Source of the DNA: Paragordius varius
Taxonomy: Eukaryota; Animalia; Nematomorpha
DNA: 64,000 nucleotides
Direction of reading: 5' to 3'
Assembly (NCBI GenBank): GCA_964247055.1
Contig: OZ176052.1
Span: forward strand, 9,300,001 to 9,364,000
The position numbers and the translations under genes are program-made. The notes beneath the pieces are model-generated. The model did no database searches. It had not been told where the DNA came from and worked only from the letters and a program-made list of their open reading frames with translations. Below, in pieces: positions 1 to 64,000 of the stretch (within the stretch, counting starts at the first letter, position 1; every line of letters begins with the position of its first letter).

Positions 1-752
1 TAAGGACTATAGGTTTATAAATTTTTAAAATTTTGCATATATATTACCAATTTCAGATATTGTTTTCCTAAATAAAAAATGGATTATTTTAATTAATTTT
101 TCTAAGTTAAATGTTTTAAAATATATACTATGTTTCAGTGAATTTTCTGTTATCGCATTTAGAGTCTTGTCCTATAATTTTTGCCGGTAATGTTAGAGCA
201 TGGATTATACACCCGCAATTTATATTTTTGTGGGCGGTTTCTAGGGGAGCGTTAGTTAAACATTGCCATCTGCAAATATATTTTTACCGGGTTTGGATTG
301 AGATTTGGGCACATAATTTCTTGTCACCCAGTGGTTGTTTTGTATGGTCCGATTGGAGTTATAATTCATATTGTAGCATTACACCCTTTTAGTAAATGTG
401 ACCAAATGTTGGTTAAAAAAGAAATTTTAAGGCTTATTGATCAAAACTAATTTTTATCGCAAAGATTAGCATATATTTAAAATTTTATCACAAAAGGTGC
501 GTTAATTTATGACAGGAGGAGTGTAATTTAATATATATTTTCAAAAAGATCTTGATTTTTTTTAAATATAACACATTGTTTTAATCTACAAAGTATAATA
601 CAGAAATGTAAATTTGTAATACAATCAATCATTATATTTACAATATTAATAAATAGTTTATATAGTATAAATTAAGGTTTAAAAAAGTATGGTGGTCTTT
701 TGAAAAAAAATTTTCTTTAAATTTTTATATTTTGTCCGTATAATATGAATTA

Positions 753-1817
753 CAGTATGAATTTTAATGTTGTTAAGTAATTTTATTGCCTGACGAATAA
801 CATAAATGGTTTATGAAATGCGTAAAATACTGACCCACAAAATTATTTCGTAGTACACATATGAAAGAGGATTGACGTGAGAATTAACATAGGCTTAAAT
901 TTGATGGATATTTTGTAATGTTAAATTTTGGAAATATTATAGCAAATTATGTTAACATTTGAAATATTGTTGTTAAATAAAAAAACAAAAAAAAAATTTT
1001 TACTATTATTAAAACCGAAATTTTCACTTGTTTTAAAATGTCCAAAATATGTAGTAATTAATTACAATTAACAATGTTAAATAAAAAAACAAAAAAATTA
1101 ACTTTTAACTAAATTTATTAAAAACCGCAATTTTTACCTGTAATTATTAAAATGTCCAAAATATGTAGTAATTAATTAAAATTAACAATGCAAAACCTAA
1201 AAACAAAAAAAATTAAATTGTTACTAAATTTATTAAATCCGCAATCTTTGCCTGTAAAAATGTCCAAAATATGTAGTAATTAATTACAATTAACAATGTT
1301 TAATAAAAAACAAAAATAGTTAAATTTGACTATGAATACTTAAAAATTGACAATGAAAAACATAAAAAACAAAAACAATCTAAAATCTACTTTAATTTTC
1401 ACCAATATATATTTCCCTGTATTTTTAATTAGTGATAACAACTTTATAAAATAATAATACCAATTTTGATTAATACAGGTATTTATCATCTTGCAAAATA
1501 TTAATTATTAAATTTAATTAGGAATGATTAACATAAATAATCTTAAAATACCTATTTTACTATTTATTAAAGAAAACCCACAAAATTCCGCATCTAAATA
1601 CGTAACAACAATATTACAAATGTTAACATAAATTGCTATAATATTCTCAAAATTTAACATTACAAAATATCCATCAAATTAAAGCCTATGCTCACGTTAA
1701 TCCTTTCATATGTGTTTTACGAAATAATTTTGTGGGTCAGTATTTTACGCATTGGATAAACCATTTATGTTATTCGACTGGCAAAAAATTACTTAACATA
1801 CATTAAAATGCATACTG
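753..1817. mobile_element. Foldback-like / long-TIR non-autonomous DNA element, copy 1
   Basis: About 225-bp imperfect inverted repeats (753-~975 vs ~1597-1817), ends CAGTATG..TTTAATG / CATTAAAATGCATACTG, left flank TA. Interior has 3-4 tandem ~110-bp units (aaaatgtccaaaatatgtagtaattaatta at ~1036, ~1149, ~1257). A second copy starts at ~62385. Confidence 0.8.
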
Positions 1818-2479
1818 TGTTACGGTAAAAATTTTATTCTGTAATTCAAATTTGATTGTACCATTACATATTACATACTTCCAACTTTAAATTTAAAACT
1901 AAGCGCCTAATATAATATTAGCAATACTCTCTGAATTTTTGGCCATTCGGCACTTCTATAAAAAGTAATAGTCATAAGTCGAGAGTATTTATAATACATA
2001 TCTTCGTATATATATAGGTGTCCGCTGAAAAGAGTTTTTCGCCCTTAATTTTCTATTTTTAGACCTGAGAAGCAGTTTGACCAGCGATTTTTATGGTGCA
2101 ATAATATTTTAAAGTTAAATAAATATTTTTTTAGATGCCATACTTGATTTAGCACTCATTATATACCTTTGTACTTATACATTTTCCCATTATATTTTTA
2201 TAATTTGTTTAATTTATTATGCTACACTATATTTCCTTCACTATACATTTGGCAATTTATAATAAATTGTTTGATTTATAATTGTTTATCTGGGTTTTAT
2301 TATTATGATAATAATTTTGTAAACCATTTAATCAAAAGTCAGGAACCGAAAATTGAACCGGTTCTCAATGTAAAGACCGGTTCCGTTTCTAAAAATGGCA
2401 CAAATCACACCACTTAATAACTATCCATTATTTAACTCTTTTGCCGCAAAGTGAAAATTAGGTTTATAAAAATTTAATA

Positions 2480-3310
2480 ATTTAGGTAGTGTCGTAAAAC
2501 TTTACTCCTAGTCTTAGAAGAAACCGGACAAAATTTATATCATGATTTTTGGAATAATGCAATCAAAACATTAGATAATAAAAATATTGTTATGACATAA
2601 AGTCCAAATAGTTTTGTGGGGGGGGTTTATAAACTTACTTTAATAGAACCCGATTTCGCTTATTTCATTTTGTTTTATTTTACAATATTCATTTGCATCT
2701 GTGTTTTATTATTATTTTTCGTTTTGTGCACGTTTCAGCGTACGACCGGAGCTATTTAAAATTTGAATCTCTAAATATGTATTCTAAATATTGGGCGAAA
2801 TTTAAAAAAAATTAGCATTTTGGACGCATGATTCAAAAATATTTTTTCAAAAAATATAAAACTGATAAAAATCCTCATCTTATTACAAAAGGTAATTAAA
2901 TGTTAATTAACCATGCCATAATATTAAAAGCTTTATCAATCAAAAATTTAGATTTTTGATAAATCTTTTTTACTCCACATTTTATTAATAATATAAAACA
3001 AAACAGAAATGAGTATAATTTATAATAAATAAGTGCCAATTTTTTTATAAAACTTTGAAATTTGCCGGCCGCATTTAAACAGGCCACAAACGTGATGAAA
3101 AATTTAGCGTTTAAGCAATGACTAATGTTTAAACTATTTTGGTTGTGGACATAAAAAATTAATTAATTAAAATAATACATTATTTTGCGAATATCCATAT
3201 CGGTTTTAAAATCTAAAAATACAATTTGATTGTTTGTACAACATGATGATTTGCATCATTTAAAATCATCCACAAAATAGGCGTTACTATAGAGTTTTTG
3301 ACCACCCTTA
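2480..3310. mobile_element. Degenerate terminal-inverted-repeat element remnant
   Basis: Weak inverted similarity of ~2480-2610 to ~3130-3310 (tatgacataaagtccaaatagttt vs reverse complement of aaactattttggttgtggacata). The interior near 2790-2900 resembles, inverted, the repeat at 57774-57910 and 62056-62210. Confidence 0.35.
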
Positions 3311-6283
3311 AAACCTATTTACCTACTCCAATTAACTCAATATATGTGGTCTACTGTCTTGGTTTTTATTGGCTATTTTTAATGAATTTTGGGTAGGGTG
3401 GGTGGGTGAATGATTTATCAAAGACAACTATAGGTAATATTTCGCGACATATTTAAATCTTTAGTCAACCAACCTGTTCTTCAATACAAAATATCATTAG
3501 TAATTTGATATTCTACCAATACCTTATAATAATAAGCTTAAAACGGATATAAATGAGGTTATATAAACAAACATTACGCTGAAACTTAGTATTATATGAG
3601 TAGTAAAGGCCGGTCGATTGATAATATGTATAAATATAAATAGTCAGTGTGTATATATTGTTTGATACAAATATTTTTATGGTATAATTATTTTACAGAG
3701 TATATCAAACTTTTTTTGTCAAACACAATCGCAACTACACTTTAATTATAAAATTTGGCCTAATCATCATAAAAGCATATATTTACAAATTTTAACCTCA
3801 TTTGTTGGTATATAAAGGTGGCCAGTAGAATCATTTTTCATTGTCTCCTATATTAACAATATTTCTAAAATTACCTGATCTGCCACAAAGATGTTTGGAG
3901 TATTAGACGTTTATTGGGATCTACTCTACTAATTTGATTCCAATTTAATAAAGTATGTTGATTTTTAATATATATATATATATATCTTGTGTTCATAATG
4001 AAGTCATCAGTTTCAAGATTTTAAAAATTTGGCAAATGTTTTTAACACAATTTATTCCTTTTATTTACTGCCATGTGAATAAGTTTTAAACCGAACATTC
4101 TATATAATGAACCGGTTCGAAATAGGGAATGGCTCAAATAACTTAAACATCTTATGGCTTAAACTTTATGACTACAAATTAAGCCAATTTTTTTTCCCTA
4201 TTGACCTAACAACATAAAGTTAGGACAAAAATAGGGTTTCCATATTATTTTCTGACGGTTTTTTCACATGGCTCTCTCTCGCATGGGCTAATTTGAATCT
4301 TCTCAATGGTTCACTAAAATATTTAAACCTTTTTTTTAATTTTAGGGATTTTGTTTCACCAATATAACATTCCTTACCTATTTCACTTTTATTTTATCAT
4401 TTATTAGATGTTTGGGAAAATTTGAATTAACATCAACAATGTGATTATTTTTGTATCATCCAAAGTTATTTCCTAACCTACCATGATCTCAATTAACAAC
4501 TCCCTATAAAAATGTAAAGCCATCATTTTTAAATTTTATACACGTGTAACCAATTGTAAAACCTATGTTACTAATTAAATAAATATTGCAATTTTTTTTA
4601 TTTTAGGGTTTCCGTGCTAAAAATACCGTTTTAAATTTTAATTACATGATACAAGGTGTTGTAATATTTATATATGTTAATTAACGCGCCTCAATACAAA
4701 TAGTCCTCTGAGGTAATTGATAGTTATATCATTTAAGCAAAATAAAAACGAACTGTTATCCAATATATACATTTAATTTAGAATATGGAAGCTAATGATA
4801 AAAAATTAGTGAAAATTATTGAGATTTTGTTTTATTTCTTCGATAATATGGAAAAATTCACAAATATTATAGTATCTAAAATCTTCGAAGGTAATCTCAA
4901 ACGAAAATTTGGTATTTGGCGCGTAGAAGCTTTTATGATATAGTAAACAGTTTTTAAGTAACAGTAAAAAGTAAGCTTGGAATTAAATACCGAATGAAAG
5001 TATGTTTACAAAGATTATAATATTAGCTTAAATATGGCAAAATTACAACATTAATATTGTTGAAGATAGAAAAGATAATGTATGTTGGTACGACTTCACG
5101 ATAATAATTTTTCTTATTCGCATATTCAAACAATCTAAAATTAAAATAGATTAGGGGCAGCGTTGAAATAATTAACCTACAAAATACTAATGTAACCAAA
5201 CACTATTTGAAAGAAAAAAAGTCTTTAAAATCCATTATTAAAAAGTTGATTAGAATTCTACGTTTTAGCATTAAAGCCGTTTTCACTGATTTTTTGTTTT
5301 AATAGGGGACAAACTTTTTGAGCGGGGAAAAAATCGCACAATAAAGTTTTTGTGCATTTCACGCCGACCAAATATTGGTGACTAAATATCTAAATTTTAC
5401 AATTAAATTTTTTTACTAAATTATATTTGGTGTTCCGCACAAAGAGTTTCCCATTTAGAAGCAAGCCTTCAACGAGCGAGTCGCCTTTTATTATTATATA
5501 TGCTTAATATTATATAAGTTAATAATGATACTTTTAACAAAAATATTAAAGCGTAGAAATATGAATATTTTTTTCATTCAATTGAGTTGTTATTAAAATA
5601 ATTATTGTTACATGAAAATTGATTATTTCCATAACTGTATATATAGTAAAAGGTGAAATTTAATAGAGAAAAATACTAAAATACAAATATTTTTTTGCAA
5701 AAAAACAACCAATTAGTTGAAACGGCATATCAGAGGAATAAACGATAATAATTGTGAATTGACAATAATATAATTAATCATATATGATGTAAAGTCATGT
5801 TTATACCCTTTAAAAAAATTAAACACAGATTGGAATTATAGCTAGATTATATTATTTAGCATATCATTTAAAACCCTATACTAAAAAAATTTAGCTTTAA
5901 TTACTTATACTTAATATAATTTATATTCAATTGTTTTTAATCCTACAAAGGTGGATTATCTAAAAGCCCACCTTATTCAAAATACCAAGAATTTTGGTAA
6001 TTATATCTTTTGCTTGTTAATAGCATTTTCTCTGGTACAAATATTGATTGGCAAAAATGCTCAGCGCGTAATTTATCCATAACTCTGTAGGATTAAGTGA
6101 TTTTGCGACATGTTATTAATAAATATTGTTGCGTAAGATCTCAAATTAATTTTTTGATAAGAGTTTATAAACTAATTTTGCTATAAATTTATTATTTTAA
6201 TATACATTTTTTTCTACTAATTTCAATAATAATATAACAGAAATATAATAATCTCTATTTTTGTATCCAATATAATCTCTTAA

Positions 6284-6803
6284 CACATCGAATCAAATTG
6301 AGATATCTAGGGACCCCAGATTATATTTAAATTGATAAAAAAATACTGAAAGAAACGATTCCAATTTAATATTCTATCCTAATAAAAATTATGTAAAAAA
6401 GCCAAAATTTACTTTCATATCAAACTACTTAGACGCCATTTTTATTTTAAAATATTTTTGCAAAATATCATGTTTATTTCATTCCAACGTTAAAACTAAA
6501 GCTAATATTTTATTTAAATCACATCTAACATTGATTATAACAGATAAATTGTTTTTTTTGCATTTAATATTTAGCTAATGCACATATGTCATATTAACTA
6601 ATTTTTTATAAGGTTTATCCATAAAATAAGTACTATCAAGTATTTTAAATGAATTTTTTATAGGTGCATCAATGTTAATGAGTGCAAACTTTTGTAATGG
6701 TTTTATTTGTTCCATATTTTTAGAAATATTTGATTTAAAACAGGTATGGGGTTCCCAAAGATTCCAATTTGAATTGGAGGACTGAAAGGAATGTGTTGTA
6801 TCC

Positions 6804-6805
<2 letters not shown>
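6284..6805 (+). mobile_element. TTAA-flanked piggyBac-like MITE family, diverged copy
   Basis: Starts TTAA|CACATCGAATCAAATTG and is collinear with the copies at 53552-54132 and 57213-57759 (shared cacatctaacattgat, catatgtcat, cagg..tggggt, gaaggactgaaa..gtgttgtatcca). The right end runs into a (TA)n tract. Confidence 0.75.

Positions 6806-6842
<37 letters not shown>
6806..6842. repeat. (TA)n microsatellite
   Basis: About 18 TA units seen directly. Similar tracts at ~3968-3985, ~35655-35679 and ~61465-61491. Confidence 0.95.
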
Positions 6843-6845
<3 letters not shown>

Positions 6846-7438
6846 AAAACGTTTCAGCTAGGATGGTCTTTTTTAATTTCCAATTTTAATTAATAAATAA
6901 TTGATAATTATCAATTATATATACTTTTATATATATAAATGCTTAATAAACAGGCCTAATATCGCGATTTTACTTTAACTTGAAAAGAAAAGTTTTAAAT
7001 AAATTTTATAATAAATAGTTATTTTGTGAATTTTTACATGCATCAGAACTTGTTTATATAAATATTTATTTAATAAACCATTTCGTATGTAATCATAGAT
7101 TAGTTATTTTCAAAAATTAAATCCGGTTAAAATCAAATATTTGATAACATCACATGATTAGATAATATAATATTCAGGTACACTTACTATAAAACTAAAA
7201 TACATCGGACGAAATACATTAATATCAAGTTGACCATGAAATCCAGAATATTTCTAATGTCCTCTCTAGTACATGCAAAATTTATTTTTCAAAGTTAACA
7301 ATGTATGCATGTATGATGTATGTCATATTCACATTTATTATTTGCAAATATCGACCTTAAATATAAACATTTTGTACAAAAATATATATTGTATTTACAT
7401 ATACCAAGGTGAAAAACACAACATAGCTACCAGTTCAA

Positions 7439-10400
7439 TCAGTCTTTATGCACATCTACAAGACTATAGCTAATTTTCAACCCTTCTGAGGGGAAGTTTA
7501 TTCCGTTTTTCTTGAATTTAGTGTTAACAGAATTAAGCTCTCGATGTATATCACATTCGGCTGGTGTAAACTTGATCCCTGACATTAACATTATAGCTAA
7601 ACCGACTTTTATTTCAAGCAAGGCGAATCTGAGCCCAATACAATTTCGTGGGCCTGCCCCAAAGGGCATATATTTGTAATCGTTGTCTAATCTAAAGTTT
7701 AAATATATATTCATTATAACCGTCAATTTATTTGAAATTTATGAAAACAGTTTGAAAAAATTTACTGTGTTTTTAGGTTCTTAAAACGTTCCGGATTAAA
7801 TTGGTCTGGGTTTTCCCATAAGCCTGGATCTTTGTGTAACGCCAAAATGGGGATAATAACTGGAGTTCCTTTTTTAATTAATAAATTATTGGTGCCAGGA
7901 ATTACATAATCTTGAGAGGCGGTCCTGTCGAAAAATACAATTGGTGGATACAACCGTAAAACTTCTCTAACTACCATGTCCATATATCGTAAACTACTAA
8001 CAGCATCATAGCTAAACCCTAAGTTATCTTCATCGCTTTCTAAAACAAAAATAAAAATGTTAAGTAATTAGTTTTTCTTTGATAAAGTATAATTTTTAAT
8101 TTTTAAGTAAATGTAATATTTTTTAAATTTTAAGAGAGAACAAAAGATAAAATAATTCTCATAACCTTCTGGCTCACAATAAATTTCTCGATGACATCCT
8201 AATTCGATTATAACTTCATTCCGTAATTTCTCTTGCACATCGGGGTACCAAGCCAACGTTCTCGTTATCCAACTCAAAGCATTAGCTGTCGATTCATAAC
8301 CAGCTATGAAAAACAGGAGGGCATTAGACACATATTCTTCCGTCGATAGACCTACAAATTCGGATTCTTTATTAATCGACCCATGGGTTTCTGTTAAGCC
8401 ATTGTTTTTATGCGCAAACACACTGTGAGACATAATATAAAATAACAAATTTATGATTTAAATGAAAAACAATAATTTTCTCCATAGCTTCCGAGCCATT
8501 TTATAAATATATTGTATTCCAAAATCAATTTTAATTCTTAAGGGCTTGCTTGCATTATAAAAAATTATTGAGGATTAAATTAACAAATTTTAAGTACCCC
8601 GAATCATCAGAACTATTTTTGTCATCTTGATCTTCATGCATTGTGAACTCGTCGGTAACAGTTAATGTCTGTGAGATTTTTCCCGCATTGCCTTTCTTAT
8701 CATATTGATCCAAAAATGCTTTGTTTGAATCAATCAATGTTTGAAGGTAATCATTTCTTAACCATATTGAATCAAATTAATAATAAACTATAAATTAAAA
8801 TTGTATGCCTATGTTTTATCCCAATTTAACATTTTTAGACTCATACCCATATATGAATCGATCTAATTTTATTTTAGGCAGCAAATAGTTACTTTGCAAA
8901 AAATTTGTATTATCACAATAATTAGCCAAAATTGCCATATCTGCACACATTAGGTTCATCAAATAATATATTCTGTAAATATATATTATAAATTATTTTT
9001 CAAAATTAAAACCGTCTTGAATTTCATGATCAACTCATATAAGGGAAATTTATTAGACTTTAGAATTGAGTAAAAAATCCGTTGTTACCAGAAAGAAATC
9101 TAACGTCTTAATTATATGATTAAAATTTTTAAACGCTTTATCTTTTATACACCGAAATTATGCAACATTTTGTTGAGGAGCATTTTATGGTCTAATGCAC
9201 TTCGCGGATTGTATTAAACACATGAGAATGTAATACTTTTTGTATATTTCAATGTAAGATATCAGGAACCTTAGCATATTTAAAAAAATATTTCCCAATC
9301 AAATTAAAGGCAAAATAATAGGCAGCAAATAGTTACTTTGCAAAAAATTTGTATTATCACAATAATTAGCCAAAATTGCCATATCTGCACACATTAGGTT
9401 CATCAAATAATATATTCTGTAAATATATATTATAAATTATTTTTCAAAATTAAAACCGTCTTGAATTTCATGATCAACTCATATAAGGGAAATTTATTAG
9501 ACCCTAGAATTGAGTAAAAAATCCGTTGTTACCAGAAAGAAATCTAACGTCTTAATTATATGATTAAAATTTTTAAACGCTTTATCTTTTATACACCGAA
9601 ATTATGCAACATTTTGTTGAGGAGCATTTTATGGTCTAATGCACTTCGCGGATTGTATTAAACACATGAGAATGTAATACTTTTTGTATATTTCAATGTA
9701 AGATATCAGGAACCTTAGCATATTTAAAAAAATATTTCCCAATCAAATTAAAGGCAAAATAATATAATATTGGCCAATACACCTGTAAAACCATAAGATA
9801 ATATTATCCTTATTATTACATTATTATATATTAAGAATTATATTTTATAGCCTTTTAACCTTCTAAAGCAGAGTATCGACAAACCTATTTAAAATTTATA
9901 TGATTCCTTTACAATAAATCTAATAAGGATTGCGACCGGAAAGGTCTTTTGTTTAGGTCCCAAGCAGGTCTTTAAGTCAAAAATAATTGTGATATATTTT
10001 CTGTAAATCTAATTATGTCTAATTTTAATAAAATTAACTATAATAAATTATCTTAAGGTTTTATTTATAATCAAAATAATTTTAAAAATCTTTTTGGCTC
10101 CCAAACTCTAAAAGTGTGTGTGCCAGTTTCATTAAAAAGTACCGATTCCTTAAAAACATAACATTTATACTAAACTAAGCAATCATAAGTGGTTGATTCA
10201 AAAGAACAATACATTATGCATTTAAATGGTTGCTTTTTCACACTATAGTTGGGCAATTGGCAACACATTAGTGTGTGGAAAAAACAACAAAATGTTGAAT
10301 AAACAATTTTTTCCTTTCTTTTTTCCATACACTATGTTGCAAATTGCCAAACTCGTGTGAGAAAAGCAACCATTAAAATGCATACTGTAATTTATTATTT

Positions 10401-12429
10401 CATATTATACTTGTGATAAATACACCTTTATTTCAACATATACCTCACAATATTTAATTGTTGCCGTTTGGAAACGGTTTCCTCCACAATATGTGCAAAA
10501 AATTCCATTGATTCTTCATCAATAATGGATACATTCCATAATTTCAGTAAGGGTGCAAGAAAGGGGAATAATCCAACAACAGCAAATATTGGGGAATCGA
10601 CTTCAAAGTTAAAAACTCTTTTAGCATGCCTTAAATGAAAAAAAAGCATTATTAATATATTGGTGTTTCCCTACCTGATTGATTTACATTTATGTTAGAT
10701 GTATAGATAAAATTTCATGTGGTTGATTATTTTTAAACGCGGTCACTGCCACAGTCATGTGTCTTTATTACCGGCCACAAGGCATAGTATAAGATATTAT
10801 ATATAAATATATAAGGATTGTAAACTAAAACCACAACGGTTCCAGATATAAAAGAACCAATTAAATTATTCTATTAAGAGTTTAAATACTGATGTTAGAA
10901 TACAAACACAATTGATTTTTTTCCATTAATAAAACCAAAAGAAATGCATTTTCATGTAAAAATAAGAATTGTGTCCTAAGGCATTTGTTTTTATAGTTAA
11001 ATAAACATAATTGTGTAAAATATTAATGGTTTTTGCCTAATTTTATATCATAATATAAATTATTTATTTTGATATTAGGGCTATGAAATAAATTTAAATA
11101 TATATTAATATATATAGTAACAGAACTTTTGTGTATATTGGACCGTATAAAAAAGTTTCACAAAAAGTAATTTTTTAATTTCTGATATTTTGTCACAAAG
11201 TGAGCATCGGAATGCAAATTTTTTATTTTAAATGAAATTGGATACGGTAAAAAGCGCATGGCTTGGATGTTTTTTCCGCTGCCGCATTTTTAGATCAAAA
11301 ATTTCGGCGAGCCGTGTTCTAAATATATATGGGCATCATATATAATTTATTGGATTTCAAACATAAAACTGCAGAATGAAAGTTGTAACAATTTTTTCTC
11401 GTTCTTGTTATTTGAATAGCCATATTTAGAAGAAAGTGTCCAAGAATTATCAACTTTAATAAAATTTTATGAGCATGTTTTTGCAAATTATGGATTATAA
11501 TTTTTTGCGGGCCGCAATCAAACTCTGAGAGGACCCCATGCGGCCCACGAGTTGACCACGCCTGTTTTAGATATATTCGTTTGATTTAATATCCTAATAT
11601 ATATTGATTTTTAAATTTACTTGATAGGAATAGAAAATTTATAGGGAATAAATGTTCAAATGTTATAATAATTTTGGCAGACGAATAGAGCAATGGGTAA
11701 AAAAAGAAAAAAAATCAAAAAATTCGAAAACGATCAAGCAAATAATTCATAAAATAAATTTAAAACCAAATTACATAAAATATGTGAGCAAGAGGTTTTG
11801 TATTTATATTACTTCGCAAAAGCACTGTCATGTTCTTCAAACGAATTTATATCAAGACCAAACGCCGTTGATGATATGACATCCATTGTAAAACACCCAA
11901 ATAAATCTTTGGTATCGCATGTAACTTCCATTCTATCAACCAATCTACTTTTCATATGATTTAACATTTGCTGGGCACATTTATAAATTAAGGGATACAT
12001 ATTAGTTTTCATTTTATAGGTGGTGAAAGTGGGTATTATCGTTCGTCTAGCCCATCTCCATTCGTCATCCGTGGTTGTGAAAACAGATTTGGCAAAATAT
12101 TTGCTACTTAATGGAAATATTCTTCGATTAGGAAATCTGGAAAAACTTTTGATCAATATATCTTTGAGAATAAGGGGATCACTTATTACGATTGCTAATG
12201 ATTGCCCTTCTGCCACAGCATATACCCGCCCTAACTTCCTTAGTGCGTCCAGAAAAGTTTTTTGAAAACCCCAAATATAAATCCATAAAACCGTCCCAAA
12301 AAATGGAATGCAAATGGGATGTTTAAATCCTGACTTGTGCAATCTCCAAATAGGACGTGTCCCATAATATATTAGCCATATGAATATTGCGGTTAAAATA
12401 CATTTTATGTATAAACCAAAGTTGTCCAT
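7439..12429 (-). CDS. Cytochrome P450, CYP3 clan (CYP3A/CYP5-like), 6 exons, ~581 aa
   Basis: Exons 12429-11813, 10629-10444, 8756-8598, 8422-8166, 8039-7766, 7691-7439, all GT-AG and phase-compatible (1746 nt). N-terminal membrane anchor, C-helix WRWAR, I-helix [11 protein letters not shown]-helix EVLR, PERF, heme motif [10 protein letters not shown]. Confidence 0.93.
8875..9764. repeat. 444-bp near-perfect direct tandem duplication in CYP intron 2
   Basis: 8875-9320 is repeated at 9319-9764. The only difference I saw is gacTTtag vs gacCCtag. Confidence 0.95.
10212..10387. mobile_element. ~180-bp TA-flanked MITE (Tc1/mariner-like ends) in CYP intron 2
   Basis: TIR ta|cattatgcatttaaatggttgctttttcacac ... 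gtgtgagaaaagcaaccattaaaatgcatactg|ta. A homologous copy lies at ~43596-43772. The terminal motif is shared with the element at 753-1817. Confidence 0.8.
11250..11564. mobile_element. hAT-Charlie-like MITE fragment in CYP intron 1
   Basis: Right end gcggcccacgagttgaccacgcctg is typical of Charlie-type TIRs. The interior (tttgcaaattatggatt..tttttgcgggccgc) is similar, inverted, to ~54800-54870. Left end not found. Confidence 0.55.
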
Positions 12430-13196
12430 TAAATACGAAATCGAATGAATGGGTTACTATTAATATTAAAAGAAAATATATTTAGGTAAAATAATAAAAT
12501 TATTATTAGTGAAAAAAGAAAAAAGGGAATGAATGATTAAGCAATAATAATTGCCAACCACCCCCTTATAGTATGTTTATAATAAAATATGTTACTCTAC
12601 CTACATAGTATATAAATTATATCAAACTAATTTATAATCATTATAAGGTACTTTTATATTTATTATAAAAATTTCCGGTTTCGCGGATTAACACTATTTA
12701 ATATATATATATACATCTTTAATGATTGTCTCAAATTAAATTTTAAAATTCTTGTTTTTTACAAATCAAAAAATGTGATAAATATTGATTGCATCTTGTG
12801 TGTATATTTGGCTCAAGGACAATTGGCTAATTTTCAATTCACTAATTTATTAAAAACTTATATCACAAAGAAAAAACATTTATAAGCCTATGAACTCATT
12901 TTAAGTGAGGTATTATTACTATAACTACCTAACCTTTTTTACTCTAGTTTAATACAAAAATATTATATTTATTGTCATAAATTAAAGGTTTATCAAAATA
13001 TTAGAGATAGAAATATAAGATCACGCGACCACTTGTAGATGATAATGATTGTATAAAACTATAAAATTATTAATATTTTGAACCAGTTCCAACATCAATT
13101 CAGTACAACTATATTATTTCATCTTAGAATCACACAAATTTATAAAAAACGATTCATAAAAATATTTTATCACATTTTCCCCCCCAAAAAACAATT
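12430..13196. promoter_or_regulatory. Putative shared bidirectional promoter of the two CYP genes
   Basis: 767 bp between divergent ATGs at 12429 (-) and 13197 (+). Positional inference only. Confidence 0.55.
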
Positions 13197-15999
13197 ATGG
13201 TAATATTAGGGTTAACATCTTTGCTTTCCACGTTGGCTTGGTGTACGTTTATCCTTTTCGTATTTTATTGTGCCATTCCTGTTTACAAGGTACGTCGGAG
13301 TGGTTTGAAACATCCTCCAACATTTCCTTTGATAGGGACAACCATATGGGTCATTTTGTATGGCATACAATACTGTTATATGGAGTGGATTAAGCGATAT
13401 GGACACCTGTTTGTCATTATGGAAGGACCGAGAAAAATTTTGGTTGTTAGCGATCCCCAAATGTTAAAAGATGTTTTGGTTAAAAGTTTTTCCATCTTTC
13501 CGAATCGCCGTGTCCTACGTATCGGTAATACACTCTTGTTAAAATCTGTGTTCACGTCGGAGGATGAGGAATGGAGAGATGTAAGACGTATTCTCATACC
13601 AACATTCACAAGCTACAAAATGAAAACTAACATGTTCCCTCTCATGTACAAATGCTCGAGGCAAATGGTGACACATTTTATGGACAAATTGGAGGCAATA
13701 AATGGTACAACAAAATCAAAGAAAGTCACCATAGATAGCAAAGCAATATTCGGCTGTCTAACAATGGATGTGATAGCATCAACAGCGTTTGGGCTTGATT
13801 TAGACTCCTATCAAGATGCAAATAACGAATTCGTTGTGTAAGTTTGTTTATAATGTTGAATAGCCTTCGGTTTTTATACCGTTATTTGTTAGTTTCTAAC
13901 ATTTTTAGGGTTTAAATTGAGAAACCATTTTTTTGGAATATATGATGTCAATTTCAAATTGACAAGATTGTAAAAATTTTAATTATATTTTTTAAAGTAT
14001 ATTTATACCATACGCTATAGACAAGCTAGAAAAGTGTTTGAATTTGAAATCGATTCTCCTTTATTCATTTTGTGGAATATGTTTCCTTTCATAGTGCCAG
14101 TATTTAAATTGTTGAACATAAGTATAACTGACGAGTCAAGTTTAAATTTCTTCATCAATGTTATTGAATCAACAGTAGCGGAAAGAAAGTCTCGGAATAT
14201 TAAAAGGTAAATTTTTTAAATGTCTTTTAATAAATACATGCATTTACCATATAATATTGATATCATTAATGATACCCAAAATTAAATATTATTAATTTTT
14301 ACACCAAACTTTTTCACAACGATTATAATAGTCAAATTTTTTGGAAATTTTTGTTTGACAAGAGCAATAACTGTTGCTCATTTTTGAAGTGTTATACGAA
14401 TTTGCATATTCTCAATTTAAAAATAAAGGGATGATTTGATATTTTGAAATATAAGTTTAGTTTAAAATAAATACCATTTTTAGACATGATTACCTCCAAT
14501 TACTAATTGATTGTTCGGCAGAAAACGATGACCACAAAAATGAAGATGATGCCTTTAAACAAAAAGAAAACTATCAAAAGGTTAGCAATGGATGTCCCAT
14601 GTCCAAAAAAGTTTTACAGGTGGATTTGGAAAAATATATAATGCATGAAGACACTGAACAAAGTTTAAACAGCGGAAATAAAACTGATAATTCTAAGATT
14701 AACCCTAGCATAGTGCATAAAGATGACAAAACTATTATGAAATTAACAAGAGAACAATATGTAGCTAATGCCTTCCTCTTTTTCGTAGCGGGTTATGAAA
14801 CAACGGCAAACGCTTTAAGTTGGATAACTAACACTCTTGCCTGGTATCCTAGAGTACAAGAACGTCTTAGGGAAGAAGTCTTGATAATGTGGAATAGAAA
14901 AAATGGACACAAAAAATTTGGTAAATATTTTTATCATATATATCAATAAAATAAATTGGAGAAAGGAGTGACATAGCTGATATATTAGATTGACCACATT
15001 GAGTCCGTAAAAAAATTTGCGAACTTATTAAAATTGTCTTGAATCATGTATAAAAATACTGAAAAGAATGTTATAAAAAATGGTGTGTTAATATCAGGGA
15101 CATAAGGCAATTATATAATTTTATCGATTTAGATTACCTTTCAGAAAAATCGGATATAACTTATGAGGACGTTTTAAGCCTTAAATATTTGGATCTGGTG
15201 GTCAAAGAGGTCATGAGATTATACCCTCCTGTGACGTTGATAGACAGAGTCGCGTCCCACGATTATATTTTAGACGGGGAAGTTTTTGTGGAAAAGGGAA
15301 CCATCATACAAATTCCAATTTATGCTATGCATAGAGATCCAACAATTTGGGCAGATCCCGATGACTTTCGACCTGAACGCTTTGAAGATGGGTAATATTA
15401 AAATTGATTTAAATAACGGCTAATTTAAATTAATCAATTACGAATGCTTACGGCCAGACTGATACCTCACTTTAACTAACATCAAATGGTTGATCATATG
15501 TTCTCATAAAGTTAATTACCAGAACCTAAGTGCTAAAAATGATTTTATGTAACAAAGAATATTTTTGACCAAATTTTATATTCGACCAAGTAACTGTTAT
15601 TATAACCATCGAAACTAATTGAGTGTTTTTAAAGGTTGGATTTGTTATATTATCTACAGTTAATTTGAAACTGTCCCATCTAATCGGGTTTTTGGTTCTT
15701 TACAATATTTACTAATTTTGTATTTTCCATTAAAAATAATTTTTCGGCTCTTATTTAGGCTTAAAGATGAAGAGTACAGTTATATGCCGTTTGGTTTTGG
15801 CCCTAGGAACTGTATTGGTTTGAGGTTTGCTCTATTGGAAATAAAATTATCCTTGATTCTACTGTTGTTAAGCGGAATCCGGTTTTCGGTTGCACAGGGA
15901 GATGTGGTTAAAGACAAGACACCCTATAACACCCAATTCAAAAAGAATGGTATTCATTTCCCAGCGCATGGATTGAAAGTTTCATATGAACTTATATGA
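13197..15999 (+). CDS. Cytochrome P450, CYP3 clan, paralog of the minus-strand CYP, 5 exons, ~587 aa
   Basis: Exons 13197-13837, 14021-14206, 14484-14920, 15133 (or 15145)-15391, 15759-15999, phase-compatible (1764 nt). [33 protein letters not shown]. Confidence 0.93.
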
Positions 16000-17696
16000 A
16001 ATAATTATTTTTACATCACCAACTACTTAAAATCCTTTTTTAAAGATTTTACGAAATTGATGCTTATGTTAATACACGATCGTTTTCATACCATCACATA
16101 TATTGCAACAATTTATATTTTTTACTGAAAAATTATCATATTATCTATTTAAATAGTTTTAGATTTCTATAAATTGAAAATTGATTAAACCATTATTTAA
16201 ATTGAGAATAAATTAGATGTTTGGAATTGTCCGAGTAAAAAGTGAATTATTTTTCCGTTTTGAGGTGCATTTAATGAGGATATTGCTTGCTATTGTTTTA
16301 AAACAGCAATAAAAATTCCAAAATATAGCGATTTTCTTAATTATACATAAACTTTTATTTAATATATACAATTAAAATCCACGTTATAAATCCAATATCA
16401 CATTTTGCAGGTTTTTACCTTCGGGCACTCTAGAATGGGAAATATAATATATGTTTATATATGTAATTTAATATTAAACAATGAAGTAACTTCCTCATAT
16501 ATTAAAATTTTTGAATACATCCAAATTTGGTTTAAACCCCTATCTTAACATTGATTTATACAAATTTGCATTTATTGATTAAAATTCCCTACCACCAACG
16601 TTAGATTATTCTCTATATCCAGGACTTGAAAACCCTTGATGCATACTCAATATAAATTTAAATGGCGCGTTTTTTTCAATGCCAATGTCGCACAGACTAA
16701 AATAACAAATATAAAAACGATCTCCCCTGGTATGTAAATTATTATTTCTAGTATAAATATATACTTTTAAATTTTTATAGTTTAATCTTGAGCATCGCTA
16801 TTTGATAATTTACCTAATTCTAATCTGCATAAAAATGATATTTTGCCATTATTAAGTAAATAATGTACAAATTACATTAATTTTATAAATTTTAATTTTA
16901 TATTTTCTTATTTTTAAAATATTTAAAAATGCCACCAAAATTTTATAAAAAACCGCGCAGAAAAATAAATAAAACAACATAGCAAATAAATTCATAATAT
17001 AAGAAATACAAATAATTTGAAATGTTGATATTTATCGATTTCGCAGCTGTAAATTTGGGATTCTAGAAGTCAAAAAACAGTTAAAACAAGTTTTATATAT
17101 AACAAAAGATGAGGGTCTGATAATAAAATACCAAACCTTCAAAATATTAGTTTGTTTGTTACTTTGGAGAACACTACCCCAAAATGTCATTGCTTATAAA
17201 AAATGCTATGGTCATTAAGTGTTAATAAATATGAATATTTGACCCGACAATCGGTTTCACCAAAATCCTATAAGATACATGTTTTAATAAAAAATGCATT
17301 TCAAAAAATTTGTTATGTATAAACTTAAAGAATATTTTAAATGACAAAATTTGATTATACAATAGTAAATATATCTTACAACCTCATCAAATTAACAAAT
17401 AGCATTACACTAGACAACATTTTTTTCGGCCACTCGAGTTTTTTGTATTTTCTGATATTTAGTATGATTTTAACAGTTAATCTTAAATAAAAATTATAAT
17501 TCCACCTAAGTATAATTTGATTTTTTAGGGATATGCGCCCTCTTTATCAAAATTATAATAAAAATGGTTTTCTTTGAAAATATGCAACAAATGCCCATTT
17601 GTAATATTTCATTCGAAAGAGATAAACTCTGTAAAATGTATACTAATATTGGATATAGGATGCGACAAATGCGCGAAGAGAGCGTTCTTTATTAAT

Positions 17697-18291
17697 ATAT
17701 ACCATTTGCACTTCAAAAAGTGTCCTTGAACACTTCAAGTTGGTCCTTGAACATTTCAAGTTGGTCCTTGAACATTTCAAGTTGGTCCTTAAACACTTCA
17801 AGTTACTCCTTTGACTTTTTTGTTTTATTTTTAACTTTTATCAACCAAATCGTAAATAATTCATCTATTTAATTATTTTTAACCTATTTTCTATTATTTA
17901 AATATAAATTTTAAATCGATATCAACTTTTAATTTTTGAGAAACCGTATATCTTTATTAATTTCTTAAAATATTTTTGGATATTTATAAGATTTTAACAC
18001 GAATGAAAAAATATATAAGTTTTCTGGGTTATTAATTAAAAATTTTCATTAAAAACATTTAAAAGTCATTAATTTTGTTCAATTGGAAAAAAATAGTTTG
18101 AAACAAAAAAAAGTGGTTTTCAATAAAAATTTTTATAATTAAATGAATAAATATTAAATAAATAAAGAAAATTAAGTAAATAAATAATAAAATAAAAAAA
18201 TAAATGCAAAAATTATGGTTAAATTAAAATTTATTAATTTTAAGGACCAACTTGAAGTGCTTACAGCACTCTTGAGGTGCAAATGGTATAT
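17697..18291. mobile_element. TIR MITE with a 4 x 21-bp tandem repeat in the left arm
   Basis: TIR ATATACCATTTGCAC(T/C)TCAA at 17697 and inverted at ~18272-18291. Unit ccttgaacacttcaagttggt at 17724, 17745, 17766, 17787, with one inverted unit at ~18242. A related degenerate element lies at ~49887-50100. Confidence 0.8.
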
Positions 18292-20582
18292 TTTTAAAAC
18301 TAATGGATGAAAATAGCTCAACTTTGTGTAGATAGCAATGAATGACCAAAAAAGATAACAAAAGAAATTTTTTTATTAAAACACTTATTTATTGCTTTTA
18401 TGTCATTCAAATAGTTATTTTTAAGTTTTTTGTTTTTTTAAAAATTACCATCTCATATAAATTTAATTTTCGTAAGAAAGCTTATAATTTCAAATTTTAA
18501 AGACTAAAAATATAAATTAAGGTATTCTTGATCTTTTATAACCATTATTGTATAATTTTAAAACTATGCATTTTACTATCCACTAGGTAAAATTTTGATA
18601 ATAAAATTTTTAATTAAAAAAGCAACCAAAAGCTTTTTCAAAGATTTTTTAAAAATATATAATTATATAAACCCAATAATTATGTTTAAATAATTTATAT
18701 GATTTTTAAATTAGTTGTCTGTAAAAATCTTTGACTTATTTAAGGGTAAAATTTTCACCACATAAACCCAAATAACTTTTACATCAGATTGTTTTAAATG
18801 ATAAACCACCATTCGAAAGATACAGTTTTTCGCCCTCTGAACGATATATAATACATGGCTCTATATCTAAAACTGTTAATTTTGAAAATTTGAGTTTAAT
18901 GTTAAATCGGAGCCAAAATTTTCGATACACCCTTATAAAAAATCAGTTAGACCAATTTTATTTTCTGATATACTATTCACTTTAATAAAATAAATTTTAA
19001 TTTTTAAGAATGGCAGTTACAAAATTAAAATTTGTTGTCTAGCGTTATTAAACCAAATATTTTAAAAATTTGATAATAATATTTCCAATCCACGCATAGA
19101 AACCACTCGACCAATTTGTAAATATAGAATTGAATTTTTTGAAAGGTAAATATTTTAAATCAAAATATGTTAGTACATATTGCTTGATGTGTTTCGTCAT
19201 GCCTCGCTCTTAATTGTGTTAAGTATTTAAAAATATAAATTCACAATAGATATGGGAAATAAATGCATTTAAATTGACAGCCATCTCGTTGATTAGAATT
19301 TTCATACCAAGTAAAAATATATATAATCTGATAAGAGGTACACGAATTCTCATGGTTATTTCGGTTTTGGGAGTAAAGTATCGTAAATCTACTTTTGTGG
19401 TGATTTCTACGCATAAAATGACGCAGAATCAGATTTTACCAAATATAGCTTTTATGATAAATTGTAAATAAGGCTTTATACTGAAATATTTTGTAAATAT
19501 TTTTCAATATTTTTAAAAAAGGAAACAAAATTTACAAAATTTTTTATGGTACATGTGGGTTCAAAATTTTCGGACCCCTTTAAAATTGGCAGTGTTTTAT
19601 TAAATAATCTCTACTTTTCCGATATTGAACGAATTTAAGATATGCTAAATTATAACATACAAAATAGTCATTTTTTAAAAAATATATGATTTGCTTGAAT
19701 AAGTATTAAATTTACAATCAATTAAAAATCTGAGGTAATCCAACTTTCAGCATCATTAATTGTATAGAAAATTTATATTTTAACCGTTTTTCTAACGTCA
19801 TTAAATACGCCTTAACAAATTTTGGTATAGGGCCTACAAAACACCATAAGGATCCTAATCTTCTATCAAAATATCACGGTATAATTAAACCAACCAGATT
19901 ATGTACGCTGTGAAAGCACAGTTACATGAGGAATTGTGTAATGACATTATTGATGAATGCGAAACTCCTAAAAGGATTGCTAAAGACATTTTCTTATACT
20001 AAATGTTTAGACATTGTTATTTTTTCCGATCCCACAGTTTTTAATTTTTAAAAGTATAATCTATAAAGTATGTTGAAGTAATATGGTTAAACAAACTATA
20101 TGACTAATATAAAGTTTTTACTTTTTAAAGTTTTGTAAAGCTTAAAATTTTAAACAGCTTTCATTCCACTTAAGTCAAACAGTATATTTCAAATTAAAAA
20201 TTTAATATTTGCTGACAAAATATAACAGTGTTCACCAAAAACTATCCTGATGAAATAAATATAATCTGATAGGAAAATGTACAGGATTATCATGGTGCAT
20301 TTGGTTTTAGCTCTAACGAGTAATTCAAAAGAAAGTTATTTGCACATTTGTGGTTACTGCTCTAAAAATATAAAAAAAATTTGCCTCTCTATAATGGATG
20401 AGTTCTCTTATAGTAAATGCAAAAATGCCGGGATCGCGCGATGCTTATTATATATATGACTGAATTTCATCCAAAAAAATATTTTTAAAAAAATTCATAT
20501 TTTCAAAAACTAATTTTTAGCAAAATTCGGTTGAAGATTTCACACTATTCTGAGGCATCGTGGAAACAGTGTAATGTTTTAA

Positions 20583-20792
20583 GATATTATAAAACCACTT
20601 TTCCTATATAATTCGATAATGCTAAACATTTTTATCGGTTCAGGGGCTCGTTTGTTTTTAAATTTTGTCGATTTTTGTAAAAGACACAATTTTTAACATA
20701 GATTTAAAGATGAAAAGATATTTTAATTATAATTCTGAGTTGATAGAAATATTTAGCATCATCGATTGTAGAAAAAGGTTTATCATAGTATC
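20583..20792. mobile_element. ~210-bp TTAA-flanked MITE
   Basis: About 65-bp imperfect inverted repeats (ttaa|gatattataaaacc..gataatgctaaacatt vs aatatttagcatcatcgat..tagtatc|ttaa), TTAA on both sides. Confidence 0.65.
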
Positions 20793-22151
20793 TTAAGCCT
20801 TATTATGCACTTTTTATCTTGCAATAGTATTTATTCTTCAAGAAAATTTTGCTAATTATATTTTCGAAAAAAGTATGCATTCAATATAAAGTAAATATCA
20901 AAATTCATATTAATTACTTTAATCAAGCAATCTCGGCATTTTTGCATTTATTTTAAGATAACTTCGCCCATTTTGAAAGAACAAAAAATCTATCGAAACC
21001 CTCATCTAAATATCAATTTTAAAAATTTGCTTTTTATTTGTAGTTTATGATAAATTTTAGTGATATATTTTGAAATGAAGCGTTCAGCTTTAACCGAAAA
21101 AATGTTATATAAAATTTTTTGCCAATGTTGCCATTTTTCGATATGGAGCACTTAACACAAAAGTGTAAATAACTTTTTAAAACCACTTACAAGATTAAAA
21201 CCAAAAGCAGATAATCATGAAACATTTTTCCATTAAGATCTCTATACTTCGAGTGGGTATATTTAAATTTGACCCATTGGAGATAACTGCCCCATAAATT
21301 AAATGTTAGCAGAAATTTTGGTGTTGTACCAAAATAATTCAGTCCAGATTCACAGACATTTGATATGGAACAGTTATAAAAGTGGATACTTGATTAAATG
21401 TCATTTAAACCAAAAATATCATAGAAACTCTGAAGCCTTTTTCGAATATGTGTGATGTTATATTTACTCGCACAGTGCAAATTTTTTTTTTAATTTTCAA
21501 TTTGGTGCTTCATTCTATCATGAATAAAATTCATAATAAATCTTCAATATTTTCATGTAATTATAAGATTTTTAACACGCCATTACCTTTTGGGATAGTA
21601 TCCCAAAGCGATTTAAAATTTGAATATCTTAATAAATATTTAAAATATTCCGAATATAAAAATATGCCTTTTTAGCCTCTTAAGCCCATTGTAAATTTTT
21701 TCAAAAAATAAAATTCTTAAACTCCTCACTTTGCCATTTTATAGAATTTTATTTTAAATCGCTAATGCAACAGGTCAAAATGTATATTATGATTAGAAAT
21801 GTAAATAATTAACTTTAAAAGATTTCATGCTACATTCTAGCAAAAACTTGATATATTTTGATTTTAATATCAATTTTTATAATCGTTTTTTTGGAGCTGT
21901 TCCAATAGACTTCCTAAGCCACAAAACTGTAAAAAATATAAACTTTTTTATCTAATACATAATAAAATTAATAATTAAATTTTAACTAAAATAACTTACA
22001 TACCTGTAGTTTATTAACAAAAGATCTCTGGGATAAAAAACTACCCCAAAAAGTAAACTTGGACGAAAAGTCAAGAGGTAATGAAGTGTAGTCACATATT
22101 AACAGTTTTGTAATTTAGAAACAGCATTTAACATTTTTCGGATATACCAGC

Positions 22152-25100
22152 ATGAAAAAGGGCAATAAATTTTATCAGCGTGATAAAGCCACTGAGGCTA
22201 GATTAAAGATGGTAAAAAAGTCCAGACCCATTAGGTAAATTAAAAATTATATTTTTTTAGGAATAAAAAGGGTAAAATTTTAAAGGAAGCCCCCTTTCAA
22301 TCAAAACTTGCTCCTGGTACTCAAGCTCGAATTCAACCAAATCGCAAATGGTTCGGTAAGTTATTAACAATGTTTAGGAAATACTAAAACAATAAGTCAG
22401 GATACTTTGCAAAAATTTAGAGAAGACATTACTAAAGCCATGAGTGATCCATATCAAATAATAATGACACCCTCAAAACTTCCTACTACCTTGTTACATG
22501 CGAGTTCTAAAGTATAAATTATTTTATTTTAGTTTTCACGTCCACAAATTTTACAAGTTAGTAAATTTCAAGATGTTTTTGGGAAAAAGGCTACACGGAA
22601 AAAACCCAACATTAATTTTTTGGATGTCGAGGTATTTATTTTTTACATACGCTAGGATTTTGCAACAAGTATTAGGGATAAAACGGAATCATTTGAAAAT
22701 GCCGATTCAATAGACAAAGAAGTAAATTCCATGTCTTCTGAATTGAATGATTTAGTGTCCGATACTATATTCAACAAAGGCCAGTCCAAACGCATTTGGA
22801 ATGAATTATATAAGGTTTTTTTAGAATATTTCAATGTTTTACATAGTTTTAAAAGTTATCAAATAAGTAAATTGTAAATTATAGAAATTTATCATTTATG
22901 TAGTTTATATTGAGTCTTAGTAATACATATCAAATAAAATTTGTCTCCAGTGGCCCTTCAAAAAACATGTTATAAAATAAATAGGCATTATTGATTGTGG
23001 TGTTATGCGCATTTTCAATGAAAAAAATGGTTTATTAAAATGTTTGTTGAATATTATTAATATTAGATAATATAAATGAAAACGCGTATAAATGATTTTT
23101 AAAATTAATAGTTAATTTTCAATTAAATAATCCTATTTAAGTTTTAAATACATTTACCACACATTATTTTAATATTATATATTTTTTAAATGTTTTCTTT
23201 CTCTTGCAAAAGTTTTACAAATATAATCGATTAGATATTTATTAAATAAATTAACTATTAATTTTTTAAAAATCATCTATATGCGATATATAAAAATGCA
23301 TGATTTTTTACTTTTTTATTAGCTATAATTAAAAATGATCTTAAAAAGGGTCATAATGCGAATAATTAACCATTCAATTTTCGCGAAAATAATCTCCCAT
23401 ATTCAGGAATGATATGTAAATAACCATGATAGTTTTATTTAGTGATAACTAAAAGCCTTAATCAATATTGCGATTCATGTTTTTAAAAAACCATTTATAC
23501 CATTTTTGATGGTTTATGCAAAAATGTTAACGATTCATTAAAAAATATATTTGCATTTGTTGTGATTTTACGACATTAAAACCTAAATCCATCAAAATAT
23601 TTTTTACATATGATAAAAATCGTTATTCTAATTATTAATTATTTTAATACAAATCAGTTACAATATTTTTATTGTTAAAAATAATTTAAAAAATCTGAAT
23701 TAAGTGAAAGTCTATAGAATATTATTCCAAAAATTAAAGCTTAAAATACCTCATGGAAAAGCCGTAAAAAATATTTCTCGAGTTATCTAGCCAATTTATT
23801 TAATACTTAGCATATGATTTATGATTTATTTCAACATTTTCATAATAAATCACATAAGAGAATATTTGTATCCTAATGGCTCTTGTTTTTTATTTTTTCA
23901 ATTATTCTTATAAAAATATAATTACTTTTCTTATTTATTTTGTCAAATCTCATATTATTTCACTCCAAAGGTTATAGATTCATCGGATGTTTTGATTCAA
24001 GTATTGGATGGACGAGATCCCATGGGAACTAGATCACAGCATATTGAAAACTTTTTACGGAAACATAAACCGCATAAACATTTGATATTCCTGTTAAATA
24101 AATGTGACCTTATACCACCATGGTGTTCTAAACGCTGGGTATCCCATCTATCCAAAGAATATCCTACCTTGGCTTACAAAGCATCCATTAACCAATGTTT
24201 TGGCAAGGGTTCCTTAATCAATGTTTTGCGGCAATTCGCAAAGGTATAGATTCGGTTAAAAATGGAGATAAATGTAATTTTTTGGTATCTTTGATTAGAG
24301 AAAAAAATCAAAGTTTTTCAGAATTTGATAAAATATTTAGAATACCTGGTTTCCAATTTTTGTATTTTTTGGATTTAAAGCAAAATACTAGCGCCTATAT
24401 TGTAATGTAAAATTTCTCAATCAAAAATTTCTATAAAACAGACTCCTAAACTTTATGAAAGTTAGCCCAATTATAACTTGCTACCCAAATTCTTTCCAAA
24501 AAAGATTATTTATGTATAACATTGTTTTTAATATTTATTAATAGCTTCACCCAGAACGTAAGCAAATTAGTGTTGGTTTTTTCGGATATCCCAATGTTGG
24601 AAAGAGTTCCATAATTAATAGTTTGAAGGCCAAAAAGGTATGTCAAGTGGCTCCAACGCCTGGTCACACCAAGGTAAAACATATTTTTTACAATAATATT
24701 ATATCATATATTTAAAGATATGTAATCGTATCATTCAATATGTTATAAATTTAAATAAAATTCTTTTTATATTATGATTAGAAATATTTAGTCCGTTATT
24801 AACATTAAAATTTATAACTAATTAAGTTATATGGTTTACCTTAATATTTAGGTCTGGCAATATATTACGCTAATGAACCGAATATATTTAATTGATTGTC
24901 CCGGTGTTGTATATCCAGAAAATAATTCAGAATCCGATCTAATCCTTAAAGGAGTGGTATAACAAAATCATTTTTAATTTTTGTATTCCAAAAAACATAT
25001 TTCATATGCGTAATATATAGGTTCGAGTTGAAAATGTTAAAGATGCTCACAATCACATCCAAAATCTTATAGATAAAATGCCCAATCCCTCATACCTACT

Positions 25101-25527
25101 TAATACATATGACTTAAATTTATATTACAACAATGGTGTTAAACCTTTGCTGCCTATCAAGCAACAAGGAAAAATAGATCATGACCAATCTCTAAATGAC
25201 ATTAAAACAATAGAAACTAAAGCTGAAACAATAGGAACTAAAGCTGAAGTCGTTAATTTAAATGAAAATATTAACATAGAAGGAGATGAGGAAATATTAC
25301 GCAATAAAAATGTTGAGCGAATTGAATCAGGCAAACTCTTAGAATGTTTGGCTTTACGCATGGGTAAATTGTTGAAAGCCGGTGAACCTGACATTTGTAC
25401 GGCCGCAAAAATTATATTGTATGATTGGCAAAGGGGAAAAATCCCATACTTTACTATGCCACCCAAGGAGGTTAACGAAACTGACAAATGTGATGATAAT
25501 ATTTCCAATGTGGAAACAATGGCATGA
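22152..25527 (+). CDS. GNL2: Nucleolar GTP-binding protein 2 (circularly permuted GTPase, NOG2), 9 exons, ~527 aa
   Basis: Exons 22152-22234, 22261-22355, 22378-22511, 22533-22631, 22656-22814, 23971-24243, 24545-24673, 24852-24956, 25021-25527 (1584 nt). Motifs [30 protein letters not shown]4 NKCD, G1 GYPNVGKS, G3 [24 protein letters not shown]. An additional upstream exon is possible. Confidence 0.95.
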
Positions 25528-27005
25528 ACAATGATGGCTAACTCGTATAAAATAAATAAATTTGTTATAATAAGTTTTTCAGATCATATTGATCTTTATG
25601 AACGTCATTTGGAAGTCAATTTTAAGTCTCTATGATATTTTTTCAAATAGTTTACGGTTGAAAGCCATAATATTAAATTTTCTTATCGTCAGATTTTATC
25701 TATTTGATTTCATCCAGTTTTTGTGGGGACGACCAGGTACAGATGTTAAATCCGATTTATAACATTGCTTTTATGTGTAATATAATCATCTATTCATTGA
25801 ATATGACCACTTAACCTAATCATTTAATTTAATTATTGAACTCGAATCTACAGTGTGTAAGGAATATAATTATTACTCTAATTAATTTGGCAGGGTTTAG
25901 GAAATAAATTATTTTAAAAAAATCTATTTATCGTTCCATATTTTACCTATTTCCCAAATATATAGGATATTTAATATATTAATGATATTCTGAAAAAATT
26001 GTTGTCTTGTTATATTTCTTCTAACAAATATTATTGACCATTATGCAATATATACTTGAGAATACATATTTTAAAAACGCCAACAAATAATTTTACAATC
26101 CTCGATGCTTTTTCATAATTACATATCATTGGCTTAGCTTTTTGCCCTGATTAAATTGTCAAATGCATGATGCTAATTATTAGAATACTGTTTAATAATA
26201 TTAATTTTAATAAGGAAAACAATAATACTTAATTTTCTTAGATTAATATAAAGGATTAATACTCTTGTGGACGATCCTACTTTATTATCGATTCTTAAAG
26301 CGCTTTAACTTAGAGATGCGAATCATTTAGAGTATAAATTTCCTCGCATAAAAAAATCGCAAATATAGCGTAGTAAACAAGTTTTTTAATGCTCACTTAA
26401 AATATCTGTATTAAAGTCGTTAAGGAAATTTGCATCACCCGAAATGTTACCACAATTTCTCTATAAAATTTGATGCCGCTCCTATTTAGCCAGATACAAA
26501 TTATCGTATGAGTAAGCACAAAAATCAATAGCGAAAATTAAAAATTCTGGCTAGAATACAGCATCTGTTTTGTAGAAAAGTGATTTTATAATATTTGTAC
26601 CATTATATTGAATTCCTTTTCTTTAAATAAGCTATTAAGAATAAGAAGAGAACAAAATTTATTTTGATGAAATATTATACACTTTCATCACTTCATATAA
26701 ATACTTGTCAATTTTAACCGGTAAAGGTTATTATAAAGTATTATATGACCAAAAAAATATTAATATTAAAAAATAATCATTGAACAATTTTTCTATTTAT
26801 ACGCAAAGTTAATCATTTTATGGAATCGGATAATAAGTAAACAGCGAATCATATAACCGGTTACGATTAACTCTAATATTAAAAGAATGTGTGTTGACTA
26901 TGGAATTGCATAAACATTTGAAGAATTAATGAATATATAATTAATATCAAAATAATTTATGTATACAAATAAAGGTAACACCACACCAAATAAAATTAAT
27001 CAAAC

Positions 27006-27297
27006 GATATTCTAATTCTATAATTTCCTTTATATTCAGCATCAGGCCTATAAATAATTACAAGCTAATATACTGTTTAGGGACCTCGATATTATGCTGT
27101 TTATAAAAATATTGTGCCTGTTTTTGATTATTCCGATTTATTTTGGTTTGAGTTTTTTCCTCTTCGGGTAAATCATCCTCCCACAATAAAATTTTCGCAC
27201 TCATCAATCCCATTAAAGATAAACTCGAAAAGGCATATAGAATAGAATACCATGTCTTTTTGTTTTGAGCCTTGGTTACTAAATCACGTCTTAACAT
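27006..27297 (-). CDS. Hypothetical protein with one hydrophobic segment, probably the 5' part of a multi-exon gene
   Basis: ORF MLRRDLVTKAQNKKTWYSILYAFSSLSLMGLMSAKILLWEDDLPEEEK. A 26-nt GT-AG intron (27073-27048) continues the frame into PDAEYKGNYRIRIS. Further coding-looking patches on the minus strand at ~26380-26450 and ~25690-25770 could not be joined with confidence. Confidence 0.45.
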
Positions 27298-27351
27298 TTT
27301 CAGGTAAAATCCACATGATATATTTGTAAATTATAGTTGGGTAAATTTGAA

Positions 27352-30300
27352 ATGGAAAAAATTTTAGACAACAAAAAAGATATGCTAAAAAATCAAGAAA
27401 AAATATTGTTAAATTTGATTGCCGAAATCATTCTGTTAAATGAAGACATATCGATGGATGAAGATTTAGCCACCTTAATTCTAGAGGTAAACTTTAGTGA
27501 TATTCATAGGGTAAATGTGTAAATGCTTTAAACATCCGAGATCGTAACGATATTATCAGGGTATACTTTTGTTTTATATTAAGGTTATGAATTTGTATTC
27601 GAAAATCAAAAAAAAATCTTGCAAATCATTCGTTGCTCCAAAAATTATCTGCCATCATACTCAAAATAAATTTATCGAAGTTGCCGGTTTTTATCAAAGG
27701 TTATGCCGGAATAAAATTAGAAAAAAACAAAGCTTATCAAAAGTAATCTAACAGTAATATTAAGATTAAGAATGATCTCCAGCGCAGGTTAGATTTGGAT
27801 AGAAAGGAGTATAGTAATGAGGTTTTAATTATTTTTTTAATATTATGACTTATTTATATATATTGCATTCCGATATTTTTACTATTTATTCATTCATAAA
27901 TTAGAGGATTAACAAAGTCCCTATATATTTAATTAAATAAGGATGGTTTTTAATGGTAAGGATTAAATTATTTATTAATCAAATTGATTAGATATAATAT
28001 AACTGTACAGAACATGTTATGCATATCTTCTAGATATTTTCACGTAAAAAGTGGATTATAAAAAACGTATTTTCTAATTTTTATTGAGTTATTATCCTTA
28101 AGCGGTGTTAGATATTTTTTTAATTTTTAGGGATATGTTTCATAATAATTAACATTCGGATATACAACTACATAGCAGTCTTTTGATTTAAATGGGGTCG
28201 TTTGCCTCAGGCCTGTAAAATAAATACTTCAAAATTATGGAGGAAATTGAAACCATGGCAAAAGTTTTCACTTATATAATCTTAATGAACTGAAATATAA
28301 AAAAAATCAAAAATACTTGATATTTCTCTTTTAAGGTAAAACTTAAACGTAAAAATTCAATATGATATGTCTGCCTTAATATAAATACAAAATAAACTAC
28401 CTTTTCTTTTTCTATTAATGATATATGTGATTTAAATAAAAAATTAGCTTTCAGCTTTAAATAAAATTAAATAAACACCACATTTTGCAAAAATGTTGTT
28501 AATGGCGTCAAAGTAGTTGGATATGAAACTTTTTTTTCAAAACTAAATTTATTTTGATATTTCGGCTTTATATAATTTTTATTAGGATAGAAGCATAAAT
28601 TTAAATTGAGACCGTTTCTTTCGGTAATTGTAAAAATATCAACTTAAATATGGTCTGGAGTATTTAGAAACCCCACTTTGAATCGAAGTGTTAATTCTTT
28701 ACATATTTTTAAACTAAATTATTATTATATTATGGACAGATTTAAAAAAGGTTATATTACATTTTATTTTTTTACACAAACAATTTTAATGTGAATTATA
28801 TTAAATATAACCAATATTCTGTTTTTAAACGTGGATATTAATTGTTTTAAAGATTTTAATTTTACTTGTTTTCAAAAAATAAATTTAGGAAACAACACCT
28901 TCACCGTTAGATTTAGAATTATCACACAATACGGATGAAGATATTTACAAAGAAATTAGCGCTTATGAAATACTTAATGACCAATTAGAAAATGATTTTA
29001 ATGCTTTGATTCATGGTCTGTCTACACCATTAGGTATGTTTAATAATCTTTAATTTAACTTAATAAATTATTTATTGGAATATTTTTTGATTATGTATTG
29101 GAAAAAATGTATAAATATTCTAATATGCAAAGATATTTGTGAAGAATTATTGAAATTATGGGTAAATAACATATGAGATTGATCTTCGGATCAAATTTTT
29201 ATTTTTAAACAATGTGAAAACATGCTTTTTCATGGTTTATCCGTTAAGGAAATTCTAATTCTATAAAAGTTGTTTTGTTAGAACCCTATGTTAGACAAAA
29301 TGAGTTATAGCTTTTTTTTCATAACTAAACCAAATTATTTTAATTTCAAAATTCATTCGGTATATATTAGTTTTATATCGTTATTTGTTATTTAAAACAT
29401 TCTATAGACTTATTAACGACCTATACGAATAAGTTAATACCCTCATTTGCACCAAAACAATTATTACAACATAATGATGATCTCACCTCCAATTATTACG
29501 ACAGCGATACCACATTAACCAAAATTAATTCCCTTGATATGCCAATGCTTTCTAAACCATTATTTTTGCCCAAACAGATTGAAACGATGGTTGGATCAAA
29601 ATTTGAACACATACTAAAAGATTTAATTACTTGTGATATCCACGATAGCCATATAAATGAAAACCATAATTTGATGCTTACAAATTTTCTTTTGGACAAA
29701 ATAGATTCTGTGATGGACGATTCTTTTTGCACTCCGGTATATTTGGACAATGTCGTTAAACGGACACAATTGAATATGGGTGAAAAAATATTTTCCACAA
29801 ACGAACGAGTAAAGTTGAAAAAAATATTGGTTTAATATAATTATATTAATGGTTTAAAAATTATGGGTAACTAAATTTAATATCAAAAAATGTGTTTGAA
29901 TTAAATTTCATCCTAGATACTGGTCTCATTTTTTTCGAATATGTTTATAGAAAACTTTGACAGAAGATTTTAAAATTGGGCCACCTATTTATAATGCAAC
30001 AAACCCGGCCTATTATGCCCAAATATATTATTCACCATTAAGCTTCAATTCTGTCGGCTTTTCACCCGCAAAAAACACCGCTATAAGTAAGGATTTTGAA
30101 TTATATGCCCTTTTAAGTATCCCTCATTCATAATCAAGGTTAATAATTTAATTTAACAATAATAAAATACAATTTTTTTTATTTTATATTTTTAATATAT
30201 TAGCGCAACCTGGATCTAATTATGGTTATAACCCCCAAATTATATTAGCTAATCGCGTCAATGTATTTGCCAATTATAACACAACGCCATATTTTAGGTT

Positions 30301-33300
30301 AATAATTTTTTTTACTCCGTTTGAGTTGAACGCGTAAATTTAATTGTTTTATATGATTGCTTCTTTTCATTAAATCTAAATTATTAATTTACCTATAATA
30401 TAAAAATACAATTTTTTGGGAAAAATTATAATTTCTTAAATTTTATTTATATATAATTCCTAAATGATTACATGAAAGTATTGTATATTTGTGTCATACT
30501 TTGCATACAAGTAAACAATAAATTAGGATGAATGCACCGTTTTAAGATTCCTATGAGATAGCTATTAAATAATTTTTCGAAATACATATGTAGATCATTT
30601 TATTGTCCCTTTTTTCAAATATCCCCCCCCCCCCCCCCCCCAGAAGTCCGAAGGACTTCCTCGGGCTGCGTAGCAGCACGAGATTTACGCTAGTACTTTG
30701 CATATTAACACAATAGGTAGTTATTTAAACAAATCAAGGTATGAAAGAGTTTAGTTATATTTATATGTCTCTTCGAACAACCACTGCAAATATATACTAT
30801 TAGACATTGTAAACGTAAATTTTTAATATCTTTATTTCTATATAATAGTCAATCATCCTCTAATATACTGAGTGGAATGATAACATCGACTGCTGGTCAA
30901 AATTCTTTTCATACTTTGGCGACAAATAAAAAGCTTTCAGCCAATGTTACAATTCATCATCATAAAGGTTAGGGTATTTTATTAGTCGAAAATATATTTA
31001 GTTATAAACTTTTTTATTTAATTACAGTTTAAGTATCTTTTTTGAGATCATTTTAGTGTTACAAGTTAATTTAGTAAATATACTGATTTAAGGAACAAGT
31101 ATAAATTGGATTAATTTAAAATTTTATTAACTGATTATATTTTATTGTTAACTTTAAATAATTGCGATATGTTTAAAATACCTAAAAGATATTACAATGA
31201 TTGTTTAATCATTTAATTTTGAGGATATTATAATAAAGTATTATTAACAGGAAAAAATATATTAGATGGCCATTCGAATGAAAAATCAACCCCAAAAAAG
31301 AATGCTCCGAAATCAGGTGCTACTGAAACGGATATAAAATCGATGTGCACTAGTAATTGGCTTTTGCATGAATCTTGGACTCTACTCAATGTACCTTTAT
31401 TAATATTTGCAAACTTATCTGTTTTAATTTTTATAAAATTAAACATTATAAAAATCTTTTTTTCCAGTAATAATTTCATATATTTTGGACATGTTACTAA
31501 TATTTTATTTATAAAAATCATATTTTTTTATTCAAAATCCTTACTTTTTATTATGATATTATTTATTTTAATGGTAAGAGGTTTTATTAATTGATTTATC
31601 ACCCAACAAGTTAGTTGCCTTACTTTATTCATTCATTGGATGGTTTATTGGATAATAAAAATTTCTTAAATATTAAAATGTATATTTGTTTCACTTTGCC
31701 TTAAAACAAACTAAAATATACCTCCATTTTTTTCAAAAAATATATATTTTTGTCTCACCATATATAGATATCCTATTCCACAACTCTTTATTTTTTTGAT
31801 TTTCATAGGCTTTGCATAGACTTCAAGGTTTCCCCATAAATATAGTCGTTGCCAGACCCGCTTTTACACCAAATTGGGATTTCGCTTCCGAATATGTAAA
31901 TTATATAGCAACCTCATACAAATCATCCAAAGAAAGCCGAATACATTATGAACAATATATCTTGCCGCAGTACTTAACATGGGCCCTTCAAATAAGTAAC
32001 ACAAATCAGTCGCCTTATTTACATGGTTAAATTTTATTTTATTATATTTGCATGTGTTAAATTTTTTATTGTACAAAGACTACAAGAAAGTGCTCCACAT
32101 TCACGATCAATAAAATCAAAAAATATAATTTATTTTTATATTTAGATTCTAATCCTAATACCAATACCGCCGTTAAAAGATTAAAAACAAATTTGGGCAT
32201 TCAATCCTCCCTAAACAAACAACAAACTACTCAATTTTTTGGGAAAAGAGTATTTTTCGGCCACATCTTTATTTTTATAAATTAAAATAAGACAAAACTT
32301 AAAAAATAGTTATAATGAATACCAATTTTTTTCATCTTTTTTTCTATATAACCCATGAATACAATTATAAATGAAAATTCAGTGTTTCATTTACATTTCT
32401 TTCCCTTTCGTAACCCAAAGTAATAAGTTATATTTAAAATAAAAGGTTTACAAAATATGGTTATTAAAACATATATTTTTTTTTACTTTTTATATGTTCT
32501 GTTCTTATAATATTACTTTTTATTAAGTAGAAAGAAAAGTTTTATTAGTATGTGCCATATTTTGCTAAAAAATGCACATTTAGACTGGGAATAGTGTTAA
32601 CTCGACCCCCTCATTTTCACCGCATCACCTTGGAGATAATCCCCTATTTTTGGATCCGTATCATAATATGATTGTGCCCAAGTATTGTGACCCATTGACA
32701 CAATTATACTATTTGGACAACAAGCAGAGCGGATGTAATAATGTGTATCACAATGCTATACTTAATAGATTCCATCACATTTTGAAGCATAGACTCACTA
32801 CTAAATCTACCACACCTCCTATGATTCCAAAAAATATCGCCCAAAACATTTTGAATAAAACATCGTCCTTAATTAAACCACTGAATAATGATGATTATTA
32901 CCAATTTAGGGAGGAGGGAGGAGATGAACATGATATGCAAGATATAAAACCATCTCTTGAAACATTAAATGCTTCTTCTAATGATGTTGGGAATAATGAT
33001 ATGCCTATTGAAATGTCGGATAAATCCCAAAAAACTCCATCAGCTGATACGGAGATCCCTGACGCAAGCATGTCAGAAAAGAGTGACACTGTTAAAGTTT
33101 CGCCCTATCTTACCCAACTCTATGAAAATAATGAAATTATTACGTCACAATTTTTGGCCTGTTATGGGATTAACTATGCAGCGCCGATAAGTCCGTTATT
33201 ATTGATTCGAGCCAAGATAGAAAGATTGGCGCGGGAAAAACGTCACCAATTACAGGTAAAAAAAATTAAAAAATAATTATGTTAGGAATATTTACTTACT

Positions 33301-35266
33301 ATCATGTTTGAACCACATGCCCGTTATAATGAGTTTTTAGATTAAACAGTCCCCTCAATCTAATTAGTTCCGAATTTAATAGAGTTTTAGTTTTATAGGT
33401 TGTTCAAAAGTGCATGTATATTCCCACAATCTTGCTTAGTTTTTATGAACATGTTTGAGCTCTACAAATCCAAAATAAAATAATTAAAGATCATTTTTTT
33501 TATTCCAAATCTGAATATATAATTTAAGACAAAAAGCAAAATTTAGTTTTTTAGGCAAGGGGCCTATATAAAATTTGTAATATTTTTTGTTATTATATTA
33601 GAACAAGAGTTTACTGTCTGAACTAAATTCAGTGAATCAACCCAATCTTTCGTACGTAGCTTTGCCAACTACGCCTCAATATAACTATGCTTGTACCAAC
33701 ATAAATTTACCATCAAATCTTTCATCGTATCAGGGTTTGGGTGCTTTAAATTTACCAACGACCCTCAATAAAAATGGTCAAAATACTATCAATACTATCA
33801 ATAATAATAATAATAATAATATATTAATCCCAGCAGCCACTTATAATTCAATCGGTATGAATGCAAATGTATTGTCAAACTCAAATTTTGTACCATCCCA
33901 GAATGTCATAAATTTTAATACTGAAAATTCTTTAAACTACAATAATAAATTGTCCCAAGGAATGACCTCAATACTTAATTCTTCTACCCCTAAAAACATT
34001 TTAGGGAATCAGGTGGCTAACAACATATTAAGTTACAGTAATAATAATATTAATATTAACACGAATAATCTCAATTTACAATCCATGACAGGCACATCAA
34101 CATTCAATTTAACCAACGCTTTGTTAAGTATCGTCAATTCCAATAACTTGGGTATGAAATATTTTATCATTGTTAATTTTATAATATTTTTCCTAGGTTA
34201 ATTTAATATTCATATTATTTTAATTTTTATCACAACCTAAGATGCGGGTGGATATGTGTTTGTAAGATTTGTTATAAATAAATGATAAAAATATTTTTAA
34301 TCAATTTTATTTTACCAGCCAAAAATTTTCCTCAAGAATAAATAATTTATTTAATTTACAAATTTTGATTTAGGGTCTATTACTGGTGGTCAACAACCAC
34401 AACAAATTCTAACTTCGCAACAATTAGCCTTGTTGAATGTACTTAAACAGCAAGTCGTTTCTTCTAATCGTCAAATCCAATTTGATTTAAGCGCTCTCAA
34501 TACATTATCCCACGTTGTACCTAACACGGTAGACATAGTTTCAGCAGTTGATATTAATACCACAAATTTTAATCAAAATCATGCCTCAAATATTTCAACA
34601 GTTTTTAACTCAAATACCATAAATTTAAGTAACACAGGCCGTTCTCATGTTAATACTAGTTTTACAGGCACAGGCACAGGTACACCCATTATGAATACCA
34701 ATAACGCGATTCCAAATAACAATAATAATCCTTCCAACCAAGTCAGCAATAACAATGCTATACTTTTATCTTCCCCTCCTCCTCCTCAAAATATAAACTC
34801 CTTGTTAAGCAATAGCACAACTATGGGCAGGAATTATGTTTTAATTGGTCCACCATCGGGGATCAACAATACAATGCTTTCTAACGCGGAAAATTTAATA
34901 ACTACAACACCAACACATTTGAGTTATCAATCATCACCAGCAGCAGTTCAACCATCATCATCATCAACCAATCATCCTCACCTACTGATAAATAATGCAT
35001 CAACGAATCAAAAATATTTCATAACCCTAAAAACGTTCGCCAATAATGTTGTTGTAGCTTCAACAAGTAATTCAACTTACATAAATGCTGGATTAAATAC
35101 TTCTATTCCACAACAAAATGTTTGTATAAATACCAATAATAATGGTGCCACCACGTATGCTAATACACCTGTTAATATTCATCCTACACGTTGTATAACA
35201 ACAATTGAAATGCCTCAAAGGCTAACTAATTCAAATATAATAACTTGCAAAAATATGCCTATTTAA
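27352..35266 (+). CDS. Large uncharacterised protein (~1313 aa) with an Asn/Thr/Ser-rich low-complexity C-terminal third
   Basis: 16 phase-compatible GT-AG exons: 27352-27486, 27510-27560, 27584-27742, 27765-27821, 28889-29033, 29408-29829, 29951-30086, 30118-30138, 30204-30297, 30849-30967, 31224-31390, 31809-32025, 32146-32249, 32584-33255, 33602-34151, 34374-35266 (3942 nt, no internal stop). It could be two genes, since 29833-29835 is TAA if that donor is not used. Confidence 0.7.
28153..28690 (-). mobile_element. TTAA-flanked piggyBac-like MITE, reverse-orientation copy in an intron
   Basis: TTAA at 28149-28152 and 28691-28694. End ccccactttgaatcgaagtg|ttaa is the reverse complement of the family left end, and the interior is collinear with 53552-54132. 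Confidence 0.8.
30623..30693 (+). mobile_element. Probable Helitron 3' terminus preceded by a C19 tract
   Basis: C19 (30623-30641), hairpin GAAGTCC-GAA-GGACTTC, then hairpin CTCG-G-GCTGC-GTA-GCAGC-A-CGAG ending 7 nt before CTAG|T (30690-30693). A GC-rich hairpin followed by CTRR then T is the standard Helitron 3' signature. 5' end not located. Confidence 0.55.
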
Positions 35267-35415
35267 CCCAATATAAAAATTATATATAATTATTCATTTT
35301 TATTGTAAATACACATTGTAGTATATAATATAGTATAGAAATAGAATAATCAAAACATAATTTATTTTATTATATATGTGTGTATATGTATATCGGGGTT
35401 AAGTTATTTTTTTGT

Positions 35416-35598
35416 TCAATTATTTCCACTATACAAATCTGATAAGAGTTTTCTAATAGCGTATATAAAGTGTTGCGGTAACCTGACTTTCTTTTCGTTT
35501 TTAGTCTTACGTTCATTCTCCAAAAATATGGTAGAATCTATGAGGAATTCTTGTTTTTGACCTTCAGGTTTAGACACTATCCCTCTAAAAGTAGGCAT
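35416..35598 (-). CDS. Possible small hypothetical protein or last exon
   Basis: 60-aa ORF MPTFRGIVSKPEGQKQEFLIDSTIFLENERKTKNEKK, with protein-like composition, convergent with the large gene. No recognised homology. Confidence 0.3.
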   Translation of the reverse strand: MPTFRGIVSKPEGQKQEFLIDSTIFLENERKTKNEKKVRLPQHFIYAIRKLLSDLYSGNN

Positions 35599-37178
35599 AG
35601 TTTAATTAAGGATTGATTATGAGTGACTTAAAATTGGATTTTAATCACTTATATTATATATATATATATATATATATATCAAAGCTTACAATTATATTTT
35701 CCAAATGATATAATATAGTTTCAATAAAATTTATTGGATTTGGATGTTTATTATTTAACTTTTTTGGGAACATATACTGACAAAAATTAAAAATGCATAA
35801 GATACATCGGTTTTATTTACCCCTTCCATATTAATATAGATTTTTTGAAAAATAGGTTTTATATTATAGCGGTGAAAAAGAGGAATTCGAACTGTAATTT
35901 TCGGAGGATTGAAACCTGAGCCGAGTTAGTTAAAATTAATAATAAATTTCCAAGGGCAGTTAAGTTAGAATAGGGGTAAATCAAATGTACAGATTAGGAA
36001 GAGTTCCTAAAAATCGGAACCGAAGCTTAATTGTGAATTTTTTAAATATCTAAAAAAATGTTTATAGATTATCAACCCAAATTTTACACATTAAATATAC
36101 TCTTTTGATTTAAAAAAGTAAAATTTATATTTGATTCATATAAATATATACATATCTAAAATTATTTATATTGTATTGAAAACTATCAAATTAATTAACA
36201 GAAAAAATCTAATTCAATAATCATATTTGAGAATATACATAAATCTGAAACTACCGACAAAAAAAGTATAATGTATTAATTGCGGGATATATATCGAATC
36301 ATTCAAACAGTTGTGTCGCATTAATGAGAGTTGACAAGCACAAAATTATCTCTTAGAGAATTGTTCCGATATCATTTGGGTCAATTAAAATTTTCAGATT
36401 ATATAAAAGATAAATATATTACAACTAAAATGAATAAAGTTTTCTTTCATTTCTTTTCTGCAGGTTGTAACTCAAAACTAATTTGTTTTAATTAATTGAT
36501 CGTTAAATTGGGTAAATTCAAATATGTCGAGAGAATAGCTCTCAGTTTAATTTATGATAGTAACAATTTTCTAATATTTTTAAATATTTTTTGATAATGT
36601 TATTTTACCATTAAAACCCGAAAAATCGTAGTTAGGCGGCAATTTAAACTTTTTGGTGGTATCTAGTTATATAAAATGAGGTAAGATGTTACACTAACAA
36701 TCGTCAATATTATAAACAACACATTTGATTCCAACAAGAAGCTGGCCAAATTAAATATAAAATGTATAATCAGTGGTATTTTATCGCATACTTTATAGAT
36801 TTGGGTGCTTTAATAGATGTTTGGTTCATGATTTCTTTTTCATTGCATAAAATAAATAGCAAATTTCTCGGAAACCAAGCACATATCACCACTTCATTCT
36901 TGTTGAAATTCAGCTAAATTTAATTTACAAAGAACGATTTATATTTTATCGCGCTCCATATACAGAAGAACCTAAAATTTTCTGTGATTCACATACCTTA
37001 TCACAATTAAACCTGTAATGACAATAATTACACAGGGATTTAAATCCATACACATCTTGATCACATTTTACAACATCTTTCCCCCTGATACATTTTATAT
37101 TTTATTTCGCTAAAATTCCTTATGCAGCAGTATGAGTAAATATATTTGGCTAGTTTTTCAATTAAATATTGCCATATA

Positions 37179-40100
37179 TAAGGTGAGCAGACGTCCCGCT
37201 TTTGGTGGGACAGTCCCGCTTTTTCACACTTTGTCCCGCGTCCTGCTACGTTTATAAAATGTCCCGCTTTTTCACGATTGTCTAAAAAATTTTTTTTTCA
37301 ATACAAATAAATTTTTTTTATCCGTTTAAATTTTTTATCATTAAATATCTTTAAAATCTAATCAATTTTAAATTAAAATTTTTTATTTTTAAATTAAAAA
37401 TATTTATTTTTTTCGAATTTATATCATATGATTATACACTTTGCTTCCTATCATCATTATCAAAAAGCCAAGTTAATACACAAATCGGTAGCTTAAAAGA
37501 CCAATTGATAATACAAATCGGTACCTTACACGTTTATTCCAGAAAATTAAGGTAATATAATATTTATTATACTAATAGTAGTTTATAAATATGAGCACAA
37601 AAAGAGGTTGTAAATTCAACGATAAATTAATGAAAGATTTTCCTTTTATCAAAACGAAGAATGAATTATTTGTTAAATGTTTTTCATGCGAGCATGATAT
37701 TACAAAGCATATGGAAACACAACAACATAAAAAATGTTTGGATATGGCGGCATCATATTACAAAATGAGCGATTTTTATCGAAAAACTCTTTTGGAGAGG
37801 AAGAAAAGAATTTGGCATTAACCGAAGGCGTTTTATTTTTTCACGCCGTTTATCACAATCATTCCTTTAGATTTGTGGATTTTACCTCACAAGTTATTCG
37901 CACGTTATTCCATTAAAAATTTACATGTGCCCGTACAAAGGCTGAAGCCATTGTATGCAATGTCCTTTCGCCACATGCATTTTCTGAAATACAAAAAGAT
38001 TTGCTGAAAATTAATTTTTTATCCCTATTCTCTGATGCATCAAATCACCATGAAATAAAATTATTTCCCACTTTAATTAGATATTTGGACTCAGAAACCG
38101 GAAAAATAAAATTTTAGATTTAATTTCTCTACCCGGTGAAAATTCCGAAATACATATTCTAAAAAAAATAATTTAAAAGACAAAATTATCGCATATTGCG
38201 CTGACAACAGCAATACGAACTTTGGTGGAATAACAAAATATATTTTTCAAAAATTTACAGATAATCTTAATCAAAACATGATTGGCGCTAGGTGTGCAGC
38301 GCATATTATGCACAACAGCTTCTGGTATGCAGCGCATATAATAACAACGTTATTCAAACAGCTGCTGATTTATTGCCCCTAGATGTGGAAAATGTAGTTG
38401 TTAAAATATATTCCTATTTTTATACATAAACGGTACGAGTTGAAACGCTTAAAGAATTCTGAATAAATGCAGAAGTTCAATATCAAAAAATGCTGGGATA
38501 TTGTAAAAACGTTGGTTAGCTTTTATGCCAGCTACTGAAAGAATTTTAAAAATGTATGATCCTTTAAAATCATTTTTATTATCACAAGACAAATGTCCTA
38601 CAACTTTAAAAAAGTTTTGTGAAAGTGATTCTTCAAAAATATGGTTGGAATTCTTACATAATCAAGGTTCTCTCTTTCAAAATTTTATTAAATTTATAGA
38701 AGGTGACAAAATTTCGGCAATCGAAGTAGCCAATGAAGTTAGTAACCTGAAATTCCAATGTCAAGAACGGTTAGAAAATAATTTTATACCATTAACCATC
38801 CGCAATATAATAAATAATTTAGAAAAACAAGGCTTAATAAATCGCCAAGATATCCTGTACCATATAAAAATGTTTTATACAAACTGTAAAGATTATTTGG
38901 AAGACTGGACTACACAATTCAATGAAATTGATCATCATTTAACATTAAAATCAGAATTTAATTGGTGCGATGTTCAAAAATATTTGATTATATCTGTTCC
39001 CAAAAATTCTCAAAAAGTAATCTTTCAGAAAATGATCTTTTTTTCTGAAGAATCATTAGTTAAAAGATATATTAATTATGAAAAACTTAAATTATGGACA
39101 AAAGAAAAATATACAGTAGAAAAGAAATGGTTCGAAATATTTCATTATTTTGAAGCCAACTATATTACATACAATAATATTTGAAAAATTGTGGAATTCA
39201 CACTATCTTTACCTGGAACCAACGCTGCTACTGAGCGCGTTTTTTCACAGTAAATCAAGTGTGGACATCGGAAAAATCAAATTTAAATGTTGAAACTTTA
39301 AAGGCCTTATCTGTCAAATATAATTTGACAAATTCTTGTGAAGACTTCTACAATATTTTAAAAAATGATGACAATCTGCTAAAACGCATTCACTCAAACA
39401 AAAAATATACCAAAGAATAAAATATTTTCTTATATTTATAAAGTTTTTCTGTTAAAAAATAATCAAAATTACTTCAAATATTGTATAAGTCTTCATAATT
39501 TGTCAAATTATATTTGAACACATTAAATGGCTTTTATTCAACATTTAAATTTGATTGCGTGTCCTTACTTAATTTACTGTGGAAAAACGCGTTTAATAGC
39601 AGTAGTTCAGGTAAGGATAATGCAAATTCTACAATTAAAATATTATTGTATGGAACATAATTTGTCTAAAAATGATTATTTTAACCATTTCTATCCTACG
39701 TATTTTTTCTGTTGTCCATAATATAAGTTTTCATTCAATATATTTATTTAATAATGAGACTTCCTAATAAAGTGTCATTGTGCACCGTCTTGTCTTCCAA
39801 ATAATCGTTTCTGTTTGTATAAAACATTTTTATATTCTGGCTATTCATTGAGCCTTGTTTTTATGGATGCTTTATAATATTGCGATTAGATAATGGTATA
39901 AAATTATTTTCTAACCTTTTTTGACTTGGAATTTGGACCTTTGTCCTTTGATAAAAAATAGGATTCTAGGAGATCACATTTTTATAAATATTTCAATCGC
40001 TGGCAAAAGAGCTAACCAAAAGTTCTACAATATCCAAGCATTTTAGCATCTATATTTTCTACATCCAGGGGTAACAAATCAGTAGCTGTTTGAATAGCGT

Positions 40101-40446
40101 TGTGTATCTGCCAATAATGTTTAATTAAGATTATTCGCTAAATTGTTAAAAATATTTTTTGTGCCGCTTCTTGCATCACCCAGCGCACTTTGTGATGATT
40201 TCGTCTTTATATTTTTTTCTAGAATATTACAAACTTCACCCTTTGTTCGTGCACATGTAATATTGAATAAAGTACAAACAACCTGTAGGTACAAATTTTT
40301 TTATATTTATAATGTATTTGTGTTAAAAATAAATAAATATTACAATAAATTTTTTGTATAAAAATTTTTGGTTGTACCCCCCAATGACCCTTCCCCCCCT
40401 TCTCAGATTTGTCCCGCGTTTTCCTTCAAAAAATCTGGTCACCTTA
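37179..40446 (+). mobile_element. Complete hAT transposon (Blackjack-like termini), 3268 bp
   Basis: 13-bp TIR TAAGGTGAGCAGA / TCTGGTCACCTTA (1 mismatch). Perfect 8-bp TSD GCCATATA at 37171-37178 and 40447-40454. Repeated subterminal GTCCCGC motifs (four at the left, one at ~40411). Confidence 0.95.
37591..39420 (+). pseudogene. Disrupted hAT transposase
   Basis: Fragments in shifting frames with stops: CxxC..H..H zinc finger (KCFSCEH..KHMETQQH), LFSDASNHHEIKLFP, YCADNSNTNFGG, CAAH (CxxH), ORF 38525-39184, and the hATC motif LSLPGTNAATERVFS at ~39200-39248. Confidence 0.9.
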
Positions 40447-40676
40447 GCCATATAGCATGTACAGCAAAGAAAATTAATTGATTAATAGTCTAAAAAAGAA
40501 AAACATAACTATATGCCAATAATACTGCCCTTTTCTATATGATGTGGCAATAATTAATGAAAAATTAGCATAGTCCTCTTATTCATACTGTATCTTTATT
40601 ATACACAGGAATTTTCATTATATTGGCCATCGACCCCAATTAAATATAAAAATGATTATCTTGAAAAATCCAATAA

Positions 40677-42390
40677 TTAAACGTTATAACGAAAACGAGT
40701 TTCGAAACCACAAAGGTTCGAAATCGTCAATATCTTTATCCGATTCCATTTTAAGTTTAAGTAACTTTGGGATTGTTTAATATAATGAATAAAATAAATG
40801 GAAAAATATACTGTATAAAATACCAATTTGGATATGTCATCTGATTTTTGGGGAATCCGAACCACCAAAAAAACATTGAGATAATGGGATCCCCTACCAA
40901 TTTTTTGAATGTCATTTTCCACTTCTAAGGCCTATACTACCATAATATCATAATTTTTGTAATTTTAAGTAAAATATATAAATTGTATAATATTGTGTTT
41001 TACCTCCCAACAACAGGTAACCCAAGTTTCGCATGTCGGCCAATCATTGTAAAATCCCAGCATGTAATAAAGAATCTGTAAACCAGCTTCTCTAATCTAC
41101 AATTTAAAAACAAGCGCTTACTGGCACACTGATCTTCAGTTTTTGACCTAAAATGCATTAATTATGGGCATGAAAGATATGTACTAATACACTGGAATAT
41201 TAATATTAAAATGGATTATAAAACTCTAAAATTATTTAATTTTTATTTTTTCGCTATTTATATTTTTTATCAATATCGTATTTAATTGCGTAAGAAGTCC
41301 CGATACTTTTAATATAATAACTAAAAATAAATAACACACATCCTTATTATTAAGAATGACCTTGACCTTAATTAATATATTTAGTGTGGTGACAGTTACC
41401 CTCACGCCAAAGTTTACAATTCATTTTTATGAAATGTCTTAACCATGAAATATATATATAAATATACAGTTTTTATCAAAAATTTATTTTTTTCGTTAAA
41501 TGGGTATAAATATTTGGTAAAGAATGGCAAAAACAAGAGCTCTATGGTAATTCTTATACTTTTTTGATGACTATGATATTGTTAATACCATACCATAGAG
41601 CTCTTGTTTTTTCCATTCTTTTTATACCCATTTAACGAAAAAAAATAAATTTTTGATAAAATATAGGATACGTGACTCTATGTATATACTAACATGGCAA
41701 TCCCCAGGAATCTGAAAAGAGGGTTGTTTTATTGCTTGTTCTGACAACTAATAATTGTTCATCGCATGTATACAACATAACGCTTAAAACAACTTCTATT
41801 CCCCATCGACACGTATACTGTTTAATAGAGTCTTTTAATCGGTTTATTAAGCAAGGATACTCTTGATGCTATAATTTAAGCTTCATATTACTTTTAGGAT
41901 GCAAAACCTATTGGGCACTTTGCTATCAGGATCTTCTGGAAATAAAATAAGGCGATGTTCCTCTAATCTAAGTTTGATTTCGGTTTCATGTTTTTGTTCA
42001 AAATAATCAAGAATGCACTAAATTATTAAAAATTGAATTTACCTATAAATATTCATCACTAAATATCATACATTACTTTTTAGTTTAAAACAGTTTAATA
42101 AATATTTAAGACCACATTAATAAAATTTGCCCATTTTGAGTTAACAATTATTGTGAAAAATGCGTTACTCCTATGCTTAATTAAATTTTGTACAATATAA
42201 TATGTTGCGGTACCTCAATAAATTTAGCCGGTCGTATTTTTCTTCTCCAAGATGCTTGTAAATAAACAATGACAAAATCCACGTAAAAATCCGGACACCA
42301 TAAATTTATTTGATCAGCTTTTGTAGCATTATTGGCTGAATCTTTATTATATGTATAATCTTCATCCTCATATTGATTGTCTTTATTCAT
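40677..42390 (-). CDS. NUDT17-like Nudix-fold protein with a degenerate Nudix box, ~261 aa (3' end tentative)
   Basis: Exons 42390-42214, 42017-41892, 41868-41694, 41147-41122, 41096-41004, 40924-40824, 40764-40677, phase-compatible, with 23- and 25-nt introns. IKLRLEEHRLIL, RWGIEVVLSVMLYTCDEQLLVVR, WGLPCQKLKISVPIREAGLQILYYMLGF and WVTCCWE align in register with recalled NUDT17 ([70 protein letters not shown]). Confidence 0.7.
41466..41665. repeat. Long near-perfect hairpin (collapsed MITE) in an intron of the NUDT17-like gene
   Basis: About 75-bp arms (ttttatcaaaaatttattttttcgttaaatgggtataaa..aagaatgg..aaaacaagagctctatggta and its reverse complement at ~41591-41661) around a ~40-nt loop. 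Confidence 0.85.
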
Positions 42391-43183
42391 TTTTTGTTCA
42401 ATATTTAAAATAAAATATAACAATCAGATTTATTTTGCAAATTAAAATTATGTAATTTTTTTATAATTTGCAGGGGGTTGGACCTGGAACAATCCTTATT
42501 TTTGAGTATTTTTTTTATTGGTTATTCCACATATCTTTAAAATGGTTTGGGTTCTAAAGATTCTAAAAAAATTGGTGGTATTTTTTGGAACAATAAATGA
42601 TTTCGGTTTTTATTGACTGATAACCTAATTTTTTATAAATAATAGAAAAAAACTTAAGAAAACATATTTATCGAAAAAAATTGGGTCATAATTTAAAAAA
42701 TTAAACTTTTTCATATAACCAATTTTCTTAATTAAGGAATTATATCTGCTGCTTTATATTAAATTTAATTTTATCATCATGTTTTTATATAAGTAGTTCA
42801 GCTACCTTCCTCTTATTTTATTTGCCTATTATCGTTTTCATTTAGCAGGTTGGTGTTTAAGTGTGTTCTATAGAGTGCGTATTTTGTCCATCTTTCTTTT
42901 TAGTCTTTTGCTGTTAATCTTTTTTGTCTCTAACTTTGATGTTTGGGCATTTATAAACAATCTTTTTCTGTATGAAAACCTGTTCCAATTACTTTTTTTG
43001 ATCCTTTTATAATGCATTATTCAGTACAAAAGATTTACCGGCTCTGCCTTTTCAGCTGGTAGAGCTGACTTTAAGTATACCCTCCTGTTTCCCAAACTAG
43101 TATGGGCAACTTTGTCCTTTGAATATATTTCCCTAGCTTGACGTGGAAACCTATTGCTAACCTCGATTTATTTCTCCATAAAG

Positions 43184-43260
43184 CAGGGGTCTCCAATACG
43201 GTGCTCCACCACATTCTGAGTGCCCGCGTAAAATTTTTAAAAAATAGCGATTAAAATTTT
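43184..43260 (+). mobile_element. hAT-Charlie-like MITE left end
   Basis: Begins CAGGGGTCTCCAA, the same terminus as 59402. Right end not found. Confidence 0.45.
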
Positions 43261-43595
43261 AATTTTGCAAAATATACTTTTTACGAAATCTTGGTGACTA
43301 TAAATGCTAAAAACATCATAATTGCCGTTAAAAAATATTTTTTATCTTTTGCTTCAATTCCTAAATAGTAAATGTTTAATTTGGATTATATAAGTACTAT
43401 CGGTTTTTTATGTTTATATTTTTTACATGAGTCCCGTTGGATATTTCGAGCTGAAAATGCGGCTGTCAAATTATTTGTGGCATCTATTTTAAAGTGTCTG
43501 TTGTTTTTAATGTATAATTATTTGGGGTTATATTTGGTTTTAGTAATCAGATGCTGACTGATTATCCGAAATAATTTTCATAGTTTAGCGTTAAA

Positions 43596-43772
43596 TACAG
43601 TTAATCATTGCTTATTTTACACTATAGTAGGGCAATCGCAACACGGTAGTGTATGGTAAAAACAAGAAAATGTCGAATAAATTATTATTTCCTTTCTTTT
43701 CTCCCATACACTCCTGTGTTGCAAACTGCCCTACTATATAATGAAATAAGCAACCATTAAAATGCATGCTCT
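43596..43772. mobile_element. Second, more diverged copy of the ~180-bp TA-type MITE
   Basis: Collinear with 10212-10387 (cactatagt.gggcaat..caacac..tagtgt..gg, cctttctttt..ccatacact..tgttgcaaa.tgcc, agcaaccattaaaatgcat). Confidence 0.75.
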
Positions 43773-44347
43773 AATTTATTTTTCCACTTGAGATATATAT
43801 CTTTATTGCCTCATTAATTATTCCTATAGCTCCGGCCCCCTTCTATTTGTATTACCTTAATTTTTTCTACCTTACTACCCTGGTTTTCTCCTATTATAAT
43901 TATACATTTTTTGATAATCTATAAAAATATTTGGACTTGATTACAAAAAAGCCCCAGTTTTGCATGGATTGTAAACCACCAGGAGGGTGTTTTTTCGAAA
44001 GTATGTCAAATAAAAAGGTTCGCTTACAATCTTTGGCTAATGATTTTTAAATTATAGTTTAATTTCGCAAATCTGTTTTAGTATTTTTCGATATAAAAAA
44101 CAATATTAAATGTTATACAATTTTAAAACCTATTTGTTTCGGTTGTAAAACAGTCAAATGCTCGATATAGTATATTATTTCCATTTATTCCATTCAAAAA
44201 ATGTACAAGACTCACACGTCAGTGTATATAAAAAAATAAATTTGTTTGTTTTGCATCCTCTGTTTTATTAGGTGTTATTTAACGAAAAAAAGAAGATGAT
44301 TAAAAATTATATATATAATATAAAAAGATATTGGAAGATGTTAATCA

Positions 44348-47074
44348 TTATTTGTCATTATTGTCCATTCCTTTTTTGCCTTTAATGTTTGCAATTGAAT
44401 TGCCATCATTATTATTATTATTGGAGGAGGAGGGGAGTGTAGTTGATGATGACGTTTCATTAGTTTTTGTATCCAAATACTTTGTTACACAAGTTGAAAC
44501 AACAGTGCTCTTAGAAGCGGCATTATTTCCAGAACTTAATGTTAAAGTGTTTGATTTTGTGGTTGCAGAATTCATAAATGTCCCAGATTGATGAGCAAGA
44601 ACCGAAGAAGATTGTGTAATGTTTAAGGAGGTGGCAGTTGAAAACAAATTATTACTACCATTAATATTATTGTTGTTGTTTAGTGTACAAGTGGTTGAAT
44701 TAGCCAGTGAGTTTTGAGAGGGCATAGTAGCAGGTGCGGAATTTACAGAGTTATAAGGAGCCCCTAACCCATATAAATGGCCCGAATACTTTAAATCATC
44801 TATACTGTCTTCGAAATACATCTAGAAATGAAAGAGTAAATTATTGTTTTACGTTATACCATTTACAGTTCAAATTCACCCTAAAAATAAATTATTTATC
44901 TTTATGACAGTTTATTATTTTTTCAGTATTATTTTAATTTAAAACAAAATTTTAATTTTTTAAAAATATAAGTAATTTTTAATCTTAAACAACATATATT
45001 AATTTTAAGGGTTTGAATTGTTCACGAGTGAATTTGTAAATGGTATAATAAATTGATTGATTTGATATCTTGATAAGGGGTTAATTAAAAACTTTATACA
45101 TTATACAATCCTTTAAAAATATTTTTTTCAGTAAAATATTAGTAATTACTTCTCGCATTTTAAAAAATGCGGCTCCAGTCAATAAACTATCACTTCCTGC
45201 TGTGTGTTGTGGGCCGATGCGTTCCAACTATTATACATATTTATAAATTTAAATTTATCAGAAGGAATTATTAAGAGTCATAGTTTATTTAATATTGAAC
45301 GAATTTGTCAAATTTCCTATTAATCTAGCAGCTTATTATTTCATTCAAAACGCTTCACATTACCTATATAAAATGCCAAATGTTAAATATTTTAATGATT
45401 CAAATATAAAAAGTTCGGGCGTATACTATTAAAATTGCATATAAGGTATAAACTCGTAGATATGAACTTATATTATTTGTGAAACAAAATAAATTATACA
45501 CCTAAAACTCAGAATTAACCATATACTGAAAAACATAAATACATATAATTGATCAAAAACTCAAAATTACATCTAATTGATCAGCAATTTCCTGTAGTCC
45601 CCCCTTTAAACTTCGACAACTTTTCATGAGGTATTTGATATCATACACGCAAGGAAAAAAGGTCTGTACCAGATCGAAAAAATCACTCTCATCGGCAGGT
45701 AATGGAGACACGGTCAAAAGTTTTAACAGATATCCAAAATCGTATCCACTAATCATATAAAATTGAGGATATTTAAAAAATCGTAATATTTTAGCTAATA
45801 TGGGTGTAGTGATAAAATAATATAATGTTTCTTGGAATTACGTTAAAATTACCATAATAATTGGAATATAAATTTAGCGATTACCATTTTATTTGTTTTA
45901 TTTTACATTCGATTTAAAATACTAGCAATCAAAAATTCTGATTTTAAATAAATTTAATTATTGCAGAATTACATAATTCCAATAAATTGTGTTTGTTGGA
46001 GTAGATTAGGTTTTGTTAACTAGTTAACAGTCAAATTTTTACATTTTATATAGAAAAAGACGATAAATATTTAGCAAATTAAATGCGGAATTTTAAACTT
46101 TAATTATTAATATTTCGAAAATTATAAGGCATAAAATTAGATCATCATAACTTAAAATTGTGTGAAAGTAAGACAGACCTGTGGAATGATAGCCACTTAA
46201 TATTGTTCATTAAAACAGTCCCAGACATCATAAGTAATTGAGCAAATTCATCAGGATCTATGCCATCCTCTTCGTGTTTTTGAAACTGTAAACCAGCCTT
46301 TTGTAGCAAGTCAATACTATCTTGTGCATACATATCGTTTCTTTACACAAATAATTTAATAAATGCATTAAACTAGGAAACAACAAATTGTTTTTTTGAA
46401 AAATTAATGAAAATGGGATGATATCTAAATCAAGAGAGAATTAAAATATGGTGGCCATAAAGGGAATGCGAAGGGTAAACATGTAATTAACTTAATTAAT
46501 TTAGAAATAATTCAATAAAATTTTATACTTTAAACTAAATTTGAAATTAAATTGCCATGTCAAAAATCCTGGTGGCGTTTTCCCATTATCATCCATAAAA
46601 GTGAAACCAATTTGAATAATTTTAAGCAAATCAACATTGCATCTCAACAACTGATATTGATAATCGGATACACTCTTGAAATTGCCGATTGGTCGAGCCA
46701 CAACACCAGGAAATTCGGTATCCTAATCAAAACAATTACAGGAAAACATAAATCTGATTTGTTTAATGAAATTTAAGAAAAAAAGTAATTATATAATATA
46801 AAATTACCATAGCTATGTAATGATATTTTTTACAAATCCTACGAATAATCCGGAATTCATCTTCCAAATTATGGGCCCAAACATCTCTAATATGTTGTTC
46901 GGTAAAAGGCAATACTAATGGAATGAGGTTGGAAACAGCAATAGGGGGCATATAACTCGTCCCATTTAATTGTTGATTTCGATTGTAAAGATTATGGTTT
47001 GCGGTATTGTTATTATTTTGAGAGGGAAGTAATGATTGCAATTCTTGCAACATAAAATTTTCGGATGACAGCAT
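44348..47074 (-). CDS. CNOT7: CCR4-NOT deadenylase subunit CAF1/POP2 (CNOT7/8 family), 6 exons, ~450 aa
   Basis: Exons 47074-46808, 46722-46529, 46340-46179, 45748-45571, 45227-45150, 44821-44348 (1353 nt). DEDD motifs [36 protein letters not shown]. Single CNOT7/CNOT8 ortholog; the symbol is by convention. Confidence 0.95.
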
Positions 47075-51156
<4,082 letters not shown>

Positions 51157-51469
51157 AACAATTTTCTTGGATACATCTCATTTTTTATTTATTAGTTCTA
51201 TCGTATCGTATATATGCATGATAAAAAACAAAAAAGCTTCCTGTATATATGTGTATATGATATAATTTATATTATTATACAAAATTACAACTTTGAATTC
51301 ATATTATAAATAAATAATCTTTTTTACATTTAAATCACGTTTTTCCGACCAATTATACGGGTGTCATAAAATCTTTTGGACATATCATTAACTTGAGCAA
51401 AAAACCTAACATAACAAATATTTTGAGGTTTTATCCGTATAAAATACTGAGATTTCATTCATTCTTAAT

Positions 51470-54400
51470 CTAATTTTCTTGAACCAATTTTTCGCCCATT
51501 TCAATGATAAAACTATTTTTTGGATCGGAGTTAAGACGACTAGATGATGATTCTTTGGTAAAGGTCGTGTATTGATATTTATTTCCATCGATAAAACCAT
51601 TGATTTGGTTATTGGGAGATGAATTATTATTATTATTATAGTGATTGGTAAACGATTTTACGATAGGATAAGTTATGGCAGTTTGTTGTGATGCAGCATT
51701 ACAACAGGACTTTTCATATTCTGATAGCGTAGGATACAGTATACCATTACCGACAACCGGTTCAGACTTGTTGGTGGGTAGGGGCCATGTCCACATATTT
51801 TTACCAAATACCTGACGAAAATTACGGCAAAATGTCTTGAGATTAAATGCATCTTTCATGGAGACAGCAATCATTTCTGCGGGTTCTTGCGTACGTATGC
51901 CGGCTCGGTATTCTTGTATCTGTTGTTCATACATACAATTCCTAGCGTAAAAAAGTGGTACCCGGAAAGATTCTAAGGTTGTCCTATTTTTCCCAACCAA
52001 GTAACAATGATAAATTAGTAATGCCGCTAAACTAATCCCAAACATGAGTGCCACGAAAAATAGGAAAAGTACATTGAATCTGGGTGTAAATACAGCCCGT
52101 AAAACGGAATCAGGCATCATCGAATCACCCATGGTTGAATATTGGCTGGAAGATGCAGGATTGTTAAAATCGTCTGGAGCGACAGGATTATGTTCATTAA
52201 TTTCCACCGCGTCTAAAACAGCAGACGACGATAATTGAGCTGATGATGGTGGAGGAGCCGTTGTACTTGACCAAAATGACAGGAAATAGGGGAGGGTTGT
52301 GGCTATAAAAAGTTGCAAAAATATAAGTATATACCATTTTAATAAAACATTTTTTCCAATCACTTGGATTTTTACTTATATACTGTCATTTAGATACTTG
52401 TTTGGCAAATCAATCGATTAAAATTCATTTAGTTATTGAAGATGTTAAACTTGAAGTTCAAAATATCAATTATATTTTTTGCATAGATATTTATGAGTAC
52501 TAATATATTAAACAAAAAAACGCCAACAATTATTTTTCACCATCTAAACCTTAATATTCGATTATATTATTTCTCAAAGAAAATTACGGCCCATATAAAT
52601 ATTTTATAATTAGTTTAAGATGTATTTGTTAATATACCCAAAGGTTATAAGATTCTTCAATAACAAATTCTTTATTGGATATTGTTTACGCTGAAGTGTG
52701 ATTGTATTATTTATATTGCAATTATAATTCAGATAAAATTATATAAATTTATTGTGAATTTTCGATTACTACTAGTAATCTTTGTCAAACGTAAAAAAAT
52801 ATAATTAAGATATAAACTAAAATTTAAAGTATGATACCTTAGATTCGGTTGCCCTTCAAAACTTATATAAAACATTTTTCTCATAAAATGTAAAATATCA
52901 TGTATTATATTTTCCATTCTCAACTTTTTGAGAATCCGACTCAAAATTCTGGGCTCTTAAAACTATTTGATGAACATTAAGTGTGATATAATATCTACTG
53001 TAATGAAGGCTCGGACAAATATATAAAAATCAATAATCATCGGCAACTAAACTTAACATCATATAATTTTTATTTTTTCAAAGTTCTACTTAAATTCATG
53101 TATAAAAAACCAACACCCTAATGGTAGTTATTTATTTCAATTTCAAGTTTTAAACAGCAAATTGAAAATTATTACATTTAAATCAATATATGGAAAGTTC
53201 AATTAATTTAAAAAAATAATAATTAGTAAATCATAAAATTTATTATCTCGACATTTTTTATTCAGTTTTAGGATGATTAAAAAGTATGAGAAATAAATAT
53301 CGATTTAACACTTCGATTCAAATTGGGGTATCTAAATACCCCAGACAATATTTAAATTAAATTTTTTTAAAAACTACTAAAAGAAACGGTCCAAATTTAA
53401 ATTTATGCTTTTATCCTAATAAAAATTATATAAATAAGCCGAAATATCTAAATAAAATTTGGTTTTGAAAAAAAAGTTTCATATCAAACTACTTGGAGGC
53501 CATTTTTATTTTACAACATTTTTGTAAAATATCGTGTTTATTTGATTTTAACACTTCGATTCAAATTGGGGTATCTAAATACCCCAGACTAAATTGAAAT
53601 TGAAATTTTTAAAAAACTACTGAAGGAAACGGTCCCAATTTAAATTTATGCTTCTATCCTAATAAATATTATTTAAATATGCTAAAATATCTTGATAAAA
53701 TTTTGTTTTGAAAAAAAAGTTCCATCTCAAACTACTTCGACGCCATTTTTATTTTGCAAAAATTTAGCAAAATATCGTCTTCATTTAATTTTAAGGGTAA
53801 AACCAAAGCTTATTTTTATATAAATTACATCTAACATTGATAGAAATAGAAAAAGCGGTTTATTTTGTATTATTTTTTAATTTTACAATTTGACACATGT
53901 CATGTTGACTAAATTTTTACCTTTCAGTTTTAGCTCAAAATAAGTAATATCAAGTATTTTTGAATAAATATTTTTATATATTTTGGTTTATTAATGTTAT
54001 ATAAGTGCAAAATTTTGCGATGGTTTCGATTGCTTCCATACTTTATAAAGTATTTGATTTTAAACAGGCCTGGGGTATTTAACTACCCCAATTTGAATCG
54101 AAGGACTAAAATGAATGTGTTGTATCCAAGTGTTAAAGCAAAAATAAAAGCTAATTTTTTATTTATATCACATCTAACATTGATAGAAACAGAAAAAGGG
54201 GTTTATTTTGCTTTATTTTTAAATTAAGCTTGTGCCCACATGTCATGTTGACTAAATTATTACCTTGAGGTTTTACCTAAAAATAAGTAACATCAAATTT
54301 TTTCGAATGAAATTTTTTATATATTTTGATTCATTAATGTTATAAAAGTGCAAATTTTTGCCATGGTTTCAATCCATTCCATATTTTTTGAATTTTTTAA

Positions 54401-55975
54401 TTTTAAACAGGCCTGGGGTATCCAACTACCCCAATTTAAATCGAAGGACTGAAATGGATGTGTTGTATCCAAGTATTAAACCATATAATATAAATTTAAA
54501 AAAACATGTATAATATACACTTTAATTTTTTTATCTTAGATTGTGCATTAATTATTCCAAAGGGAATTATATTGAGGAAATTATTAGAACTAATTGAAAA
54601 CAGCCATAAATATTGTCTTAATCAAAAAATAAAATGGTTACCACAATATCCTTAATTTAAAAATATTAATTCAAATATCAATCGTTCACTCTGTTTTATA
54701 ATAAGTATGAAATGCAAGCATAACCTTGATTAGCGCCAAGCTTAAACTAAATAAAAGTCATATACCCTGTGATACAACTAAAACAATGTCCAAAAAGCGC
54801 CCCGCCCGCGAAAAATTTGAATCCATAATTTGCAAAAATATGTTCATGAAATTTTGGTAAATTAGATATTTCTAAAACAAATTTTTGAAGTAAGTCAATT
54901 GGCAATGAACCACTAAAAATGTTAATTGTATTTTAATTTTTACAGTCTTGTGTTTGAAATCAAATAAAATATTTATTATTGCCCATATATAATTCGGTTG
55001 CGGCCTGCGAAGCCATTTGAGTTGGACACCCCTAATCTAAAATATAAACTGCTACGACGCGTCAAAAATTAAACTGCCGTTTTGAAACCGAAAAATTACA
55101 ATTTAATATGCTCCCGTAAACTAATAATTATTATTGATTTTTACTATATTACATAATATTGTCAAGGTAAAAAACGCATTGATATTAATAATTAAAAAAA
55201 TTTAAAGCAAAAAGTAGAATTAAATTTTTATAAAATTGGCATTTTCGCAATTTTCAATACTACCTCCAGCAAACAGGCACAAACAAAGCCCGTAGAAGAG
55301 GAATAAAATGAATTGTTTGTAATTCCCGTACTGGACACAATTATTGACCCAAGGGCAATGATGATCCATTTTCAAAATGCATTTTCCACAAGCGGCACAA
55401 TGATGGGATCGATCAGGTTTTATGAGCTTGCAAATATCACAAAATCTGGGGCCACCTTCAAGTGTGCACATTTTTAGGGGTTGAATTTGAGAATCGGTGT
55501 AGGTAAAATTTATTCTATTCGATATATCATGTAAAACATTAGCAATTTGATTTTCTGACGTTGATGACTCCAATTTTGAGACGTCATCGATTGTGGCAAA
55601 ATAAATGGGTGGTATATCAAAATTTTCATGAAACTTTTTACGGATTTTCCATTTACCATTAAAGGTTACCATTAAATAAGCCCATAACATGCTGATAAAC
55701 AGTCCGTGAAAAACAATTATATAGAGAATATATGTGTTATTACCAATTTTTGAGGGAATATAAAGAGAATTTGGATGTTTCGTTTTAAGTGTATAAAAAC
55801 AAAATTGGATAATATATGCGAAATAGGACCAAATTAATATCAATAAAACAAAAAATACTGGAAACCATCGAATAATTCTTATACAAATATTATTAAAAAA
55901 TAGGTCCGAACGCTTATGAGCCGGCTTAGATTGAACATAGGTGGGCCTCGCAGTGTTTATAGAAAAACAACCCAT
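51470..55975 (-). CDS. DHHC palmitoyltransferase, ZDHHC2/15/20 family, 2 exons, ~514 aa
   Basis: Exons 55975-55264 and 52302-51470 (phase 1, 1545 nt). [36 protein letters not shown], junction [16 protein letters not shown], TTxE motif NRTTLE, four hydrophobic segments. Confidence 0.92.
53309..54475 (+). mobile_element. piggyBac-like MITE (outer copy) split by a nested copy of the same family
   Basis: TTAA|CACTTCGATTCAAATTGGGGTA at 53309. The 5' part runs to ~53547, resumes at 54137 and ends ATCC-AAGTA|TTAA at 54475. Confidence 0.85.
53552..54132 (+). mobile_element. piggyBac-like MITE (inner copy), 581 bp, TTAA TSD
   Basis: TTAA at 53548-53551 and 54133-54136, ends CACTT / AAGTG, and a subterminal inverted repeat CTTCGATTCAAATTGGGGTA / TACCCCAATTTGAATCGAAG offset by 24 bp at the right end only. 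Confidence 0.9.
54795..55034. mobile_element. hAT-Charlie-like MITE remnant in the ZDHHC intron
   Basis: Right end gcggcctgcgaagccatttgagttggacacccct, similar to the ends of 59402-59612. Confidence 0.5.
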
Positions 55976-56145
55976 TTCTTAGTTAAATTGCATACATTCG
56001 TGTTTTGGAATGATTTTGTTAAATTTTAAAATAATTTCTTCCATGTTACAAATAAATAAAACAAAAAAATAAAATTTTTAATATGCGCTTTGCGTAATAT
56101 TTTTAAATAGGCAATTAATTAGTGTTAAATTACGATAGTCATAAT

Positions 56146-56660
56146 TGAGATTTTGATTTAAATTGGGGTATCTAGGAACACCAGACAATATTTAAGTTAG
56201 TAATTTTAAAAACTACTGAAAGAAACGGTTCCATATTTCATGTTCCATCCACACAAAAATTATCTTAATAAAATAAAATTTTTGATATACAGTTCCAATT
56301 CAAACTATTTAATGCTATTTTTATTTTACAACATTTTTGCGAAATATATCGTTTTCTTTTATCGGATGCAGAAAATAAATTTTTATTATAAATCAGATTT
56401 TTTAATAATATAAACAGAAGAAATAATTTATTTAGTTTTATTATATTTAGCTAACCTACATGTCATGTTGGCTAACTTTTGTTCATGTTTGTCCATAAAA
56501 TAAGTAATAGCAAGTTTTTTTGAGGGAAAAATTTTTTTTGTTAATACCTGAAAATTTTAATGGTTTTAAATTTTTTAAATAATTGAATTAAACAGACCTG
56601 GTTTTATTAACGATCCTAATTCAAAACGAAGGATTGAATTAAATGTGTTGCATCCACTAA
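56146..56660 (+). mobile_element. piggyBac-like MITE family, diverged copy
   Basis: aaattggggtatctagg..ccagacaatatttaa..actactgaaagaaacggttcc..acatgtcatgttg..aaacagacctgg..gaaggattgaa..tgtgttgcatcc, collinear with 53552-54132. Confidence 0.75.
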
Positions 56661-57212
56661 AATAAAAACATTAGCTATTTTGGACATGCATACTATACCT
56701 ATAAATTTTTTTTTATTTTTTTGTTTAATAATTATCAATTATAATTTGACTCATGAGACTTTCGTAAGTTTCGTCACTGACGGGCCTTTTTTTAATTTTT
56801 CCAAAAAGTGTTGCTATTAATTAAATTATACCCCTAAATTTATATTAATATTTTTAAATAAAAATTATAACAAATTATATTAAGGGACTGCCAATTAACA
56901 CTTCGTTACCTTTTCATTGTTTATAGAGGATTTGTAATTTTATATGAGAGCTTGTATATAGACTACTGTTTTAAAATTATTTTGGTTGAAATTTAATTAT
57001 CAAAAATATTTATCCTGTATTAGACAAAAAGTTAATATTTTTGAAGTTTTAACTTTTTAACTCCCAAATTGAGACAGTTAAAACTATTGAAACAAACAGC
57101 TGCTTTTGAAATTAAATTATTTGCTAATAAAATGTAACCTGAAAGCGCTCTAAGGTTAATTATTTATATTTACTATAATATACATTATTTTGGGAATTGT
57201 ATTAGCGATTAA

Positions 57213-57759
57213 CACTTCGATTCAAATTGGGGTAAATACCCCCGACTAAATTTAAATTAATATTTTAACAAAACTATTGAAGGAATCTGTCTCAATTTAA
57301 ATTTATGCTTCTATACTATTAAAAATTATATAATTATGCCAAAATATCTTGATAAAATTTTGTTTTAAAAAAAAGTTCCATGTCAAACTACTTGCAAAAT
57401 ATTGTCTTTATTTAATTCTAAGGGTAAAATTAAAACTAAATTTTTATTTAAATTACATCTAACATTGATAGAAATAGAAAAGCGGTTTATTTTGTATTAT
57501 TTTTTAATTTTACCATTTCACACATGTCACGTTGACGAAATTTTTATTTTTCAATATTAGCTTAAAATAAGTAATATCAAGTGTTTTTGAATAAAATTTT
57601 TTATATATTTCGGTTTATTAATGTTATATAAGTGCAAAATTTTGCCATGGTTTCGATTTCTTCCATACTTTTTAAAGTATTTGATTTTAAACAGGTCTGG
57701 GGTATCCAACTACCCCAATTTAAATCGAAGGACTAAAATGAGTGTGTTGTATCCAAGTG
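57213..57759 (+). mobile_element. piggyBac-like MITE family copy, 547 bp
   Basis: TTAA|CACTTCGATTCAAATTGGGGTA ... TACCCCAATTTAAATCGAAG-24 bp-AAGTG|TTAT. Confidence 0.88.
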
Positions 57760-57773
57760 TTATTTAAAGAAAA

Positions 57774-57910
57774 ATATGGCGGCGAAAAATTATTAAATCA
57801 TATATTTTCACAATTTTAAGTTTTTCAAAATAAAATATTTTATAGAAGGCATATTTTAAAATTTGTCCAATACTTGATATACTTATTAAGATATTCATTT
57901 AAATCACCTT
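57774..57910 (+). repeat. Dispersed repeat, also at ~62056-62210
   Basis: aaaa(ta)tggcggcgaaaaa..ttttacaatttta..aaaatatttt..aatac.t..ta.tt.ttaagatattca shared between the two loci. Confidence 0.6.
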
Positions 57911-58346
57911 TTGATATACAATTATGAGTTAAAACTTAAAGATCATTTTAAAATAAAATAATTTAAATAATTGTAAAGTTTAATCAAGTGTTAAGTCTGA
58001 TTGGAATATTTAATGAGTTGATTTTGATTTAAAAAGCGTTAAATTTTTTGGGAAATTCTTGTTTATTGGAATAATGTTGATTTAAATTTTGGCTCCAAAA
58101 CGCCACAGTAGTTTATACTGAAAGTGATGTTTATGTGAGCTAATATATTAATGCATCTTTCTGCCAATTGTTAACAGATATACCTAAAAATTTAATCGGC
58201 GTAACATTTGAGTTATATATAAACATCATGTCTTTAAAGGAGAATTCAAAGTTTTGCTTCATTTATATCAGGTTTTTCTGAATAAGCTCTTGAGCCGAAT
58301 TTGGCAGATGAGCCATGTGAATAAACCAGCTCATAATGCTTTATAT

Positions 58347-58534
58347 CAGTGGTACTCACCAAAAAAATTTAAGGGGCCAAAAAAATATTTTTCTTGTCTC
58401 AAAGGCATAAAACCAATGAAAATTTCATAGCTGTTTATTACAATTGCAGTATCTATACTGCAAATAAGTATAAAAATAATAAAAATTAAGGGCCATAAAA
58501 AAGGACTTCAAGGGCCGCAATTTAAGTATTCCTG
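58347..58534. mobile_element. 188-bp hAT-type MITE nested in an older TIR element (~58279-58720)
   Basis: Ends CAGTGGTACT / AGTATTCCTG with TSD CTTTATAT / CCTTATAT (7 of 8). The host element has inverted ends tgaataagctcttgagc / gctcaaggcttattca. Confidence 0.65.
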
Positions 58535-59401
58535 CCTTATATAATCCATATCTCCTATTTTTTTGTATTAAAAAGTATCGATACCTTCTTGAGCCACAAA
58601 AATGGTGCCTAATTTCATTTAAATTTTTGAGTCATAATATATTCGAAAGAATTGAGCTCCTTGAATCATGCACGCCACTCGAGCTGGCATTATCAAGAAT
58701 ATAAGCTCAAGGCTTATTCACAAGGTTCTAGGTAAGGGGTTTTTAAAGTTTATTTATAGACCAGTTCGTGATGAAACCACATTTTTTAATATGCGAAAAC
58801 ACATTTAATATGTACCACCTGTTAGTCAGAAAAACCCTAAAATTTAAAATATGATCATTTAGAGGATAATTTTTGAGGGATGGCGTAAAATTTGATTCTA
58901 TTTCAAAGAAAACGAAAAGCTCTGGATGTTAAAAAGTTTGTTATGTCAGCACAGATTACGGTAGGCTTAATCACTGGTTGTGTCGCATTACGCCTCATTA
59001 GAGTGGTAAATATCGTCAGTTGCACGGAATATTAGTGCTTATCAGTTAACCATTTTAATGTACCTTATTATGACTGTGGAGGAAAACATCTGTCAAAATT
59101 TTTCAAAATATGTTTCTACACCGATTTTTGATTTTTCATTAATTAGATGTCATTAAAATTTAAAAAGTTGATTGGTTTCTGTTAACTCATATATCTTCAT
59201 TTCGTGGTGATAAATAACTGGTACCACTGATTGTCCTAATTAGCGGTTTATAACTTAACTAGCAGAAAGACAAATACGTCATTTTGTATTAAAACTAATT
59301 TTCTGGGTATTTACGATATTTGAGTTTTTAAATTATTGTTTATATCTACTATCTTATTTTGTATCTTAAATGATGTTTTAATCTATATAGTTAAGTAAAA
59401 G

Positions 59402-59612
59402 CAGGGGTCTCCAACACAAATTGCTTCGCAAGCCGCATTTGGAAAATATATGAGCATTAACAAATATTTTATTAGATTTTAGAGCTAAGACTGTAAAAAC
59501 AAATATTTTAACATTTTTTGCTAGTTCCATGCCAAAATTCAAGAAAATATTCTTTTTCTTAGATTTCGTATTTTTTTTAAAATTTTTCGCGAGCCGCATG
59601 TTGGACACCCAA
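59402..59612. mobile_element. hAT-Charlie-like MITE (~210 bp)
   Basis: CAGGGGTCTCCAACA...GCCGCATGTTGGACACCC inverted termini. TSD not clear. Confidence 0.65.
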
Positions 59613-59846
59613 TCGCAAATAAATTTATAAGACGCCTATTTCTAAACCTACCTAACCAAACTAAAGTAATATTAGATATAATTAACCATTTATCACATAT
59701 ACATATATCATTTACAAAATATTGTAGTAGACATAATTACAAAAAATAGCAACATCATTAAAACAATTAACAATATATCATTGTAATAAAATTTAGATTG
59801 AAGATGATAGATCACAAGACTACCTACAAATAAAATTGGGAAACTA

Positions 59847-60365
59847 TTAATAACGTGCCCAAGGTCCACCACCCAAATTAGGTGCCATATTTGGATAGTT
59901 TTGTGGAGCAGCCATATATCCGCCCCCACCTCCTCCAATTCCAGCGGTTGGACTAAATTGAGAAGGAGGAGGATTCATATTATAGTTAGGATTATTAGGG
60001 TTAAAATTATTCATCATAGCAGGTGGATTTTGATAGCTCAGCATTCCACCAGCCGGTCCGCACCCAGGTGGAGGCGCATATTGTGCATTTCCGCTTGGCG
60101 GCATATTTCCAAGCATGGCAGCCACCCCACCAGGTGGCACATCGAATTTGGGAAGGAAAATGGGGTCTGGAACCGCCCCAGCATAATTATTGTAATTTTG
60201 AGCTAAATTCTGTTGTTGCTGTTGAGCCAAAAATGGATCACCATAATTTCCAAAGGTCTGTTGGGGTTGGGCTGGCATATACCCCCCAAAACCTTGAGGC
60301 ATATTCATATTTGTTTGGGGTTGAAAAATGGGCCCTTGATTGGGTGGTTGAAATGAATTATACAT
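59847..60365 (-). CDS. Pro/Gly/Gln/Asn/Tyr-rich low-complexity protein (172-aa ORF; true termini uncertain)
   Basis: GC-elevated ORF in an AT-rich background. A possible 31-nt intron just before the stop would extend it to 59708 with a hydrophobic tail. The ATG sits inside a GTATGT donor-like sequence, so upstream exons are possible. Confidence 0.7.
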   Translation of the reverse strand: MYNSFQPPNQGPIFQPQTNMNMPQGFGGYMPAQPQQTFGNYGDPFLAQQQQQNLAQNYNNYAGAVPDPIFLPKFDVPPGGVAAMLGNMPPSGNAQYAPPPGCGPAGGMLSYQNPPAMMNNFNPNNPNYNMNPPPSQFSPTAGIGGGGGGYMAAPQNYPNMAPNLGGGPWARY

Positions 60366-61302
60366 ACCTAAGTTAGGTGAATTAACTCTATCCTAGATGG
60401 TTTAGTGAGGTAATTGTAATAAACGAAATGTATAGGTTTTAGGTATTTAACAATAACTATATTATTTTATTGTATTTTTATGATTGTTGTCATATGAAAG
60501 TAAGAATTGATATATCAAACAATCATACTTTTTTTATAAATACATAACTTATATATCCGAAATCTATGTTATTAAACAAAAAAAATCATTGTACGATAAT
60601 TGATTTTGATAAGACGGCTTTAATTTAACTACGTGTCACACATACATGTATTTGTTAAATTATACCGTGCATTTCATATATATAATTATAAAGGTTAATA
60701 TAATCATTTGCAAAAATATTATCGTAGAATGGACCTTAAAAATATAAAATGCAACCCTTTTAGGGCGTGGGCGGATATGACCTAATTTTATCTCCTTTTA
60801 TTTGTAAATTTGTAATTTCGTTTTATCAATATTCTTTTGGAAACACTTAATTTTATTTTACCTGATCCATTTCAAATAAGATCTGATCACTTTTACAAAA
60901 ATGAAATTTCTAATCATTCAGATATTTGTATTGTTGTTATCCTTATTCGCCCGAACGACAAGTTTTCCCTTTTAAAATTAATAATGATTTTAACTAAGGA
61001 TAACCTAAACCGTTTTTAAAAACCAAAATCATTGGCTTCTACAACTCTTTAAAAGTGAACCAACCGTATTTGCAAAAAAATTTAATTTTTTATTTTTCAG
61101 AATATTATAATATAATAAATATTTCCAAATTATTCCATTATTTTTGTGGATAGTAAGAAATCGAATAAAAATGATTTGCCTATTGTAAATATAAAAAAAA
61201 ACCAAATCAAATCCATTTTCCTCTGTATAATGGAATCGGAAAAAATTAGAACCAAACTAAAATCATAAGTTAGATACAATAATTATTATAATTTTCTGTT
61301 AG

Positions 61303-61464
61303 ATGGTCAAAGTCGAAACGATCTTTTCCGCATGGTTATGGATAGTTGTAGGAAACAATATCCTCATTATACAGTAGTGGATGATCAAAAGAAAAAATTT
61401 ATTGAGTGCATAACCAATGAACAAGAAGATTTGGATATGCCGTCTATTATTGAAGATATATTGT

Positions 61465-61497
<33 letters not shown>

Positions 61498-61591
61498 GCA
61501 TATGTGCCATTTAAATAATATATTCCTACATAAAAAAGATATTTAATAAATTATGATTAATTATATTTTACATAGATCTTCTGCTGAATGA
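61303..61591 (+). CDS. 3' exons of an unidentified gene
   Basis: Exon 61303-61462 (DGQSRNDLFRMVMDSCRKQYPHYTVVDDQKKKFIECITNEQEDLDMPSIIEDI) spliced to 61576-61591 (LSSAE stop). A signal-peptide-like MKFLIIQIFVLLLSLFARTT at 60901 could not be joined in frame. Confidence 0.45.
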
Positions 61592-62235
61592 AGATGTCTA
61601 AAGGTCTTGGAAATGTTTACTCTCAATGATAGAATAACCGAATTATTTATATATTTTGTCTGTGTACCCACAATAGAAAATAAAACTAGTAAATTTATAA
61701 CTGATGATTTAAAGTGATGGATACTGTTTAATGACCTTTTAATATTTTTGCCCTAGTTGATATATTAAGGAAGTTTTATATCCCAGAGCTCAATTTGTAA
61801 ATAAACACTTTGAAAGTTATTTTGGTTAAAATGCATTGTTCTCATGTATTAGATAAAAAAGCTTATATTTTACACATTTTGTGATTTCAGAGTCTAAAAT
61901 TGGGACAGCTCCAATACACGATTGAAACGAATAGGCGATATAAATATCAAAATCAAGTTTTCACTAAATTGTAGCTTGAAAGCTTTTTTGAGTTAATTAC
62001 TTACATTAAAATACATTTATTTGCCTGAATTAACGATATGAAAAATTTTATAGAAAAAATGGCGGCGAAAAAATTTGAGATGAGGATTTTTTACAATTTT
62101 ACATTTTTTTAAAAAATATTTTTATATAATGCGCCCAATAGGATAAAGAAAGCATAATTTTAAATTCGGTTTAATACCTTAAATACTTTTAAAGATATTC
62201 AAAATATATCGCTCTGGGATAAACTTCCTTAAAAG

Positions 62236-62384
62236 TGGAGCTTAAAACAAAAAACGCCGTTTGTTTTGCATTATTTTTATATTTAGCCAATGCACACATG
62301 TCATGCAGGCTATATTTTAACCACGTTTACTTAAACATAAGTAATATCAAGATTTTGAAAAAATCTCTTTTATATTTCGATTTC
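62236..62384 (+). mobile_element. Internal fragment of the piggyBac-like MITE family, cut by the foldback-like element
   Basis: cacacatgtcatg..aagtaatatcaaga matches the family mid-section and stops where the next element begins. Confidence 0.55.
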
Positions 62385-63900
62385 TCATATGCATTTTAAT
62401 GTATGTTTAGTAATTTTATTGCCAGTCAAAAAACATAAATGGTTTATCAAATGCGTAAAAACTGACCCACAAAATTATTTCGTAGTACACATATGAAAGA
62501 TTGACGTGAGAATTAACATAGGCCTTAATTTGATGGACATTTAGTAATGTTAAATTTTGAGAATATTATAGCAATTTATGTTAACATTTGTAATATTGTT
62601 GTTACGCATTCAGATGCGGAATTTTGTGGGTTTTTATCTTTGATAAATTAATAATAAAATACGTATCTTAAGATTTTTTATGTTAATTATTCCTAAATTT
62701 ATTAATAAATATTTTTCAACATGCTAAATACCTGTATTAATCAATATTGGTGTTATAATTTTATATAGTTGTTATTACTAATTAAAAAATCACAGGTAAA
62801 TACATATTTGTGAAATTTAAGTAGATTTTAGATTTTTGTCATATGTTTTGCATTGTTATATATTAATAATTTTTAAGTATTTCAGACATTTTAATCAGGT
62901 AAAAATGTGGTTTTTAAATTTAGACAAATTTAATTTTTTTGTTTTTTATGTAACATTGTTAATTGTAATCATTTACTACATATTTTGGACATTTTAATAA
63001 ATACAGGTAATAATTGCGGTTTTTAACAAATTTAGTAAAAATTAAGTTTTTTTTTGTTTTTTAGATTTTGCATTGTTAATTGTAATTATTCATTACATAT
63101 TTTGGACATTATAATAGATATAGGCAAAAAATGCGGTTTTTAACTAAAAATTTAGTTTTTTTAGGTTTTGCATTGTTAATTGTAATTAATTACTACATAT
63201 TTTGGACATTATAATAAATACAGGTAAAAATTGCCGTTTAAAATAAATTTAGTAAAAATTTAGTTTTTTTTGTTTTTTAGGTTTTCCATTTTTAATTGTA
63301 AATACATATTTTGGACATTATAAAAAATACAGGTAAAAATTGCGGTTTTTAACAAATTTAATAAATATTTAGTTTGTTTTGTTTTTTAGGTTTTCCATTT
63401 TTAATTGTAATTAATTAATACATATGTTGGACATTCTAATAAATACAGGTAAAAATTGCGGATTTTTTTTGTTTTATAGGATTTTCATTGTTAATTGTAA
63501 TTAATTAATTTTGGACATTTTAATTAATAGAGGTAAAAAATGAGGTTGTTTTTATATTTAGTAAAAATTTAATTTTTTCCTGTTTTTTTATTTAATATTG
63601 CTAATTGTAATTAATTACTACATATTTGGAAATTTTAAAAAATACAGGTGAAAATGGCGGTTTTTAACAAATTTCAAATGTAAAATTTTTTGTATTTTGT
63701 ATCATTGTTATTTAATTAATTACTAAATATTTTGGACATTTAAAAAAATGGTGTAAATTGCGGTTTTTAGTAAATTAGTAAATTTTTAAATTTTTTGTTC
63801 AACCTTGCTAATTTATTTATCACTATATATTTGTGATACATTGATATATACAGGTAAAAATTACTATGATTTTCGGTTTTGTAAAATATTATTTTTTTGT
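62385..63900 (-). mobile_element. Foldback-like element copy 2 with an expanded ~110-bp minisatellite (second TIR not in the window)
   Basis: 62385-62610 matches the TIR of 753-1817. The next segment is the reverse complement of ~1400-1600, followed by about 8-9 tandem units (tactacatattttggacatt at ~62975, 63092, 63190, 63303, 63418, 63510, 63617, 63721). Confidence 0.85.
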
Positions 63901-64000
63901 TTTACATTGATAATTAGTATATTAAATATAGTTAACATATCTGAGTAGGTAAAAATGCATGTTACGGTTTTATGTTTGCCATTATATTTTCCAAATCAAC

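Follow-up and report, generated by a model that had tools for sequence, protein, structure and literature searches.

Conserved genes of the nematomorph Paragordius varius are interrupted by GT...AG segments, mostly 21-31 nt and at most 36 nt long, that are very probably genuine U2-type spliceosomal introns and that would form a discrete class beside introns of ~53-90 nt and others between a few hundred and a few thousand nucleotides. Short, medium and long introns often lie within one gene, and in the long genes that we examined the short ones lie towards the 5' end. Eleven such segments had been listed in a preliminary description of a 64,000-nt stretch of genomic DNA, here called the window (C3:9,300,001-9,364,000; 25% G+C). 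Each of the eleven runs from GTA to AG, and the lengths and strands given for them are correct. That the segments are removed from the RNA, and how they would be recognized there, we infer from the genome sequence.

Exon continuity in GNL2 and WDR5

Our model of the GNL2 gene has nine exons and encodes a protein of 527 amino acids (Table 1). Searches and alignments were run one exon at a time. In a search among 1.84 billion representative proteins, the top match for the 91-residue exon 6 was P0001, the 570-residue GNL2 of Gordionus sp. m RMFG-2023, a nematomorph, and in exons 2-4 of this one gene examined the Gordionus protein was clearly the best relative too. Local alignment of each exon with P0001 revealed that zero residues are gained or lost at the four micro-intron junctions, with residues 31 and 63 of the Gordionus protein corresponding to the codons that introns 1 and 2 interrupt. 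Similarly, an exon-by-exon scan with the Pfam profile NGP1NT identified collinear pieces in exons 2-4 between which the 22- and 21-nt segments do not fit. Retention of the 26- and 22-nt segments would shift the reading frame, and retention of the 21- and 24-nt segments would introduce in-frame TAA and TAG codons, respectively. The four GNL2 introns of 26, 22, 21 and 24 nt had been proposed previously from the sequence, together with the idea that their excision restores the conserved protein; the coordinates were right and both proposals are borne out by exons that abut on Gordionus GNL2 and on the NGP1NT profile. A search of the genome for a retrocopy of GNL2, which would be a DNA trace of its spliced mRNA, was negative.

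The intron that follows the micro-introns in GNL2 is 1156 nt long, as had been described. It had also been cited as an example of kilobase introns filled with transposons, and this was overstated: the intron holds one MITE-like palindromic repeat of ~235 bp, which matches itself on the minus strand, and the remainder is unique sequence. More than 100 partial copies of this repeat are dispersed through the genome on both strands, with 68-96% identity, and a tandem cluster of it is present at C3:1140971-1142586.

We then turn to WDR5, in which the exons on either side of a 28-nt segment map up to residue 63 and from residue 65 of the human protein, with residue 64 encoded by the split codon, and the segment must therefore go. 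Keeping it would break the reading through a frameshift or a stop. The later WDR5 junctions in Table 1 were placed with the WDR5 protein for a guide, and we take them to be approximate.

Seven micro-introns beyond those of GNL2 had been proposed in the window. All are GT-AG and the 28-nt intron of WDR5 is exact on human WDR5, but the other six, at 27048-27764 and 41097-41891, are weaker candidates for which the evidence is open frames and coding bias. The sequences flanking them are mostly coding-like, scoring +0.19 to +0.50 bits/codon compared to -0.25 +/- 0.24 for intronic open reading frames. Neither Pfam nor homologues lent support to the genes at 27048-27830 or to the NUDT17-like exons. 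The segment at 41097..41121 is the weakest of the six because an alternative open reading frame reads straight through it.

Table 1. Exons, introns and repeat in the window. Positions are those of the window; coding scores are in bits/codon; residue numbers for GNL2 refer to Gordionus GNL2 (P0001).
Feature	Position	Strand	Details
GNL2 exon 1	22152..22234	+	ATG at 22152, ends in phase 2; residues 4-30; coding score +0.37
GNL2 intron 1	22235..22260	+	26 nt, GT-AG; residue 31 is the split codon between exon 1 (to residue 30) and exon 2 (from residue 32)
GNL2 exon 2	22261..22355	+	NGP1NT profile 10-38; residues 32-62
GNL2 intron 2	22356..22377	+	22 nt, GT-AG; split codon is residue 63, NGP1NT profile position 39
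GNL2 exon 3	22378..22511	+	NGP1NT profile 40-82; residues 64-107
GNL2 intron 3	22512..22532	+	21 nt, GT-AG, phase 0, in-frame TAA; flanks abut at 107/108
GNL2 exon 4	22533..22631	+	NGP1NT profile 88-118; residues 108-140
GNL2 intron 4	22632..22655	+	24 nt, GT-AG, phase 0, in-frame TAG; flanks abut at 140/141
GNL2 exon 5	22656..22814	+	residues 141-203
GNL2 intron 5	22815..23970	+	1156 nt, GT-AG; one unique junction solution, zero residues gained or lost
MITE-like palindromic dispersed repeat	23051..23285 (approximate ends)	.	inside GNL2 intron 5
GNL2 exon 6 (GTPase core)	23971..24243	+	79% identity to residues 204-294
GNL2 intron 6	24244..24544	+	301 nt, GT-AG; unique exact junction solution
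GNL2 exon 7	24545..24673	+	tblastn to residues 295-338; junctions by solver
GNL2 intron 7	24674..24851	+	178 nt, GT-AG; unique exact junction solution
GNL2 exon 8	24852..24956	+	97% identity to residues 338-373
GNL2 intron 8	24957..25020	+	64 nt, GT-AG; unique exact junction solution
GNL2 last exon	25021..25527	+	stop codon included; tblastn to P0001 and junction solver
Candidate intron, small minus-strand gene	27048..27073	-	26 nt, GT-AG; upstream exon +0.19, downstream exon 16 codons; evidence from ORFs
Candidate intron, unnamed small gene	27487..27509	+	23 nt, GT-AG; flanks +0.35, +0.44; evidence from ORFs
Candidate intron, same gene as 27487..27509	27561..27583	+	23 nt, GT-AG; 3' exon -0.04 (ambiguous); weak candidate
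Candidate intron, same gene as 27487..27509	27743..27764	+	22 nt, GT-AG; 3' flank +0.50, 5' exon ambiguous; weak candidate
Candidate intron, NUDT17-like gene	41097..41121	-	25 nt, GT-AG; downstream exon +0.05; weakest candidate
Candidate intron, NUDT17-like gene	41869..41891	-	23 nt, GT-AG, phase 0; flanks +0.24, +0.19; evidence from ORFs
WDR5 first coding exon	47182..47356	+	human WDR5 29-62, so last residue is 63
WDR5 intron 1	47357..47384	+	28 nt, GT-AG, phase 1; split codon is human WDR5 residue 64
WDR5 exon 2	47385..47458	+	human WDR5 65-86
Later WDR5 introns	47459-47808, 47899-48020, 48111-48339, 48480-48541	+	~350, 122, 229 and 62 nt; read from the sequence, approximate

Intron lengths in a homology-anchored sample

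An ab initio scan of the window that joined open reading frames, with and without a codon-bias filter, yielded no excess of GT-AG over decoy dinucleotides, because chance open frames in AT-rich DNA swamp the signal. The support therefore comes from homology-anchored junctions, and we extended these to the whole assembly (110.6 Mb in 44 contigs). Genome-wide Pfam searches with Cpn60_TCP1 and Ras provided exon-by-exon coordinates, from which nine CCT/HSP60 genes and twenty small-GTPase loci were fetched; nineteen of the GTPase loci entered a junction solver. The solver sought a GT...AG segment that keeps both frames, with zero profile positions added or removed between neighbouring exon matches. 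The boundaries proved specific. For close exon pairs, GT-AG gave an exact solution in 20 of 22 cases, compared to 1-5 of 22 for the same-composition decoys TG-GA, GA-TG and AG-GT. For distant pairs, GT-AG was exact in 48 of 61 and same-composition decoys in 3-4 of 61.

With the addition of in-frame introns hidden within single profile matches, and of GNL2 and WDR5, the sample came to 92 introns in 31 genes. The GTPase loci had been picked for closely spaced exon matches, and the length proportions are accordingly biased towards short introns: 20 introns are 21-26 nt long, 5 are 27-31 nt, a single one falls in the range of 32-36 nt (at 36 nt), none measures 37-52 nt, 14 measure 53-90 nt, one lies between 91 and 130 nt and 51 exceed 130 nt. 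Thus, three length groups can be distinguished in the sample, one of 21-36 nt (26 introns), a second of 53-90 nt (14 introns) and a third of mostly 130-2900 nt, with a gap at 37-52 nt. The nine CCT and HSP60 genes form an unbiased set. Here, only 1 of 41 solved introns is shorter than 32 nt, with one more of 36 nt, and most are 240-1200 nt long. A median intron below 30 nt, the mark of genome-wide miniaturization, is not found in the CCT/HSP60 genes, and in the biased sample 26 of 92 introns are 36 nt or shorter. Introns below 30 nt do occur at exon junctions of conserved genes, including GNL2, WDR5, RhoA, other small GTPases and a CCT subunit.

The short introns gather by gene. One small GTPase gene (G000:C5:5360900-5361950) contains five introns, all of 21-22 nt; two of these are in-frame and one of the two is stop-free. 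RhoA (G000:C5:8097400-8098400, minus strand) has one intron of 23 nt and one in-frame, stop-free GT-AG intron of 24 nt, and its three exons correspond to residues 1-51, 53-102 and 103-192 of 192-residue Rho proteins. Among the CCT introns, those shorter than 90 nt account for 5 of 11 at profile positions up to 70 and for 1 of 30 beyond (Fisher P = 0.003), and the micro-introns of GNL2 and WDR5 are likewise at the 5' end. There are exceptions, as in two GTPase genes where an intron of 23 or 31 nt lies 3' of a kilobase intron.

Splice signals, machinery and alternative readings

The 26 well-supported short introns have weak signals. At position +3, 18 have A and 8 have T; T is present at -3 in 21 of 26 and at -5 in 19 of 26; and the overall composition is 49% T, 32% A, 13% G and 6% C. 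A yTnAy branch-point motif was found in 19 of 26 short introns, and shuffled sequences contained it in 19.3 +/- 2.2, indicating no excess. The medium and long introns display the same weak 5' and 3' pattern. All classes thus appear to share minimal signals, namely A or T after the initial GT, a 3' end rich in T that closes with TAG, and a branch-point motif no stronger than expected from base composition.

Changes in U1, U2 and U6 snRNAs, U2AF and SF1 had been suggested as something to look for. We found all of these components present and ordinary-looking. The U2 snRNA (177.7 bits) has its GTAGTA intact and the U1 snRNA (124 bits) has an intact 5' end, ACTTACCTG; U1 and U2 are the RNAs whose recognition sequences we inspected. 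A U6 snRNA is present (114 bits), as are a collinear U2AF2 gene and SF1, recognized by its SF1-HH domain. Because the signals are the same in all classes, the machinery is present and U1 and U2 are unchanged, the likeliest mechanism would be ordinary splicing by intron definition, with a single spliceosome able to work across a very short span from the 5' splice site over the branch point to the 3' splice site. The earlier proposal that a single spliceosome handles both ultra-short and long introns is therefore one that the exact junctions, the shared weak signals and the canonical core machinery favour, as judged from the genome. Separately, snRNA genes and pseudogenes form big clusters at G000:C3:257000-527000 and G000:C6:565000-633000, with 46 matches for U2, many of them degenerate, and 17 for U1, and one high-scoring U1 copy (122 bits) has the 5' end ACTTACTTG in place of ACTTACCTG.

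We considered whether a subset of the short introns, those that are in-frame and stop-free like the 24-nt intron of RhoA, could be partly retained, with regulated or leaky retention producing small protein insertions. Lengths divisible by three are not depleted among the short introns (8 of 26), and three of these eight are stop-free, as such retention would allow. An early deficit of such lengths was dropped as an artefact of in-frame introns hidden within single profile matches. The insertions would, however, land in parts of Rho and Ras proteins where insertions and deletions are otherwise absent; in RhoA, keeping the intron would make an otherwise indel-free protein of 192 residues longer by 8. 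We consider partial retention of this subset improbable.

It is considerably harder to accept that the segments are removed by something other than the spliceosome, either as DNA, like the internal eliminated sequences (IES) of ciliates, or as RNA cut by an IRE1/tRNA-endonuclease-type system, like the XBP1 intron (23-26 nt). The length excised in ciliate IES and in the IRE1-spliced XBP1 intron is ~23-28 nt, the 21-31 nt range of our segments overlaps both, and programmed DNA elimination occurs in some nematodes. By contrast, IES have TA-bounded DNA ends and XBP1 is cleaved at sites defined by RNA hairpins, whereas the P. varius segments end in GT-AG, with TA-TA boundaries solving 6 of 22 short gaps where GT-AG solves 20. 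Furthermore, they carry the splice signals that the long introns of these genes also have, and the segments are found in many unrelated genes while IRE1 targets are single genes. Taken together, these features make removal by either route very unlikely.

Hardest of all to credit is that the segments are retained, the genes being pseudogenes or the segments small assembly insertions and the exon continuity a relic: the protein collection that we searched contains no transcript-derived or annotated protein of P. varius, which leaves room for this reading, but GNL2 is single copy in the genome, and so not a decaying duplicate, and is essential in other organisms; its exons are 60-97% identical to those of Gordionus with frames open throughout; every interruption is GT...AG while decoys fail; and interruptions of this kind are also seen in RhoA, in further small GTPases and in one CCT subunit. 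Word searches of the collection with Gordionus GNL2 and with the stop-free RhoA open reading frame that reads through the 24-nt intron recovered no P. varius protein and nothing above 88% identity. Spliceosomal removal thus stands as by far the best account of the segments.

Known short introns and other traits of the genome

Animal introns shorter than 30 nt have been reported only in myxobolid myxozoans and in Dicyema japonicum, and further cases were predicted (PMC13644364, Mol Biol Evol, September 2026). The known cases named in the preliminary description, dicyemids and some protists, therefore need to be supplemented: the dicyemids stand and the myxobolids have to be added (PMC13644364). 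As in the myxobolids Henneguya salminicola, Thelohanellus kitauei and Myxobolus rasmusseni, P. varius passes through a parasitic stage and has GT-AG introns of ~20-30 nt, with a 5' signal cut to approximately GTa, a branch-point motif that is not clear, canonical U2 and U2AF, and short introns adjoining short introns (PMC13644364). The two differ in that the genome-wide median in myxobolids is 22-27 nt, whereas the short class in P. varius is a minority in the unbiased set of CCT/HSP60 genes and coexists with the classes of 53-90 nt and several hundred nucleotides. Moreover, P. varius belongs to the Ecdysozoa and myxobolids to the Cnidaria. Dicyema japonicum, as cited in PMC13644364, is similarly a bilaterian parasite with GT-AG introns below 30 nt and reduced splice-site motifs; its genome is small and compacted and short introns dominate, unlike P. 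varius, in which repeat-bearing long introns are common in the same genes.

A canonical spliceosome likewise acts on introns of ~15-30 nt in ciliates (20-30 nt in Paramecium and 15-16 nt in Stentor) and in the Bigelowiella nucleomorph, but these are protists in which nearly all introns are tiny. In Paramecium, stop-free introns with lengths divisible by three are depleted; the short introns of P. varius differ in having no depletion of lengths divisible by three. Our literature search found no work joining Nematomorpha and short introns, and introns go unmentioned in a Gordionus genome report and in a comparative nematomorph preprint.

If our reading is true, P. varius would bring to three the independent animal lineages with spliceosomal introns below 30 nt, and would be the first of them among the ecdysozoans. 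Micro-introns beside 60-nt and kilobase introns with the same weak signals would then offer a natural system for studying how one spliceosome copes with a span of ~20 nt. Gene models of nematomorphs, and estimates of completeness and gene loss derived from them, may be wrong if annotation pipelines reject such introns. A wider and more doubtful proposal, which we offer tentatively, is that nematomorphs, or this lineage among them, evolved a discrete, 5'-biased class of micro-introns served by an ordinary spliceosome in a bilaterian genome of normal size that bears transposable elements, and that standard alignment and gene-finding tools deal badly with introns of 21-31 nt, such that part of the low BUSCO scores and of the reported loss of universal genes might be an annotation artefact.

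Several other traits of the assembly are worth recording. The G+C content of the window is similar to the 26.9% of the Gordionus genome (10.1101/2023.06.26.546503). A size of 200-300 Mb is reported for published nematomorph assemblies (10.1101/2024.06.11.598342), compared to the 110.6 Mb of this one. Contig C44 is a mitochondrial genome of 15,693 bp, in which the COX1 match (413 bits) contains six in-frame TGA codons. It has perfect palindromes with arms of up to 208 nt, most of them within long open reading frames read with genetic code 5 (invertebrate mitochondrial). Long perfect palindromes inside mitochondrial protein-coding genes are a nematomorph trait (PMC6649704), which the coding palindromes of C44 match. 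Combined with the Gordionus best hit for GNL2 and the similar G+C content, they make a gordiid nematomorph very likely from the sequence itself; a dicyemid or orthonectid origin and a myxozoan one were set aside in view of the palindromes and that hit. A tandem array of ~72-bp hairpin units is located at C44 6749-7451, just upstream of cox1.

Within the window, we noted three pieces of cytochrome P450 genes at 8068-8448 (minus strand), 11809-12429 (minus) and 13197-13841 (plus). Two of the three are N-terminal exons of more than 200 amino acids, on opposite strands and with 5' ends ~770 nt apart. Finally, matches to DHHC palmitoyltransferases are present in two long open frames, at 51470-52363 and 55220-55975, both on the minus strand, which may belong to a single gene as two exons or form a tandem pair.
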